Assembly: GCA_963848295.1 (NCBI GenBank)
Contig: CAWKDB010000010.1
Span: forward strand, 4,830,800-4,894,799
DNA: 64,000 bases
Reading direction: 5' to 3'
From: an uncultured delta proteobacterium
Lineage (GTDB): Bacteria > Myxococcota_A > Polyangia > Haliangiales > Haliangiaceae
Shown: piece after piece, positions 1 through 64,000 of the stretch
Numbering within the stretch: position 1 is the first letter of the stretch
How the letters are laid out: each line of letters opens with the position of its first letter
Notes under the pieces: generated by a model
Databases searched by the model: none
Seen by the model: only the letters and a program-made list of their open reading frames with translations
What the model was told of the DNA's origin: nothing
Program-made: the position numbers and the translations under genes

Positions 1-1643
1 CGATCTAGCTGCGCGCGCGCCATCAGTTGGCGAACCGCCGCGAGTCGAGCTCCGACATCGGCTTCGCCACTCGCTCGCATGCCGTCGAGCAGGCGGACCA
101 GAGCGCGCAACCGCGCGATGCGCAGCCCGCCGTGGAGCACCGGTCCGGTCTCGGCTCGCGCTTCGCGGGCGAGCAACGCGGCCTCGATCGCCGCGAGGCC
201 GCGCGCGAACTGAGCGCGCGCCGGATCGCCGTCGGGTGCGAGCGCGAGCACCGCCGGCAGGGCGTTGTCGGCGAGCAAGCCGCGATCGAGCTCCCGCAAC
301 AACCGCACCGAGTGGCGGCGATCGATCGGGTCGTCGTCGTTCGCGCGCTCGAGCCAATCGGCCGCGGCGACGACCTCTTCGACCGCGGCGCGAGCGTCGT
401 GCAACGCGCGCGGAATATCGCCGGCATCGAGCGCCGCTCGCGCGGCAGCGATCGGCAGCGCGAGGCCTTCGGGCCGCGCGCCATCGCCGAGCTCGGCGTC
501 GAGCGCATGGAGCAGCGCCCAGCGGCCGTCGTCATCGGTGGCCGCGACCGCGAGCTTGGCGCGCGTCCAGTCGTGCGCGGCCGCCGCAGCACGTGGCAAC
601 AGCGCCGCCGCCTCTTCGCGGCGCAGCTCGGCGAGCGCTTCGGCCGCATCGAGCGGCGCTCGCGAGACGAGCTCGGTCGCGAGGTCATCCGCGGCATCTG
701 GCGACGTGATCGCCAAGCCGGCGAGGCCGAGGATCGCACCGCGCGCGACGCCGGGCTCGGTCGCGGCGCGTTCGACGAGGATCGGCGTCCACCGCGCCGC
801 CGCGCCGCCGTGCTCGAGGGCCGCCGCCGCCGACGCGGAGGCGCGGCGCAGCTCGGTCGGGTTCGCGTTCGGCCGGAGCTCGCGATCGATGTCATCGGCG
901 AGCTCGGAGTCGACGTGCGCGAGCAGGCCGCGCGCGATGCCGGCGAACCGCCAGATCAGCTGCTCGCGATCGCCGAGCAGCCGCGTCAACGCCGCGCGCA
1001 CCCCCGCGCGCGCGAGCACCGCGACGCCGCCGCGATCGCCGCCGAGCTGGCGCCGCAGCGCCTCGCGCGCACCATGTGCCAAGATCCGCGCGGCGAGCCG
1101 CCGACCCGGCAACGATCCGGTCGCCGGCACTTCGACCCAACTGTGCGCGAGCGACGGCTGAGCGAGCAAGCCGATCGCGAGCTCGCCGGTCGCGCCGGGG
1201 GCAGTCAGCGGCGCGGACAACACGACCTCGGCGCGCGCTCGCAGCGCCGGATCGGTCGCGAGCAGCTTCGGCGACGACCGCGCGAGCGCGACGAGCAACC
1301 GCACGAACGTGTCGCGATCGGCGGTGCGCAGGCGCTGCAGCACGCGCCGGCCGAGCTCGCGTCGCTCTGGCCCGGCGGGCAACGCCTGAGCGAGCTCGAA
1401 CAACGCGACCGCCGCGGCCGCGGGCGACAACCACTCGAGCTCGGCGAGCACGCCGTCACCGAGCGCGGTGCGGACGGCGACGAGGAGCTCGTCCGCGGCG
1501 ATGCCTTCGAGCGGAGCCGGCTCGCGCTCGGCGATCTGCGCGAGCATGGCGAGCCCCGCGCGCGCGACCTTGCGGCGCTCCTCGACATCGGCGATCGCGT
1601 GCAGTCCTGCGAATGCCGCCAGGTAGGTGCGGCCGGTCCCCAT
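1..1643 (-). CDS. Large alpha-helical protein, N-terminal part (runs off the window); possibly the N-terminal domain of a myxobacterial Ser/Thr kinase
   Basis: ATG at 1643 reads MGTGRTYLAAFAGLHAIADVEERRKVARAGLAML..., with high GC3 codon usage. It is missing from the ORF track, consistent with no stop inside the window. The kinase link is from memory of similar proteins only. Confidence 0.6.
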   Translation of the reverse strand, partial: MGTGRTYLAAFAGLHAIADVEERRKVARAGLAMLAQIAEREPAPLEGIAADELLVAVRTALGDGVLAELEWLSPAAAAVALFELAQALPAGPERRELGRRVLQRLRTADRDTFVRLLVALARSSPKLLATDPALRARAEVVLSAPLTAPGATGELAIGLLAQPSLAHSWVEVPATGSLPGRRLAARILAHGAREALRRQLGGDRGGVAVLARAGVRAALTRLLGDREQLIWRFAGIARGLLAHVDSELADDIDRELRPNANPTELRRASASAAAALEHGGAAARWTPILVERAATEPGVARGAILGLAGLAITSPDAADDLATELVSRAPLDAAEALAELRREEAAALLPRAAAAAHDWTRAKLAVAATDDDGRWALLHALDAELGDGARPEGLALPIAAARAALDAGDIPRALHDARAAVEEVVAAADWLERANDDDPIDRRHSVRLLRELDRGLLADNALPAVLALAPDGDPARAQFARGLAAIEAALLAREARAETGPVLHGGLRIARLRALVRLLDGMRASGEADVGARLAAVRQLMARAQLD

Positions 1644-1736
1644 CGGCGAATTTTATCGGGTTAGCCGCCCGAGGGCCGGTTTTGCCCCGAGATGGATCGA
1701 TCAATCGGCTGTCCGGCGAAGCAAGGACGGCCGAAT

Positions 1737-3065
1737 CTACATCGAGGGGCCCCCGGAACGGGGCGGTCCGACCGGCGTCAAGTCGGCGACGGTCAGCGTC
1801 TCCTTATAGAAGACCGCGCCATCCGCGCCGACGCCGGATACCGAGATGGTGTCGGGGCCGACGTCGAGCACCGCGAAGTTGTACTGGACGTTGCGATAGA
1901 GCACGCCCGGTGCGGTTGGCCCTGGCGTCCCGAGGCCACGCGCTAGCGGGCCGGCCTGGAACTCGCGGATGCCGTATTGATGTCGATGCGCCGCGAAGAA
2001 GTGCTGGTCGCCCGAGAGAAACAACAGGCCGGGGATTTGGGCGGTGGCGAGCGCATCGAACATCACCTGGCGCTCGGTCGTGAAGCTCGACCAGGCGTCG
2101 TTGCCGGTCGCGAAGTCGAGCGGGATGGTCGTGAACACGAGCTTGAACGTCGCCGTGCTCTGCGCGATCGCCGCGAGAAACCATTGCAGCTGGGTCGCAC
2201 CGAGCATCGTCTTGTTCGCGTCGTCGGGCGCGGCGTCGGCGCTGCGAAACCGCCGCGTGTCGAGCAAGAAGCCTTCGACATGCGCACCCCACCGCCACGA
2301 CCGGTAGCGAATTCCGGGCGGCGCGTCGCGCAGCGGGAAGAACTCGTCCCACACTTGCACCGCCGCGGCGTAGCGATCGGCCTCGGTCGCGACGAACTGT
2401 GCATCCCAGTTGTTGCGGAACTCGTGGTCGTCGTAGATCGAGCGCAAGCCGTGCAGCTTGAGCCAAGCGTGGACCTTCGGCGCGGCGCGCAGCTCGACAT
2501 GGCGCTCGCGATAGGTCGCCACATCCATCGCCGGCGGGCCGTTGTCGGTGTACGGAAAGTCGCCGATCGTCACGAACAGCTCGGGCTCGTAGTCGGCGAC
2601 ATGCTCGAGCAGCGCGCTGTCGAACTCGGAGGACGGATCGAGGTCGGCCGAGAACGCGATGCGCACCGGGCGAGGCTCGGCGTCGATCGGCGCCGTGCGC
2701 ACGGTGAACGGACCGGAGTGCGCGCCGTCGTCGAACACGACCGTGATGCTGTAGCTCGTGTCGGGCTCGAGCCCGGTGACGTCGACCGCGCCGTGGCCGC
2801 CGTCGTCGGACAGCGCGATCGCCACCGCGGTGACGTGATCGCCGCCGGTCGTCACCTGCGCGGTCGCGGTGCGCGCGCTCGCGGCCCAAGCAGCGACGAT
2901 GATCGCGTCGGTCGTCGGCTCGAACATCGCGGCGGTGTGCGTGTCGTCGTCGCTCTCCGGCAGGTCGTTGTCGCCGCAACCCGCGCTGTGCAACGCGAGT
3001 CCCGCGGCACCGACGCCGACGAGCCGAAGGACGTCGCGACGAGACGGTGCAGGCGTGCGAGTCAC
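1737..3065 (-). CDS. phoD: PhoD-family alkaline phosphatase D, Tat-exported lipoprotein
   Basis: Tat signal SRRDVL and lipobox-like SAGC; motifs GDFPYTD, YDDHE, LLDTRRFR, TMLGxxQ, LSGDQH. Confidence 0.85.
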   Translation of the reverse strand: MTRTPAPSRRDVLRLVGVGAAGLALHSAGCGDNDLPESDDDTHTAAMFEPTTDAIIVAAWAASARTATAQVTTGGDHVTAVAIALSDDGGHGAVDVTGLEPDTSYSITVVFDDGAHSGPFTVRTAPIDAEPRPVRIAFSADLDPSSEFDSALLEHVADYEPELFVTIGDFPYTDNGPPAMDVATYRERHVELRAAPKVHAWLKLHGLRSIYDDHEFRNNWDAQFVATEADRYAAAVQVWDEFFPLRDAPPGIRYRSWRWGAHVEGFLLDTRRFRSADAAPDDANKTMLGATQLQWFLAAIAQSTATFKLVFTTIPLDFATGNDAWSSFTTERQVMFDALATAQIPGLLFLSGDQHFFAAHRHQYGIREFQAGPLARGLGTPGPTAPGVLYRNVQYNFAVLDVGPDTISVSGVGADGAVFYKETLTVADLTPVGPPRSGGPSM

Positions 3066-3112
3066 CGCGTGAAAGGATAGGCGATCTCGCGTCGCGGCGG
3101 TATGACTTCGCG

Positions 3113-3805
3113 ATGGAGCGACTCCAGTTAGCGGGGCTCGATGCCCGAGTGGTCGGGCCGGCCGACGCGAAGGTCACCGCCGTCTTGCTGCACGGTTTCG
3201 GCGCACCCGGCGACGATCTCGTGCCGCTGTCGCAATACCTCGACGCGCCGGCGCGTTACGTGTTTCCCGAAGCGCCGATCGCGCTCGGCGGCCCGTACGG
3301 TGGCGGCCGCGCATGGTTTCGGCTCGATCTCGACAAGATGGAGCGCGAGCTGCGCAGCGGCGCGCCACGCGATCGGCGGGCCGAGGTCCCCGACGGCCTG
3401 CACGAGGTCCGCGCTCGGGTCGCGCAGTTCATCACCGAGCTGCAAGCCGCGCTCGCGATCCCGAACGCCGCGCTCGTGCTCGGCGGGTTCTCGCAAGGCG
3501 CGATGATCGCCCTCGACGCGGCGCTGCATCGCGACGTCGCGCCCGCCGGGCTCGTGCTGATGTCCGGCACGATGCTCGCCGAAGCCGAATGGCAACCGCG
3601 GTTCGCAAAGCTCGCGGGCGTGCCGATCGAGCTGTCGCACGGCAAGCGCGATCCGCTGTTGCCGTTCGCGATCTCCGAGCTGCTGCGCGATCGCCTGATC
3701 GCCGCGGGCGCGATCGTCGACTGGCAGCCGTTCGACGGCGGCCACGAGATTCCGCCGCTGGTGCTCGCCGCCGCCGCCGAGCTGCTGACGAAGCTCGCCG
3801 GATAG
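3113..3805 (+). CDS. Phospholipase/carboxylesterase (alpha/beta hydrolase)
   Basis: LHGFGA, GFSQG nucleophile elbow, HGKRD, GGHEI. Confidence 0.88.
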   Translation: MERLQLAGLDARVVGPADAKVTAVLLHGFGAPGDDLVPLSQYLDAPARYVFPEAPIALGGPYGGGRAWFRLDLDKMERELRSGAPRDRRAEVPDGLHEVRARVAQFITELQAALAIPNAALVLGGFSQGAMIALDAALHRDVAPAGLVLMSGTMLAEAEWQPRFAKLAGVPIELSHGKRDPLLPFAISELLRDRLIAAGAIVDWQPFDGGHEIPPLVLAAAAELLTKLAG

Positions 3806-3812
3806 CTCCTAA

Positions 3813-4859
3813 TCAATTAGTCAGCAGCATGCCGCACAGCTGCGCGCCCGCATCCGGGCAGCACAGGTCGACGCCGGCGAACTGGCTCGTGTGAATGCAT
3901 ACATGGGCGCCCTTCGACGGGTAGTAGTACGCCCAGAAGAAGCACATCTCGTCGTTCGCCGACTCGCCGAAACTCACGGTGCCTGCCTCGGAGTTGAACC
4001 ACGTGCATGTGAAGTCAAAGCCCGAGCCGGTCGGCACGGTGAACTCCGGGTTGAACGTCGCGGTCACCGGCTCGCTCCACAGGAACGGATCCGGCGCGTA
4101 GATCGGTGTCAGCGTCCCGGTCGCGCTCGGCGCGGTGTTGATCTGAACATCGGTGCCGAGGTGGTGCTCGTGACCGGTGATCGCGAAGAACTTCGCGGTG
4201 CTGAGATCGAGGCCTGCCTTGCTCGGCGTGAAGAATTCGTGCAGCGTCGTCATCACGTTCGGCGGCAGCGAGATGTCGGGCGAGCCGATGAACAAGATCG
4301 ACGCCTCGTTGTTGATCGTCGCCGGGTCGGCGGCGTAGAAGTCCGCGGTCGCCATCAGCGAGATCGGCGTGTCGGTCGCGTTGATGTAATGGAGCTCGAT
4401 CCGGATCATCTGGTTCGCGTTGAGCGTGTACGCGACGCCATCGGGCAGCGTCAGCTCGTCATCCTTTTTCTGCGTGATCATCAACGGGGCGACCATGCCG
4501 CTGGTGTTGAGCGCGCCGGTGAACGGCTGGCAGTCTTGCGGCACGGTCTGCTCGGTCGTGTCGAGGTCGTCCTTGTAGATGATCATGTGGTGCGAGCCGG
4601 TGCCGAGCACGTTGTGCAGCTGGTGCACTTTGATCTCGGTGGGGTTCGACAGCTTGAGGATCACGCACTGGGTGTCCTCGGTATCCGCGGGCACCGTGAT
4701 CGGGCCCCATTGCAGCGAGTAGTCGGTGCCTTGCAACGGGGGAACATCCGCGGTCCCGCCGCCGTCGGGCTGGCCCTGCCCACCGCCACCGCCGCCGCCG
4801 ATGTTCTTGCCGCAAGCGGCAAGACCGAGGAACGAAATCGCGAGAGCGAGATGGCGCAT
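3813..4859 (-). CDS. Copper type II ascorbate-dependent monooxygenase-like (PHM/DBH fold) lipoprotein
   Basis: Lipobox LAAC; CuH ligands SHHM and ELHY; CuM ligands GHEH and EMC. Confidence 0.75.
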   Translation of the reverse strand: MRHLALAISFLGLAACGKNIGGGGGGGQGQPDGGGTADVPPLQGTDYSLQWGPITVPADTEDTQCVILKLSNPTEIKVHQLHNVLGTGSHHMIIYKDDLDTTEQTVPQDCQPFTGALNTSGMVAPLMITQKKDDELTLPDGVAYTLNANQMIRIELHYINATDTPISLMATADFYAADPATINNEASILFIGSPDISLPPNVMTTLHEFFTPSKAGLDLSTAKFFAITGHEHHLGTDVQINTAPSATGTLTPIYAPDPFLWSEPVTATFNPEFTVPTGSGFDFTCTWFNSEAGTVSFGESANDEMCFFWAYYYPSKGAHVCIHTSQFAGVDLCCPDAGAQLCGMLLTN

Positions 4860-4944
4860 GCGAACCCCCTTAAGCGGGCGCAGTATTGCCCGACACCTTC
4901 TCGCTTGGATAGGCCCTTGTTGACTCGCGTTTAATGTAGCGAAT

Positions 4945-5877
4945 TCACGGAGAAATCCTCGTAATCTTGTAGCCTTTGGCGGCCAGCAGGTCGAGCACGC
5001 TGCGCTTTCCGAGCAGGTGCATCGCACCGACCGCGACGAAGCCACCGCCATCGGCGTGGAGCTGCTCGAGCTCCGGGATCCACGATGCATTGCGATCGTA
5101 GAGCATCTCGTTCATCTCCTGATCGTACTCGGCGTCGGTGTGGCCGTGGCGCTTCGCATCGGCGCGCTCTTCGTCTGTGAGCTCCGTCGTCTTCGCGTCG
5201 TCGCCGGCGAGATACGCATCGATCAGCTCGTGCTGGCGCGCCGCGGAGGTGTCGAGGTCGTCGATCATGTCCTTGAGCGCGCGCGCGTCCATCCACTTCT
5301 CGAGCAGCTTCTCCTGCTTGGCGGCCGGCTCGAGGTAGACGATCTGCTCGTGGTTGTTGATCGCGCGGCCGAGCAGCACCGAGTCCATCGCACCGGTTTT
5401 CGGTATGTCTTTCATCGACAACATCGTCGCGGCGACCATCGGCTTCATCCGATCGACCCGGCTCGCGACCGGCGCCGTGAGCGCGCCCTCGAGCTTGTGC
5501 CAGTAGTCGTCGCCGATCTCCTGGTGCACGGTCTCGCCGGCCGGTAGCTTGAGGTCGCCGAGCGCCGAGTCGTTGATGTCGGTCTCCATCGCGAACGCGC
5601 GCGCGGCGTCGAGCTTGTCCCAGACGATCTGGGGAAGCTGCGCTTCGGCGTCGATGCCGACGTGCATCGTGCCGAGCATGTACGTCGTCTTGCCGTCCTT
5701 CTCGACCGACCAGAAGAACGGATGCGGCAGCGGGTGCTTGACCACCGGCTTGACGGCCCACGGATCGGCGGAGCTCACCGTCTTGCCTTGGTCGGCCGGC
5801 GCGGTCGCCCGATCTGACTTCTGACAGGCGGCGGCGGCCAGGATCGCGATGAGGTAGGCGAACATGCGACGCGTCAT
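4945..5877 (-). CDS. TraB/GumN family lipoprotein
   Basis: YMLGTMHVG, RNxxW, FVAVGAMHL motifs; lipobox AAAC. Confidence 0.85.
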   Translation of the reverse strand: MTRRMFAYLIAILAAAACQKSDRATAPADQGKTVSSADPWAVKPVVKHPLPHPFFWSVEKDGKTTYMLGTMHVGIDAEAQLPQIVWDKLDAARAFAMETDINDSALGDLKLPAGETVHQEIGDDYWHKLEGALTAPVASRVDRMKPMVAATMLSMKDIPKTGAMDSVLLGRAINNHEQIVYLEPAAKQEKLLEKWMDARALKDMIDDLDTSAARQHELIDAYLAGDDAKTTELTDEERADAKRHGHTDAEYDQEMNEMLYDRNASWIPELEQLHADGGGFVAVGAMHLLGKRSVLDLLAAKGYKITRISP

Positions 5878-5951
5878 GGGCGGACCTTTACCATGCAAAT
5901 CGTAGCCTCGCTCACAGAACCTCGGGCGCGCCCGGGCGACACTATCGAGAC

Positions 5952-6467
5952 ATGCGGCATCGGCTCGTGATCGGTCTACTGCTCGGAGCGCTCGGCGCCA
6001 GCGCGGCCGCGGCACCCAGGATCGCGACGCCGACAGCCGAGCCGGCGACTTTCATGATCCGCGATCGGCTCGCTGCGGATCCCGATGCACTATGGCCGAG
6101 GTTGCCGCAGGACCACGAGCTGTCGATGGACGATCGCATGGTCGATAACTTCAGCGACTGGACCAATCGCGTGATGGGCGCTCATCTGGACAAGATGTCG
6201 CACGACCTGGTCGCGCTGCACGTCGACATGCGAGCCGGTCGCGCGCGGCTGCGCTTCGGCATGGGCGACGGCCGGTTCCTCAAGTTCAAGTTCGATAGCG
6301 ATTGGCACTTCGTCGACGGCAAAGCGCGGATGATCGCGAAGCTCGACCTCGGCGTGTCCGGCCACATGTTGCACGTCGACGTCCCAGCCGTCGACGTGTC
6401 GACCGACTCGTATCGCGGTCAGGATCTCGTCCAGGTCAACGTGCCGTTGCTCCAGCGGACCTGGTAA
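5952..6467 (+). CDS. Secreted hypothetical protein
   Basis: Signal peptide, beta-rich C-terminus ending in W, good codon bias. Confidence 0.65.
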   Translation: MRHRLVIGLLLGALGASAAAAPRIATPTAEPATFMIRDRLAADPDALWPRLPQDHELSMDDRMVDNFSDWTNRVMGAHLDKMSHDLVALHVDMRAGRARLRFGMGDGRFLKFKFDSDWHFVDGKARMIAKLDLGVSGHMLHVDVPAVDVSTDSYRGQDLVQVNVPLLQRTW

Positions 6468-6500
6468 GCCACCGCCCCGGCAAAGGGGTATAAGCGGCGG

Positions 6501-8222
6501 ATGAGATCGGTCGCTGCCGCGCTGCTCGCGGTCGCCGCATGCCAGTCCGCGCCGCTTGCACCGGTCGCGCGGAACGCGCCACTCGCGCCGGCCGAGCTCG
6601 GGCCGGTCACGATCTCGATCATCGGCACCAACGACGTCCACGGCGCGATCACGCGGCTCCCGTTGTTCGCCGGCTACGTCGCGAACGTCCGTACCGCGCG
6701 CAAAGCTGATGGCGGCGGCGTCTTGCTGATCGACGCGGGCGACATCTTTCAAGGCACGTTCGAGTCGAACCTCGGCGAGGGCGTCGACATGATCCGCGCG
6801 TACAACGCGCTCGGCTACACCGCCGCGACGATCGGCAATCACGAGTTCGACTACGGGCCGGTCGGCCCGGCGACGCGACCGGGTCCGGGCGACGACCCGC
6901 AGGGCGCGCTCAAGGCCCGGATCAGCGAAGCGACGTTTCCATTCGTCGATTCGAATCTCGTCGACGTCTCGGGCAAGCTGCCGCACTGGGCGAACCTGAG
7001 CGCGGGCACGATCGTCACGGTCGCCGGTCATCGCATCGGCATCGTCGGGGCGACGACCGAGTCGACGCCGCATAGCACGATGCCGTCGAACTTCGCCGGC
7101 CTCGCGATCGCGAAGCCCGAGGCGATCGCGGTCGCTGCGAAGGACTTGCGCGCGCATGGCGCCGAGCTCGTGATCCTCGCCGCGCACCTCGGTAGCGAGT
7201 GCTCGAGGTTCGACGATCCGCGCGACAGCTCGTCGTGTGACCGCAAGCAGGAGATCTTCGAGGTGTTGCCCGCGGTGCATGGCGTCGTCGACGCGATCGT
7301 CGCCGGTCACACGCACGCTGGCATCGCGCACGAGCTCGACGGGATCCCCACGATCGAGTCGTTCTCGTCGGCGGTCGCGTTCGGTCGGATCGACCTGCAT
7401 GTCGCGGCCGACGGCCACATCCTCGACTCGAAGATCTTTCCACCGCAGCGCATGTGCCCGCTGGCCCCGGGCGCGAGCGACGAGAAGACGCCGCCGGTCG
7501 ACTGCAAACCGGACGACTATGAAGGTGCGCCGGTCGTGCGCGACCCGAAGATCCAAGCCGTCGTCGACGGCGCCCTGGCGCGCGCCGGCACGGCGCGGAC
7601 CGAGAAGCTCGGCATCACGCTGACCGCGCCGATCACGAAGCTGTATCGAGCCGAATCGATCGAGGGCGACTGGTTCACCGACTTGATGCGCGCCGCGCAA
7701 CCGACGGCCCAGCTCGCGTTGACCAACGGCGGCGGGTTGCGCGCGGATGTGCCGGCGGGCGAGGTCACGTATGGCCAGGTGTTCGAGGCGATGCCGTTCG
7801 ATAATCGGTTCACGCTCGTCGACGTCACCGGCGCGCAGTTGCACGAGCTCGTAACCTCGAACCTCGAGAACCACGCCGGGCTGATGTCGTGGTCGGGCTT
7901 GACCGTGAAGGCGCGCTGCGCCGGTGGCAAGCTCGATGTCGCGATCACGGTCGGCGGCAAGCCGCTGGTAAACACGAAGCGGTACACGGTCGCGACGACC
8001 GATTTTCTCGCGACCGGCGGCGATGGCGCGCTCGCGGCGCTGAAGCTACCGGCCGATGCGTTTCATCCAACCGACGTGATCGTTCGCGAAGCGATCGTCG
8101 AGCTGCTGCGCCATCGCAAGGGCGTGGAAGCGACGATCGATCCGAAGCGGATCTTCGACGGCGTACACGGCCGGCTCGAGTTCCCGGGGGCGCGCCCGGT
8201 GACGTGCGGAGGGTCGCCGTGA
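6501..8222 (+). CDS. Bifunctional metallophosphatase/5'-nucleotidase lipoprotein
   Basis: TNDVHG, DAGD, GNHEFD, GHTH, NGGGLR, PFDN motifs. Confidence 0.9.
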   Translation: MRSVAAALLAVAACQSAPLAPVARNAPLAPAELGPVTISIIGTNDVHGAITRLPLFAGYVANVRTARKADGGGVLLIDAGDIFQGTFESNLGEGVDMIRAYNALGYTAATIGNHEFDYGPVGPATRPGPGDDPQGALKARISEATFPFVDSNLVDVSGKLPHWANLSAGTIVTVAGHRIGIVGATTESTPHSTMPSNFAGLAIAKPEAIAVAAKDLRAHGAELVILAAHLGSECSRFDDPRDSSSCDRKQEIFEVLPAVHGVVDAIVAGHTHAGIAHELDGIPTIESFSSAVAFGRIDLHVAADGHILDSKIFPPQRMCPLAPGASDEKTPPVDCKPDDYEGAPVVRDPKIQAVVDGALARAGTARTEKLGITLTAPITKLYRAESIEGDWFTDLMRAAQPTAQLALTNGGGLRADVPAGEVTYGQVFEAMPFDNRFTLVDVTGAQLHELVTSNLENHAGLMSWSGLTVKARCAGGKLDVAITVGGKPLVNTKRYTVATTDFLATGGDGALAALKLPADAFHPTDVIVREAIVELLRHRKGVEATIDPKRIFDGVHGRLEFPGARPVTCGGSP

Positions 8223-9556
8223 CCTGGTCGCCGACGAGCTGGAAGACACGCGCGGCATCGCAACAGGTCGAGTACGCCGATCCGGTCGCGCTCGATCGCG
8301 TCGTCGAACAGATCGGCCGGCTGCCGCCGCTCGTCACGTCCTGGGAGATCGAGCAACTGCGCACCGAGCTCGCGCGGGCGGCGCGCGGTGAGGCGTTCGT
8401 GCTGCAAGGCGGCGATTGCGCCGAGAGCTTCGACGACTGCCGATCCGAGCCGATCGCGGCGAAGCTGAAGATCCTGCTGCAGATGAGCCTCGTGCTCGTC
8501 CATGGCACGCGCAAGCGGGTCGTTCGCATCGGGCGGATCGCCGGCCAATACGCGAAGCCGCGCTCGGCCGACACCGAGACCAAAGCGGGCGTCACGCTGC
8601 CCGCCTATCGCGGGGACCTCATCAACCGCGACGGCTTCACCGCCGCCGACCGCGCGCCCGATCCGGTGCTGATGCTGCGCGCCTACGAGCGCGCGGGTCT
8701 GACGCTCAACTTCATCCGCGCCTTGACCGACGGCGGGTTCGCGGATCTCCACCACCCCGAGTATTGGGACGTGTCGTTCGCGAAGGGCTCGCCGCGCGCC
8801 GCCGGCTACGAGCGGATCGTCAGCTCGATCCGCGAGTCGCTCGACTTCGTCAGTGCGATCACCGGCGTCGAGGCCGAGGCCTTGCGGCGAGTCGACGTCT
8901 ACACGAGCCACGAAGCGCTCGCGCTGCCGTACGAACAAGCGCAGACCCGCCAGGTGCCGCGCCGCGACGGTCACTACAACCTGTCGACCCACTTCCCGTG
9001 GATCGGCATGCGCACCGCGCAGCTCGACGGTGCACACGTCGAGTTTCACCGTGGCATCAACAACCCGCTCGGCATCAAGGTCGGCCCCGCGATGACGGGC
9101 GAGTGGCTGGTCGGCTTGCTCGACGCGCTCGACGCCGACCACACGCCGGGGCGGATCACGCTGATCGCGCGCATGGGCGCCGACCACGTCGCCTCGAAGC
9201 TGCCGCCGCTCGTCGAGGCGGTCCGCGCGGCCGGACGCACCGTCTTGTGGATGTGCGATCCGATGCACGGCAACACCGAGACGCTGCCGCAAGGGATCAA
9301 GACGCGACGGTTCGACAAGATCGTCGACGAGCTCGAGCAGAGCTTCACGTTGCACGCGCAGCTCGGATCGCGGCTCGGGGGAGCGCATATCGAGCTCACC
9401 GGCGAAGACGTCACCGAGTGTATCGGCGGCGCACGCGGCTTGGCCGAAGTCGATCTCGAGCGCGCGTACAAATCGCGCGTCGATCCGCGGCTCAACTACG
9501 AGCAGGCGCTCGAGGTGGCAATGCGGATCGCTGACCACGTGAGAGGTACAACATGA
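8219..9556 (+). CDS. Class II DAHP synthase
   Basis: LQGGDCAE, GRIAGQYAKPRS, SHEAL, CDPMHGNT, DPRLN; the GTG start overlaps the upstream stop. Confidence 0.93.
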   Translation: MTWSPTSWKTRAASQQVEYADPVALDRVVEQIGRLPPLVTSWEIEQLRTELARAARGEAFVLQGGDCAESFDDCRSEPIAAKLKILLQMSLVLVHGTRKRVVRIGRIAGQYAKPRSADTETKAGVTLPAYRGDLINRDGFTAADRAPDPVLMLRAYERAGLTLNFIRALTDGGFADLHHPEYWDVSFAKGSPRAAGYERIVSSIRESLDFVSAITGVEAEALRRVDVYTSHEALALPYEQAQTRQVPRRDGHYNLSTHFPWIGMRTAQLDGAHVEFHRGINNPLGIKVGPAMTGEWLVGLLDALDADHTPGRITLIARMGADHVASKLPPLVEAVRAAGRTVLWMCDPMHGNTETLPQGIKTRRFDKIVDELEQSFTLHAQLGSRLGGAHIELTGEDVTECIGGARGLAEVDLERAYKSRVDPRLNYEQALEVAMRIADHVRGTT

Positions 9557-10287
9557 GCGCACCCGGCATCTTTGGGCATCGCAGTCTGTTCTGGCGCGTG
9601 ATCTCGAGCTGGATGGTGCCGGTCATGATGACCGTCGCCTACCTCTTCATGATGTTCACGAGTAGGCGCAGCGACGACAGTGCGCAGACCTGGGTCGCGC
9701 GCGGCTGGATGGCGATCGGACTTATCCTCGTCTACGTCGTGTGGGGGATGTTCCGGTTCCTGACGACGAACGCCGCGCTGTCTCGCGCGGTCGCGGTCGG
9801 TGACGCCGATCGGCTACTGGAGATCGTCGACGCGAAGCTCGGCCGCAAGCGTCGCCCGGGCGCGCTCTGGATCTATCGTGCGATCGGGCTCGAGCTGCGT
9901 GGCGATCACGGCGATGCGCTCGCAGCGCTCGATCGCGCAGCCCAGGCGCGCTCGCTCAACCAGCGGCAACGCGCACTCGCCGCGAACGTGCGCATCGCCG
10001 TGCTCGTCGAGCAGGGCGAGGCCGCCGCAGCGCGCGACGTGTTCGATCGCGAGCTCGCGACCGCGCGCGATCCCTCGGCCGCGCTCGCCGAAGCGCGCAT
10101 CTTGTGGGCCGAGCACGATCCGCAAGCGCCTGCGCGCTTCGCGAAGATCGTCGACGACATCCGCGCCGGCGCCGCGGTGCGCGCCGATGCCCATCGCTAC
10201 CTCGCAAAGATCGCCGACACCGACCACGACGAGACCGCTCGCGCGAAGCACGCCGCTGCAGAGCAGCGACTCAGAACGAACCGCTGA
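9553..10287 (+). CDS. Membrane protein with two TM helices and a TPR-like C-terminus
   Basis: Two hydrophobic segments followed by helical repeats; ATGA overlap with the DAHP synthase gene. Confidence 0.7.
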   Translation: MSAPGIFGHRSLFWRVISSWMVPVMMTVAYLFMMFTSRRSDDSAQTWVARGWMAIGLILVYVVWGMFRFLTTNAALSRAVAVGDADRLLEIVDAKLGRKRRPGALWIYRAIGLELRGDHGDALAALDRAAQARSLNQRQRALAANVRIAVLVEQGEAAAARDVFDRELATARDPSAALAEARILWAEHDPQAPARFAKIVDDIRAGAAVRADAHRYLAKIADTDHDETARAKHAAAEQRLRTNR

Positions 10288-11245
10288 GCGCCACGCCGAA
10301 CGAGCTCGGCGTCACGACCGGAGCGAACGCGGTCGACGACACGCGCTGCTTGTCGGGCGCGGTGATGTAGAGATAGGCACCGGCGGCGACCGCGGCGAGG
10401 CCGACGCCGAAGACGATGTTTCCGCCATACGTCGCGATGCTGTTGCGGTGGTTGCAGCTGTTGCCGTTCGCCTTCGTGTACCCGCAGATCTGGTCGGTCG
10501 ACGGCATCGAAATGGTTGGCGGGTGCGCCAGGTCCTCTTCGGCATTGTGTTCGTGCCAGCCGATGCCGCCGGCGATCGCGATCAGGACGCCGCCGCCGAC
10601 CGCCGTGATGATCCCGATGCGGCGCCGCTTCCTGCCCGGATCGATCAGCGTGCTGTCGGTGCCGGCTTCGAACGCGAGGGTAAGCGTCTGACCGCCTTGG
10701 CCCGCGACCGTGAAGTCTTGGTGGATCTCCTTGTTGCCCGGTGCGCGCGCGTCGAGCGCATGCCGCCCCGGGTCGACCTCGACCCGGGCGTAGTCAGATT
10801 CCGGCACGGTGGCGCCGTCGATCATCACCGTGACGCCTGGCGGCGCCGGCGCGGCGATAGCGATCGAGATCGAAGCGACGAGGGCGGCTAGCGAGGCCGT
10901 GTGTTCCTTCGCCGCCTGTTCGAACGGCGCGAGCCCGGTCTCGAACGCACGAACCTGGGCGCGGCGAAACCAATACAGCGCGGTCTTGTACTTCTTGAGC
11001 GCCTCGTTACACAGCCCGAGGTTGAGCTCCGTGCCGGCGGCGGTCGGGTCGAGCTCGATCGCCTTGCTGAACTTGTCGCAGGCCTCGGCCGCCTCGTGCT
11101 CGTCCATCAGCTTGCGGCCTTCGGCGAACAGCTTGTCGGCCTGCGCGAGCTTCGGCTCGGGCCCCGCGCTCGCGCCGGCCGCCATGCCGACGACGACCAG
11201 CGCCGTCGCGAACCAGACCCCCGCGTCGCGCATCACCGTCATCAT
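10271..11245 (-). CDS. TPR + PEGA-like secreted/membrane protein (myxobacterial type)
   Basis: Signal peptide, TPR (ACDKFSKAIELDP...LNLGLC), VDPGRH beta domain, Gly-rich C-terminal hairpin ending GSF. Confidence 0.75.
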   Translation of the reverse strand: MMTVMRDAGVWFATALVVVGMAAGASAGPEPKLAQADKLFAEGRKLMDEHEAAEACDKFSKAIELDPTAAGTELNLGLCNEALKKYKTALYWFRRAQVRAFETGLAPFEQAAKEHTASLAALVASISIAIAAPAPPGVTVMIDGATVPESDYARVEVDPGRHALDARAPGNKEIHQDFTVAGQGGQTLTLAFEAGTDSTLIDPGRKRRRIGIITAVGGGVLIAIAGGIGWHEHNAEEDLAHPPTISMPSTDQICGYTKANGNSCNHRNSIATYGGNIVFGVGLAAVAAGAYLYITAPDKQRVSSTAFAPVVTPSSFGVALSGSF

Positions 11246-11264
11246 ACCCTAGCCAGACGCGGTT

Positions 11265-12236
11265 TTAGAAGCTCCCGACCGCCGCAAGCCCGGCCGAGCT
11301 CGGGTTCAGCTGCGGGACGAGTGCGATGTGGTGCTCGTCGTGCGGGCCGAGCACGAACAGCGTCGCGCCGACGCCGATCGCTACTGCACTAGCGACGCCG
11401 ACGACGGTGGCGGCGTTGCCGAGCGAGTGCGCGTTGACCTGTGCCCTGAAGCCGGCCGGGTTGCACTCACCGGTGCTCGCATCGCAGTACGCGGTCGTCG
11501 GCCCGGGTTGCGCACTGTACGGCCTCTGGTAGTCCTCGTGCGCGACGAGCGCGGCGACGGTGGCGGCGATCGCGGCGGCCACGCCGATCCCTGCCGTGAC
11601 CGCGCCGGCGGTGCGCATGCCGTGCTTGATCGTGACCGGCTCGGGCAGGGGCGGGACCGCGAGCGCGAGGTGCTGGCGTTCGACCACCCGGACGCGCTTC
11701 TCGAACGGCACGCGATGGGGGGCGCTGATCTCGATCAGCACCTCGCCAGGATCGACCGCGATGTCACCGACCGCATCGAGCGGGATCACGACATCGGCGA
11801 CCACGACCTTGGTATCGGGCAGCGGCGCGATCCCGAACGCGAGTGAAATGTGTGGGACGCGCGGCTCGATGTCGGTGAGCTGCTGCGATGCGGCCGCGCG
11901 ATACGCGGCGAGATCGCGCTCGGTCGCGAGATCGAGCGCGCGGCGAAATCGCTTTGCGGCGCTCGCCCATAACCCGGCTTCTTGATTGCACCGGCCGACA
12001 TTCATGATCGTGCCGACCGCCTCGGGATTGAACTTCAGCGCTTCGCTGTACTTTGCGCATGCGCCGGTCCGGTCGCCGGCTTGCTCTAGCTTCTTGCCGG
12101 CGTCGAACAGCGCATCGGCCTTCGCCGGATCGAACGGATCGGCGCGCGCCGCCGCGATCGGCAGCGCGGCCGCAACGGCGGCGACGATCACGAGCAGGCG
12201 CATCGCGCGAAATGGTATCAGCGACCGACGTCGCAT
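11265..12236 (-). CDS. TPR + PEGA-like protein, paralog of the neighbouring gene
   Basis: Same architecture (ACAKYSEALKFNP, VDPGE, C-terminal GSF); true start may be the second Met (~12201). Confidence 0.75.
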   Translation of the reverse strand: MRRRSLIPFRAMRLLVIVAAVAAALPIAAARADPFDPAKADALFDAGKKLEQAGDRTGACAKYSEALKFNPEAVGTIMNVGRCNQEAGLWASAAKRFRRALDLATERDLAAYRAAASQQLTDIEPRVPHISLAFGIAPLPDTKVVVADVVIPLDAVGDIAVDPGEVLIEISAPHRVPFEKRVRVVERQHLALAVPPLPEPVTIKHGMRTAGAVTAGIGVAAAIAATVAALVAHEDYQRPYSAQPGPTTAYCDASTGECNPAGFRAQVNAHSLGNAATVVGVASAVAIGVGATLFVLGPHDEHHIALVPQLNPSSAGLAAVGSF

Positions 12237-12290
12237 GCATGTTAGTGGCGGACCGGGCTACAGATACCAGGCGCGCGTCCACGATCCGGG

Positions 12291-14015
12291 CTACCGGCTG
12301 ACCGGGCAGCCGTGCGCGTGGTCGTAGACCAGGCTGCCGTCGGGGCAGCGATCGCCGTTCTGCTCGGGCACTGGTGCGGTCGTCGCGTCGTGGGGAGCGG
12401 TCGCTCCGTCGTGCGGGGCCGTCGTCTTGTTGTCTTCGAGCTTGGGCGTCTGCTTCGTGATCGCCTTGTGGGTTCCAGCCAGCCTGTGCGTGCTCGGCTT
12501 GTGCGTCTCGACCCGTTCCTTGTGATCCGCGATCGCATGATCGGTCTTCGAGTCGCGCGGCGGCGGCGCGAGGTTCGCGCCGCTGCCGGTCGCGGGGACC
12601 TGGTCGTCGACCTTCGCGGCGGAGCCGGAGCCGGAACCCGAGCCGGTATCGGGTGGCGGCGGCACGACCGTGCGGCCGGTGTGCGGATCGGCCACCTGGG
12701 TCGGCGTGATCGCCGGTGTGGCTACGGCCTTGGCGTCGCCGTCGTCGTCGCCACCGTTCGCGAGCGCGACGCCGAGCGCGACGCCGCCGACGATCAGCAA
12801 CCCGAAGATCGCCGCGATCAGCGGCAGGCGGGAGCGCGTCGGAGCGCTGCGCGTGGTGTTCTCTTCGCCGAGCTCGGGCCGCAACATCGGCGACGACTGG
12901 TCCTGGGCGGCGTACGGTTGCGAGCCGTCGTGTGCGATCGGCACCGGCGTAGCGCGCGGCGGCGGCACCGGCATCGGCGTGCTCTGCGGACGCGGGGCTC
13001 CCGCGATGTTCCACTGCGGCGCGGTGATCTGATGCGAGGGCTCGCCGCCGTACGGCTTGCGCTGGCCGTTCGACGTGCTCTGGCCATCCCAGTCGAGGCT
13101 GCGGCGCAGCATGCGAGCCATGCGCTCGACCAGCCTCGTCGCTTGATGCGGGTCCGCGGCGAACGGGATCAGGTCGCGACCGAGCTCGGCCATGTTCGCG
13201 TAGCGCTGGTCCGCGGTCTTCGCGAGGCAGCGCAGGATCACGGCTTGGAGCGCGGGTGGCGTGTTGACCATCGGCGTCGGCGGATCGACCGCGACCTTCA
13301 CGCACATCTCCGAGAAGCTCTCGGCCTCGAACGGTCGCCGGCCCTCGAGCAATTCGTAGAGCACGGTGCCGAGCGACCACACGTCGCTGCGCTGATCGAC
13401 GAGCCGCGCCGACCGCATCTGCTCCGGCGACATATACGCCGGCGTCCCGAGCAGGGACTGCGTTTGGGTCAGGTGCATGTCGGTGCCGATCGATGACTTC
13501 GAGATGCCGAAGTCGAGCACCTTGATCAACGCGCTGCCGTCGGGCCGCCACGTCACGAACAGGTTCGTCGGCTTGATGTCGCGGTGGACGATGCCGATCG
13601 AGTGCGCTTCGGCGAGCGCCTCGGCGGTCTGCAGCATCATCTCGCTCGCCCACGCCACCGGCATCACGCCGCGCTCCTTGAGCAGCTCTCCGAGATCGAG
13701 CCCCTCGAGGTACTCCATCACCATGAACGGCACGCCGGTCTCGAACACCCCGACGTCGTGCACGCGCGCGACGTACTCGCTCTTCAACTTCGCCGCCGCT
13801 TGCGCTTCACGTTGGAAACGCTGGACCGCGTCGCCATCGCGCAGCACGTCCTGGCGCAGCATCTTGACCGCGAACCGTTCGTTCAACGCGAGGTGCGTAC
13901 ACTCGGCGACCACACCCATCCCGCCCGTGCCCAGGATCGCATCCACGCGATACTTGCCGAGAAATACCTGGCCGATGCTCACGCCGAGCTCGGCAGGGTT
14001 CACTGGTTGGGCCAC
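12291..14015 (-). CDS. Membrane-bound Hanks-type Ser/Thr protein kinase
   Basis: GTGGMG, AVK, HRDIKPTN, DFG, GTPAYMSPEQ, SDVWSLG; TM helix and Pro-rich tail. Confidence 0.95.
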   Translation of the reverse strand: MAQPVNPAELGVSIGQVFLGKYRVDAILGTGGMGVVAECTHLALNERFAVKMLRQDVLRDGDAVQRFQREAQAAAKLKSEYVARVHDVGVFETGVPFMVMEYLEGLDLGELLKERGVMPVAWASEMMLQTAEALAEAHSIGIVHRDIKPTNLFVTWRPDGSALIKVLDFGISKSSIGTDMHLTQTQSLLGTPAYMSPEQMRSARLVDQRSDVWSLGTVLYELLEGRRPFEAESFSEMCVKVAVDPPTPMVNTPPALQAVILRCLAKTADQRYANMAELGRDLIPFAADPHQATRLVERMARMLRRSLDWDGQSTSNGQRKPYGGEPSHQITAPQWNIAGAPRPQSTPMPVPPPRATPVPIAHDGSQPYAAQDQSSPMLRPELGEENTTRSAPTRSRLPLIAAIFGLLIVGGVALGVALANGGDDDGDAKAVATPAITPTQVADPHTGRTVVPPPPDTGSGSGSGSAAKVDDQVPATGSGANLAPPPRDSKTDHAIADHKERVETHKPSTHRLAGTHKAITKQTPKLEDNKTTAPHDGATAPHDATTAPVPEQNGDRCPDGSLVYDHAHGCPVSR

Positions 14016-14148
14016 GCTTTGAAAATCGTAGCTTGCCGGTCCCCAGGTCTCAAGCGAACGTCGTGTGTAGGTTTTCGCCTACCGCGCCGGTAAAGGCGGC
14101 TTATTGGCGATCATCCGGCCCTGAAACGATCTCTTTCGCCGCTCGCGA

Positions 14149-15568
14149 TCAGCGTTGGATCTGGTGAATCTTCAAGACGTTGGTCTGAAGCCCCGATCCC
14201 ACGGGCACGGCCATCGTGATCAGCACGTGGTCGCCGGGCAGGGAGAGATTCCGCTCGATAAGCGTAGCCTCGACGCGATCGATCAGCTCTTCGGTGGTCG
14301 CCGATTGCCCGATCAGCGCGGGCGTGACGCCCCAGAACAGCGCGAGCCGGCGATACGTCACTTCGTTCGTGGTGAGGCAAACAATGTTCGCTTCGGGCCG
14401 ATAGTCGCTGACCAGGCGCGCCGCGCCGCCCGAGTCCGAGACCACGACGATCGTCTTTAGCTTCATCGCGTGCGCCGCGGTCATCGCGGCGTGTGCGATC
14501 GCGTTCGCCGGGACCGCGAGCTGGAGGTCCGGGACCTCGGTGTTCGCGCGGTAATACGCCGAACCTTCGATCTCCTCGATGATCCGCGCCATCGTGCGCA
14601 CCGCTTCGACGGGATGGGCGCCCGATGCGGTCTCGCCCGAGAGCATCAGCGCATCGGTCCATCGAGCACTGCGTTCGCGACGTCCGAGGCTTCAGCGCGC
14701 GTCGGTCGCGCTTGCGTGATCATCGACTCGAGCATCTGGGTCGCGGTGATGACGATCTTGCCGCGCCGGTTCGTCTCCTCGATCATCCGCTTCTGCCACA
14801 GCGGGACCTTCTCGGGACCGAGCTCGACGCCGAGATCGCCACGCGCGACCATCACGCCATCCGCGGCATCGATGATGTCGCCGAGCCGTTCGAGCGCTTG
14901 CGGCTTCTCGATCTTCGCGATCACCGGGAATCGACACTTGGTCGATCGTGAGCAAGCGCTTTGCTTCGAGGATGTCTTCGGGCCGGCGCACGAATGACAG
15001 CGCGACGTAGTCGACGCCATGGCGCAACGCGAAGCCGATGTCGGTCTTGTCTTTGTCCGACAGGGCGGGCGCCGACACCTCGACGCCGGGCAGGTTGATG
15101 CCCTTGTTGTTCTTCAGCACGCCGCCCGACACGACGACGGTGCGGACTTCGTGGCCGTCGACGCTGGTCACCGCGAGCGCGAGGTAGCCGTCGTCGAGCA
15201 GGATCTGATCGCCAGGGCGCACGTCTTTGGGCAGCAGCGAGTAGCTCGTCGAGACCCGTTTCTCGTCGCCGACGACGCTGGTGTCCGTCGTGATCGTGAA
15301 CTCCGCGCCTTGGCGCAGCTGGATCTCGCCGGCGGCGAACTTGCCGACGCGAATCTTCGGGCCCTGCAGGTCGAGCAACGCGGCGATCGCCTTGCCGCGC
15401 CGATCCGCTTCGGCCCGGACCGTTTGCAACATGCGCGCGTGATCTTCGTGACGTGCCGTGCGAAAAGTTAAGGCGCGCCACGCTCATGCCCGCGTCGATC
15501 AGCTCGCCGACCCGCTCGGCAGACGCGGACGCGGGTCCGAGAGTGCAGACGATCTTCGCCCGGGGCAT
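14149..15568 (-). CDS. pyk: Pyruvate kinase, split by three frameshifts (likely sequencing indels)
   Basis: [14 protein letters not shown]...NFSHG / DLQGPKIR...KGINLPG / IAKIE...VARGDLG...ATQMLESM / MLSGETA, with frame switches near 15450, 14935 and 14660. Confidence 0.9.
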
Positions 15569-15635
15569 TTCGACCGCGAGTAGACACTCAAAACGCCTTG
15601 CTGAGAACCGCGGCTCCCGGTTATTAAGCCGCCCG

Positions 15636-17759
15636 ATGTTACGTACGGCTGTCGTGGGTCTAGCAGCCGCAGCTTGCTTGGCGAGCTGCACGGAAACACG
15701 TCCACAACCCGATCTCGTCGGCCAGGATGTCCGACTCACGATCATCCACACCGCGGACATCCACTCGCGGTTGTTTCCGTACAACTTCACCCCGAACAAG
15801 TTCGACCAGGCATACGGCCTGTTGCCGACGCTAGCGCCGTACGGCGGTATCGCGCGCATCGCGACGATGGTGAAGCGGATCCGCAACAGCGCGGATCGAT
15901 CGCTGTGGCTCGACTCCGGCGACGCCTGGGAAGGCGCGGCGGTGTTCAACGAGTTCAAAGGTGAGCCAGAGATTCGCTCGTTGTCGCTCGCCGGCATGGA
16001 AGGCGAGGTCATCGGCAACCACGAGTTCGATCTCGGCGCGAACCAGCTGTTCACCGAGCTCGATCAGTGGTCGCAGTTCCCGCACCTGGTCGCGAACTAC
16101 GCGTGGGACGATCCGACGAACACCGGCCAGCGTTCGCTGCGCGATGTCGTCCAGCCGTACGAGATCTACGACGTCAAGGGCGTCAAGGTAGGCGTCATCG
16201 GCCTCGGCAACGAGGACACGCTGCAGTCGATCTACAACGGTGGCAACACGCTCGGGTTCCGGCCGATCGATCCCGGCGTCGCGCTCCAGAACCAGGTCGC
16301 GTTGCTGCGCGGCCAGGTCGACCTCATCGTGGTGGCGAGCCACCTCGGCCTCGACAACGATGAAGGCCTGTCCGCGTCGATGGTCACCGACCCGAACGCG
16401 GCGCTGCCGCTCCAAGGTGTCGACCTGATCCTCGGCGGGCACCTCCACATCGTGACGAACCCGCCGAAGCTGCTGCCGAACGATGACGGCAGCAACTACT
16501 GCAAGACCTCGGATTGCGAGACGCTCCTCATTCACTCCGGTGCGTTCGCGAAGTACGTCGGCCGGATCGATCTCGTCGTCCACATCGGCAGCGACAACAG
16601 CGACCCCGAGAAGCGCAGCCGGATCGTGTCGTACGCGTACGACAACCAACCGGTCGTGACGTATCCGACGAGCGACCCGCGGTTCATCCCGGACGACCCG
16701 GCGGTCGCGAACCTGATGTGGCCGTACGCGGTCAAGCTCGCGCAGGACATCAACCTCAAGGGCGTGTTCGCGTACGTCGGTCCGCAGCCGACGACCGCGG
16801 TGATCCTGCGCAACGATCCGTCGGGCGGCGACTCGCAGCTCGGCAACCTCGTCGCCCGGTCGATGCAGACGCAACAAGGTGTCGACGCGCAGTTCGCGTT
16901 CACGAACTCGCTCGGCATCCGCGATGACTTCAGCCGCGGACCGCTGACCAACGAGGAGATGTACAACGTGTTCCCGTTCGAGAACACGATCGTCGTGATG
17001 TACCTGTCCGGCCAAGAGGTCCAGGACACGCTCGACTTCGTCGCGCAGAAGTCCGCGGCGCGCGGGTGCCGCACCCAGCTCCAGGTCGCGGGTCATAACG
17101 TTCGACATGGTCTGCCGCGACGATCCGGCGAACCCGGATCACTGCACCAGCATCGATCCGCAAGCCGGCAGCACGACCTGTACCGTCGATCTCGACTGTC
17201 CGCAGGGCGGCACGGTCGGCGGCCAGACGACGGTCGCCGATCGCTGCGATACGACGTTGCATCGCTGCGTCGCGACCGCGTGCGCGAAGCACATCTATGT
17301 CGGCGAGCATTGCCGGCCGGTCGACAACAGTGGCGTCGTGCAGTCGAGTCGAACCGGTCGATCCGAATTCGACCCCGTGCGCGGCGCTCCAAACGGACGG
17401 TCTGTATCGCGTCGCGGTCAACAACTACATCGCCGCCGGTGGCTCGGGCTTCCTCGTGCTCCAGCGCAACACCTCGCAGCAAGACACCGGCGTGTCGTTG
17501 CGCGGCGGCGCTCACCGTGTACCTCACGGCCCAGCAACAGAGCTGCGACGGCGTCGGGATCGCCGACATCCCGGACGAGACCGATGTTCCAGCGTCGTGC
17601 TCGAGCAACGCCGACTGTATCTACTCGAAGAAGTGCATCTTGGCCGGGACGACCGGCACGTGCATGCAGGCGACCGTCCAGCAGAAGTGGGGCAACGTCG
17701 CCTGCCTCGACGAGACGGTCGAGGCGCATGATGGGCGGATCAGGCCGGTGTTCCAGTGA
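15636..17759 (+). CDS. 5'-nucleotidase-family metallophosphoesterase lipoprotein with Cys-rich inserts (frameshifted near 17100, 17345, 17505)
   Basis: [41 protein letters not shown] lies in an alternative frame. Confidence 0.85.
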
Positions 17760-19039
17760 GTCAGGCCACGCGGATAGCCGCGCTCGTCGCCGCGGCCGTC
17801 GGGCTCGGTGGGTGCGTCAAGCACAACCCGGGCATCACCGGCACGCAGTCGCTCGCGATCGACGTGGTGTCTCCGTCGGATACCGGCTCGCAGATCTCGC
17901 GCCTGCCCGACACGGATCGCACGATCGTCATCAACGTCACGGCGCTCGGACCAGACGACGAGACCGACACGACCTACAACAATCAGCTGCAAGTCTACGT
18001 GCTGTACCTGGGGACGCTCAGCCCGTACCTCGGCGCGCCGCCGCTCCAGACGATCCAGATGGTCAACGGCGAAGCGATGAATCAGACGATCACCCTGCCA
18101 CCGGTGTTCGGGCCGACCTCGATCTGGCTCGACGACGGCACCGACTCCGAGCCGACGTTCGCGACCGGCGCGTCGCAGACGCTGTGGTATCGCGATCCCG
18201 TGATCGCCGACATCCAAGCGCCACCCAACGAGAGTGCGCTCGACGCGCTCACCAATTCGCCGCTCGACAACAAGAACGTCGCGGTCAATGCGTCGCGCTA
18301 CGGCGCGAACGGGCGGCTGGTCATCACGTCGGTGTACGCGCAAGGCTATACGCTCGCCGACGTCAACTGCGCGGATGCGAACGGCACGCCGCCATGCGTA
18401 TCGGCGCCCTACGACTACATGGACGTGTTCTCGTACAGCGCACCCGAGGACCAGAACTCGCACTTCGTCAGTGAAGGCGAAATCATCGACGGCTTCGCCG
18501 GCGGCATCAACGAGTTCGACGGGCTCACCGAGATCGGGTTCCCGCAGACGTTCGTGAACGAGGGCGAGGACCCGAGCACACCGCCGGTGGTCAACACGGC
18601 GGTCGAACCTGCACCGGTGGTGATCGACACCAACCCGGCGAGCCCGACCTACTGGTTTGGGTCGACGACGGATCTCCCCGGGCTCGGAACCGGCGCGAGC
18701 GCCAACGGGATCGAGTTCGAGCGCAACGAGTCCGGCCCGGTCGAGCTCGACAACGCGGTCGTGTGCAATCTCGACAGCAACTACACGACCTTCAACCAGT
18801 GGGAGCTCGATCCCGCAGGTATCGGCGGTGACTGCTCGAGCAACAAGAACATCATCAGCGTCATCACCGCCGGCGTCATCCAGTTCGACCCGACCGGGTG
18901 CGTCGGCAAGACGCTGCCTAAAGTGGTCGGCATCATCCGCCCGATCAACATCGGAAGCTTCAACGTCTGGATCGTGTACCCGCGCTCGGCTGCTGACCTC
19001 ACGCTCCCGGTAGGAGACTCTACGTGCAAAGTTCAATGA
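17756..19039 (+). CDS. Hypothetical lipoprotein
   Basis: Lipobox LGGC; GTGA overlap with the upstream gene; beta-rich. Confidence 0.75.
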   Translation: MSQATRIAALVAAAVGLGGCVKHNPGITGTQSLAIDVVSPSDTGSQISRLPDTDRTIVINVTALGPDDETDTTYNNQLQVYVLYLGTLSPYLGAPPLQTIQMVNGEAMNQTITLPPVFGPTSIWLDDGTDSEPTFATGASQTLWYRDPVIADIQAPPNESALDALTNSPLDNKNVAVNASRYGANGRLVITSVYAQGYTLADVNCADANGTPPCVSAPYDYMDVFSYSAPEDQNSHFVSEGEIIDGFAGGINEFDGLTEIGFPQTFVNEGEDPSTPPVVNTAVEPAPVVIDTNPASPTYWFGSTTDLPGLGTGASANGIEFERNESGPVELDNAVVCNLDSNYTTFNQWELDPAGIGGDCSSNKNIISVITAGVIQFDPTGCVGKTLPKVVGIIRPINIGSFNVWIVYPRSAADLTLPVGDSTCKVQ

Positions 19040-20784
19040 TCCGTCTGGCTCTGGTCGCCGCCGTGCTCGTGGCTCCGGTCATCGCGTTCGCACAGCCGTC
19101 CGATACTCCGCCGGCCGGCGAGGGCAGCGGCAGCGGCAGCGGCAGCGGGAGCGCGACGCCGCCCGGTGTCGACGAAGGTCACCTCAAGGAGCTCGTCGAT
19201 CGCGAGGTCGCGCGCATCCTCAACGAGCGCGCCGCGCAAGACGCGGCCGACCGCGCCGCGAAGGATCAGGCGGCCGACAAGCCCGCCGCGACCACCCCGG
19301 CCGACGGCTCGCTCACCGGCGCGAATGGCTTCATGGATACGCGCCTCGCATTCACGCTGACGAACGAGAACACGTTGGTCAAGCCGGGCGAGACGATCCC
19401 GAGCGTCCCCGGCTGGCGCTTCGGTACGCCGAACTCGCTCGGCGTGCTGTTCTTCGACAATTACGACACGCGCTACAGCGGCTTCGAGACCCTGTCGCAC
19501 GCGACGATGTACCGCGACTATCACAAGGGGCACTTCGACGCCGAAGCCGGCCTCGTCATCCGGATCAACGAGATCTCTGGCTCGAACCTGAGCCTGTCGG
19601 ATGACGGTTCCTACATCACGCTGTCCAACTGGAAGGACCCGTCGCATCGCGATCCGACCCGCGTGTCGCTCACCGTGTTCCCGGTGTCGGCCGATCGGTT
19701 TCGCCTCGGCTACAGCTATCGGCTGTCGTGGGGTGGCAACCCCGAGTACGGCAATGCCACGTCGGCGACGCCAGGCGCGAAGGTCCAGTACGACAGCGAG
19801 AACATGTACGTCTTCGCCGGCGCCAAGAGCGCCGTGATCCTCGACCAGCGCACCGCCGAGCAGAAGTCGGCGCTCGCCGGGTTGGTCGGCGCCGGCATCG
19901 ATCCGACCGACATGCTGCGGTTCGAGGTCAACGGCGGCTACTTCGATCGAGGCTACAACGAGCTGATCGACGTCAACGACCAGAAGGTCCAGCTGTTCGG
20001 TGGATCGTTCCAGGCGTCGATCCACAAGGGCATGCCGCTGCGGTCCTCGGTCGACTACCGGCTCTATCGCTACAACGGCGAGAAGGTCAGCGACTTGTTC
20101 CTCCCGGACAAGTACCCGGGCGGTCTGTCGTGGCTCGCTCAGAGCGAGGTCGAGGTCATCGGCCAGACGCTCAAGGATCCGGCACAGACCGGCGTCACGA
20201 AGATCCAGACTGGCCACGCCGCCGACCTCAACGTCCGCGTCAAGTACAACCGGACCCGGCTCCGCCTCGACGTCAGCTTCCGCGACCTCGCGTACATCCT
20301 GCACTCGGTGCCGAGCCTGCCGACTTACGAGGACTTCCCGTCGGACTACTCGACGACCCCGGATATCTTCGCGGCGATCGGCGCCGACCAGAACTACGGC
20401 GACTTGTTGACCGTAGGCCTGATCGCCGGCATCGAACAGCCGTCGTCGTTGACCGCGCCGACCGGCATCCCCGGGAGCATGGGCGGGGGTACCGGAAAGA
20501 CCACCGCGGTGTTCGTCAACAACAACGTCGACACCTTGATCACGATCCTGCCGCAGAACGCCAAGGTCGTCCCTCAGTTCGCACTCAAGGGGACCGCGAA
20601 GCTCGACTTCGGCCGGATCTACACCGCGCTGGCCGAGGTGTTCTACATGCACAACCCGAACGCCACGACGTACCAGCGCGTCGGTTGCACGGCTGATCAG
20701 GCATGTCCGCAGCAGCCGTTCGAGTTCACGTTCGCGAATCAGAACCAGCTCGGGGTGAACGTCACTCTGCAAGCGCGGTTCTGA
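19036..20784 (+). CDS. Secreted protein, probable outer-membrane beta-barrel
   Basis: Signal peptide, coiled linker, alternating beta strands, C-terminal GVNVTLQARF barrel signature; ATGA overlap. Confidence 0.65.
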   Translation: MIRLALVAAVLVAPVIAFAQPSDTPPAGEGSGSGSGSGSATPPGVDEGHLKELVDREVARILNERAAQDAADRAAKDQAADKPAATTPADGSLTGANGFMDTRLAFTLTNENTLVKPGETIPSVPGWRFGTPNSLGVLFFDNYDTRYSGFETLSHATMYRDYHKGHFDAEAGLVIRINEISGSNLSLSDDGSYITLSNWKDPSHRDPTRVSLTVFPVSADRFRLGYSYRLSWGGNPEYGNATSATPGAKVQYDSENMYVFAGAKSAVILDQRTAEQKSALAGLVGAGIDPTDMLRFEVNGGYFDRGYNELIDVNDQKVQLFGGSFQASIHKGMPLRSSVDYRLYRYNGEKVSDLFLPDKYPGGLSWLAQSEVEVIGQTLKDPAQTGVTKIQTGHAADLNVRVKYNRTRLRLDVSFRDLAYILHSVPSLPTYEDFPSDYSTTPDIFAAIGADQNYGDLLTVGLIAGIEQPSSLTAPTGIPGSMGGGTGKTTAVFVNNNVDTLITILPQNAKVVPQFALKGTAKLDFGRIYTALAEVFYMHNPNATTYQRVGCTADQACPQQPFEFTFANQNQLGVNVTLQARF

Positions 20785-20881
20785 ACCGCGTTCGCGGCAG
20801 ATTCGATCTTTTTGGGCGGCGCTCCCGGTTGCGCCGCAAGAGCTGTGGTTAGACTCGGTGCTCGGGCGGCGATCGCTCGGG

Positions 20882-22186
20882 ATGATGACCGGATCCGACG
20901 ACCTCACGCCGATGCAATTTGCCCGCGAGCTGCTCGTGGACGGCGCGCGCTATCTCGTCGAATTGTTCAAGACAATTGCTAATGGTATCAAGTCGTTATC
21001 GCCTCTCGTGCTTGGTCTCGGCGTCGCGTGCAGCAGCGATAGCGAACCCGTTCGGCCACGCCCGGCGGCGATCGCCAAGCTCGTCGTTCCGCTGCCCCCG
21101 CCGGAGCCGAAGCTCGACACCGGACCCACGGAGCTGGGCCAGTTCAACATCACGTTCTACTACGTGATCGGCGAAGACGAGATCGTCCCCAAGGCGTCGC
21201 TGATCGCCTCGAACGACACCAAGACTGCCTCCGACGGCAGCGCGATGGACCAGCCTGATCCCGCGCACGACCCCGAGCTGGCGACAATCGCCCCACCGGC
21301 GGCCGAGATGGTGACGCTCTACTCCGGCGAGCACTGCAGCCCGATCGCGGAAGTCACGCGCGACTTCGCGATGCAGCTCCAGCTCCAGGGTACCGGCAAG
21401 CTGCGCGATGGTCGCGTCCTGAACATCTGGGGCCACTGCAACTGCCCGCGGACCCCATGCTTCAAGGTCACTGAAAACCAGTGGGGCACGGGTGGCTCCG
21501 GCCGGCCGCTACAGCCTTTCCGCACCGTGGCGGTCGACCCCAAGGTCATCAAGCTCGGCTCGTTGCTGTACGTCCCGCTGCTCGAAGGCCGGACGATGCC
21601 AGGACGCGCGCCGTGGGGCGGCTATGTTCACGACGGCTGCGTGGTCGCGGACGATACCGGGGGGGGCATCGACGGCAACCGGCTCGACCTGTTCGTCGGT
21701 CGCAAGGCGTACTTTCTGGGCATCTCGGGCAGCGGTGGCAGCCACGCCTGGGCGCGCCACGTGCCGGTGTTCGACGGCAGCAAGATCTGCGCGCGCAAGG
21801 GCCGAGTCGTCGGCCGCGCCGGTGCGATCTCAGCGGCGGCCCATCGGCCCAGAGATCGGGCTCAGTGTGCGGCGGGAACGACGACCGGAGGCGTGGTCGG
21901 CGCGGTCGCGCTCGCGCCAGTCGCGGAGTTGGTCGCCGCGGTCGACGAATCGCCGCCACCGGCGGTCGCGCCGGGGAGCGTCGGGGTCGGTAGCTTGTCG
22001 CGATCGGCCTTGATGTCGACCGTCGGCGCCGTCTTCGCTTCGGGCTCGGTCGAGATCGTCGCGACGAAGCCGACGATGCCACCGAGGATGAGCGCGAGCC
22101 CGACATCGCCGAGCCACGGGGTCTTCGGCGAGCACGTGCCGGAGCTCTCCCCCGGGCCGGGCATCGTGCAGTTCGTGATGCCGTAG
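20882..22186 (+). CDS. 3D (Asp-Asp-Asp) domain protein, MltA-like peptidoglycan lytic enzyme; true 3' end probably ~21835
   Basis: AVDPKVIKLGS, ADDTGGGIDGNRLDLF. Sequence after ~21835 is antisense to the next gene, which suggests a lost stop codon. Confidence 0.75.
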   Translation: MMTGSDDLTPMQFARELLVDGARYLVELFKTIANGIKSLSPLVLGLGVACSSDSEPVRPRPAAIAKLVVPLPPPEPKLDTGPTELGQFNITFYYVIGEDEIVPKASLIASNDTKTASDGSAMDQPDPAHDPELATIAPPAAEMVTLYSGEHCSPIAEVTRDFAMQLQLQGTGKLRDGRVLNIWGHCNCPRTPCFKVTENQWGTGGSGRPLQPFRTVAVDPKVIKLGSLLYVPLLEGRTMPGRAPWGGYVHDGCVVADDTGGGIDGNRLDLFVGRKAYFLGISGSGGSHAWARHVPVFDGSKICARKGRVVGRAGAISAAAHRPRDRAQCAAGTTTGGVVGAVALAPVAELVAAVDESPPPAVAPGSVGVGSLSRSALMSTVGAVFASGSVEIVATKPTMPPRMSASPTSPSHGVFGEHVPELSPGPGIVQFVMP

Positions 22187-22320
22187 GTGAGGCCCTCGAC
22201 CACGAGCCCGCCGAGCACGAGCCCGCCTTCGCTGTATTTCGAGATCGTCCGGGCGCGCGGGTTGGTGGGAAAGCAACCGGCCAACAACAAGGCCGAGACG
22301 GCGAGAGCGACGGGACGCAT
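21862..22320 (-). CDS. Hypothetical lipoprotein with TM segments
   Basis: MRPVALAVSALLLAGC lipobox; two hydrophobic segments. Confidence 0.65.
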   Translation of the reverse strand: MRPVALAVSALLLAGCFPTNPRARTISKYSEGGLVLGGLVVEGLTYGITNCTMPGPGESSGTCSPKTPWLGDVGLALILGGIVGFVATISTEPEAKTAPTVDIKADRDKLPTPTLPGATAGGGDSSTAATNSATGASATAPTTPPVVVPAAH

Positions 22321-22414
22321 GGCCACGGGTTGTATCAGGATCCCGCCTGCGGTTAACAGCGACGTGATCACCGACGCTCATCTTGCGCGACGCTCGGACC
22401 GCAGTCCGAAGACC

Positions 22415-23131
22415 TCAGCGATGTAGCAGCGTTGCGCCGACGATCCGGTGGTCTGCGCGCTGCGCAAACGCGACGGCTCCCGCCGATCGCCACGCCGGAT
22501 CGAGCGCGATCTCGGCCGCGTGGGTCTGGCCCGCAGCCGCGACTTTGACGAGCGAGCGCACGACACGATCCGACGCGAGGGTCTCGCCGGCGTTTTCTCC
22601 GCGCGGTACCCACGTCCGCGTACCGTCCTCGTAGATCGCCGCCCACACGTCGGCGTCGGCCGGTGCGGTCGCTTCGATCGTCACGTGGCTGGCCTGCCAG
22701 CTCGCCTTCGCGCTGACCGCGCGCTGCGGTGGAGCATCGGCGATCGCGCGCGTGACGGCGGTCGCATTCGAGCCGAGCACGCCCGACGCGCCGGCCACGA
22801 CGAGCTCGGGCGTGTAGGCGCGACCATCACCGAGTGCGCCGGCGTAGTCCTCCTGGCGCGCACTCCACGCCGCCGACGAGAACGGATCGGCCCAGCCCAA
22901 GCCGTTCCAGTAGTCGACGTGGAACGACAGCGGCGCGATCCGCCGGCCGGCGGCCTCACTGGCGGCGGCGAGCTTCGACAACAGGCGGTCGGCGGGCGGG
23001 CACGAGCTACAGCCCTGCGACGTGAACAGCTCGATCACGATCGGGGCCTCGTCGGCGCGGGCAGCCGGCGGCTCGCCCGACGCGACCGAGCAGCCCAAGG
23101 GCAGGATCACCGCGGCGATCAGTGAGCGCAT
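22415..23131 (-). CDS. DUF1223 thioredoxin-like secreted protein
   Basis: IELFTSQGCSSCPPAD, FHVDYWN, YTPE, RGENAG. Confidence 0.9.
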   Translation of the reverse strand: MRSLIAAVILPLGCSVASGEPPAARADEAPIVIELFTSQGCSSCPPADRLLSKLAAASEAAGRRIAPLSFHVDYWNGLGWADPFSSAAWSARQEDYAGALGDGRAYTPELVVAGASGVLGSNATAVTRAIADAPPQRAVSAKASWQASHVTIEATAPADADVWAAIYEDGTRTWVPRGENAGETLASDRVVRSLVKVAAAGQTHAAEIALDPAWRSAGAVAFAQRADHRIVGATLLHR

Positions 23132-23232
23132 GGTGGTCGTACGAACCAGCGGGCCGCGAGGTTACCGCGATTCATCCGCAGCGAGGGCCGCAGCAGCTGT
23201 CGCCGTTGCGGCAACCCATGTACCCGGTCCAA

Positions 23233-23447
23233 CCCGTTGCCGTGACCGTTTGCCGTTTGCCGTCGCCGCTGTTCGCCGTCGCCGTGGCCGTTTGCCGTCG
23301 CCGTGGCCGTGGCCGTTTGCCGTCGCCGTTGCCGGCGCCGTTGCCGTTTGCCGTCGCCGTTGCCGTTTGCCGTTGCCGTTTGCCGTCGCCGTTGCCGTTT
23401 GCCGTGGCCGTGGCCGTTTGCCGTGGCCGCTGTTCGCCGTTTGCCGA
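23233..23447 (+). repeat. Microsatellite array 1: mixed 6/7-mers GCCGTT(T)/GCCGTC/GCCGTG
   Basis: Read directly; GCCGT core with variable unit ends. Confidence 0.95.
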
Positions 23448-23543
23448 CTTTCGGATCGGGAGCAGGAACCGGACCTCGGATTCGGCGCCGAGGCCGTCGC
23501 CGGTTGGCTGCCGGCGTGGCGCCGGCGGCCTCGGCCGAGGTTC

Positions 23544-23867
23544 TTAGTGCGTGAGCCGCCACAGGATGGCGCGCACGTGGTCGAGCGGCTCGTCGACCGC
23601 GGCGAAGTCCTCGGCGGAGATGATGCCGCGCGCCTGTGCGATCAGCAGGGCGGTCGTGAGCTCGCTCGCGCTGCCGGCGGCGCGGCGATAAAAGTCGGGG
23701 CGATCGAGACCGACGCGCATGCGGCCTTCGCTGAGGTTGAGCGCGATGCTCTCGCCGGCGCGGACGATCTCGTCGGCGAGTGACTTGCGCGTGCGGCGGA
23801 CCTTGGCCTCGACAGAAGCGAGCTGCTGCAGGACGGCGAGGGCGAAGTCGAGGGCGTAGAACGACAT
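23544..23867 (-). CDS. Four-helix-bundle protein (23S rRNA IVP / Avd-like), copy A
   Basis: 107 aa; LADEIVRAGESIALNLSEG...AAGSASE matches the family motif L.DQ..RA..SI..NI.EG...A.GS..E; GGAGG RBS. Confidence 0.88.
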   Translation of the reverse strand: MSFYALDFALAVLQQLASVEAKVRRTRKSLADEIVRAGESIALNLSEGRMRVGLDRPDFYRRAAGSASELTTALLIAQARGIISAEDFAAVDEPLDHVRAILWRLTH

Positions 23868-23888
23868 GAAGATCCTCCGAAGTGAGTG

Positions 23889-24085
23889 GCCGATGGGTGG
23901 GAACGTCTCTCTCTCGCCCGTCGCGCCGCAGTCGCGCGGGTCCCGTGACGAGCGCGGGCGCTGACCACCGCACTCGCCGGCCGATCAACTCCGCGGCGAT
24001 CGCTCTCACACGCCGGCGCACTCGGCGCTCGGCGCGGGACAAGCGCGAAGCGGCGCAGGGCGAGAGAGACGTTCCATCCATCGGC
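23889..24085 (-). ncRNA. Putative structured leader / ncRNA (long imperfect hairpin) upstream of four-helix-bundle gene A
   Basis: GCCGATGGGTGGGAACGTCTCTCTCTCGCCC (23889-23919) is complementary to GGGCGAGAGAGACGTTCCATCCATCGGC (24058-24085), with further inner stems; homologous to leader B. Whether it acts as RNA or DNA is not established. Confidence 0.6.
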
Positions 24086-24114
24086 GCGAGCGAAGGAGCG
24101 TCGAGTGTTCCAAG

Positions 24115-24408
24115 GCCGTCGCCGTCGCCGTAGCCGTAGCCGAAGCCGTCGCCGGAGCCGGAGCCGAAGCCGTCGCCGAAGCCGAAGCCGTCGCCGAAGC
24201 CGAAGCCGTCGCCGAAGCCGTCGCCGTCGCCGAAGCCGAAGCCGAAGCCGAAGCCGAAGCCGAAGCCGAAGCCGAAGCCGAAGCCGTAGCCGTAGCCGAA
24301 GCCGTAGCCGGAGCCGAAGCCGAAGCCGAAGCCGAAGCCGAAGCCGAAGCCGTCGCCGTCGCCGAAGCCGAAGCCGAAGCCGAAGCCGAAGCCGTCGCCG
24401 ATGCCGCC
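24115..24408 (+). repeat. Microsatellite array 2: 49 in-phase GCCGNN hexamers (mostly GCCGAA, also GCCGTC/GCCGTA/GCCGGA)
   Basis: 294 nt in perfect 6-nt phase, counted by hand. Confidence 0.97.
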
Positions 24409-24421
24409 ACCTTTCGCACTC

Positions 24422-24622
24422 GCGGCTTCCGATCGCCGTGGCCGTCGCCCTGCGCCGCTTCGCGCCAGCGCCGTGCCGAGCGCCGGGACCACCGACGCGT
24501 GCGAAGGACCGCCGCAGAGTTGGATCGATCGACGCGTGCGGAGATCTGTGCCCGCGCTCGTCACGGCGCCGGCGCGAGTGCGGCGCGACGGGCGAGACGG
24601 CCCCGGCGAATCGGGCGTCCGC
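24422..24622 (+). ncRNA. Putative structured leader / ncRNA (long imperfect hairpin) upstream of four-helix-bundle gene B
   Basis: The 5' arm 24422-24483 pairs with the 3' arm 24554-24622. Core 24445-24597 is ~81% identical (hand count 124/153) to the reverse complement of 23912-24063. Confidence 0.6.
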
Positions 24623-24643
24623 TCATCCACGAAAGGCCACGCC

Positions 24644-24964
24644 ATGCTCGACGTCCTCGCTCAATCGCTCACCGTCCTCGAACAGCTCGCCCCGGTCGAG
24701 CCGAAGCTGCGGGCTCGCCGCAAGTCGCTCGCCGACGAGATCGGCCGCGCCGCCGAGAGCGTCGCGCTCAACATCGCCGAGGCGAGCGCACGCGCCGGCC
24801 TCGACCGCCCCGACATGTTCCGCCGCGCGTTCGGCAGCGCGCGCGAGCTGTCGGCCGCGCTCATGATCGCGAAGGCGCGCGGCTACATCACGCCCGACGA
24901 CTTCGCCGCGATCGATGCGCCGCTCGATCGCGTGCGCGCGATGCTGTTCCGGCTCACACGGTGA
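24644..24964 (+). CDS. Four-helix-bundle protein (23S rRNA IVP / Avd-like), copy B
   Basis: MLDVLAQSL...LADEIGRAAESVALNIAEA...AFGSARE; 106 aa, ~61% identical to copy A by hand alignment; GAAAGG RBS. Confidence 0.88.
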   Translation: MLDVLAQSLTVLEQLAPVEPKLRARRKSLADEIGRAAESVALNIAEASARAGLDRPDMFRRAFGSARELSAALMIAKARGYITPDDFAAIDAPLDRVRAMLFRLTR

Positions 24965-24995
24965 GCGCGCGCCGGGCGCTGATTCCGGCAGCCTT

Positions 24996-25195
24996 GCCGG
25001 AGCCGCAGCCGGTTCCGTACCCGGTTCCGCAGCCGCAGCCGGTTCCGTACCCGGTTCCGCAGCCGCAGCCGTAGCCGGTTCCGCAGCCGTAGCCGCAGCC
25101 GCCGCCGTACCCGGTTCCGCAGCCGCCGCCGCAGCCGGTTCCGCAGCCGCAGCCGTGGCCGTCGCCGATGCCGACAAGCCGCAACCGGTTCCGCT
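24996..25195 (+). repeat. Microsatellite array 3: NCCGNN hexamers (GCCGCA/GCCGGT/TCCGTA/CCCGGT/TCCGCA) with higher-order repeats
   Basis: 30 in-phase units from 24996 to 25175, then 3 more after a 2-nt offset. Confidence 0.95.
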
Positions 25196-25211
25196 GGCGA
25201 GATCCGGACGA

Positions 25212-26018
25212 CTACGAACCGCGCAGGGCGCGGACGATTTCTTCGCGCACCACGTGCGCCAGATCGTGTGGTTTTCCGCTCGCCGAGACGGTCGCGACCG
25301 GCGAATGGGGCGCCGGCGCGCACGCGACGACCGGCTGCGAAACCCCGGTGAGCTGCGGGTAGAGCTCGACCGCGCGGTCGGCGGCGCGCCCGATGCCGGC
25401 CTTCGCGCGCGCGGCGATCAGCGGCGCCATCGCCGATTCGGGCAGCGGGACCGGGCCACCGAGTGGGGCCGCGGCCAGTGCGATCTTCGCGAGGTGCTCG
25501 ACCAGCTCGAGCCGGAGCAGCGCGGTCTCGGCGTCCTTGCCCCACGCGATCACGCCGTGGTTGCCGAGCAGCACGACGTCGACAAGCTCGCACCACGGGG
25601 CGAGGGCGGCGCGCGCGGCGTCGCCGGGCGGCGTGAAGGGCAGCTTCGGGATCCTCGGTCCGAGCGACACGACGGCTTCCGCGATAAACGGCCGCTCGAT
25701 CGGGTGCTGCGAGCTCGAAGCGATCGCGGTGGCCGCAGGTGGGTGCGCGTGGACGACCGCGCCGACGTCGGGCCGGCGCTCGTAGACGACGAGGTGCAAG
25801 CCGATCTCGCCGAATACCTTGCCGGCGCCGATGACCTTGCCCTTGGCGTCGAGCTCGATGATGTCCTTGTCCTCGACCAGGCGCTTCGAGGTCGCGGTCG
25901 GGGTCGCGATGAACCGTGCGCCGTCGCGCGCGCTGACGTTGCCGTCGTGGTTCGCGACCCAACCAGCGGCGTGGAGCTGGCGCGCGATCTTCGCGACCTC
26001 GCGGCGCAGCGGGGTCAC
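25212..26018 (-). CDS. Class II aldolase/adducin family protein with C-terminal BMC encapsulation peptide
   Basis: DGNVS, EIGLH, VHAHPP, LLGNHG; C-terminal amphipathic helix [14 protein letters not shown] after a Pro/Ser linker. Confidence 0.88.
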
Positions 26019-26290
26019 GGGGCGGTCTCGACCGCGTCGACGATGCCGACGATCAGCGACCGGATCGGCACGATGTCGCCCTGTTTCAGGATCTGGCGGA
26101 CGCCGTTGCCCTCGGTCAGGACGAGCACCTTGTCGCCGACTCCCGCCTGCGCGTGGTCGACCGCGACGAAGCTCGCGCCGGCATCGCCGCCGTGCTCGTC
26201 GAGCGGCTGGACGACGAACAGCGCGCGCCCGGCGTACGCGGGGTGCTTGACCGCGGCCCACATCGGCCCGACGACCCGGCAGCACCTCAT
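26015..26290 (-). CDS. EutN/CcmL family microcompartment pentamer (BMC-P)
   Basis: [15 protein letters not shown]...IVGIVD. Confidence 0.9.
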
Positions 26291-26565
26291 GGCACCCGTT
26301 TCGGCGCGTCGAGCCCGTCGACGATGCCCACGATCGCGGCGTCGACCGGTACGAACCACGGCTCGAGAGCGAGCGCGGCTTCGCGCGACCCGACGAGGTA
26401 GACGAGGTCGCCGTCCCCGGCTTGGACGGTGTCGATCGCGGCCTGGAGGTCGCCGACCGGGGCGCGGTGCTCGTCGACCGGCTGGACGAGCAGGATCTTC
26501 TTGCCCTCGAGGCCGGCGGCCTTGCGCGCCGCGACGACCGTGCCTTTAACGATGCCGAGGTACAT
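26287..26565 (-). CDS. EutN/CcmL family microcompartment pentamer (BMC-P)
   Basis: [11 protein letters not shown]...[11 protein letters not shown]...[11 protein letters not shown]. Confidence 0.92.
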
Positions 26566-26617
26566 CGAGGCGCGGTTGTACCATGACGAACAGGGAGAGA
26601 CGGTGCTAGACCACGGC

Positions 26618-26956
26618 ATGGCCTACGAGCAAGAGCAGCGCGCCGCCCTGCGGATCCTCGAAGGGATCGAAGAAGGCACCATGAGCGCGGCTGACTCGGC
26701 AGCGCTTGTCGAGGACGCCGACCCGGCCCTCATCTATCTGATCTTCACGTGGCTGCGCAAGCGCTACGCCGATCACGCGAACTCCGATGCGGTGCTGGGT
26801 CGCGTCGTCGCGATCAGCGGTCGCCCGGCGGTCGCGAAGCTGATGAAAGAAGGCCAGGCCGACTCGATCGTCGAGTGGTTCGAAGACGGCTATTCTTATC
26901 GCGACCTCGGCGCGAAAGAATTCATCGCGCTGATCGTCGAGAAGCTCGAGAGCTGA
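26618..26956 (+). CDS. Hypothetical helical protein (112 aa)
   Basis: [16 protein letters not shown]...; good codon bias; fills the intergenic gap. Confidence 0.7.
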
Positions 26957-26990
26957 GACCGCCTCGTACGCTCGTTGCGTCGCCGAGGCT

Positions 26991-29900
26991 CTAGCGAATG
27001 CCGACGCCGAGCCTGGCGCGCAGCGCGAGCCAGCCCGGTAGAGCGACCGCGTGTATCAAGTGCTCCGCGGTGTCGCCGCGCGCCTTCGCCGCTGCCACGA
27101 TCGTGACCGCATCGCCGCCGACGAGCAGGGCGGCGCGATCGGCGGTGCGCTCGCACGCGGCGGCGTAACGGGCGGTGTCGAGGCTCATCGGCGGGACCGC
27201 TAGCAGCTGCTGCTCGAGCCGAGTCCGCAGCTTGACCGGCAGCGCGGCCTTGACGACCTCGTCGTGCGCGCGCTGGATGTCCTCGTCGGCGATCGACGCC
27301 GCGAGCGCATCGCGCAGCAGCGGCGGGCCGAACAGCCGCGCGACCGAGGCGACCAGCCGCGCCGATTCGGTGGCGGGCAAGCCGGCGAACGCGAGGTGCT
27401 CGGGCCGCGTGAGCTCGACGGCGCGCGCGAGCAGGGCGCGGATCGTGTCGTGCGGCAGTGGCGAGGTCTCGGCGGCGAGCCGAGGACCGATGACGATCAC
27501 CGGCGTCGCGGCGGCGACGACCGTGACGTCCGCGCCTTCGTCGACTTGATACAGCATGACCGCGCCGGTGCCGAGCACGGTGGTCAACCGCGGGAACATC
27601 GCGTGCGCGGCGGCGTGAGTCGTCGCCGGAATCAGGCGCGCGCCGGAGCAGCCCATGCGCGCGAACGCCTCTTCGAGATCGGGCCACAGCAGCGCGGCGG
27701 CTTCGGCCAACGTCTGCGCGATCGGCGCGAGCACCGGGTCGGCGGTCGCGATCAAGAGCTGATCGGTCGCGTCGACCGCCGAGGGGTACGATTCGTCGTC
27801 CCGAATCGCGTACGGCTTGTTGACCTGGAGGAACGCGCTCTGATGGACGTCGGCGGTGTGACCGACGCCGATCGCGAGCTCGAGCGTCGCGCGCGCGGCA
27901 TCGAGCTTGTTCTGGCGGCGCAGCTCGTCGGCCCACGCGACGAGATCGGCGAGCGCCCCGGTCTGTGCGGTGATCGCACCGAGGTGCGTCGCGATCGCTT
28001 CTTTGCGCGCCGGGTCGTCGATCGTGGCTTGCTTGCCGAGATCGACGAGCGCACGCCGCGCCTGGGTCGCGCCCTCGGAATCGGGTGCGATCGCGATCGC
28101 GTGCTCGAACGCGGGTAGCGCTTGCCGGGTGTCGCCGCGTTGTGCGCGCGCTTGGCCGAGCCGGGTCGACAGCAACGCGCGATGCGCGGCGGACGCGGCG
28201 GAGAACCGATCGTCCTTCGCGGTGACGAGCTTGGTCAGCATCGACGCGGCGGCGTCGACATCGCCTTGGGCGAGCGCGAGCTCCGACGCGAGATCGACGG
28301 CATCGACATCGTATGGATCGTTGTCGACGGCGCGATCGGCGGCGGCACGAGCGCGCGTCTTGTCGCCGGCGGCGAGGTAATCGTTCGCGGCGCGCAGGTG
28401 ACGGGCCGCGCGATCGGCCGGCGTCGCGCCGAACGCGGCCATCAGCTCGGCGGTCCGCGCGCTACCGGCGAGATCGCCGGCGAGGTCTTGGCGCTCGAGC
28501 AGCTTCTCGAGCAGCGGGACGTGCTTGGCCTCGAGCGGTTGCGCCGACGCGACCGCCGCGCCGTAACAGGTCAACGCGCGCTCCTCGTCGTGCAGCATCA
28601 GCAGCGACATGTCGCCGAGGGCCTCGAACAGCTTCATCCGCTCGGCCGGATCTTCGGTCGCGGTCGCCTGCCGCGTCAGCAAGTCGGCCGCCTTGCGGTG
28701 ATCGCCTTGCTCCATCGCGATCTCGGCGAGCGCCTGTAACGCGGGCGCGTAGTTCGGCTTGAGCTCGAGGGCGCGCGTGTACAACGGCGCCGCCTTCTCG
28801 GGCCGGAGCGAGCGAATCTCGGCGAGCGCCGCGTGATAAAGGCCCTGCGCGACCTCGGTCGGATACTTCACCGAGTCTTCGTGCGTCGCGAGCGGCGACA
28901 GATGCAACGCCGCTTCGCGCCAGCGCCGCGCCTTGTAGCGGTTCTCGCCGAGCGCGAGCTTGATCAAGAGATGCCCGCGATGCATGCGATCGGCGGCGAC
29001 CAGCGTCTGATACGCGTCCTCGTCGCGACCGAGCTTCTCGTGCGCGGTCGCGAGCCGGCGGTGCAGGTCCGCGACGAGCGCGGTCGGCGCGGCGGCCAGG
29101 GTCGTGCCATCGAGGACCTCGCGCAGGAACGCCTCGAGATCGGCCCACCGCTCGGCGTCGGCATAGAAGTCGGCGAGCGCGACGATCGCCGGCAAGTGGT
29201 CCGGCACGCTGCCGAGTGCTTCGAGCAACCGGCGCTCGGCCGCCGATTCGATGCCGGCGGCGCGCGACAGCGCGGCGAGCTGAGTGAGCACGCGCGCCCT
29301 CTCCGGCGGGGTGAGCGTCTCGGCTTCGAGCCGCTTCTCGAGAATGCGGGTCGCAGCATCGGGATCGCCGCCTTGCTCGGACAGCCCGGCGAGCGCCCAG
29401 GTCGCGTCGGCGTGATACGGCCGCAGCGTCAGCACGCGCTCGAACGCGGCATGCGCGCCGGCCATATCGTTGACGCGCGAGCGCAGGACCTCACCGGCCG
29501 CCATCAACGCGGCGATCTTGACGTCCTCGTCCTTCGCGCTCTCGGCTTCGCGCAGCTTCGCGTCGGCGAACGCGCGCGGATCCTCGTCGGGCGACGCGAG
29601 CTGAGCGAGCACCGCGAGCGCGGTCGGGTGCTCCGGCACCAGCGCGAGCGCGTGATCGATCGAGGCACGCGCGGCGTCGCGGTCGGACAGCTTGTCGACC
29701 TGGAGCTGCGCGAGCCGGATGTAGAGCCCGGCGAGCTCGCCCTTGCCGCCGCCGGCCTCGGCGTGCGCGGACAGCGTGTCGATTCGATTCTCGAGGATCG
29801 CCGAGGCTTCGCGGTCGCGTCCCGCCTTCGAGAGCGCGGCGACGAGGGCGTCGGCGAGTGCGGCGTCGTCCGGCGCGATCGTGCGTGCGTGGCGCAGCGT

Positions 29901-32900
29901 CGCCGCAGCTTCGTCTGGCATGTCGAGCCAATCGATCAGCACGCCCGCGCGCCGGGCGAGCAGTTGCGCGCGGTCGGCAGGCTCGCGCGCGAGTGCCGCG
30001 CGTCGGCGCAACACGTCGGCGAGGTCGCTCCATCGCGCGTGCGCTTGGTACAGGCCGTCGAGCGCCGCCCACGCTTCGATATCGTCGGGCCACGTCGCGA
30101 CGATCGCGTTGTACGACTCGATCGCGCGATCGGGCAGCTCGAGCTCGACCTCGTGGATCCGCGCGATCGAATGCAGCGCCTCGCGCGCTTCCGGCGAGCC
30201 CTCGGCGGTCTCGACGATCCGGCCGAGGGTCTCGATGACCTTGCTCCACCGGCCGACCGCGCCGTAGCGATCGGCGAGCCGTTGCATGACCATGATGTCG
30301 CTCGGCGCGAGCACCCGCAGGCGTTCGAACGCATCGATCGCGTCGTGCTCGCGATGCAGTCGGTCGACATAGATCGCGGCGAGATCGCGCAGCAGCTGAG
30401 GACGCTCCGCTTCGGGCGCCGCGGTGCCGAGCCGAGGGTCGGTGCGCTCCTCGAGCGAGGCCGCGAGCTCGACCCAGCGGCCTTCGGCGCGATACAACTC
30501 CTCGAGCCGCGCGCGCGCGGTCGCATCGTTCGGCAGCATCCCGAGCACGCGGCGCAGCTGAGCCTCGGCGTCGCGCCAGCGCTTCTGCTCGGTGCGGATG
30601 TTCGCGACCTCCATGAGCAGATCCGCCGCGGCTTGCGCGGTCTCGGCTTGCTCGGCCATCCCTTCGTAGAGGTCGGCGAGGCGGTCGAACGCCTTGTTCT
30701 CGGACGCGATGCGTTGCAGGCGGGCGCGGACCTCGGCATCGCCGTCCGGGGTACGCCGCGCCTGGTCGAACGCGCGAGCGAGCGCATCGAACGCGCGCAC
30801 GATGTCCTTGGCGCCGGTCTCCCAGACCTCGGCTGCGCGGAACAGCCAGCGCAGCCGCGTCGCCGGATCGGGCGCGGGCAAGCCTTCGTAGGCGACCGCG
30901 AGCTCGTCCCACGGCGCATCGAACTCGCGGTTCGGCAGGCTCGGCAGCGGCGGGCGGCGCACCGGCAGCTGCGGCTTGCGCGCGGTCATGCCGGGTAAGC
31001 CGAGGCGCGGCATCGGCGGCGGCGAGCTCGGGCGATTCGCGCGCGCCGACCGCGTGATCTGCGGCGTGCGAGGCGATGGCGGTGGCGGCATCTTGCCGGC
31101 TTGCCCCGTTCCGGGCGTGCGCGGCGGCGGCACGGCCATGCGCGCGAGGTCGCTCGCCGAGAGCGTCATCGTCGAGTTCTCGGCGGCGAACGCCGGGTCG
31201 GGCCGAAGGGGCTTCGGCGGGGCCGTGAGCTCGACGTCGTCGAGATCGATCGGCTGAGTCGAGTCCCCGACCGCGAGAGTCGCTGGCGTGAGGTCGATGT
31301 CGGCGAGCGGCTCGGTCGACGCTCGGCGCGGGATGTGCGGGCGACCCGGCACCGAGCGATTCGATGCCGCCACCGCCTCCGCGATCGCGGCTTCGGATTG
31401 GATCGTCGCCGGCGCGGGCTCGGGGCGCGGAGCGCGGTCGGTCTCGCGGTACTTGCCGATCGCGCGGGCGAGTCGCCACAAGTGCGACGTCGTCTCGGTG
31501 TCGTCGGGGGCGAGCAGCAGCGCGATCAGGTGCGTGCGGAACGCGCGGGGGGCGTCCTTGAGCTGCTCCTCGATGATGCCGGCCTTGCGGCGGAGGATCT
31601 CGACGCGTTTGTCGGTCGTGGCGGCCCGTTCGACGAGCGCGCTATCGACCGCGACGAGGTCATTCCACGCCCGCGCCTTCGCGGACAGCGCGACGAGCGC
31701 TTCGCGCGTGCCTTCGCGATCCGGCGACCACGAGAACGCCGCGAGGATGTCGGCGACCGCACCTTTCGGATCGCCGACGCGTTCGTCGAGGATCCGCGAC
31801 CGGCGTAGATAGAGCTCGACGCGCTCGCCCGGGCTCGTCGCGCCGAGCGCGAGCTCGAATGCATCGAGCAGCGCCTTCCAGATCGGCCGTTGATCGAGCT
31901 CGCCCGCGAGCCGCTCGAGCTCGGCGAGCAGCGTGCCGTCGCGCGGGACGACCGCGAGCGCTTCGCCGTAGACCATGACCGCGCGCGGCTTATCGCCGAG
32001 CCGGCGTTCGGACAGCTGCGCGAGCTCTCGCGACAACGCGACGTAGCGATCGGCCTCGGCCGGCGCGCCGCCTTCGCCGAGCGCGACCAACCGCTTGCGC
32101 TCGTCGGCGAGCACTTCGGAGAGCTCGCGCCAAAGGCCGTACGACTCGGCCGCGCGCCGGACATCGGCGAGCGATTGCTCGTCGGGCGCTTCGTCGTGAG
32201 CGCGGCGCCACCAGCGGAACGCGGAGCGCGGATCGCCGAGCTTGTCGGCGATCGCGATCGCGATGCGTTGCACGAGTTGGCGGCGCTGCTCGGCGTGCTC
32301 CGGCGCATCCGAGACGTCGCGCGACGGCACGCGGGTGAGCATCCGCTCGACCATCACGACGTAGTCCTTCCACCGCCCGGTCTTCGCGAGCAAGTCGGCC
32401 GAGGCGGCGAGCGCCTCGTCTTGATCGGGATCGAGCTCGAGCACGCGGCGGAACGCCTGCAGCGCGCGCGTCGGGTTCGCGAGGCGGTCGCGACAGATGA
32501 GGCCGATCTCCAGCCCGCGGGCGACCTTGCGAATCGGCTCGGGCGACAAGTACATCTCGCGCTCGGCCACTCGCACCGCCGCGTCGTAGTCGCCGCGCGC
32601 TTCGTGCAGGCGGCGCAGCGCGGTGTGGGCGTCGAGGTGGTTCGGATCGAGCTCGCGCAGCAGGTGCTCGAACACCTTGATCGCTTCATTCGGCGCGCCG
32701 AGGCGCTCCTCGAGTAGCTCGCCGCGCTCCATCGCGATCTCGGCGGCGCGCGTGCGATCATCGGCTTGCCCGGAAGCGGCGAGCACCGCGATCTGCCGGC
32801 CGAGCACGTCGGCGAGCTCGCGCCACTTGCTCTGCGCTCGATAGAGCCGACCGAGCGCCTCGAGCGCGCCGCGACTTTTCGGGGTCAGCTCGAGCAGTCG

Positions 32901-35450
32901 ATGCCACGCCTTCGCAGCGCGCGGCGCATCGTTGAGCTTGCTATCGAGCACCGCGGCGTAGCGCTCGAGATCGACGGCGCGGACCGCGGCTTCGGGGGTC
33001 GCCGGCGCCGGCAGCGGCCGGCCACCGTCGATGCGCTCGAGCACCGACACGAGCTCGGCCCAGCGTTCGCTGCGCTCGTACAGCACGCCGAGCGCGGCGA
33101 GCGCATCGGGGTCCGACGGCGACGCGCGCAGCGTGTGCTCCCAGCGCTCGAGCGCGGTGACGTCATCGCCGCGTTCGGCCGCGAGCTTCGCGAGCCGCTT
33201 CAACAGCTTCGCGCGCTCGGCCGGGCTGGTCGATGCCGACGCGTGATACTCGAGCGTTTGCTCGAGCCGCGGGTCGCCGGCCTTCTCGAGCACGCGCTCC
33301 ATCCGCTCGAGCGCGTCGCGATCGCCGGGCAACAGCTCGAGCACCGAGCTCGACGCGTAGACGACGCCGTCGACATCGGCGAGCCGGGTCTCGTATAGCT
33401 GAGCGACGCGGCGCAGCTGGGTCAGCCGCTCGCTGCGCTTCGCGACCGGCCATTCTTTCGGCGCATCGGCAGCCTTGCCGGCGCGCGCCATGTGCTGGGT
33501 GACGCGATGGGCTTCGAGATCGAGCTGGCGGCGAATCGTCAACGCGAGCCCGGCGTCGTCGCCTTCGCGCTCGTACAGCTCGGCGAGCGACTTGAGTGTC
33601 GCGTCGTCCTCGGGATTCTCGGTGATCACCTGCTCGTACAGCTCGATCGCGCGGCGTGGCTCCATCTGGCGCTCGCGGTACGTCTGCGCCATCTTCTTGA
33701 GCGAGCTCATCCGCGTGACCGGATCGCCGGCGGTGTTGACCTCGGCTTCGAGGCTGTGGACGAGCTGCTCCCACATCTTCGAGCGCGCGGTCAGCCGGCG
33801 CAGCGCCTCGGCCACTTTCGGTGACGACGGCTCGAGCTCCGCGATCCGTTGCCACGCGTCGATCGAGCGCGGGATGTCGCCCATGCGGAGCTCGGCGAGC
33901 TGCGCGATCTCCTCGAGCCGGCGAACGAGCTCGTCGGCCGGCGCGCCCGCTTCGCGCACGTTGTCGAGCGCGAACTCCATCAAGTCGATCAGGCCGCGCC
34001 AGTCTCGGCGCTCGCGGAAGTGATCGACGTAGCGCGCGAGCGCCTCTTCGTGCGTCGGCATCACGCCGAGCGCCTGGTGCAGCAGCTCGGCGGCGCGATC
34101 GCGATCGCCCATGTGCTCGCGCGCGACGGTCGCGAGCTCGAGCAGCTCGGCGACGAGCTGCTCGGGCGGCGTGAGGGGATTTTGCCCGAGCGCGTTGAGC
34201 TCGGCTTCCATCAACCGCGACAGCTGCTCCCACTCCTGGTCGTCGCGCAGCAGCTCGCGCAGCTCGCGCGCCGGCTTGCTCCCGGGGTGCTCGTACGCGA
34301 GCAGCTCGCCGAGCACCTCGATCAGCTTCGCGCGATCGGGCAGCTGGTTGCGGTACAGCGCGGCACGGCGGCGCAGGATCTCGGCGCGCTCGCCCGGCTC
34401 GGTGACGACCGCGCTGCGATGGCGCAGCATGCGCTCGAGCTCGTCCCACTGCGAGGTCTCGGACAGCGCCTGTTCCAACGCGTTGCTCGACGGTTTCGAG
34501 TACGGATCGACCCCCACGGCGCGGCGGAGATAATTGATGCCGCTTTGATCGTTCGCGGTCGCGAGCCGGCGCTTGCCGAGCTCGACGAACAGCTCGCCGG
34601 CCTTATGGCGCCACGGACCGGCCGCTTCGGCGCCGCCGTCGCGGAAGCCCGGGCTCGCGTAGACCTCGGCGAGCGTCTCGGCGATCTCGTGCGACGTCGG
34701 ATCGAGGCGCGCCGCCTCTTCGAGGTGGTTCGCCGCCGCATCGAGATCTTTGTGGCGGAGCGCGAGCCGGCCGAGCTCGAGCCGGATCTCGGCTTTGCGC
34801 GCGACCGCCGCGGGCGAGGTGCTCGGGCCGATGACATCGAGCTCGGCCTGAAACAGCTTGCCGACCATCGCGTCGTCGCCGAGCGAGGCGTACAGGCCGC
34901 GCGCGGCGTCGAGTGAATCGGTCTTGTGCGGCTCGAGCTTCCACGCCTGCTGGAAGTGCCACAGCGCGCGATCGACGCGGCCGAGATGGTCATTCCACAG
35001 CTCGGCGGCCCGGCGATGCTGCGCGGCGCGCCGCGCGACGTGCTCTTTCTTTTTCGCATCTCGCTTCGCGAGCTCGGCGAGCTCGGTCTCGAGCACTTCG
35101 ACCGCCGCGGCCGGATCGTTCGGCTCGATGATCTCGAGCAGCCGATCGGCGGCCCGATCGTTCGTCGGATCGAGCTCGAGCGCGGTGCGCAGATACTCGA
35201 CCGCCGTCGCGGTCTCGCCGAGGACGACCATCGCTTCGCCGGCCTCGGACCACGCATCGGCGGCACGCGCCGGATCGTGCTCTTGCTGAGCCCAGGTCGC
35301 GCACAGCTCGGCGAGCAGCTCGCCGCGCCCGGCATCGCGCAGCTCCTGGCGCAGCGTCGCGAAGCTCTTCGCCTCGGGCTGCGCGCGAAACACCGAGACC
35401 CTCGTCTCGAGATCATCGATCGTCTGAGTTTGGGCAGTATCGTCCGACAT
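26991..35450 (-). CDS. Giant TPR-repeat protein (AgmK-like, 2819 aa)
   Basis: Dozens of TPR units (ALELDP, W.EL), a central Pro-rich linker, uninterrupted ORF. Confidence 0.85.
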   Translation of the reverse strand: MSDDTAQTQTIDDLETRVSVFRAQPEAKSFATLRQELRDAGRGELLAELCATWAQQEHDPARAADAWSEAGEAMVVLGETATAVEYLRTALELDPTNDRAADRLLEIIEPNDPAAAVEVLETELAELAKRDAKKKEHVARRAAQHRRAAELWNDHLGRVDRALWHFQQAWKLEPHKTDSLDAARGLYASLGDDAMVGKLFQAELDVIGPSTSPAAVARKAEIRLELGRLALRHKDLDAAANHLEEAARLDPTSHEIAETLAEVYASPGFRDGGAEAAGPWRHKAGELFVELGKRRLATANDQSGINYLRRAVGVDPYSKPSSNALEQALSETSQWDELERMLRHRSAVVTEPGERAEILRRRAALYRNQLPDRAKLIEVLGELLAYEHPGSKPARELRELLRDDQEWEQLSRLMEAELNALGQNPLTPPEQLVAELLELATVAREHMGDRDRAAELLHQALGVMPTHEEALARYVDHFRERRDWRGLIDLMEFALDNVREAGAPADELVRRLEEIAQLAELRMGDIPRSIDAWQRIAELEPSSPKVAEALRRLTARSKMWEQLVHSLEAEVNTAGDPVTRMSSLKKMAQTYRERQMEPRRAIELYEQVITENPEDDATLKSLAELYEREGDDAGLALTIRRQLDLEAHRVTQHMARAGKAADAPKEWPVAKRSERLTQLRRVAQLYETRLADVDGVVYASSSVLELLPGDRDALERMERVLEKAGDPRLEQTLEYHASASTSPAERAKLLKRLAKLAAERGDDVTALERWEHTLRASPSDPDALAALGVLYERSERWAELVSVLERIDGGRPLPAPATPEAAVRAVDLERYAAVLDSKLNDAPRAAKAWHRLLELTPKSRGALEALGRLYRAQSKWRELADVLGRQIAVLAASGQADDRTRAAEIAMERGELLEERLGAPNEAIKVFEHLLRELDPNHLDAHTALRRLHEARGDYDAAVRVAEREMYLSPEPIRKVARGLEIGLICRDRLANPTRALQAFRRVLELDPDQDEALAASADLLAKTGRWKDYVVMVERMLTRVPSRDVSDAPEHAEQRRQLVQRIAIAIADKLGDPRSAFRWWRRAHDEAPDEQSLADVRRAAESYGLWRELSEVLADERKRLVALGEGGAPAEADRYVALSRELAQLSERRLGDKPRAVMVYGEALAVVPRDGTLLAELERLAGELDQRPIWKALLDAFELALGATSPGERVELYLRRSRILDERVGDPKGAVADILAAFSWSPDREGTREALVALSAKARAWNDLVAVDSALVERAATTDKRVEILRRKAGIIEEQLKDAPRAFRTHLIALLLAPDDTETTSHLWRLARAIGKYRETDRAPRPEPAPATIQSEAAIAEAVAASNRSVPGRPHIPRRASTEPLADIDLTPATLAVGDSTQPIDLDDVELTAPPKPLRPDPAFAAENSTMTLSASDLARMAVPPPRTPGTGQAGKMPPPPSPRTPQITRSARANRPSSPPPMPRLGLPGMTARKPQLPVRRPPLPSLPNREFDAPWDELAVAYEGLPAPDPATRLRWLFRAAEVWETGAKDIVRAFDALARAFDQARRTPDGDAEVRARLQRIASENKAFDRLADLYEGMAEQAETAQAAADLLMEVANIRTEQKRWRDAEAQLRRVLGMLPNDATARARLEELYRAEGRWVELAASLEERTDPRLGTAAPEAERPQLLRDLAAIYVDRLHREHDAIDAFERLRVLAPSDIMVMQRLADRYGAVGRWSKVIETLGRIVETAEGSPEAREALHSIARIHEVELELPDRAIESYNAIVATWPDDIEAWAALDGLYQAHARWSDLADVLRRRAALAREPADRAQLLARRAGVLIDWLDMPDEAAATLRHARTIAPDDAALADALVAALSKAGRDREASAILENRIDTLSAHAEAGGGKGELAGLYIRLAQLQVDKLSDRDAARASIDHALALVPEHPTALAVLAQLASPDEDPRAFADAKLREAESAKDEDVKIAALMAAGEVLRSRVNDMAGAHAAFERVLTLRPYHADATWALAGLSEQGGDPDAATRILEKRLEAETLTPPERARVLTQLAALSRAAGIESAAERRLLEALGSVPDHLPAIVALADFYADAERWADLEAFLREVLDGTTLAAAPTALVADLHRRLATAHEKLGRDEDAYQTLVAADRMHRGHLLIKLALGENRYKARRWREAALHLSPLATHEDSVKYPTEVAQGLYHAALAEIRSLRPEKAAPLYTRALELKPNYAPALQALAEIAMEQGDHRKAADLLTRQATATEDPAERMKLFEALGDMSLLMLHDEERALTCYGAAVASAQPLEAKHVPLLEKLLERQDLAGDLAGSARTAELMAAFGATPADRAARHLRAANDYLAAGDKTRARAAADRAVDNDPYDVDAVDLASELALAQGDVDAAASMLTKLVTAKDDRFSAASAAHRALLSTRLGQARAQRGDTRQALPAFEHAIAIAPDSEGATQARRALVDLGKQATIDDPARKEAIATHLGAITAQTGALADLVAWADELRRQNKLDAARATLELAIGVGHTADVHQSAFLQVNKPYAIRDDESYPSAVDATDQLLIATADPVLAPIAQTLAEAAALLWPDLEEAFARMGCSGARLIPATTHAAAHAMFPRLTTVLGTGAVMLYQVDEGADVTVVAAATPVIVIGPRLAAETSPLPHDTIRALLARAVELTRPEHLAFAGLPATESARLVASVARLFGPPLLRDALAASIADEDIQRAHDEVVKAALPVKLRTRLEQQLLAVPPMSLDTARYAAACERTADRAALLVGGDAVTIVAAAKARGDTAEHLIHAVALPGWLALRARLGVGIR

Positions 35451-35527
35451 CCCCGGGCGGCGTCACAATACCACGGAGATCCGCGAGGTTCAGGCCTCCG
35501 TGCCGGAGGGCCTTCGGACTATTGTCC

Positions 35528-36199
35528 TCAGGCTTCGTGATCGCCGTTGTCGACGAGCGCGAACGGCCAGCCATCGATCCGAGGCGAGCCCGGGAGTGGT
35601 GTCGGCTGCGGCGGGATCGTCTGCGACCGTTGGCGCGCCGGGGCTTGCACGTTGACGCCGCAGCGCGCGAGCACGAACTCGACCGCGCGGACCCGCTCCT
35701 GCATCGATACGCTCTCGATCGGCAGGTAGCTGACCTCGTGCTGCTCGAGCATGAGCTTGACCATGCCGTCGATCCTCAATACCGAGTCCCACGACACGCC
35801 GGCGCGCACGCCGTCGTCCTTGAGCAGCGATTGGTGCGGGCGCAGGAAGAACACGACGCCTTCGCTGACCCACTTCATGTAGTCGCGAAACCGCTGGTCG
35901 TTCATCATCGCCGCGGCGTTCGTCGTGTGCTCGGCGACATACGCGAGGTTATCGAACGCGCGGTCGGACACGAACTTGCCGTCGTGCATGTGCTCGACCG
36001 CGACCTGGCGCGCGAACACGCGCTCCTGATATTCGGCCACGAGGTCCATGTCGGTGCGCAGCGCCTCGAGCGCGGTCTCCATCTCGGCGAGCACCGCGCG
36101 GGCGACCTCGCTGATCATCGGCAAACCGTAGCGACGACTGACGTACCGGCACAGGGTGGTCTTGCCGGTCGCGTGACTGCCGACGAAGTAGATCCGCAT
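35528..36199 (-). CDS. AAA_28/NadR-like P-loop ATPase/kinase
   Basis: MRIYFVGSHATGKTT Walker A; ISEVAR; VSDRAFDNLAY. Confidence 0.8.
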   Translation of the reverse strand: MRIYFVGSHATGKTTLCRYVSRRYGLPMISEVARAVLAEMETALEALRTDMDLVAEYQERVFARQVAVEHMHDGKFVSDRAFDNLAYVAEHTTNAAAMMNDQRFRDYMKWVSEGVVFFLRPHQSLLKDDGVRAGVSWDSVLRIDGMVKLMLEQHEVSYLPIESVSMQERVRAVEFVLARCGVNVQAPARQRSQTIPPQPTPLPGSPRIDGWPFALVDNGDHEA

Positions 36200-36234
36200 C
36201 GCCTCCCAGATACGGGATCGGTCTGACAACGCTG

Positions 36235-37368
36235 CTATTTCTGCGACACGCCGCCGAGGTCGATCGTCGCGCGCCAGATATCGGTCTGCTCGAGGATCGC
36301 GCGCGACCACGGGCCGTCTTCGTGCAAATTGCTCGAGTAGTAGGTGACGACGAAGTGGGTTTCGTCGATCGGCGCGACCCCTGCGTAGGACGTATCGCCG
36401 GCCGACGGAAACTCGCCGTATTCGACCCAGTCGAACGACGTCCCGTTCTCGAGGATCTCGTAGAGCGCGGTTCGTTTGCGGTCTTGGGGCTCGATGAAGT
36501 GCTTGCGCGCGATCATGAACAGGTGGCCGCGAAAGTTGAACGCGACCGGGCCATCGAGCCGCACGCCGTCGAGCTCGTTCGAGCACTCGAACTGCGAGTA
36601 CGGACGAATCGCGGTGCAGACCTTCGTGCGCAGCCGCCCGACGTTGCCGAGCAGCTCGTCGTCGGTGCCGTCCATGCGCACGAACGCGACCAGGCGATCG
36701 GGCTCGAACACGAGCTCGGTCTCGAGCGGCGTGTCGATCGAGATGTCGTAGATCGAGGCGCCCATCGTCCACGTCTGGCCGTCGGGCGAGGAGAACAACG
36801 ACACCGCTCGATCGCCGTCCTCGTACGCCGCGGCGTAGTACGTGCCATCGGAATCGGCGCGGATGCGCCAGAAGCTCCACATCGGCGGTCCGATCGGCGT
36901 CAACGCGGACCACGTCGTGCCGCCGTCGTCGGACACCGTGTTGACCGTGATCGAATCGACGTTGGAGTCGCGCGTCGACGTCACCGGTAGTCGCGTGATC
37001 GCCTTGAGCGCGAGCTGGCCGTCGATCACGTAGAAACACGGGTCGCGCAGATCGCGATCGCTCGGTGCGGGAATGATTGCGAGCAGCTGGAACGTGTCGC
37101 CGTGATCGTCCGAGCGATACACGCGTAGCGAGCTGTTCGGCCCGAGGACCTGGCTCTCGGCGGTGCGGTGCACGAGGTACGTCGCGCCTGCGAAGATCGT
37201 GAGGTCGGTGTTCTCGTCGTGGCCGCACGGACCGGTTCGGCAGTCCATGTTCGTCTCGTCGTAGCCGTCGAACAGCACCGCGGCGTGGTCGAGCCAAGGC
37301 GGTCGGGTGGAGTTGTCACCGCATGCAGCGCCGCCGATGGCCAACGCGGTGAGCAGCAGGGCACGCAT
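36235..37368 (-). CDS. Sialidase/BNR-repeat beta-propeller lipoprotein
   Basis: Lipobox GAAC; Asp-boxes SDDHGDTF, SDDGGTTW, SPDGQTW; GDTSY. Confidence 0.75.
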   Translation of the reverse strand: MRALLLTALAIGGAACGDNSTRPPWLDHAAVLFDGYDETNMDCRTGPCGHDENTDLTIFAGATYLVHRTAESQVLGPNSSLRVYRSDDHGDTFQLLAIIPAPSDRDLRDPCFYVIDGQLALKAITRLPVTSTRDSNVDSITVNTVSDDGGTTWSALTPIGPPMWSFWRIRADSDGTYYAAAYEDGDRAVSLFSSPDGQTWTMGASIYDISIDTPLETELVFEPDRLVAFVRMDGTDDELLGNVGRLRTKVCTAIRPYSQFECSNELDGVRLDGPVAFNFRGHLFMIARKHFIEPQDRKRTALYEILENGTSFDWVEYGEFPSAGDTSYAGVAPIDETHFVVTYYSSNLHEDGPWSRAILEQTDIWRATIDLGGVSQK

Positions 37369-37381
37369 CGCCAGAGCCGTA

Positions 37382-37729
37382 TCACTCGACCGGCTGCACG
37401 TACAGGCTGCGCTCGATGCGACACTCTGGACACCGAAACCGAAGCACGTACAGATCGTGATCATCGTAGCGCACGGTGTCGTCGGGCAGCGCCGTCATGT
37501 CGCGGCGACAGCTCGGGCAGCGCTGGGCGGTGCGTAACTTCGCGAGCTGAGCCTCGCGTGCGCGAATCGCGGTCGACGGCGCTTCGCCTGCGAGATGGCC
37601 CGGCAGGGCGGGGCGTTGTGCCGCTTCGAGCGCCTCGCGCCTCGGCAGCAAGGAGAACCTCCGGTCGACGAACAGCCCGATGACGATGGTGACGCCGACG
37701 ATCGCGAGCGTGCCGAGCACGACCATCAT
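37382..37729 (-). CDS. Small membrane-anchored Zn-ribbon protein
   Basis: N-terminal TM; CPSC...CPEC; overlaps the upstream stop. Confidence 0.65.
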   Translation of the reverse strand: MMVVLGTLAIVGVTIVIGLFVDRRFSLLPRREALEAAQRPALPGHLAGEAPSTAIRAREAQLAKLRTAQRCPSCRRDMTALPDDTVRYDDHDLYVLRFRCPECRIERSLYVQPVE

Positions 37730-38808
37730 CCGGGCATCACCAGATCGCGAGTGATAGCGGCGATCGTCGGACAACCGCAGAGCGCCATCGCCGCGTCGAG
37801 CTCCCGGCGCAGGATGCGGAGTGCGGTCGCGACGCCTTCGCGGCCGGCGGCCGCGAGCCCCCACAACACGGGGCGGCCGACGAGGACGGCGCGTGCCCCG
37901 AGCGCGAGCGCCTTGACGATGTCGGAGCCGCGCCGAATGCCGCCGTCGATAAAGATCTCGCCGCGGCCGGCGAGCGCATCTGCGATCGGCGCGAGCACAT
38001 CGATCGTCGCGGGCGACGCATCGAGCTGTCGGCCACCGTGATTCGACACGACGATTCCCGCCGCGCCGGCCGCGATCGCGCGCCGCGCATCGTCGGCGCG
38101 CACGATGCCCTTGACGATCACCGGCAGCTTCGTGATCGAGCGCAGCCACGTGATCGCATCCCAGGTGAGCGCCGGGTCGAGTTGCTGCGCGACGTACGCG
38201 GCGAGCCCGGACTCGTCCGCGACGTCGGGCAGGTGGCCATAGCCCGATGCGAACAGGTTCTCGATCCGCAGCCCAGCCGGCAGGGTGAACCGGTTGCGAA
38301 CATCGCGCTCGCGCCGTCCGAGCACGGGCGCGTCGACGGTGAGCACGAGCGCGCGGCAGCCCGCCGCCTCGACGCGATCGACGAGCGCTTCGGTCGCGCC
38401 GCGGTCGCGATAAACATAGAGCTGGAACCACACCGGGCCGGTCGCTGCGGCGACGACTTGTTCGACCGCGGTATTCGACAGCGTGCTGAGCACGAAGATC
38501 GTTCCCGCGTCGCCCGCGCCACGCACGGTCGCGAGCTCGCCGTCGGGATGAGCGAGGCGATGGAACGCGGTCGGCGCGACGAGGATCGGCAGAGCGATCG
38601 GCTCGCCGAGCGCGGTGGTCGCGAGCTCGCGCCGCGCCACGTCGACGAGCACCCGGTAGTGCAGCAGGATCGGCTCGAACGCCCTGATGTTGCGGCGGAC
38701 GCAGTGCTCGTCGTCGGCACCGCTCGAGTAGTAGTCCCACGCGAGTTGCGACAAGCGGGCGCGCGCTAGCGCCTCGAGCTCGTGCAAGTTCAGGACGTCC
38801 ACGACCAA
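37726..38808 (-). CDS. FMN-dependent alpha-hydroxy acid oxidase/dehydrogenase
   Basis: WFQLY, LTVD, KG, SNHGGRQLD, DGGIRRGSD, GRP. Confidence 0.93.
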   Translation of the reverse strand: MVVDVLNLHELEALARARLSQLAWDYYSSGADDEHCVRRNIRAFEPILLHYRVLVDVARRELATTALGEPIALPILVAPTAFHRLAHPDGELATVRGAGDAGTIFVLSTLSNTAVEQVVAAATGPVWFQLYVYRDRGATEALVDRVEAAGCRALVLTVDAPVLGRRERDVRNRFTLPAGLRIENLFASGYGHLPDVADESGLAAYVAQQLDPALTWDAITWLRSITKLPVIVKGIVRADDARRAIAAGAAGIVVSNHGGRQLDASPATIDVLAPIADALAGRGEIFIDGGIRRGSDIVKALALGARAVLVGRPVLWGLAAAGREGVATALRILRRELDAAMALCGCPTIAAITRDLVMPG

Positions 38809-38860
38809 GAACTACCACGCTACCGCCGCGGCGAACGTCCGGAGGTGGTGACGCGGGCCG

Positions 38861-40429
38861 CTACGTGCCCGTCGTCGATGCGTAGAACCAGTGCGACCAC
38901 GTGTTCGACGTCACGAACGGATACGCCATCACCGAGAAGTCACCGGACTTCGCGTTCGGGTTCCCGACGTGATCGTCGATCCGGATCACGTACGCGTGCC
39001 CGGTCGCGAACAGCGCCCGCGGAAATGTCACCTGGGTCCGATCGTGGGTCATGATCACGTAGCGCTCGACCGTGGTCGTCGTGCCGTTGGCGGGGAGCAA
39101 CTCGAACAACCACGCGATCGAATAATCCAGCGGACCAGGCGCGGCGGTCGTCCAGGTGACGACCGGATCCATGTTGGGGTCGAGCATCACGGTTTGCGAA
39201 TCGCTGTCGAGCACGACCCCGGCCAGCGTGGCCAGCGACGCGATCGCGGTCCCCCCCGACGGCAACGTCACGACGTTCGCGGGGCAAGTCGAATCGAGCT
39301 TCGGCATGTCGATCCACTCGAACGTCTGGTTCGTCAGCGCCCCTGGCGTTGTCGTGCTCGGCAGGGCGATCGGGCGCTGCGCGTAGACCTGCATCCCGGC
39401 GATCAGCTGCGTGCCGGCGAACGGGTTGCCAAACTGGAACTGGCCGTCGGAGTCGGCGACCGCGCCGTTCGGCTGGCTGTAGACCGCGACCCAGGACGCC
39501 GCGACCGGGCCGAGCGTCTCGTCGGGGACCTCGGCGAATTGCCAGTCGTCCGCCGCATTGTCGTAGTCCGACTCGGGTACCGCGGTGCCGAGCCGGTGCA
39601 GCTCGTCGTAGAACGCCGCGATCACGTGCCCACACTTGTTGAGGCTGACCGCGGTCATCGGCGCGCGGGTGTTGCCGTCACCGATGCTCGAGGTCCCGCC
39701 ATCGGTCTGCGTGATCTGCGCGGTCGCCGTGCCGACGATCGTATCGTAGTAGCCGGTCCCGACCATCGTCTGTTGGTACTGCTCGAGATACACCGCGTCG
39801 CTGCGGCTCGCGTCGAGCAACCCGAGCGCGCCGCCTTGCGAGCTGGCGTTCTGCCAGTTGTACGGGAACACGCCGGTGTTCGATTCACCGGGCACGCCGG
39901 TGAACGAGTAGAGCCCGGTCGACAGGACGATCGGGTAGCACGGCGTGGTCACGGTGCACGGCGCGGGGTTGCTATAGCTGAAGTTGATCGTGGTCGGCTT
40001 CGTCACCGGGACTCGATCCGGTCGGCCGGCGATCCGAGTGACCAGCGCGATCCGCGGATCGGCGGCCTGATACTCGAGGACCGTGACCGCCGCGTTCGAG
40101 ATCACGAGCCGGTAGCTCTGGCCCGGCTGCGCGAGCTCGAACGTGAACGTGCCATCGGCGTTGTAGTCGACCGGCGGGGTCGAGCCATCGTCGAGCGTCA
40201 CCGTCAGCGTGATGTCGCTCGGTGCGAACACGTAGCTGCCCGTGGTGGGCGTCAGATCGGGGTTATTCGTCGCGTAGAGCTCCGTATACGAGCCGGCGAC
40301 GGCGTTCGTCAGGACATCCGGCTCATCGAGCGCGGCGCCGTCGGGGTCGTGTCCCCGCGCGATGTGAAAGATGCTCTGGCAGCCCGCGACCAGACTCGCC
40401 AACGCCGCGATCATGGCCGGCCACCTCAC
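38861..40429 (-). CDS. Hypothetical lipoprotein (beta-rich)
   Basis: Lipobox VAGC; Thr/Tyr-rich. Confidence 0.75.
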   Translation of the reverse strand: MRWPAMIAALASLVAGCQSIFHIARGHDPDGAALDEPDVLTNAVAGSYTELYATNNPDLTPTTGSYVFAPSDITLTVTLDDGSTPPVDYNADGTFTFELAQPGQSYRLVISNAAVTVLEYQAADPRIALVTRIAGRPDRVPVTKPTTINFSYSNPAPCTVTTPCYPIVLSTGLYSFTGVPGESNTGVFPYNWQNASSQGGALGLLDASRSDAVYLEQYQQTMVGTGYYDTIVGTATAQITQTDGGTSSIGDGNTRAPMTAVSLNKCGHVIAAFYDELHRLGTAVPESDYDNAADDWQFAEVPDETLGPVAASWVAVYSQPNGAVADSDGQFQFGNPFAGTQLIAGMQVYAQRPIALPSTTTPGALTNQTFEWIDMPKLDSTCPANVVTLPSGGTAIASLATLAGVVLDSDSQTVMLDPNMDPVVTWTTAAPGPLDYSIAWLFELLPANGTTTTVERYVIMTHDRTQVTFPRALFATGHAYVIRIDDHVGNPNAKSGDFSVMAYPFVTSNTWSHWFYASTTGT

Positions 40430-40458
40430 CCTCCCATGATAGCTCGAAACCCCGTCGG

Positions 40459-42177
40459 CTATGCGTGAGGTTCGACGGTGACCTCGACGGTCAACGCCTC
40501 GCCACCGCCACCGACAAAGATCGTTCCACTCGTCGGCGTGGCGTCGATGTAGTTACGGCCCACCGCGACCCGCACGTGGTCGGTCTGCGTGAGCACGCCG
40601 TTCGTCGGATCGAAGCCCTTCCACCCCACTTGCGGCAGATAGACCTGGACCCAGGCGTGCGATGCCTCACTTTGCGTGCGGTTCGCCGCCTTGGGTCCGG
40701 TGTAGATGTAGCCGCACGCGTACCGCGCCGGCAGGCCGAGCAGCCGGGCGAGGCAGATCATCAGATTCGTGAAGTCTTGGCACACGCCGCGGCGATTGAC
40801 GTAGACCTCGAACGCCGTGGTCGAGACCGTCGTCGCTCCCTGGATGTACTTGTACTCGCGGAAGATCGTCTGGTTGATGTCGAGCAGCGTGTCGAGCAAG
40901 TCATAGTCGTTGCGTTTGACGAAGCTCATCCCGTACTCGGCGAGCTCGGCGAGCTCGGTCTCGGGCAGCTCTTGCGGCAACAGATACGGATCGAGGATCT
41001 GCCGTTGCCACGGCATCCACACCAGCGGGATCGACGAGCGCACGCGCAACGGCCCGAAGCCGAGTGGATCGACATCGAGGACCTCGATCCGGCTGCGCGC
41101 TTCGATCACCATCTCGTTGAACGGCGACTCGATCTCGATCCGGCGGACGAGATTGCCGAACACGTCCTCGTAGTCACGGCTCTTCGCGGGCACGGACACG
41201 GTGAGCTGGTGGTGGAGCACGTGCTGCAAGCGATCCGCGACCGGGGTCAGCCGCAGCATATGGGTCGAGCGCTCGATCGCTTGTTCATAGCGATAGACCG
41301 TGCGGTGGACGATGTCGAACGTGCGCGGTTCGCTGCGGGTCGGCAGCCGGCGGATCGCCGCGGACACGGGTGCCGCCGCGTTCGCGCGTTCCGCGATGAC
41401 CGCGCCCTCTCGAATCACGAGCAACTGCCCGGGCGCGAGCTGGCGCCACGCGAGCGCGTGACCGGCATCGCCGTCGCCCGCGGACAACGGCTCGGTGCAC
41501 GCGATCACGCCTTTGCGGCTCTTCGCGCCCCGCTTCGTGAGATCGACTTCGAGGTCGTTATCGCCAAACGCGATCCGGTCGTACGGCGGCGCGAGCTCAC
41601 CGATCCACAAGGGTACGCCGCGGCGGTCGGCGTACGCGAGGAGATCTCGGCCGTCGGTGAGACATATCGTCAGGCCCCCGATGTCGTTGACCTCGCCGAG
41701 CCAGCCGAGCATCGCGTCGAGATCGATGTCGGCGACCGAGCGCCACCCGCGTACGACGAACCGGTTGAGCAACACGCAGAACAGTTGCTCGGTGTCAGTG
41801 GATCCCACCGGCTCGAACGGTCCCGCGACGTCGGGCAGCTTGCGATCGAGGCTGCCGGCGTGCGCCATCAACCAATCGCGTCGAGCCCACGTTCGCGAGA
41901 ACGGCTGGGTGTTCGCATCGGATAACGCGCCCCAGGTCGCGTGCCGGATGTGGAGCACGAACACCGACGACGCGACTTGCTCCCACGCGCTGGCGATCTG
42001 GCTGCGAATCGACGTCTGCGGCGGCGCCGGCTCCTTGAGGATCGCCGCGGACGGTTCCCCCGCCGGGTAATAGCCGAGGCCCCAGCCATCGGGCAGCGTG
42101 CGACCGGCATCGAGGCATCGCAACGTGAACGATGGCGCGAGCTCGCCCTCGAAAGACATCGCGAGGAGGTTCGGCAA
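40459..42177 (-). CDS. Class II glutamine amidotransferase-like domain fused to a transglutaminase-like domain
   Basis: Probable TTG start (M)PNLLAMSF; DGWG, HIR.AT, NTQPF, G.TDTE; C-terminal GVCQD / HAW / FDPTN triad. Confidence 0.85.
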   Translation of the reverse strand: MPNLLAMSFEGELAPSFTLRCLDAGRTLPDGWGLGYYPAGEPSAAILKEPAPPQTSIRSQIASAWEQVASSVFVLHIRHATWGALSDANTQPFSRTWARRDWLMAHAGSLDRKLPDVAGPFEPVGSTDTEQLFCVLLNRFVVRGWRSVADIDLDAMLGWLGEVNDIGGLTICLTDGRDLLAYADRRGVPLWIGELAPPYDRIAFGDNDLEVDLTKRGAKSRKGVIACTEPLSAGDGDAGHALAWRQLAPGQLLVIREGAVIAERANAAAPVSAAIRRLPTRSEPRTFDIVHRTVYRYEQAIERSTHMLRLTPVADRLQHVLHHQLTVSVPAKSRDYEDVFGNLVRRIEIESPFNEMVIEARSRIEVLDVDPLGFGPLRVRSSIPLVWMPWQRQILDPYLLPQELPETELAELAEYGMSFVKRNDYDLLDTLLDINQTIFREYKYIQGATTVSTTAFEVYVNRRGVCQDFTNLMICLARLLGLPARYACGYIYTGPKAANRTQSEASHAWVQVYLPQVGWKGFDPTNGVLTQTDHVRVAVGRNYIDATPTSGTIFVGGGGEALTVEVTVEPHA

Positions 42178-42224
42178 GGCGAGTAACTCTAACAGCTCGT
42201 GCGCCGCGCAGGTCCTTGCCGGCC

Positions 42225-43982
42225 TCAGGTGTCGCGATGGTCGCGGCGCAGGTCGACGGTGAACGGCCGGACTTCGACGCGGTAGCCATTCGCGCTGACA
42301 TCGCCGGCGCGAGTCGTCAACTCGAGTCGTTCTTGGCGGCGGACCAGGGCTTCGGTCGCGTCGCGCGGCAACCCTTCGTAGGGGCCGCCGGCCGGGCGCC
42401 ACGCCCACAGCTCGATCGTCTGCGCGCGACCCGCCCACGCCCACTCGATGACGAGCGGATCGTGGACCGGTAACCCGACGTGCAGACCGGGCGCGGGCTC
42501 GAACACGCGCCGGCGAATGCCGACCGCGCGCGCGCCATGGCCGAGCGACCGGAGGTGGACCCATTCGCCAGCGACGACGACGCGTTCGGGTCCGGCGCCT
42601 TCGATCGACAGCTCGAGGCGTTGCGTCGACGAATCGACCCAGCGCGTCGCGGCTCGGTCTTGCGAGGCGACGTCGCCGACGAGCGGCCAGAACTCGAGCG
42701 CGGGTCGCACCACGAGCGTGGCATCGCCGAGCCGACATACGATGCCCGGTGCGCGCCACGCCTCGAGCTCGGTCCGCAAGTCCGCGGGCAAGCCGATGCC
42801 ATGGTCGTCGAGATCGCCGAGCACGAGCCGCAAGTCGCGGGCGAGCGACGCTGGCAACGCGAACCAATCGTGGAGCTCGTCGTGCCAATCGACGAGCGGC
42901 TCGCGGTAGTCTGACACGACGAGCCGCGCGACGATCGACCGCAACAACGCGGCCAGCGCGACGAGCATCTCGGGCCGCTCCGGCATGCGCACCGCCCGGA
43001 GCTCGACGACACCGCCCCGACCATGGCGTGCGCCATGACTCGCGAGATGGGGGTTCCACAACCTCTCGATGTTGACCTCGGCGCGGTGCGTGTTGCCGGA
43101 CGGATCGGTCAACAGCGGCGCGAGCGCATGCCACAGCTGCTCGGGCGCGAGCTGGCCGTGATCGGCGCGATGTTCGAGCCAACCGAGCGTGACCTCGAGC
43201 TCGTCCCAATGTTCGCGCGTGCCTTCGTCGGGGCGCGGGCCTTGCGATGCCGAGCCCACGCACTCGCTCGCGAACCAATACGACAGCGAGGGGTGGTTGT
43301 TGAGGTAGCGCAGCAGCGCCGGTAGCAGGTGCGGGTAGCGCACGAACGGGCTCGCCTCCGGGCGCGAACCACCGAGCGTGATCTGACCGCCGCCGCCAGA
43401 GTCGGCGGGGTCGCCGTTGAATCGATAGCGATTCGGCGCGAGCTCGACGCTCTCGGCCGCCGCCCAGATGCGGCGCGCCTGCTGCGCGAAGTCGACCGTG
43501 TTCGCCGACGGCGCCATGTTGACCTCGACCACGCCTGGATCGGGCGTGACGGTCAGCCAGCGCGTGCCGCCGAGGTCGGCAGGAGACGGCTCGGGCTCGG
43601 CATCGATCGCACACCGCGAGCCGGTCGGATCGCCGCCGTGCTCGTCGCGCCATCGCACGCCGAACGCGAACCGCGGGTACGGCTCGTCGGGAAACTGCCG
43701 GCCGACGACGCGGCTCAGCGCGGCACCGGGCGAGCTATCCGCGATCGCCGTCGCGAGCGCGTGGGCGCGCGCGAGCTTGTCGTCGCCGTCGACGTGTGCG
43801 GACCACGCCGGGTGGACCGAGTCGCGGCGCGTGAACGTCGGCTCGGCGCCGACCCACACGTCGATGCTGCGGCGAGCGAGCTGCTCGTCGTGAGCGGCGA
43901 GCGCGGCGTCGACGGTCTCGCTCCGCCATTCGCCGGTGCCGCCGGTGGGTGGCGAGCCACCGCCGGCGGTGTCGCGCGTCAT
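42225..43982 (-). CDS. DUF2126 putative amidoligase (COOH-NH2 ligase, glutamine-synthetase-like fold)
   Basis: GAEPTF, VTPDPGVVEVN, HPSLSYWF, SQGPRPDE, GNTHRAE, GVVELRA. Confidence 0.85.
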   Translation of the reverse strand: MTRDTAGGGSPPTGGTGEWRSETVDAALAAHDEQLARRSIDVWVGAEPTFTRRDSVHPAWSAHVDGDDKLARAHALATAIADSSPGAALSRVVGRQFPDEPYPRFAFGVRWRDEHGGDPTGSRCAIDAEPEPSPADLGGTRWLTVTPDPGVVEVNMAPSANTVDFAQQARRIWAAAESVELAPNRYRFNGDPADSGGGGQITLGGSRPEASPFVRYPHLLPALLRYLNNHPSLSYWFASECVGSASQGPRPDEGTREHWDELEVTLGWLEHRADHGQLAPEQLWHALAPLLTDPSGNTHRAEVNIERLWNPHLASHGARHGRGGVVELRAVRMPERPEMLVALAALLRSIVARLVVSDYREPLVDWHDELHDWFALPASLARDLRLVLGDLDDHGIGLPADLRTELEAWRAPGIVCRLGDATLVVRPALEFWPLVGDVASQDRAATRWVDSSTQRLELSIEGAGPERVVVAGEWVHLRSLGHGARAVGIRRRVFEPAPGLHVGLPVHDPLVIEWAWAGRAQTIELWAWRPAGGPYEGLPRDATEALVRRQERLELTTRAGDVSANGYRVEVRPFTVDLRRDHRDT

Positions 43983-44224
43983 GCCGGGCTCCAATGTTCG
44001 GCGCGATCGGTCACGTCGACGAGCCACGCGATCGTGTCGCCACGCTCCCGCAACTGCTGCACGAGCGCACGGGCTCGCTCGCCCGTGTGTAGCGCTGGGT
44101 CGCGGAGGTCGAGCAACGCGGCGAGCTCACCGGCGTCGCCGTACGAGAACGGCTGAGTGCGCGTGCGCTCGTCTACGAAGAGATCGAATGGATCGATCGG
44201 CGCGGGCAGCGATGGCGTTACCAC
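43979..44224 (-). CDS. Small hypothetical protein (~81 aa) coupled to the DUF2126 gene
   Basis: The GTG start overlaps the DUF2171 stop; its own stop overlaps the DUF2126 ATG (ATGA). Confidence 0.5.
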   Translation of the reverse strand: MVTPSLPAPIDPFDLFVDERTRTQPFSYGDAGELAALLDLRDPALHTGERARALVQQLRERGDTIAWLVDVTDRAEHWSPA

Positions 44225-44469
44225 TTTGAAGGGCTTGGCGCGGTCGTCCAGTCCCGGCGAGCGTCCTCGAGGGCGTACTCGATGTGGACGACCTGGTCGA
44301 CCGAAGTAACCCAATCGAGCGGAATCTGATGTGCTTCGCCGTCTTCAGGAGCGAGCACGATCGACCCGCTGCTCGAGATATGGTCGACCGTGCCGAGCTC
44401 GCCGTCGGGCGAGCACTCGATGACCATGTGCGGCTTGATGAGCTGACGAGCGGTGATCTTGTCCAACAT
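44218..44469 (-). CDS. DUF2171 family protein
   Basis: IKPHMVIECSPDGELGTVDH...HQIPLDWV..VD..VH. Confidence 0.75.
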   Translation of the reverse strand: MLDKITARQLIKPHMVIECSPDGELGTVDHISSSGSIVLAPEDGEAHQIPLDWVTSVDQVVHIEYALEDARRDWTTAPSPSKW

Positions 44470-44520
44470 GGACTCAGGAGGAGCATGCGGCGTGCCAGGT
44501 GAAGCCCGGCGCTTCGGCTC

Positions 44521-44565
44521 TTGTATTCCTGCATAGAACTCGCATAAACATGCACTTCCTATGCA
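44521..44565. promoter_or_regulatory. ARG-box-like operator region
   Basis: AT-rich stretch with TGCAT/ATGCA half-sites (CGCATAAACATGCA at 44541-44554), directly upstream of argC in an operon that encodes ArgR. Confidence 0.6.
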
Positions 44566-45583
44566 TGCCGGCAAACGCCCGATCGCGATCCTCGGGGCCT
44601 CGGGTTATGCCGGCGTCGAGCTGACGCGGATCGTGGCGCTGCATCCCGGCTTCGAGCTCGCGGTCGTGTCGAGCGATCGCTGGGCCGGAGACAGCGTCGA
44701 CCAGCGCGTGGGTGTCGCCGGCGCCGCGGTGCGCTACGTCGCTCCCGAGGTCGGGCTGGCGGCCGCCGCTGATTGCGATCTCGTGTTCTGCGCCACGCCG
44801 GCGGAGACCTCTCACGCGTCGGTTGCCGCGCTCGCTCGTTCGTCGGCGCGGATCGTCGACCTGTCCGGCGCGTATCGCTTGCGCGACGCCGCCGCGTACG
44901 CGGCGCACTACGGCTTTGCTCATGCGCATCCACAGCTGCTCGGCGAAGCGGTCTACGGCTTACCCGAGCTCGGCGCGCGGTCGGCGATCGCCGGCGCGAG
45001 GCTCGTCGCGAATCCGGGCTGCTACGCGACGGCGATCCAGCTCGCGCTCGCACCGCTCGCTGGGCTGGTCGGCGACCGGCTGGTCGTCGACGCGATGTCG
45101 GGTGTCACCGGCGCGGGCCGGCGCGCGACCGAGGCGATGAGCTTTGCCGAGGTCGAAGGAGACGTCCACGCGTATCGCGCGTTGCGTCACCAGCACGTGC
45201 CGGAGATCGAGCAGGCGCTCGCGATTCGCGACCTCGTGTTCGTGCCTCACCTGTTGCCGGTTCGCCGCGGCATCCTCGCGACCTGTCACGCCGAGCTCGC
45301 CGCGGGCAGCGATCCAGCAGCCGTCGCGTCGGCGTTCGAGCGTTATGCCGCCGAGCCGTTCGTGACGGTCGCGGCAGGCCCCGACGAGGTGACGCTGCGC
45401 GCGGTCGTCGGCACGAATCGCTGCGTGCTCGGGGTCGCGACGTGCGGGCGTGCGGTCGTCGTGATCGCGGCGATCGATAACCTCGTCAAAGGCGCCGCCG
45501 GCCAGGCGGTGCAGAACGCAAATCTGATGTTGGGAATACCCGAGACCGCAGGCCTCGCCACGTTACGGAGCAGTGCGCCGTGA
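44561..45583 (+). CDS. argC: N-acetyl-gamma-glutamyl-phosphate reductase
   Basis: GASGYAG, DLSGAYR, ANPGCYAT, SGVTGAGR, DNLVKGAAGQAVQN. Confidence 0.96.
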   Translation: MHAGKRPIAILGASGYAGVELTRIVALHPGFELAVVSSDRWAGDSVDQRVGVAGAAVRYVAPEVGLAAAADCDLVFCATPAETSHASVAALARSSARIVDLSGAYRLRDAAAYAAHYGFAHAHPQLLGEAVYGLPELGARSAIAGARLVANPGCYATAIQLALAPLAGLVGDRLVVDAMSGVTGAGRRATEAMSFAEVEGDVHAYRALRHQHVPEIEQALAIRDLVFVPHLLPVRRGILATCHAELAAGSDPAAVASAFERYAAEPFVTVAAGPDEVTLRAVVGTNRCVLGVATCGRAVVVIAAIDNLVKGAAGQAVQNANLMLGIPETAGLATLRSSAP

Positions 45584-47664
45584 AGACACCGCAGGGATTT
45601 CGGTTCGCCGGCGCGCACGCCGGGCTCAAGCCGGTTCGGCGCGATGTCGCGTTGATCGTCAGCGACCCGCCCGCGGCGGCCGCCGCGGTGTTCACGGTGA
45701 ATCGCGCGAAGGCCGCGCCGATCGTCGATGCCGAGACGCGCGTGCCCGCGCCCGCGATTCGCGCGGTAGTCGTCAACAGCGGCAACGCGAACGCGCTGAC
45801 CGGCGCCGCCGGGCTCGCCGACGTGCGCGCGATCCGCGAAGCGTTTGGCGCGGCGCTCGGTACGTCGGCCGATGCCGTGCTCACGGCGTCGACGGGCGTG
45901 ATCGGCGCGCGCCTGCCGGCCGCAAAGATCGTCGCTGCCGCGCCGGGGCTGGTCGCCGCGCTGGCGACCGCACCGGAGCCTGCGGCCGAAGCGATCCTCA
46001 CGACCGATACCCGCACGAAGCTCGCGTATCGCGTGATCGAGCTCGGCGGCGCCGCGGTCACGATCTCGGCGATCGCGAAGGGCTCCGGGATGATCGCGCC
46101 GCAGCTCGCGACGATGATCGCGGTGATCACGACCGACGCCGCGATCGCACCCGCGCTGCTCGACCGAGCCTTGCGCGCCGCGATCGAGCCGAGCTTTCAC
46201 TGCCTCGTCGTGGACGGCGACATGTCGACCAACGACTCGATCATCGCGCTCGCGAACGGAGTCGCCGGCAACCCGCCGATCACCGACGCGGGCATCGACC
46301 TCGACGCGTTTACCGCCGCGCTGTCCGAGCTGTGCATCGAGCTCGCTCGCGACGTCGCGAGCGATGGCGAAGGCGCCACGCGTACGCTCGAGGTGGCGGT
46401 CTCCGGTGCGCCCGACGTCGCGATCGCGCGAGACATCGCGCGGTCGATCGCCGCGTCCTCGCTCGTCAAGGCCGCGATCTTCGGCGCCGACCCGAACTGG
46501 GGCCGGATCCTGGCGACCGTGGGAGCGCGCGCCGGGTCCCAGGGCTACTCGATCGATCCGCACGCGGCGACCGTGAAGATCCAAGGCGTCACCGTGTACG
46601 CCGGCGAGCCCGTGCTCGCGAATGCCGCCGGTCTGCGCTCGAAGATGCGCGCACCCGAGGTCCGGATCGAAGTCGCGCTCGCCGCGGGGAGCGCCGTCGC
46701 CACCGCGTGGGGCTGTGATCTGTCGTACGACTACGTCAAGATCAACGCGGACTATACGTCGCTGATCGTCCAGAACGCCGACGGCCAGCTCGCGAAGGAC
46801 GATCGCCTCACGAACTACAGCCCGAGCTTCAAGCGCACGCTGCTCGTCGAAGCGCTGTCGTACATCACGCGGTTCTCGGGCACTCGCTGCGTCGTCAAGT
46901 ACGGCGGCGCGGCGATGACCAAGCCCGCGCTCGAGCAGTCGTTCTGCGACGACATCAAGTTGCTGCGCTCGGTCGGCCTGCGTCCGATCGTCGTCCACGG
47001 CGGCGGCCCGGAGATCTCGAAGACGCTCGCGCAGCTCGGCGGCGGCCAACCGGAGTTCATCGACGGCGTGCGCGTCACGAAGCAGGGCGACATCAAGATC
47101 GTCGAGATGGTGCTCGGCGGGATCAACTCGCACCTCGTGACGCTGCTCAACCTCGATGGCGGTCATGCGATGGGCGTGTCGGGGAAAGACGGCGCGCTGC
47201 TGCGCGCCAAGAAGCTCAGAGCCGATCACGGCCGTGACCTCGGCCAGGTCGGCGAGATCACGAGCGTCAACGCGGCGGTGCTCGAGATGCTACTCGGCCA
47301 AGGTTACGTGCCGGTGATCTCGCCGATCGCGGGCGGCGACGACGGCCAGAGCTACAACGTCAACGCGGACTCCGCGGCCGCCGAGATCGCGATCGCGTTG
47401 CGCGCGCCGAAGCTTGTGTACTTGACCGACGTCGCCGGCATTCTCGAGCACGGCGAGCTCGTCACCGATCTGACGATCGCGGATCTCGATCGCAAGCTCG
47501 CGACCGGCGAGGTCACCGGCGGAATGAAGGTCAAGACCCAGGCGATCATCAAGGCGCTCGGCGCGGGCGTGGGTCGCGTCCACGTCATCGACGGCCGCAC
47601 TCCGCATAGCCTGATCGCCGAGCTGTTCACCGACCGCGGTGTCGGGACGCTGATCACGCCATGA
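45580..47664 (+). CDS. argJ-argB: Fused ornithine acetyltransferase (ArgJ) - acetylglutamate kinase (ArgB)
   Basis: NSGNANA, KGSGMIAPQLATM, DGEGAT, YVKINADYTS, then VKYGG, VHGGG, NVNAD, GGMKVK, ELFTD, all in one frame. Confidence 0.93.
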   Translation: MKTPQGFRFAGAHAGLKPVRRDVALIVSDPPAAAAAVFTVNRAKAAPIVDAETRVPAPAIRAVVVNSGNANALTGAAGLADVRAIREAFGAALGTSADAVLTASTGVIGARLPAAKIVAAAPGLVAALATAPEPAAEAILTTDTRTKLAYRVIELGGAAVTISAIAKGSGMIAPQLATMIAVITTDAAIAPALLDRALRAAIEPSFHCLVVDGDMSTNDSIIALANGVAGNPPITDAGIDLDAFTAALSELCIELARDVASDGEGATRTLEVAVSGAPDVAIARDIARSIAASSLVKAAIFGADPNWGRILATVGARAGSQGYSIDPHAATVKIQGVTVYAGEPVLANAAGLRSKMRAPEVRIEVALAAGSAVATAWGCDLSYDYVKINADYTSLIVQNADGQLAKDDRLTNYSPSFKRTLLVEALSYITRFSGTRCVVKYGGAAMTKPALEQSFCDDIKLLRSVGLRPIVVHGGGPEISKTLAQLGGGQPEFIDGVRVTKQGDIKIVEMVLGGINSHLVTLLNLDGGHAMGVSGKDGALLRAKKLRADHGRDLGQVGEITSVNAAVLEMLLGQGYVPVISPIAGGDDGQSYNVNADSAAAEIAIALRAPKLVYLTDVAGILEHGELVTDLTIADLDRKLATGEVTGGMKVKTQAIIKALGAGVGRVHVIDGRTPHSLIAELFTDRGVGTLITP

Positions 47665-48104
47665 CGCGGACGGCGACTCGGCGCGCGGAGATCCGGCGCT
47701 TGATCGCGAGTCGCGCGATCGCGACCCAGGAGGAGCTGCGTGCGTTGCTCGCGACGGCAGGCCACTCGGTCACGCAAGCGACGCTGTCGCGCGATCTCGC
47801 GCGGATCGGAGCACGGCGCGCCTCGGTCCAAGGTGGTGGCACCGCGTACGAGCTCGGCGACGGCGGTGACCGTCCGCGCGACATCGTCGGCGGCCTCGTA
47901 CGTTCGGTCGAGGACAACGGAACGCTCGTCGTGATCCACACCGCACCGGGCGCCGCGCAAGTCATCGCGAGCACGCTCGATCGCGCGCGGTTGCCGGAGC
48001 TCCTCGGCACGATCGCCGGCGACGATGCGATCTTCTTGGCGCCGGCGCGGGGCATCGCGGCAACCAAGCTCGCGAAGCGGATCAGGCTGTTGGTCGGCGG
48101 CTGA
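47661..48104 (+). CDS. argR: Arginine repressor
   Basis: TQEEL, TQATLSRDL, GTIAGDD. Confidence 0.95.
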   Translation: MTRTATRRAEIRRLIASRAIATQEELRALLATAGHSVTQATLSRDLARIGARRASVQGGGTAYELGDGGDRPRDIVGGLVRSVEDNGTLVVIHTAPGAAQVIASTLDRARLPELLGTIAGDDAIFLAPARGIAATKLAKRIRLLVGG

Positions 48105-48567
48105 CGAGCACGATCGCGGACACGCTACCCAGGGTGATAGGCACCGCGCTCGTCGCGCCGAGGTCGATCCTACCGAGCTCGCCGTCGACCGCGATCGGAA
48201 CGCCGAGCACGAGCTCCCCGACGAGCTTGACGATCCCACGCTTGACCACGCCGGCGAGCTGGTTCGCGAGCTCGGAGATCGCGTCGGCAATATCGGTTGG
48301 CGACAGCTCGGCACGCGGACCCACGCCGAGCAACGCGCGCGCCAGCGCGTCCCGTGCCGGGAGGGCCGCGACGAGCGCGACACCGTAGTGCTGGCCAGCA
48401 CCGACGAGCGCGACATCCGCGCCGGCCATGCCAGCGGCGCGATCGGCACGCACGGGCGCGCCCGCGGTCGCACTGGAGTAGCCGAGCGCGTAGATCGCGA
48501 CCTCGCGGGCCGCGTTGCGGATCGCGCTGACCCACGCCGCGTCGCCCCCGATCAGCGACGTGCTCAT
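48082..48567 (-). CDS. CheX/CheC-like phosphatase domain protein
   Basis: DIADAISELANQLAG (D...E..N motif). Confidence 0.7.
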   Translation of the reverse strand: MSTSLIGGDAAWVSAIRNAAREVAIYALGYSSATAGAPVRADRAAGMAGADVALVGAGQHYGVALVAALPARDALARALLGVGPRAELSPTDIADAISELANQLAGVVKRGIVKLVGELVLGVPIAVDGELGRIDLGATSAVPITLGSVSAIVLVSRRPTA

Positions 48568-48595
48568 CGCGTGCCTCCGCGACCAGGCTCGGTCA

Positions 48596-49708
48596 TTACC
48601 GCGCCTGACCGAGCGTCGGCATCGGGATCGACGGCGAGCGCGCGGCCTTGCTCGTTCGATCGCCAGCAGGCTGCCTCGCGCCGAGCACGCCGCCGATCTC
48701 GTGCGAGATCTTTGCGAGCATCACCGCACCCGTGCGGGTCTGGTCGGCGTAGTCGGCGGTCGACTTCGCCGCCGCGGACACCGAGCCGACGCTGCCGACG
48801 ATCGCGGTCGACGCCTGGGCGAGCTCGTGCAAGCTGCGGCCGATCTCGTTCGTCGTCGCGGCCTGCTGGTCGACCGCGCTCGCGATCGCACCTTGGATCT
48901 CGTTGATGTGAGCGATCACCATCGTGATCTGGCCGATCGACGCGACCGCATCGCCGGTGTCGGCTTGGATCGCGCCGATCTTGCGGCCGATGTCCTCGGT
49001 CGCCCGCGCGGTCTCTTTCGCGAGCTCCTTGACCTCGTTCGCGACGACCGCGAACCCCTTGCCAGCAGCACCCGCGCGCGCGGCTTCGATCGTCGCATTG
49101 AGCGCCAATAGATTTGTCTGCTCGGCGATCGAGGTGATGATGCGCAACACCTTGCCGATGTCTCGGCTCGATTCGCCGAGCCGCGCGACGAGCTCGTTCG
49201 TACGATGCACGCTCGTCACCGCTGTCGTCGCGACGCGCGCGGCTTCCGCGGCGTTCTTCGCGATCTCGCGGATCGTCACCGTCATCTCTTCGGTGCCGGT
49301 CGCGACGGTCTGGACGCTGCGACCGACTTGATCCCAGGCGGTCGCGACGTGTCTGGCTTCGCGCGAGGTCGCCTCGGCGCCGCTACAGACCTGATCGCCG
49401 GTATGGGCGACCTGGAACCACGCGTCGTCGAACTTCGCGGTGAGCTCGCTCGCCCTTGCGACCGTCGCGCGTGATCGTTCCGCGTCGGCGACCGCAGCCG
49501 CGAGCGGCTTGGCGACGACGCGAGCGAGCCACGCCGCGCCCAGGACGGCGAACGCGGCGCCGGCGGCGACCGCAGCGGCGAGTGACGTGCGCAGCGCGCC
49601 GGTCGCATCGCCGTGGGCTGCGACGACGATCGCGACGACCGCGAGCGGCGTGCAAGCGAGCGCGACCGCATAACCAAACACCCTCGTACGGACGACTCTT
49701 GCGGTCAT
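48596..49708 (-). CDS. Methyl-accepting chemotaxis protein with almost no periplasmic domain
   Basis: Two close TMs; [37 protein letters not shown]. Confidence 0.9.
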
Positions 49709-50187
49709 GACGAACCTCCTACGGCAAGCAAGCGGCTGACATCGATGACGTGGCACAGCCGATCGGGAAGCTTGTAGAGCGCGACGATCGCCGGAACCTG
49801 CGCGCGACCATCAGCACCGCCGAATCGCAGCGCGGTCGTGTCGATCGCGCGCGGGCTGCCGGGCAACGGCTCGAGTAGCGCCGGGTCGACCTCGAAGACG
49901 TCGTCGATCCGGTCGACCACGAGCGCGACTAGATGGTCGCGCTCGCGCACCACGACGTTCATGTGCGGCTCGCCACCGTCGCGCGTGCGCAGGCCGAGCA
50001 CGATGCGAACATCGATCGCGACCGCGATCTGACCGCGCAGGTTCATGAGCCCGACGACCTCGGCCGGCGCGAGCGGCACGCGCGTCACCGGCTGCGGGCG
50101 GAGCAGCTCCTGGACGTGGTGCGCGTCGACGCCGAACCACAGATCGGCGACGCGGAAGGCGCACAGCCGCGATATCGGCGCGATCAT
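49705..50187 (-). CDS. cheW: CheW coupling protein
   Basis: [19 protein letters not shown]. Confidence 0.9.
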
Positions 50188-52277
50188 GCGGCCCGCCGCG
50201 CGCCGAGCGTGGCGACATCGAGGACATCTGCGACGCGTCCGCCGACGATCGCCGAACCGAATCGACCCGGAGCTGCGGTGGTGCGATCCACGATCACCGC
50301 CTGCTCCACGACCTCTACGATCGCGTGAACGATGACCCCGACGCGGGTCGCGTGGACGACGAGCGTGAGTTGCTCGCCTGGCTCGTCCGGACCGTCGAGC
50401 CTCACGACCGGTAACAGGCGGCCTTCGTACTGCACGACCTCGCGGTCGCCGGCGCGTTCGATCGACGACGGCGCGAGCTCTTCGAGGCGGGTGACCTCGG
50501 CGAGCGGCAGCGCGACCCGGCGGCCCGTGCTCGAGGTTGCGACGAGCCACGCCGGGCACTCGACCTTCGACGGCGCGGTCGGTGCGGTCGGGGCTCTCGC
50601 CGGATCACCGGCTCCGAGCACCGCGGCGCGCTCCGCCGCGCGACTGCATCCGAGCCCAGCGCGGCGCGTGACGCCGCGGACATCGAGGATCAGCGCGATC
50701 TCGCCGTCGCCGAGGATCGTCGCGCCCGAGTAGAGCGCGAGCCGATCGAGCCTCGCGCCGCACGGCTTGACGACGACCTGCTCGGTATCGGCGACCCCAT
50801 CGACGACGAACGCGATCCGCCGATCGCCGTCTTGCACGACGACAAGCGTGATCTTGTCGCCGTCGCCGACCCTACCGGTGGCACCGAACAGCCGGCCGAG
50901 ATCGACGATGGGCAATACGCTGCCGCGCAGTCGAAGAACCGGAGCAGCGAGCACGCGTTCGAGCGCGAGGCTGTTTGGCTCAGCCCGAACGAGCTCGACG
51001 ATCTTCGCGAGCGGAATCGCGTAGCGCGCGTGATCGACGTGGACGATCAACGCCGGGATGATCGCGACGGTCAGTGGAAGCTCGATCCGCACGCACGTGC
51101 CCGCGCCGACGCAGCTCACGACCTCGACCGTGCCGCCGATCGAATCGACATTGGTCTTGACGACGTCCATGCCGACGCCGCGCCCCGAAACGCGGGTCAC
51201 GGTCGCAGCGGTAGAGAACCCGGGAGCGAACACGAGCTGGATCGCGTCGACATCAGACAGCCTCGCGGCCGCTTCGGCGGTGACCATACCGCGCTCGATC
51301 GCCTTTGCTCGCACGCGCGCCGGATCGATGCCGGCGCCATCATCGCGCAGCTCGATCGTGACCCGACCCGCTTCGTGCGAAGCGCGGAGCTCGATGACCG
51401 CTTCGATCGGCTTGCCGGCCTGTTCACGATGCTCGGGTGATTCGATGCCGTGATCGATCGCGTTGCGCACGAGATGGACGAGTGGGTCGCGCACGGCTTC
51501 GAGCACCGAGCGATCGAGCCCGGTGTCTTCACCCGCGAGCTCGAGCCGCACCGACTTTCCGAGCTCGCTCGCGAGATCGCGGACGAGCCGCGGCAACTTG
51601 GCCCACACCGAGCCGATCGGCTGCATCCGCGTCCGCATCACACAATCTTGTAGAGCCGACGCGACGGCGTCGAGCCGCTGCGTCGCCGCGGTCAACGCGG
51701 GATCTTGTTGCGCGGCGCTCAGTCGTGCGATGTGATTTCGAGAGAGCACGAGCTCGCCCGCGAGGTCGACGAGGCGATCGACGACGGCAAGATCGACGCG
51801 TATCGTACTGTCGACGTGCGCGTCGCTGACCTGCGCCTCGGTCACGACCGGTTCCGCGCGTGGGGCTGCGGCGACGGGCCCGCCGTCGGCGAGCTCGCCC
51901 AGCGTGGCGATCAACGGATCGCAGTCGCGCTCGTCCTCCGCGCCAACGGCTTCGATCGACGCGAGCAACATCCGGCTCTCGTCGACGACGTCCAGCAGCG
52001 CGGTCACCACTGCCGGTGTCAGCGCGCGCTCGCCGTCTCGGATCTTCGCGAGCACGTGCTCGGCGGCGTGGGTCAAGCGCTGAACTCGCGCAAAGCCGAA
52101 GAAACCGGAAGTGCCCTTGATCGTGTGCACGGTGCGGAACAGCGACGCGATCCGCTCGGCCGTCGCGCCCTCGCGTTCGTACGCGACGAGCTCGCGCTCG
52201 AGTCGGTCGAGGTTCTCGTGACCCTCGACGACGAACTCGCGGACGATTTCTTCGTCCTGTGACGAGACGGTCGCCAT
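50184..52277 (-). CDS. cheA: CheA histidine kinase (Hpt, no P2, two CheW-like domains)
   Basis: FRTVHTIKG, HLVRNAIDHG, DDGAG, GFST, GRGVGMDVV. Confidence 0.95.
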   Translation of the reverse strand: MATVSSQDEEIVREFVVEGHENLDRLERELVAYEREGATAERIASLFRTVHTIKGTSGFFGFARVQRLTHAAEHVLAKIRDGERALTPAVVTALLDVVDESRMLLASIEAVGAEDERDCDPLIATLGELADGGPVAAAPRAEPVVTEAQVSDAHVDSTIRVDLAVVDRLVDLAGELVLSRNHIARLSAAQQDPALTAATQRLDAVASALQDCVMRTRMQPIGSVWAKLPRLVRDLASELGKSVRLELAGEDTGLDRSVLEAVRDPLVHLVRNAIDHGIESPEHREQAGKPIEAVIELRASHEAGRVTIELRDDGAGIDPARVRAKAIERGMVTAEAAARLSDVDAIQLVFAPGFSTAATVTRVSGRGVGMDVVKTNVDSIGGTVEVVSCVGAGTCVRIELPLTVAIIPALIVHVDHARYAIPLAKIVELVRAEPNSLALERVLAAPVLRLRGSVLPIVDLGRLFGATGRVGDGDKITLVVVQDGDRRIAFVVDGVADTEQVVVKPCGARLDRLALYSGATILGDGEIALILDVRGVTRRAGLGCSRAAERAAVLGAGDPARAPTAPTAPSKVECPAWLVATSSTGRRVALPLAEVTRLEELAPSSIERAGDREVVQYEGRLLPVVRLDGPDEPGEQLTLVVHATRVGVIVHAIVEVVEQAVIVDRTTAAPGRFGSAIVGGRVADVLDVATLGARRAA

Positions 52278-52287
52278 GACGATCGTT

Positions 52288-52314
52288 GAATCGGCCGGAA
52301 CGGGTCCAGCTCAA
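52288..52314 (-). promoter_or_regulatory. sigma28-like promoter of cheA
   Basis: TTGA-N15-GCCGATTC, ending 10 nt before the ATG. Confidence 0.5.
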
Positions 52315-53171
52315 GCGACCGCGGTCAGCCGATCCCTGAGGCCGGCGGTCAGCCGGTCGATGACATCGTCGGTCGTCCCGATCATCGAGCGCCCGATCAT
52401 GATCAGGGCCTCGAGATCGGCTTCATCGACCGGCCCGGTCGCATAGCCCGAGCGTTTCGCGAGCGCGTTCGCGAGCCGGACGATGTTCGCGATCCCGTCG
52501 CGCTGGTCGGTATCATAGTCGTTGCAATCGCGAATCGCGCTCGTGATCTCCGGCGGTAGCTTCCAATGGGTCGCGACCGCGACGCCGACCTGGCGGTGCA
52601 CGGCGTCGATCGTCGATGTCCACGCGGCCGGATCGATCCAGCTCGCTCCGGCCTTCACGCCGCGTTCCGCTTCGAGCAACATCGCCGCGACGATCGGCTT
52701 GCCGACGTCGTGCAACAAGCCGGCGAGGTAACACGTGTCCCCTGCGGCACCGCCGGTCAACGCGCCGAGATCGCGCGCGAGCTGTGCGACCGCGATCGAG
52801 TGGTCCCACACGCGGCGGCACTCGGCCGAGATCTTCGGTTCGCGCGACTGGAATAGCTCGCGCGAAGCGTACTCGACGATCACCGCCTTGATCCGCTGTG
52901 CGCCGATTCGCGTGACCGCCTGATCGAGCGTGGTCACCGCGACCGCGCTGGCAAACGCGGCCGAGGACGCGTTGCGGATCAGCACCGCGGCGAGCAACGG
53001 CTCGGTCTCGATGCGCGCGACGAGCTTGCGGTGACTGAAGTCGCGATCGCGCAGCAGCTCGAGACACTCCGCAGCCACCTGAGGCATCGCCGGCAGCGAC
53101 AGCTTGCCGGTCTCGATCTTCGCGAGCACGATCTTCTGGATCTTGTCGCCGAGAGTCGCCGCCGCGATCAC
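52311..53171 (-). CDS. HDOD domain protein
   Basis: LPAMP, WDHS..VA, LAGLLHDVGK, HWKLP. Confidence 0.88.
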   Translation of the reverse strand: MIAAATLGDKIQKIVLAKIETGKLSLPAMPQVAAECLELLRDRDFSHRKLVARIETEPLLAAVLIRNASSAAFASAVAVTTLDQAVTRIGAQRIKAVIVEYASRELFQSREPKISAECRRVWDHSIAVAQLARDLGALTGGAAGDTCYLAGLLHDVGKPIVAAMLLEAERGVKAGASWIDPAAWTSTIDAVHRQVGVAVATHWKLPPEITSAIRDCNDYDTDQRDGIANIVRLANALAKRSGYATGPVDEADLEALIMIGRSMIGTTDDVIDRLTAGLRDRLTAVA

Positions 53172-54319
53172 GCTGCCCTCCGTGCTTCGCCGACGCTGTC
53201 GAAGAACGGCATCGATGCGGTGTCCATGATCGAGCCCATCGCCTTCCGAACGTCCTGACCACCGACGAGCCGCACCGCGATACCGAGGCGCTTCGCTTCC
53301 TTGTCGACCTCGATCACGAAGCGCACCGCTCGATCGCCATGGACCGGCACCGCGGCGAGATCGAGGATCGCTTCCTCGTAGCACGCCGATGCGATCTGCT
53401 CGAGCGCGTCGCGGCACATCGCCTTCATCCGGGTGAAGTAGCGCTCGAGGCGATCTTCCTTGCCGGTGTAGCCACCGCACGTCATCGCATTCGCTTCGAC
53501 CGCGACGAGGTCGTTGCTATCGAAGTGCTTCGCGACCAGGTCCTCGAGCGCGTCGGCCGCGAACGGCTTGAAGACGAAGTCGTCGAATCCGGCGGCCTTG
53601 ACCTCCGAGGCGAGGTCGTTCGCGGTGCGCAGCGCCAGCGCGACCATCGCCGCGCGTGGGGCGATCCGGCGCAGCTGGCTCATCAGCGCGATGCTGTTGA
53701 CGTCGGGGATCACCATGTCGATCAGCACGACCTTGTAGGCGCGCTCTTGGGCGAGCGCGAGCGCATCTTTCGCGCTGGTCGCGCCGTCGAGGGCAATCGC
53801 TTCGGGCAGCAGCGCGCGCAACTTCTTGTGCACGTTCTCCATGTCGTCGATCACGAGGATGTCTGCCGCGGGGCTCGCCGGCGTCGCCGCCACGGCGGGC
53901 TCGCTGGCCGGCGCCGTCGGGTCGGCCGGGATCGGGTCGGACTCGACCGGCTTCGCGATCTCGATGCGCAGCGCCTTGCAGACCTTCGCGCGCAGTTCCT
54001 CCGGCTTGAACGGCTTGAGGATGTAGTCCTCGATGCCGAGCTTGACCGCGCCCGACACGATCGTGCGCTTCGCTTCGCTGGTCAGCATGATCACCGGCGT
54101 GCGGTTGCCGGTCTCCCGCAGCTTCGCGAGCATCGTCGGCCCATCCATCACCGGCATCGTCACGTCGAGCAGGATGAGATCGACCGGCATCGACTCGAGC
54201 TTGGTCAGCGCTTGTTGACCGTCTTCTGCGTGCTCGATCTCGTGGCCCAGCTCGGTCATCTGCCGGGCGATCAGGCTGCGAATCGTCAGCGAATCATCGA
54301 CTGTCAGGATCCGAGGCAT
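53168..54319 (-). CDS. Response regulator with two receiver domains and a STAS-like C-terminus
   Basis: VDDS...LDVTMPVMDG...KPF; second DD...D...KPF; C-terminal ILDLAAV...VRLVG. Confidence 0.85.
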   Translation of the reverse strand: MPRILTVDDSLTIRSLIARQMTELGHEIEHAEDGQQALTKLESMPVDLILLDVTMPVMDGPTMLAKLRETGNRTPVIMLTSEAKRTIVSGAVKLGIEDYILKPFKPEELRAKVCKALRIEIAKPVESDPIPADPTAPASEPAVAATPASPAADILVIDDMENVHKKLRALLPEAIALDGATSAKDALALAQERAYKVVLIDMVIPDVNSIALMSQLRRIAPRAAMVALALRTANDLASEVKAAGFDDFVFKPFAADALEDLVAKHFDSNDLVAVEANAMTCGGYTGKEDRLERYFTRMKAMCRDALEQIASACYEEAILDLAAVPVHGDRAVRFVIEVDKEAKRLGIAVRLVGGQDVRKAMGSIMDTASMPFFDSVGEARRAA

Positions 54320-54335
54320 CGGCGCTCCGTCTGGT

Positions 54336-54362
54336 GAATCGGCCGCGCGTCAGGGACGTCTA
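54336..54362 (-). promoter_or_regulatory. sigma28-like promoter of the response regulator gene
   Basis: TAGA-N15-GCCGATTC. Confidence 0.55.
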
Positions 54363-54419
54363 GGGGGGCGGTTCGAACGCGAAGCGCGCTGCGGGACCTA
54401 CACGGCGCCGGGACGTCGG

Positions 54420-54902
54420 TCACGGGCTCGCTTCATCGCTCGCGCCGGTCGGCGTCGACGCGACATTGCCGCGTAACGCCGCGACTTGGCGATCGAGCTC
54501 GCCGAGCCGGCGGCCGGCCTCGGTCGAGAACGCGTCGGCGCACTCCGACAGCTCGTGGGCTTGTGCCGCCATCTTCGGCAACAGCGCGCCGAGTGAGCCG
54601 GCGAGGCGTTGCACCGTATCGTTCGTCGCCGCGACCGCGCTCGACAGTCGCGTCATCTCTTCGGCGATCACCGCGAAGCCGCGCGCTTGCTCGCCACCGC
54701 GGACCGACTCGATTCGCGCGTTGAGCGCGAGCATCTTGGCCTGGCGCGCGAGTCTCTCGATCACTTGTGCCGCGGCCAGCGTGTGCGCGACTTGCTCGAC
54801 CGCTTGCTGCGCACACGTGTCGTGCGCCGCGATCCGCGTGCGGATCTCGGCGACATGACCTCGCACCATCTCGGCGAGGACGAGGACCTTCTTCGCGGCC
54901 AC
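54420..54902 (-). CDS. Small soluble protein consisting of an MCP signalling tip
   Basis: QAKMLALNARIESVRGGEQARGFAVIAEEM; no TM. Confidence 0.75.
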   Translation of the reverse strand: MAAKKVLVLAEMVRGHVAEIRTRIAAHDTCAQQAVEQVAHTLAAAQVIERLARQAKMLALNARIESVRGGEQARGFAVIAEEMTRLSSAVAATNDTVQRLAGSLGALLPKMAAQAHELSECADAFSTEAGRRLGELDRQVAALRGNVASTPTGASDEASP

Positions 54903-54929
54903 GGAGTAGATACCGGCCGGATCGTCACC

Positions 54930-55376
54930 TCATCGAGCCCCCGAGGCTCGGATCGGAGCGCCGAGCCCCAGCCTGCGATGGTCGGCCAGCGTGCAGCGGT
55001 TCTGGATCACCGTGATTCCGGCGCGCTCGAGGACCGCCGCCACGGCGTCGTTCGTGATCCCGAGCTGGAACCACACCACCTTCGGCAGCGGCCGCATCGC
55101 GAGGATGTCGTCGAGGTGCGCCGGGATCGCTTCGGATCGGCGAAACACATCGACGAGTTCGATCGGCGCTGTCAGCTCGGCGAGCGTCGCGTGCACCGGC
55201 TCGCCAAACAGCGTCTCGCCGACGAGCGCCGGGTTGACTCCGAGCACGCGGTAACCGTGGTCGTGGAGATATTCCGGCACGTAGAACGCGGGCTTGTCGG
55301 CCGCGCGATGGATGCCGACCACCGCCATCGTCGGCGAGTGTTCCAGGATGTCGCGCACCTTCGCGTCGGTCGACAT
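54930..55376 (-). CDS. CoA-binding protein (YccU-like)
   Basis: VVG...YL..HGY.V..VNP, VDVFRRSE, VWFQLGI, NRC. Confidence 0.9.
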   Translation of the reverse strand: MSTDAKVRDILEHSPTMAVVGIHRAADKPAFYVPEYLHDHGYRVLGVNPALVGETLFGEPVHATLAELTAPIELVDVFRRSEAIPAHLDDILAMRPLPKVVWFQLGITNDAVAAVLERAGITVIQNRCTLADHRRLGLGAPIRASGAR

Positions 55377-55454
55377 GGCTGGCACCATAGCGCGCGGGGC
55401 GGCGTGCTACGACTTCGACGTGAGGTCGCGCGCACGTCTAGCGATCGTAGTCGC

Positions 55455-55465
55455 GATGCTAAGGA
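55455..55465. other. Junction between high-GC myxobacterial DNA and low-GC Bacillaceae-like DNA
   Basis: Abrupt change in composition; the junction cuts a TetR gene. Confidence 0.9.
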
Positions 55466-55965
55466 ATGTTCAAGCCATTGCTCGACCAATCCTAAAAAAG
55501 CCGAGGTTGCAAATGATGACAGATAATCCTTTTGTATCGTAAACTGAAGAACGTCTTGTTTTGCCACCATTTTTTCGACCAAAGTGATTAACAAAAAATA
55601 GTTTTAGCTGTTTATGAAAGCCAAAGTGATTATTTTCACCCAATAACACTTGAAAGCGTTCTGCATTCGTTTGTATGTAGCGAAATACTTCAACAGCAAA
55701 TGTTGAAATTTGTCCGTCTTCTGCTTCTAAAAGCAAAACATCCGGTTTCAGATGTAACAAATGCAATTCGAGTCCTCTTAAGTAAGTTTTCCTCCATTTA
55801 GAAGAAGATCGTATTTGTCCTCATAATGCAAGTAAAAAGTTCCTCTGTTAATCGCTGCCATTGTCGTAATATCTCGAACCGATATTTTCACGAAAGGCTT
55901 TTCCTTTAATAACTGCAAAAAGCTCTTCTGGATTTTTCCCTCATTTCATCGTATATGGATTTCAT
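55460..55965 (-). pseudogene. TetR/AcrR regulator, frameshifted and truncated at the junction
   Basis: GGAGG RBS, MKSIYDEMREK.../ISVRDITTMAAINRGTFYLHYEDKYDLL/...SAFLGLVEQWLE, in different frames. Confidence 0.75.
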
Positions 55966-56097
55966 GCCAACTCCTCCGTGCTACTGAACAGTATCATGTT
56001 TTTTGTTTATTGCTTTCATTTTATCAACAAAATATACTAATATCATCCCATTCAACAGGTTGTTGAGTGGTATTTCATAAAACGAAAGGTGAATAAA

Positions 56098-56484
56098 ATG
56101 AAAAAATCGAATAGTATCATGGGTATAACATTTTTAATCGCCGTTGGAATGATTGCGAAAGCGTTTATATTGAATGAAGATGTTAAAGGATTTCTACTAA
56201 TCTTCTTCGCCGTTGGGATGGGTTTAGGATTATTACGATTATTTGTTAATAGCTCCATTAAAAAGATGAGAGGGAAAGGGTGGAAGAGTAAAGTATTGTT
56301 CTTCGGTGTTTTACTCGGCTTAGGATTGCCGTTCCAATCTTGGTTTAGAAATAACGTATTATTAACTATCGATTCAGCCTATTTAATGAGCAGCATGATT
56401 ATAATGGTTGTAGGTGTCTTGTTTATGACAACTTGCTTTAGCTATATTACGAATAAAATAAATATGAAGAGCGTAACAGAATAA
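56098..56484 (+). CDS. Four-TM membrane protein
   Basis: AAAGGTGA RBS; four hydrophobic segments. Confidence 0.8.
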   Translation: MKKSNSIMGITFLIAVGMIAKAFILNEDVKGFLLIFFAVGMGLGLLRLFVNSSIKKMRGKGWKSKVLFFGVLLGLGLPFQSWFRNNVLLTIDSAYLMSSMIIMVVGVLFMTTCFSYITNKINMKSVTE

Positions 56485-56597
56485 AGAAGAAATATTTTGT
56501 ATCATTTCACTGTTTTTCCATTTATCTCCTTTTGCACGAACTAAACGGGACTTTGGGTATAAGGAGTATTATCCTGTTTTTCTTATTTGGCAGTTAA

Positions 56598-56651
56598 TTT
56601 ACCCTTCGTTTACAAAATAAGAGAATCTTCTTTACAAATCTCCAATATAGT
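56598..56651 (+). promoter_or_regulatory. PhoP-box-like repeats and -10 element
   Basis: TTTACC (56598), TTTACA (56609), TTTACA (56631) on an 11-bp register; TATAGT at 56646. Confidence 0.55.
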
Positions 56652-56709
56652 TATTTTTGTCTTATAGAACGACATGTAATGAATTGAGATAAAAAGAGGA
56701 GATTGTACC

Positions 56710-58383
56710 ATGAAGAGTAAACTTAAGTCTTTCATTTGTGGCTCGCTAGCTGTGCTCGCATTATCACAGAGTGTTATGACCGTATCAGCAGCGCCAAATA
56801 AACATAAAGGAGATGATGGCAGATGGATGACTGGAGAGTATCATGTCCATACAGTACAGTCCAATGATGCGTCAGAGTCTTTTATGAAGCTGGAAAATGT
56901 GCTAAATGGAGCCTTCCGCGAAAATCTTAACCAACTGCCACTTGGATCGGCAGCTAGTTTAAACTATGGAGATCCTTTTGATTTTCTTGTCCTAACGGAT
57001 CATTTGCGAAATTCCCCAAGAGATCCAGATGGGATTGACAAGCCAACAGCACGGTGGGAAGCGATTCAAGATCAACAGGCTAAAATTGATGAGCTAAAGG
57101 CATCTGGAAAATATGCTGGGAAGTTGATTTATCCTGGTTTTGAGTGGGACATGATGGGCTTGGACCATGCTTCTGTCGCTATTATGGATTCCAAAAGTAA
57201 TTCTGTCCCAATAGATGCAATCCATGAGTTTGAATGGAAATACAGCTATGATACAAGTGCGGACCGATTTCATGCGAACGAAACCGAATTATGGGGAGCT
57301 AGACCGACAAAGGATGAGTTGAAGCCAAACAAAGAGAAAACCTTTGAAGCGATTCAGTGGCTGAAGGATAACTATCCAGAGAGCTTCGTATTGCCCAATC
57401 ATCCGTCCAGACATAATGGGGGAGATGGAGAAGTGACGATAGAAGATCTCCGTAAAATGAATGACATTGCACCAAACATCGTCTTTGGCATGGAGGGAAT
57501 GCCGGGAAATCAGATGGCAGCCAGTCATAACCGAGCTGAGATGTCTGATGTCTACGGTGGTGTGGATGTGATGGTCGCTCAGGTAGGAGGCGTATGGGAT
57601 GCGTTACTTGGTGAAGGTCGACATTTCTGGAATTTTTCTAACTCAGACTTCCACTTCAAAGTCAGCAGCAACCGTCAATACTCCAGCGGCTACTGGCCAA
57701 GCGAGTACTCTAGAAACTATACATGGGTCGATGGTGATGACTTCAAGGACGTCGTTGAGGGCATGCGTTCAGGTAAATCCTTCTCTGTATATGGGGATCT
57801 TATTAATGCACTGGATTTCACTGTGAAAAGTAAAAATAAAGAAGCTGAGATGGGAGAACAATTACAAGCGGATGAGGGAAAACAAACAACCATTACTATT
57901 CGCTTTAAAAGTCCAGAGTACAACAACTATGCACCGATAAGCGACCACGAAACCTCCGTTACAAACAAGGTTAAGGTCGATCATATTGATTTAATTTCTG
58001 GTGAAGTAACGGGCAAGCTTGATGAAAGCCAATATGCCAGTAATCAGAGTAATGATACGACTAAAGTCGTCAAGCGCTTTACTAAGAAGGACTGGGGAAA
58101 GCCTGATAAAAATGGCTATTATACAATTACTTACAAAGTAAAGGCTGATAAAGACCGATATTATCGTTTGCGCGGTACAAACCTTGGTACGGATGTAGAA
58201 GGCTATACGAGTAACGGTGAGCCGTTGAAGGATCAATCTTTTGATTATGAAGGAACTCAAACACCAGAGCAGCATGAAGAACGCTTTAACAATATCAATG
58301 ACCGTAATTATACCAGTATGTGGTTTTATTCAAATCCGATTTTTGTGGATGTAGTCGAGAAAAAGAAAAAGAAAGCTCATTAA
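56710..58383 (+). CDS. Secreted PHP-superfamily metallophosphoesterase
   Basis: Signal peptide; GEYHVHT, LTDH, NHPSR, NSDFH. Confidence 0.8.
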   Translation: MKSKLKSFICGSLAVLALSQSVMTVSAAPNKHKGDDGRWMTGEYHVHTVQSNDASESFMKLENVLNGAFRENLNQLPLGSAASLNYGDPFDFLVLTDHLRNSPRDPDGIDKPTARWEAIQDQQAKIDELKASGKYAGKLIYPGFEWDMMGLDHASVAIMDSKSNSVPIDAIHEFEWKYSYDTSADRFHANETELWGARPTKDELKPNKEKTFEAIQWLKDNYPESFVLPNHPSRHNGGDGEVTIEDLRKMNDIAPNIVFGMEGMPGNQMAASHNRAEMSDVYGGVDVMVAQVGGVWDALLGEGRHFWNFSNSDFHFKVSSNRQYSSGYWPSEYSRNYTWVDGDDFKDVVEGMRSGKSFSVYGDLINALDFTVKSKNKEAEMGEQLQADEGKQTTITIRFKSPEYNNYAPISDHETSVTNKVKVDHIDLISGEVTGKLDESQYASNQSNDTTKVVKRFTKKDWGKPDKNGYYTITYKVKADKDRYYRLRGTNLGTDVEGYTSNGEPLKDQSFDYEGTQTPEQHEERFNNINDRNYTSMWFYSNPIFVDVVEKKKKKAH

Positions 58384-58465
58384 GTCTTCTACGCTTAGAT
58401 ACAGGAAATATGGAATGGTTTGATATTGCTGAACCTAGTTTGGCGAAGTGAAAAACAATCTAAAA

Positions 58466-58647
58466 GGCCCTTTTCTCAAACTTTGTTGCTCTTAGAGGGA
58501 GAAAAACCTAATTGTCATTTTTATTATGTTGAAATAGCTTAATATTTTTGAGGAAAGGGCTGCAAACTCAATATGAATGCGCAAAATAGCTATTACTACG
58601 TTAAAATCGGCTTTTAGATTTTAACAACAAACTTTACGAAAACAGCC
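58466..58647. mobile_element. MITE-like element with 25-bp imperfect TIRs and an 8-bp target duplication
   Basis: TIRs match at 19/25; ATCTAAAA lies immediately on both sides (58458-58465 and 58648-58655). Confidence 0.7.
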
Positions 58648-58708
58648 ATCTAAAAAAAGAACCCTGGATTTGGTAGAGAGCAGGGGAGAGGGAGCAGCAG
58701 CGAACTCG

Positions 58709-58750
58709 AAAAAAGGATGTCTCAAAACTTTCATTTGGGACATCCTTTTT
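58709..58750. terminator. Bidirectional intrinsic terminator-like hairpin
   Basis: AAAAAAGGATGTCTCAAA ... TTTGGGACATCCTTTTT. Confidence 0.7.
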
Positions 58751-59038
58751 CTACTGTAGAGAAATAGGAAATTATGTAAATATTAAGTCACAACTTGTAT
58801 ATGGATGTTTAACAACATCTATGATAACCTCCCCACTTTTTTGTACAAAAAGGACATAATATTGCTGAAAAATATAAATTGACTGATACACTATTAATGA
58901 TAAAGTGATAGTAATGTAAGTTGGTGTAAGGCTATTCTTTGAAAGAAATGGTAAATAGTAAGGGGGAATCAGTTCTATTTTTTTGAGTTAATAACAGCAA
59001 TTTTATACTGATAATATCAATTGGGGTGAAATAAGAAA

Positions 59039-59320
59039 ATGGATAAGCAAATTCTTGAGCTACTCACAGAAATGAATCAAGAATTAAAGAACTTGAAATT
59101 AGATATGAATAAAGAATTAAAGAGCGTAAAATCAGAAATGAATGAGTTCAAATCAGAAATGCATAATCGTTTTGATAAAGTGGAAGTAAAACTTGAAGGA
59201 ATTGGTGGTCAAATTGAACTGACAAACGAATCAAGAATGGATGATTTTGATTTTATCGCTGATAAAGTAAATAAATTAGAGAAAGAAATATATATTCTAA
59301 AAAGCAAGAATCACAACTAG
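59039..59320 (+). CDS. Coiled-coil hypothetical protein
   Basis: GGGGTG RBS; heptad pattern. Confidence 0.75.
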   Translation: MDKQILELLTEMNQELKNLKLDMNKELKSVKSEMNEFKSEMHNRFDKVEVKLEGIGGQIELTNESRMDDFDFIADKVNKLEKEIYILKSKNHN

Positions 59321-59712
59321 ATATGATCCAATTTTGTACCAGTACAAATTATTTTGATATAACAAGAATGTCGTATTTTAATAAATTTTTCTTTTTCTAT
59401 CATTATCATGGTTCATATGTCAAAGTGTTCTCCTAACAGCTTTCCACATGTCCTCCTTTATACACCCTGTTTCCAAAAGCGATTTTCCTCTTCTTAGTTA
59501 AAGGTGTTGTAGGCTTTCATCAAGTTTCTATGCCTGATATCAACCTATATCTCTAACAATACTCAAAGGCTTTATAAAAATTGTATTTTTCATTTAGCGA
59601 ATAGTCCCTGTGAATGTTTGCTAGCTTTTTTCAGCGGTATGGGACATGGACTAGCCTTCTGTCTCGTGAGAATCGCAATAAACTAGTTAAACAAAATAAT
59701 TAAAGGAGGAAA

Positions 59713-60005
59713 ATGAGGTGTTAAAAAAATTAGGATTAGCAATCATGGTGTTGTTTTTGCGTTCATATCTTTACAATCTACTTCTTATGCAGAAGAGGGT
59801 AAGGATGGGAAATCTGTAAACCTTCGTGTCATGAGCTAGAATATCCATTACGAGCATAATATGAACAATCAATATGACTTAGAATCCGTAGCTACTGTTA
59901 TTCGTGATTCGAAGACAGATATTATTGGTTTGCAAGAAGTCGATGTGCATTGGGGAACTCGAAGTAATTTTAAGAACAAAATCAAAATACTAGCCCTAAA
60001 ATAAT
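59713..60005 (+). pseudogene. Endonuclease/exonuclease/phosphatase (EEP) family remnant
   Basis: AAAGGAGG RBS, signal peptide, then LRVMS*NIH...DIIGLQEVDVHWGTRS with an in-frame TAG and truncation. Confidence 0.7.
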
Positions 60006-60056
60006 AAAAACTCCAATAAAAAGAATGATACGCATTTATGAAAGACTCATAAAAAA

Positions 60057-60086
60057 GCATGGCAATTTCTAAAAGAATTGCCATGC
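60057..60086. terminator. Hairpin / terminator
   Basis: GCATGGCAATT...AATTGCCATGC preceded by an A-run. Confidence 0.6.
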
Positions 60087-60124
60087 AAATTTGTTTGATA
60101 ATAATGGGTATTTTTAGTAATGAC

Positions 60125-60166
60125 CAAAAGGGGAGGTACTTACGTTTGGTACCGTCCCCTTTTTTG
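60125..60166. terminator. Intrinsic terminator of the choice-of-anchor I gene
   Basis: AAAAGGGGAGGTAC...GTACCGTCCCCTTTTTT next to the stop codon. Confidence 0.65.
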
Positions 60167-60167
60167 A

Positions 60168-62440
60168 TTAACGAATTTCAAAGATATTTACATTTCCTGA
60201 TACTTCATTTGCAACAATCAGAAGTGGCTGTCTAGTAGGGCTGTCTTTAGCCTCAACGACATTCAGACCTTCTGGTGCAAGGGAACCGCTTGTTGACACG
60301 CTCTTCCCAGTGAAATCTCGTAAATTAATATAATCGTAGAATGTTACATTCTCTACATCTGTCACATCATACATCATGATGCCACCGATTCTTTCAAGTC
60401 CTATGAAAGCATAAGTTTTTCCTTTTATTTTCATGACTTTAATATCTTCTGGTTCTGGCCCTTTTTTGCCACTTCTCGAATCTAGTTCAGATTTATTATT
60501 AGAAGAGTTAAATACGGTCGGATAAAGTTCGGCAGTTAATTTTTCAAAATCACTTCCACTGTCATATACCTGATTCATTGTATCTGCATCCCAGATGGAA
60601 AAAGAACGGCCTCCATAAATATAGGTTTTATCTGTTTGAAGACCTTCTCTCTCAGCATTTAAGAGGGTATCGATTTTATACTTAGTTCCAGGAAATGTAT
60701 AGGAACCTGTATCTTCATATTTATAAGGCTTGGATCCCCATTCCCTAGCATCGCCTTCATTGGCAGTAAAAATATATTGCTTACCTTTTAGTTTTATTGT
60801 GGCAATCCCATCCGGCATATAAATGCCATAAAGATTCTGCGGTGTCATTTCAATTTGGCTGTCTTTTAATGCATCCAAAGCATTTTCAGAAAGATTATGA
60901 TCTTTAAAACCGAGTCCCTTAACACTTACAAAGGTTTTTGTTTTCAAATCAAGAGTCGCTATTGCATTTGCTTCTTGCAGTGAAACATACGCATACTTAC
61001 TGTTGTCTGATACTGTAATATATTCTGGTTCCAAATCTACAGATGGTGCAGTATTTGGTTTTAATAATACCTTCCCCGCAACAAGTGCTGTTCTTGCTTT
61101 TTCATCATCAAACTTAGTAAATCCAATGGTATCAACTGCTGCTCGATTCACACCCTTTTGTAAATCAACGATCGTTACAGTACCTTTTGGGTCAATGGCT
61201 CCAGGTGCTGTATAGCCTTCACGTGGTTCACCTTCATTTGCTGACAGAATATATTTAAAGTCAGGTGTAAAAGTAACCATATCTGGCTGATTGCCTGCTT
61301 CAAAATGCTTCATGTAGTTCCCAGCATAATCAAGAATGACGATATAGCCGTTATCTTTATAAGTAGCACCTTGTACAGCGATCGCAATGATATTATCCTT
61401 TGGATTTACATCAACACTTGTAATATCACCACTGAAAAACCCGTTAGCAGCTGCCATTGCAGAAATATCAATGCGCTTTTCAATCAAAAGGTCTGTTTTA
61501 TCTGTTGAAACCATCTTTGAGATATCAACAATATCGACTGATTGTGCTGCACCATTTACGATATACATTTTTTTATTATCTTTATTGTATTTAACAATTT
61601 CGGCAATCCCGCCATCGCTGTCACTCATGCCAGTACGATAGTTTGCAATGTAATGTAATTTCCCATTCATGCTATTTTCATTTAACGCTGGAAACGTGGG
61701 AGTAGTTGGAGGTGTTACATTTACATCTCCATCATCCGTGCTTGTCCATTCACCATCTGCCAAAGATCGTGGATAATAAGCTTTAATAAATGCTTCATTT
61801 ACTATAGGATCATTCCAAGTTAAAAGAGAGAAATCAGCCAAATTGTTATTTGTATCAACAAAATTTACTCTTCTGAGCGATTTTTGTTTAGAGATTCCAG
61901 TTGCTGGTGAATCCCTTCACTGATGTTGGTAAAATTTGTTACTCTGTTTGATATTGCGTCAACTTGCTTTCCTTCTTTGTTAAAAAGCTTTAATTCGATC
62001 GTCTTATCATTGTCAATCGTTCTAGTTGACCAATCAAGGTCACTTTTTACGAGCGAATATTTAATATAGGCCGCAGATGTTGTTTCTGAAGCCGCTCTAA
62101 TTAAAAATGAATGTTTTGCGGGTATGGAGCCTGTAAGATTCAAGGTATCTACTTGAAGATTTCCAGATACGTCGATTGTAGATCCGAGGTGCTTGTTTTC
62201 TCTGTTGGAAGAGTAGGAAAGTGTGTAACCAGTTAGATCAATCGTGCTGTCTGTTGGGTTATAAAGCTCAATGAAGCTGTGTGTAAACGGCGTATCACTT
62301 TTTCCGCCACCGCCATAGATTTGGTTGATGATTAAGTGATTTCCTGACTGCGTCTCTGCCATAACACTTAATGGAAGAGTAGCCAATAATAAAGAAGCTG
62401 TAATAATCAGGTTGAGGATTAACCGTGATTTTGACATCAT
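60168..62440 (-). CDS. Lamin-tail domain + choice-of-anchor I (alkaline phosphatase-like beta-propeller) protein, one frameshift near 61900
   Basis: Signal peptide, IINQIYGGGG...FIELYNP; ANEGEP, TANEGD, GGRSFSIW, DSRSGKKGPEPE, ANEVSG. Confidence 0.82.
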
Positions 62441-62856
62441 ATTTCCTCCTACATAAATTAGTTATTCTAAATGTTTTTTATTCAGAATTTATTAATTATG
62501 ACATAAAAATATTAGGTGAAATATAAGGAATTGTAAAAATTTAGCTACTTTTTTGTAAAAGGAAAGGGACAAATCGCGTTTCAAAATTTTCTTTTGAAAC
62601 ATGAGTATAGCCTCCATGTTTCAAGATATAATTCGACAATGGCTCGTTCGCAAAAACCTGTCGTTAGCAGATGCTTTTTCGTCATTTAATGGTGCCTAGA
62701 CCGTGCAGAAACTCCGTTTAAGATACAGTTTTTATCTTTTTTTGGGGGATGGGGGACAGGCACCTCGTTCCAGTTAATAACTTATGAGAAGAATTGTTGA
62801 CGAAAATTATATTGATAGTTATAAAATAATACTCGAACTTTTGAAGTCCGATTTTA

Positions 62857-63260
62857 ATGATTATAGAAAGAGCCGCGGTGCTGACCCATGTCCCAAACAG
62901 TCAAAAAATCCAAGAGGTACCTGAAAATTCAAGTATTCTTAGAATGTCACTTCGTTATGATGGAAAACTGCCAAATCGATGTGGCGCGGGTACTTGCGGC
63001 AATTGTGTATTTAAGCTAGAAGAGGGTGCGGAATTCATAGATAATGTAAAACCACAAGAAAAAAGAAATTAGGTGCAGAGTTACTTAAAAAAGGTTATCG
63101 ATTAGGCTGCCAAACTTTTGTAACAGATGGTGATATCAAAATTTCCTGGGATGAAGAAATTAGGAAACAGGTTGTTAAAAGAAAACTAGATAAATCCCAA
63201 AAAAGAAGTTACTTCAGCAAGATAACAAAATTAGTAGTGGCTAAGTTTAAAAGATTTTAA
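62857..63260 (+). CDS. 2Fe-2S ferredoxin, frameshifted near 63065
   Basis: CGAGTCGNC, then RLGCQ in the shifted frame. Confidence 0.75.
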
Positions 63261-63330
63261 TTTAGTAAATAGAAGGAAACTTTAAGGTTTAATTGGTTTA
63301 AAATTTATCTAATAAATAGGGGATAAGATC

Positions 63331-63489
63331 ATGTGGGTAATCACTGTCTATTCAAAAGACAATAGGACAATGTTTGAATTTGATATTGAAAAAGAGGCAA
63401 GAGAAGCTTTTGAGAATATTCCTGACTACAAAATTTTAACTGAGATTATTTATCTCCATAAAGTGGTTCATGAAACTGTAACGTCTTGA
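63331..63489 (+). CDS. Small hypothetical protein (52 aa)
   Basis: AGGGG RBS; MWVITVYSKDNRTMFEFDIEKEAREAFENI... Confidence 0.65.
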   Translation: MWVITVYSKDNRTMFEFDIEKEAREAFENIPDYKILTEIIYLHKVVHETVTS

Positions 63490-63582
63490 AATCATTTTAA
63501 AAACTAGGCTCTGTTAAAATTAAATGTTGATAATTAGGCAGACTTAAAGGAAACCCTATTTTTATGGGATTTCCCCATTATC

Positions 63583-64000
63583 TCAATTAGTTAGCCTTTG
63601 ATAGTGAAGATTTAGATCTTGTAGTGCAATACTTAAATCAACAGAGGCATCAATGGCAATATATAATGCAATAATACTTGCTAAAACAATTACAATTGCA
63701 CCATCTTTAAGTGTTTTTCTGTTCTTCTTATAAAGGAGGAACGAGAATGACTGCAACAATTAAAAAGTATGATAACGATATGATTAGTTTTGAAAGTATT
63801 AATTGACTATCGTTTACAGCCATCATAAAATTTTGTAATTCATCTTTATTGTCGATACTTTCTTCGATAGTAGTTATATCTCCTTTGTAACTAACCTTCC
63901 AAGAGAATGAAATTTTCGTCTTTAGTTACGGTGTACTCATAGTCCATAGCTTTACCATCACCAATAATTTCTGAATATTCTTGTGTATCCTCTTCGCTTT
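63583..64000 (-). CDS. Membrane protein, C-terminal part (frameshifted)
   Basis: ...FSWKVSYKG...LIISLSYFLIVAVIL.../...IVIVLASIIALYIAID...RLTN*. Confidence 0.55.

Follow-up and report, generated by a model that had tools for sequence, protein, structure and literature searches.

A multicopy and very probably mobile cassette of paired four-helix-bundle genes, hairpin leaders and hexamer arrays in an uncultured delta proteobacterium

A 64,000-nucleotide stretch of DNA from an uncultured delta proteobacterium (the window) contains a cassette of two genes, their leaders and hexamer arrays, which is very probably mobile, because relatives have empty sites, the cassette is multicopy and its distribution is patchy. 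The unit that has multiplied in this genome is the whole pair, comprising gene A, a middle array and gene B. Searches with tblastn and blastn recovered ten copies of A and ten of B (one truncated), always back to back, at ten loci with unique flanks, and the A-array-B copies share 90-99% nucleotide identity. A spacer of 586-883 nt separates the two start codons, and in total the insert is 1.6-2.4 kb long. Beyond these loci, the genome holds a more distant pair, a solo gene and the remnant of a deleted copy. Directly past the array of the solo copy lie ~3.5 tandem copies of a ~154-nt palindrome-rich repeat (G000 C10:1108954-1109510).

Architecture of the cassette in the window

The initial annotation described the order array 1, gene A, hairpin A, array 2, hairpin B, gene B and array 3, between two ordinary co-directional genes, and this layout stands with its coordinates unchanged; the flanking genes, DUF1223 and class II aldolase, are both on the minus strand. 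Array 1 (23234-23447, plus strand), the left outer tract, is non-coding and consists of (CCG-NN-G)n in mixed 6/7-mers. It is followed on the minus strand by the 3' trailer of gene A (23448-23543), which contains a hairpin (z -3.1 as DNA), by gene A itself (23544-23867, 107 amino acids) and by leader A (23868-24101), a rod hairpin of ~235 nt with a basal helix predicted to pair with the ribosome-binding site. Array 2 (24116-24409, plus strand) fills the space between the two leaders, and all 49 of its units are in-phase CCG. The remaining features are on the plus strand: leader B (24406-24643), a rod hairpin homologous to leader A with its own anti-RBS basal helix, gene B (24644-24964, 106 amino acids), the conserved 3' trailer of gene B (24965-24995), with a short stem-loop that alone is not significant (z -1.0), and the right outer tract, array 3 (24996-25193), which ends 18 nt from the aldolase stop codon. 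The longer trailers of other A copies have a motif in common with the B trailer. As had been noted, CCG-NN reads on the plus strand in all three arrays.

A sigma-70 promoter scan of the cassette found 0 sites, a terminator scan found one terminator-like site, outside the cassette and at chance level, and an Rfam scan returned nothing below E 2. None of the genome's profile matches to RVT_1 or Y1_Tnp falls inside the window; the RVT_1 matches all lie outside it, in line with the earlier statement that the window carries no reverse transcriptase (RT) gene. Upstream of DUF1223, at 23140-23165 on the minus strand, a GTAACC-N17-CGTA-like motif is conserved in relatives (by eye) and is probably an ECF-type promoter; the cassette inserted just upstream of this motif and left it intact. 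At the contig end of the window (56000-64000) the GC content falls from ~68% to 33-40%. Its genes include those of a lamin-tail protein and a choice-of-anchor I protein, and the stretch may be of foreign origin or the result of a wrong join.

Proteins A and B are PF05635/TIGR02436 four-helix bundles with the S23p/Avd fold. They have 65 of 106 residues in common, matching the ~61% identity originally given, and the proposed family assignment is confirmed by scores above both cut-offs (47.2 bits for A and 50.4 for B against PF05635, cut-off 33.8; 48.5 and 47.5 bits against TIGR02436, cut-off 24). The AlphaFold (AF2) model of A has four helices and a pLDDT of 95.7, and superimposes on BT_0352 (Z 17.0, rmsd 1.6, 106 residues aligned), Xcc0516 (Z 16.3, rmsd 1.9, 104 aligned) and Avd (Z 14.8 and 14.4, rmsd 1.8-1.9, 102-104 aligned), with the next unrelated bundle at Z 12.7. 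Neither protein is strongly basic (14 K+R and 14 D+E in A, 17 K+R and 14 D+E in B). Both genes are under purifying selection, with a dN/dS of 0.164 over 45 pairs for A, and of 0.125 over 36 pairs for B. Copy A4 (G000 C10:511331) lacks the usual stop codon, and its reading continues into the trailer. Judged from their sequences, A and B are separate lineages, with single copies from elsewhere reaching up to 73% and 78% identity to them, respectively, more than the two share with each other; in the tree, read without the out-of-frame row L260_G095B, the branch dividing A from B is supported at 85/84 only. We know of no function for the widespread TIGR02436/PF05635 proteins outside DGRs.

The leaders of A and B are 81% identical over 153 nt, so that the claim of homologous leaders holds, and both fold as long rods (z -4.96 and -6.32, with 0/200 shuffles as stable). 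An alignment of 32 leaders, nine from this genome and 23 from relatives, yields a 50-pair rod with 87% of cells paired, compared with 31-51% in slid controls, over which the structure is favoured by having been derived from the same 32 sequences. Twenty-one of the 50 pairs have changed on both sides, a number reached in 0/500 shuffles. The leader forms a long, imperfect palindrome that has an invariant mismatch and in whose core the covariation is almost entirely Watson-Crick. In the basal helix, a C/U-rich segment beside the array is predicted to pair with the ribosome-binding site (80% paired, four of five pairs covarying). Insertion sequences have protection against read-through, which this anti-RBS helix resembles. 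Because the antisense strand folds better in 28 of the 32 copies, a DNA hairpin or an antisense RNA fits as well as an mRNA leader. In this genome, the leader profile matches below E 1e-15 at the 24 family loci and nowhere else, and the search found no significant free-standing leader there. In other genomes, a covariance model, as had been proposed, places the leader before distant partner genes as well. At L125:2170-3092 an A-like gene without a leader is flanked by inverted hexamer arrays able to pair around the gene, an IVS-like layout.

Empty sites and hexamer arrays

The initial annotation suggested looking for the aldolase next to DUF1223 in relatives, and this arrangement is frequent. 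Among the best 29 of 74 relatives with a DUF1223 match, 21 have the aldolase end at most 200 nt from the DUF1223 start (20 by tblastn, one by eye), with neither gene nor array between; two have other DNA between the genes and six have other neighbours. A PF05635-like four-helix match was found at this site in 0/29 of them. The closest relative, G112, has 7 nt and no array in place of the whole inserted segment of ~2.05 kb (23166-25211; L037). At a second site, two convergent stop codons abut directly in G112, compared with 2.4 kb of insert here. Two more sites of G112 retain decayed fragments of B with array stubs (79-91% identical); G080 is cleanly empty at one of these two sites, which gives a third empty site. 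Relatives were compared at six of the ten sites, at two of which the G112 flanks lie on separate contigs.

The absence of arrays from the empty sites shows that the cassette brings its arrays along, contrary to the earlier idea of insertion into a pre-existing microsatellite. The decayed B fragments in G112 indicate that some insertions predate the split from G112, and that the similarity among the copies here is partly due to homogenisation or replacement rather than to new jumps. No target-site duplication was found at the junctions of nine loci, none was visible against the empty sites, and junction direct and inverted repeats were not above the cross-locus background (12.0 vs 12.9 and 12.6 vs 13.8; nine loci). 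The left neighbour faces the cassette at 9/10 loci and the right neighbour at 6/9 (by codon score, some scores being weak), and at 0 loci does the cassette lie between two gene starts by the same score. Distances for the A ORF, A leader, B leader and B ORF are incongruent (Mantel r <= 0.27, p > 0.16), which indicates that modules were exchanged between loci, unless assembly mixed them; part of the mosaicism could stem from errors of assembly or polishing at repeats. Variants closely similar to both genes and both leaders are also present in short contigs of four public DNA runs from two studies, which yielded no informative joint; no RNA run was among those listed as carrying the sequence.

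An order-5 Markov control of 1.5 Mb, run as a test of chance, contained 0 such arrays, compared with 19 in a real contig of equal size. The genome has 70 CCG-hexamer arrays. For 33 of them the nearest four-helix gene is no more than 1 kb away, and a crude codon model classes 28 of these 33 as non-coding; by the same model, 30 of the 37 arrays far from the family look like in-frame coding linkers. The middle and left arrays are present at all ten loci and the right array at all nine loci with intact B. The outer arrays (1 and 3) are different at every locus. The ten middle arrays, with 405 units in total, are almost indel-free: positions 1, 2, 3 and 6 are 98-100% fixed, and positions 4-5 show 48 extra NN types, compared with six variants at the other four positions, a difference that the nominal p overstates because the units are related by descent. 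Selection on the motif or targeted mutation is needed to account for this pattern of fixed and free positions. On the reverse strand the units of this genome read GGC-NN-C, with C the rarest base at both free positions (2% and 9%). The spacers of G095 are G-rich, with 44% G at position 5, and G-poor spacers are not a general trait.

Relatives carry arrays as well, as was seen in a proposed check of flanking sequences. A period-6/7 array precedes the leader in 35 of the 59 relatives with enough sequence and follows downstream in 12/79 (controls, 6/250 and 21/2997), in a census set (L119-L209) that includes some near-duplicate loci. In 19 of 21 close relatives the upstream array is CCG on the gene strand. 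Array 2 is thus canonical for B, with A as its inverted partner, which explains the puzzle raised earlier that all arrays read on the same strand. The proposal of a modular mobile unit of leader and ORF tied to hexamer arrays is supported by the multiple copies, the empty sites and the relatives with leader and upstream array. The initial annotation had also held that a family without leader, arrays and empty sites would point to a one-off inverted duplication; relatives do carry leader and array, and empty sites exist. Its suggestion that two units inserted separately at this site was not supported, because the same A-array-B pair occupies all ten sites and A and B are separate lineages.

Expansions in other genomes

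In the genus, the family is matched in 57 of 91 genomes, and the copies per genome range from 0 to 22 (E <= 1e-25), in a tally that includes many fragmented assemblies and two unpublished genomes that enter no other claim; the copy number is patchy. All ten loci retrieved from G095 are divergent pairs of a B-like gene and a distant partner (35% identical to A), with a middle array shared by descent. Young copies in G095 have only 61-77 nt past gene B in common, after which the outer array differs, even between copies that are 99.7% identical. G108 contains five convergent pairs of two further gene types (49% identical), one of which has CGG hexamers upstream in 5/5 cases and the other in 0/5, with 7-mers in 3/5. 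In G108 the array type thus tracks the protein type within one cassette, which linkage alone could explain. G095 and G108 amplified their pairs independently and with different partner genes, and single unpaired genes are multicopy in other genomes, for example G087, so that pairing is not required. No relatives of the family were found in annotated phages, nor in viral contigs in a weak search with one short pattern.

Two repeat features were observed in these genomes. In G095, a ~20-nt motif ending in ATCGATAG directly precedes CCG arrays (L261, L265 and L266). One cassette has this motif in direct orientation at either side. The motif belongs to a different small repeated element and is a candidate for a seed or for a site of recombination. 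In G108, ~35-nt repeats built on GGTCCCGCGGAACC fill the space between convergent pairs (L289:1680-2000 and L291:1695-1860).

Possible mode of spread, alternatives and known systems

We tentatively favour the view that this is an enzyme-less selfish cassette, in which the protein is predicted to bind its own arrays and leader, and which may be spread by host recombination or repair from the arrays. This combination of binding and host recombination is inferred, with rather less than even confidence. The cassette would probably be expressed by read-through from host genes whose 3' ends adjoin it, and the inverted pair would offer one sense gene whichever side the read-through comes from. The homologues of the protein suggest that it would assemble into an Avd-like pentamer, which may bind its own single-stranded array through the fixed CCG motif with free spacer, as TRAP does, and may also bind the leader, with self-repression through the anti-RBS helix; a putative RNA-protein complex of leader and protein is plausible. 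The unstable arrays would then provide the ends from which strands invade, or templates are switched, at short GC-rich microhomologies, and surviving insertions would be those beside stop codons. Strand invasion from array ends would explain the missing target duplication, the variable outer arrays and the swapping of modules between loci. The TRAP ring has (G/U)AG repeat targets, which in the available part of the report lie in tandem in a leader, with a fixed motif and spacers that are not conserved (PMC1474065). TRAP is a works-like analogy only, of an oligomeric ring with fixed motifs and free spacers; binding by the cassette protein is a prediction, the protein folds are unrelated and TRAP is a fixed metabolic regulator.

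Supply of an enzyme in trans, as the initial annotation envisaged, found no support: there is no recurrent partner in cis, no shared RT class and no link to Y1 genes. No enzyme recurs among 88 neighbouring ORFs (crude codon filter), which include three AAA_21 ATPases, one Uma2, one Y1 and two DDE-type matches. It is unlikely that the cassette is a non-autonomous transposon moved by an HUH (Y1/RAYT-like) or DDE transposase, with the leader as a single-stranded DNA hairpin and the arrays as by-products. Such a transposon would fit the long imperfect palindrome of the leader, with its covariation and invariant mismatch, the strand asymmetry of its folding, and the abundance of Y1_Tnp matches (88/91 genus genomes, nine matches in this genome); at L226, one Y1 gene even lies between CCG arrays and adjoins a cassette. 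However, the hairpins are internal rather than terminal in the divergent pairs, the junction repeats do not exceed background, and 0/30 Y1 loci have the leader or a four-helix gene nearby, while arrays are near 2/30 of them compared with 4/29 control loci. Moreover, at least six of the nine Y1 genes here have a different, conserved palindromic element of ~170 nt upstream, unrelated to the leader studied (in G000, for example, at C2:1374309, C10:1439500, C10:3445968 and C10:3040575). By its ends the cassette would not class with MITEs and insertion sequences, as neither terminal inverted repeats nor target duplication rose above background (nine loci, empty sites), nor would it class with REP/RAYT elements, as the leader is at 0/30 Y1 loci and none is free-standing in this genome.

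An RNA-mediated element, in which leader and Avd-like protein recruit an RT in trans that would both copy the unit and write or mutate its arrays, by adenine mutagenesis of the DGR kind on a GGC-AA-C template, is improbable. The Avd-like fold would suit it, as would the scarcity of C at both free positions on the reverse strand, which has the same rank order as DGR mutagenesis (22.2, 17.8 and 11.6% in the available part of 10.1101/2020.04.29.068544). Against it, no DGR-type RT was found in this genome, which is only 85% complete, so that an RT could have been missed; its three RTs over cut-off are all of group II intron type. The RTs of G017 and G087 are also of group II type, those of G095 and G108 are only of retron type, and G011 has the retron type as well, so that the proposed check for RT co-occurrence gave no RT class common to genomes with expansions. 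In 41 arrays of relatives, A and T occur about equally often in constant columns (13 vs 12), and of the 81 variable columns 13 contain no bases other than C and G. Adenine-restricted variation of the DGR type thus fits the arrays of this genome, and was rejected because it fails over the 41 arrays of relatives and in G095 with its G-rich spacers.

Retention rather than movement is the premise of an addiction module or a host-useful regulator, in which array RNA neutralises the protein and the copies are kept by selection and duplicated passively. Type III toxin-antitoxin systems, in which long pseudoknot repeats neutralise a toxic RNase, have this architecture of array, hairpin and ORF, and the order of the cassette, the predicted RBS sequestration by the leader and the purifying selection on every copy agree with it. 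Yet type III antitoxin repeats are far longer than 6 nt, copy number in the genus is patchy, copies have decayed in G112, and PADLOC gave no match; retention also leaves the arrival at new, non-homologous sites unexplained, and we regard this reading as quite unlikely. The idea that a single inverted duplication took place next to ordinary microsatellites, or that assembly created the arrangement, would gain from the frequency of CCG hexamer tracts in coding linkers here (30/37 distant arrays in frame). It is scarcely credible given the ten loci with unique flanks, the non-coding nature of the arrays near the family (28/33), the closer relatives that A and B have in other genomes, and the gene and leader variants in public runs from two studies, and we ruled it out on the ten copies, the empty sites and the pair expansion in G095.

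Among known systems, the intervening sequences (IVSs) of 23S rRNA, whose ORF sits within a stem that RNase III excises, resemble the cassette in their PF05635 family protein, long stem-loop and selfish behaviour. The S23p IVS of Coxiella burnetii is described, in the available part of the report, as an ORF-bearing intervening sequence of 23S rRNA (PMC4990558). A read-through transcript of the A-B pair is predicted to fold into a giant hairpin of 331 pairs spanning > 600 nt. By this comparison the cassette may work like an IVS freed from rRNA, yet it would not class as one: it lies outside rRNA between protein-coding flanks, with no Rfam match below E 2, and occupies many unrelated intergenic sites with hexamer arrays; its leader hairpin precedes the ORF and does not surround it, and purifying selection acts on its ORFs. 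Avd and its spacer RNA offer the same fold next to a structured nucleic acid (PMC6182149; 10.1101/2023.10.23.563531, both as far as available), and in the accessible part of the latter report Avd engages an RNA stem-loop through each of its five protomers. In contrast to Avd and DGRs, the cassette has no RT, template repeat or variable repeat, sequence identity is 9%, and A and B are near neutral whereas Avd is positively charged. REP/RAYT and MITE-like elements are enzyme-less palindromic DNA, multicopy, and enriched at gene 3' ends or between convergent genes. The cassette shares with them the absence of an enzyme, the palindromes, the multiple copies and the position at gene 3' ends, but carries conserved protein genes and microsatellite ends, and lacks terminal inverted repeats, target duplication, a Y1 link and, in this genome, free-standing leaders.

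It is rather doubtful, though worth considering, that the cassette represents a new class of mobile element without a catalytic protein, in which an Avd-fold ring would read its own cognate microsatellite and the protein-repeat pair would drive copying to the 3' ends of genes and build up new repeats wherever a copy lands. We found no description of four-helix-bundle genes with repeat arrays in the literature (main texts, few subscription journals), and the available parts of PMC4679880 and PMC5524665 do not describe the cassette. If such a class exists, the large TIGR02436 family would gain a function, and it would point to an ancestor from which DGRs and rRNA IVSs recruited the protein. It would also explain the origin of many non-coding bacterial repeat tracts of 6-7 bases, which to our knowledge is unexplained. 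If the cassette moves without an enzyme of its own, the definition of a mobile element would widen. The system is directly testable, with ten selected copies, empty alleles in relatives and a covarying leader, and the sharp pattern of fixed and free array positions predicts a binding motif.

A second, unrelated cassette family with four-helix bundles is present in this genome (G000; C2:271083, C2:797188, C10:3467581, C10:4056361, C10:2647165, C2:436753 and C10:3175866). It has 15-bp terminal inverted repeats and, near its ends, short inverted GACCTT-type repeats and CTAG, and looks MITE-like. An 11-bp direct repeat surrounds one copy, and group II intron sequence lies within or directly beside several copies.

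Follow-up and report, generated by a model that had tools for sequence, protein, structure and literature searches.

A conserved, uncatalogued fold-back of about 200 bases, likely a DNA handle on small mobile cassettes of soil myxobacteria

REP and REPIN elements are hairpins in the extragenic space behind stop codons, often as inverted pairs, with a GTAG/GGAG foot and with RAYT HUH transposases. Integron attC sites are imperfect hairpins whose arms vary, with bases that are always unpaired on one arm and with one strand preferred; their defining cores at the hairpin base are RYYYAAC/GTTRRRY, and recombination uses the folded bottom strand. Here we describe a strongly conserved, uncatalogued fold-back of about 200 bases, likely a DNA handle on small mobile cassettes in soil myxobacteria, found in a window of 64,000 nucleotides (the whole stretch of DNA analysed) from an uncultured delta proteobacterium of the Haliangiaceae. 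An earlier note on this DNA had suggested attC- or REP-like logic, and neither suggestion held at the level of defining sequences: among 39 aligned hairpins the REP foot is present in 0/39 on the mRNA strand and 1/39 on the opposite strand, and the attC cores in 0/39 on either strand. With REP/REPIN the element shares hairpin DNA behind stops, and RAYT-like genes are found in 87/90 genomes of the genus, but its stem is about 60 bp and the genomes G084 and G102 have no Y1 match. One hairpin stands just upstream of a RAYT-like gene and points away from it (L418, genome G050), and the hairpin is absent at 6/6 other Y1 loci and at the Y1 genes of this genome. With attC it shares the imperfect hairpin, the variable arms, the unpaired bases on one arm and the preferred strand, but it precedes its ORF and does not follow it; the integron integrase profile TIGR02249 stayed below cut-off in 5/5 genomes, the assemblies being incomplete. 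We also observe about ten RAYT-like Y1 HUH genes in this genome (G000; C10:3807k and nine other sites), several of them with common upstream sequence.

The genes beside the hairpin encode four-helix bundles of the S23p/IVP/Avd-like family. In the 23S rRNA intervening sequences of Coxiella and Leptospira, a terminal stem within the rRNA carries an ORF in its loop and RNase III excises the insert, as given in the accessible text of PMC4990558; the present element resembles them in its PF05635/TIGR02436 family and as a selfish insert with a long stem (PMC4990558), whereas its hairpin lies wholly upstream of the ORF, is intergenic, occurs in many copies and has flanking arrays. We rejected an intervening sequence as its identity, the flanks being protein genes, the window having no rRNA match and the ORFs not being enclosed by inverted repeats. 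Avd of diversity-generating retroelements is a reverse-transcriptase partner that holds flipped-out bases of an RNA stem-loop between its five subunits, according to the accessible text of 10.1101/2023.10.23.563531; the likeness to the proteins studied here lies in the fold and in Avd reading a stem-loop through such bases. Unlike these retroelements as presented in the accessible text of PMC10053308, the locus has no reverse transcriptase or template/variable repeat and its hairpin is longer and DNA-looking. A diversity-generating retroelement was rejected, with no reverse transcriptase near the window cassette and no template/variable repeat pair in 20000-29000. Four-helix-bundle genes of this kind have also been noted inside cas loci, an occurrence consistent with sporadic insertion (PMC3936711, accessible text).

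Mycobacterial REP13E12/DUF222 genes have been treated as repeated genes and recombination substrates (PMC13157036, PMC10589994); at related loci the second cargo of our hairpin is likewise a gene in many copies, which matches DUF222 and HNH weakly, and the accessible text of these papers describes no terminal hairpin and no four-helix-bundle link. VIPR loci have 9-16 pentamer repeats, each with a hypervariable NN, next to a RAMP-family protein (10.64898/2026.04.26.720920). The arrays studied here are alike in that a fixed core alternates with a variable dinucleotide, the other strand reading GGC-NN-C here versus GGY-NN there, but they are hexamers with runs and their partners are four-helix bundles, not a RAMP protein; the accessible text of the preprint contains neither "four helix" nor "Avd". 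A VIPR-like code was rejected because neighbouring units are too often identical (34% versus 12% expected), in arrays with long runs and higher-order duplications. We found no description of the hairpin or the cassette in the literature, although motif catalogues in supplements or in subscription journals might contain one.

Layout, copies and empty sites of the cassette

In the window, the insertion is limited on the left by a promoter-like motif, GTAAC...CGTA (23140-23165, reverse strand), of the host DUF1223 gene (22415-23131, reverse; PF06764, E 1e-54), a neighbour outside the element, and on the right by the stop codon of a host class II aldolase gene (25212-26003, reverse; PF00596, E 3e-40). 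Between them we find a left array of GCCGNN/GCCGTTT repeats (23238-23448, forward; sparse units beginning at 23187), the 3' tail of gene A (23449-23543, reverse), which varies among copies and is cut at different lengths, gene A (23544-23867, reverse; 107 aa), hairpin A (23889-24085, reverse; about 60 Watson-Crick pairs), a middle array of 49 GCCGNN hexamers (24115-24408, forward), hairpin B (24429-24623, forward), gene B (24644-24964, forward; 106 aa, 61-65% identical to A), a small 3' hairpin within the B tail that is alike in most B copies (24985-25000, forward), and a right array of (G/T/A)CCGNN repeats (24996-25208, forward) ending right before the host stop codon. The GTAAC...CGTA motif is also present at relatives' empty sites and is kept upstream of DUF1223 throughout the genus; we take it to be probably an alternative-sigma or ECF-type promoter, and no sigma-70 promoters were found in 23100-25300. 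The aldolase gene and two EutN/CcmL genes (25212-26619), which belong to a microcompartment-like locus, directly adjoin the cassette.

Genes A and B both score above the PF05635 and TIGR02436 cut-offs. The model of protein A (pLDDT 95) reaches TM 0.83-0.90 to the best chains of 2GSC, 2RLD and Avd (0.83-0.86 to the Avd chains), and by analogy with these three we infer that the A and B proteins would be nucleic-acid-binding homopentamers. The whole unit of array, A, hairpin, array, hairpin, B and array spans about 2.05 kb and is found at 10 places dispersed through this genome, B being truncated at one of them; the 10 cassettes are 90-99% identical in nucleotides and have unrelated flanks. Beyond them, the genome contains a further divergent pair, a gene standing alone and a broken copy. 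Variation among the copies is mostly synonymous, with pN/pS of 0.029/0.156 for gene A among 10 copies and 0.026/0.182 for gene B among 9, and the cassette copies are under purifying selection. They have also recombined and differ by 16-18% at synonymous sites, which we count against the explanation favoured below, as the activity may not be current.

Comparison with relatives reveals the empty state of the site. In the nearest relative (G104), whose flanking genes are about 87-91% identical to those here, the aldolase stop and the DUF1223 promoter motif are 7 nt apart, versus about 2,046 nt in the window. Across 31 relatives' loci, 20 of which were picked for having both host genes on one contig, the aldolase-DUF1223 gap is at most 152 nt in 19; of the other loci one is the G062 case described below, and the rest show other genes, an inversion or the end of a contig. 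Five other cassette sites in G104 proved to be empty (two), a decayed remnant (one) and rearranged or unresolved (two), and a sixth shared site has a further decayed B copy. G084 has a set of 10 divergent pairs, whose partner gene comes from a different subfamily and carries that subfamily's version of the hairpin; four-helix-bundle partners nearly always face in opposite directions, whether divergent or convergent. In G062 (L067/L134), another unit of hairpin and four-helix-bundle gene, 57% identical to A, stands right behind the same aldolase stop; it is apparently half of a convergent pair and may mark an insertion hot spot. At the same site in G098 (L060) an inverted pair of short hexamer arrays is present with no gene.

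A consistent target duplication was not found, one site having a 6-bp repeat and the window site none, and no circle or excision junction of the cassette was seen; four DNA contig sets held no joint spanning the cassette and are uninformative on the point. A MITE or insertion sequence was rejected, given ends made of variable arrays and no consistent target-site duplication. We conclude with high confidence that the hairpins are part of a mobile multi-copy cassette. Hairpins stand close behind host stop codons, and about half of the informative site pairs among the copies are incompatible (197/406 and 189/325), two observations that would also suit a dispersed REP-like repeat behind stops, serving as an insulator or RNase target and propagated by array recombination and gene conversion with no dedicated enzyme. 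We consider such a repeat quite unlikely: the empty G104 site has no array to recombine with, and all 24/24 strong hairpin matches in this genome adjoin a four-helix-bundle gene.

A second type of cassette was also observed in this genome, consisting of a four-helix-bundle gene between terminal inverted repeats with CTAG at the ends (C2:271k, C2:437k, C2:797k, C10:2647k, C10:3176k, C10:3468k and C10:4056k). The copy at C2:271k has a 12-bp direct repeat, and group II intron sequence interrupts or adjoins several of the copies.

Fold, covariation and strand of the hairpin

Next, we compared the two hairpins of the window, both of which are supported by folding and covariation. The core arms of hairpin A lie at 24019-24036 and 23940-23955 (reverse), with C·T and C·A mismatches, and its apex motif at 23986-23998 (reverse); in hairpin B the core arms are at 24472-24489 and 24554-24570 (forward), with the C·T mismatch, and the apex motif at 24510-24522 (forward). 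The non-coding cores, 23912-24063 as reverse complement and 24445-24597, had been put at about 81% identity by hand, and counting gives just that (124/153), above the 68% at third codon positions of genes A and B. The inverted-repeat arms measure 84% and 79%, and each hairpin folds with z = -6.0, with 0/200 shuffles folding equally well. The compensatory swap that had been read from the letters, from GTCCC/GGGAC to GCGCC/GGCGC, is present, as are outer stems that differ in sequence and pair in both copies. Some of the finer detail needed amending: the C-T mismatch and an irregular loop by GCCC/GGGC do stand at matching places in both copies, and that loop is asymmetric, the "AC bulge" of the earlier note being one of two possible drawings; the stem end, placed about 21 nt before the ATG, is at 21 nt in B and at 24 nt in A, with a median of 20 nt across homologs.

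For a larger set, gene A was the query, and the named relatives recovered are mostly titled Kofleriaceae or Haliangiales. The 77 gene loci were reduced to 53 with the core motif and enough flank and to 35 at <90% identity, and the final alignment of 39 rows holds 34 homologs (one without a 5' arm was dropped) and 5 copies from this genome. On these 39 sequences RNAalifold returns 26 pairs, 19 of them with change on both sides. In a named 30-pair structure, 88.4% of cells are paired and 20 pairs change on both sides; 0/500 shuffles reach the observed value and slid controls pair 27-51%, controls that do not fully remove the relatedness among the sequences. Three pairs are invariant. The C·T core position is unpaired in 34/39 and the neighbouring C·A position in 25/39, bulges fall mainly on the 3' arm (234 versus 63 gap positions), and the apex has a loosely conserved motif. 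The covariation strongly supports the earlier view of a structure under selection, which we regard as practically certain. The fold matched no family in Rfam 15: the window has no match at gathering score, and 23100-25300 gives only chance matches at E >= 2. The fixed mismatches together with the apex motif imply a specific reader, which argues against a dispersed repeat behind stops.

Upon examining the strand, we used a strand-neutral alignment of the arms covering 87/90 hairpins from 21 genomes, with events counted once per genome and core columns left out. The bias between G-U and A-C pairs, which the earlier note had named as a way to assign the strand, was obtained from 137 isolated variable mismatches: on the mRNA strand there are 15 G·T and 30 A·C, along with 33 C·T and 28 C·C. 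RNA structures are expected to show a wobble excess, and neither hairpin strand shows one that is RNA-like, with G·T accounting for 11% of the mismatches when the mRNA strand is read and 22% when its complement is read, versus 68% in tRNAs (39/57 in 55 tRNA genes of this genome, counted by a procedure that differs from that for the hairpins). The scarcity of G·T on the mRNA strand points to DNA and not to an mRNA leader. Additionally, the opposite strand folds better as DNA in 19/21 genomes and as RNA in 17/21, and hairpins linked to HNH genes have the same bias (A·C 15 versus G·T 5); the sign test per genome is weak (9 versus 2, p = 0.065), kin are not independent, and hairpin A of the window has no strand preference.

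These figures bear on the possibility that the hairpin is a structured RNA, an mRNA leader or an antisense, bound by an Avd-like pentamer and autoregulatory, with the cassette moving by other means. Its spacing is fixed, the gene start lying 61-132 nt past the core in pattern-picked loci besides the median of 20 nt from stem end to ATG, and Avd itself binds an RNA stem-loop by flipped-out bases (10.1101/2023.10.23.563531, accessible text); the better RNA fold of the opposite strand would suit the antisense form, and in G084 the partner hairpin (L091-L100) is a near-perfect inverted repeat enclosing the ribosome site and the ATG, which fits an RNA role. On the other side stand the low G·T fractions, hairpins that lie hundreds of bases from HNH genes or follow them in inverted orientation, the presence of several hairpins in genomes with no PF05635 match (G003, G005), and anti-Shine-Dalgarno pairing that beats shuffled flanks in only 3/34. 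General sequestration of the Shine-Dalgarno sequence, which had appeared in 29/35 without a control, was rejected on that last count. We therefore judge an RNA identity unlikely. Between the two readings that the earlier note had offered, the folded-DNA site fits better and the cis-regulatory RNA less well, because of the few G·T, the lack of general Shine-Dalgarno pairing and the hairpins without a four-helix-bundle gene. The hairpin probably acts as DNA, and likely serves, when folded, as a recognition site; the strand in question is probably the one opposite the mRNA.

The same strand is the one that a cDNA would be, which together with the role of Avd as a reverse-transcriptase partner (10.1101/2023.10.23.563531, accessible text) and the cassette end cut to variable lengths would accord with a non-autonomous retroelement, in which a reverse transcriptase in trans and an Avd-like helper copy RNA and the hairpin folds in the cDNA. 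However, the three full-length reverse-transcriptase genes of this genome look like group II intron proteins (a class judged from sequence), RVT_1 finds nothing in G076 or in G047, which is 97% complete and has 6 copies, and the window locus has no template/variable repeat pair, with variation among copies being mostly synonymous. A retroelement is thus very unlikely.

Repeat arrays and a second cargo

We observed tandem repeats within 350 nt of the outer foot in 70/89 hairpins outside this genome, compared with 132/800 after-stop windows in this genome and 20/64 distant windows in the same loci. They are mostly CCG-based hexamers, with units of 7-14 nt and longer also occurring, and this variation of the repeat unit in length and sequence argues against the dispersed repeat with no dedicated enzyme. 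The arrays differ in every cassette copy; in the middle array the end units are largely common to copies and the interior is different in each. Two further observations would suit that dispersed repeat: the three arrays are usually co-oriented (33/40 genes with both arrays called), and of the 67 array loci in this genome 37 are not near a cassette. By a crude test, about half of these 37 stand-alone CCG-based hexamer arrays fall within reading frames, where they form low-complexity linkers. At four loci, spread over three genomes, what is repeated is the 5' arm of the hairpin itself, stopping at the core GCCG/A, which in this small sample marks a candidate break point; two other partial duplicates of the arm end about 40 nt earlier. 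Templating of the arrays by the apex motif was rejected, since by eye CCG-based arrays persist when the apex changes.

Furthermore, the hairpin is not confined to four-helix-bundle genes. A search of metagenomes by DNA alone gave 120 loci, 34 of them full hairpins; 32 of these have 250 nt or more of downstream sequence, and a four-helix-bundle gene follows in 22 and is lacking in 10. From the search of the genus, in which matches were hand-picked for hairpin likeness and their flanks fetched, so that the sample is not random, 41 hairpins were tallied, with a four-helix-bundle gene in 7, an HNH gene in 17, neither in 8 and too little flank in 9. Hence, among the 25 hairpins with enough flank and no four-helix-bundle gene, 17 are accompanied on their inner side, at no more than 2.2 kb, by a DUF222-like HNH gene, and the other 8, with neither cargo type nearby, would again fit a dispersed repeat. 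Genus-wide hairpin counts (73/90 genomes) are pattern matches that include chance matches in coding DNA, and the unpublished genomes G010 and G057 are counted in the genus tallies but support no other result. The hairpin-linked HNH genes encode 400-700 aa with weak DUF222 and HNH matches; among 11 of the proteins PF02720 matches 5 (3 above cut-off) and PF01844 matches 9 (1 above cut-off). Inward hairpins stand at both ends of the HNH gene at L379, L459 and L462, and at L381 a stretch of about 1 kb between two inward hairpins contains no gene.

On a tree of 65 hairpins, 7 changes of the HNH label are needed, at least 5 of them forced by supported branches, with a bootstrap that is not fully settled, and cargo therefore seems to have been swapped more than once. 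When HNH loci were picked independently, only 1/22 had the hairpin, and this genome's two HNH genes are without it. No homology was found between the four-helix bundle and the HNH protein, and a model of the latter (pLDDT 70, pTM 0.38) gave no fold match at E <= 0.001; part of the L454:672-1853 model has a weak, non-significant likeness to ParB DNA-binding domains (E 0.2-0.4). The 10-bp palindrome CCCACGTGGG is found near DUF222-like HNH genes, with 3/4 occurrences in this genome within 4 kb of one, and also downstream of some four-helix-bundle genes (C2:385k and C10:2181k here; L018, L019 and L025). Among viral contigs, 23 pattern matches included no hairpin, and in the phylum sample 0/250 other genomes matched the strict pattern, a weak result, since the sample's four members of the same family also gave no match.

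A proposed mechanism and its significance

On balance, and with modest confidence, we favour as the best explanation that this is the conserved hairpin of a multi-copy inserted cassette and serves as a folded DNA recognition site, not as a regulatory RNA leader. A protein would read the mismatch core on the extruded strand, opposite the mRNA; a nick near the core, most likely by a DUF222-like HNH nuclease in trans, would start copying of the unit; the copy would land in the space that follows a host stop codon; and stutter during synthesis at the foot of the hairpin would leave the repeat arrays. The four-helix-bundle protein may be an Avd-like accessory that, by analogy with Avd, would bind the hairpin, or it may be a passenger. 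We count against this explanation that the hairpins of the window cassette are internal and not terminal.

The HNH protein is the best candidate for the nick because no other nuclease was repeatedly found alongside the hairpin and because 73/90 genomes of the genus have it. That it is itself the mover we hold as a possibility on the doubtful side, because the family was not found in five cassette-bearing genomes: at E <= 1e-30, with a profile built partly from the hand-picked hairpin loci themselves, it is missing from the incomplete assemblies of G047, G102, G062, G075 and G085, and G084 has one weak match. An obligate partner was rejected for each of Y1 HUH, reverse transcriptase, integron integrase and DUF222-like HNH, every one of which is absent in some cassette-bearing genomes, themselves incomplete. 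Bolder, and in our view rather improbable, is a mobile system that dispenses with a transposase, in which the hairpin would be the end that is recognised, HNH and Avd-like partners would be interchangeable or cooperate, the core would be nicked, a circular copy would enter and stutter at the foot would write the repeats. We speculate that the divergent and convergent gene pairs are circular permutations.

S23p/Avd-like four-helix bundles outside diversity-generating retroelements, and DUF222-HNH nucleases, are widespread and long-unexplained families, and the hairpin offers both a defined candidate substrate: some of its pairs never vary, its mismatches are fixed, one strand is preferred and a candidate break point is marked. 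Should it prove to be a mobility site, DNA would be spreading here with no recognised transposase, which may explain the short tandem repeats around these genes. Were the transposase-free reading true, one mechanism would serve two gene families and would be a source of bacterial microsatellites.
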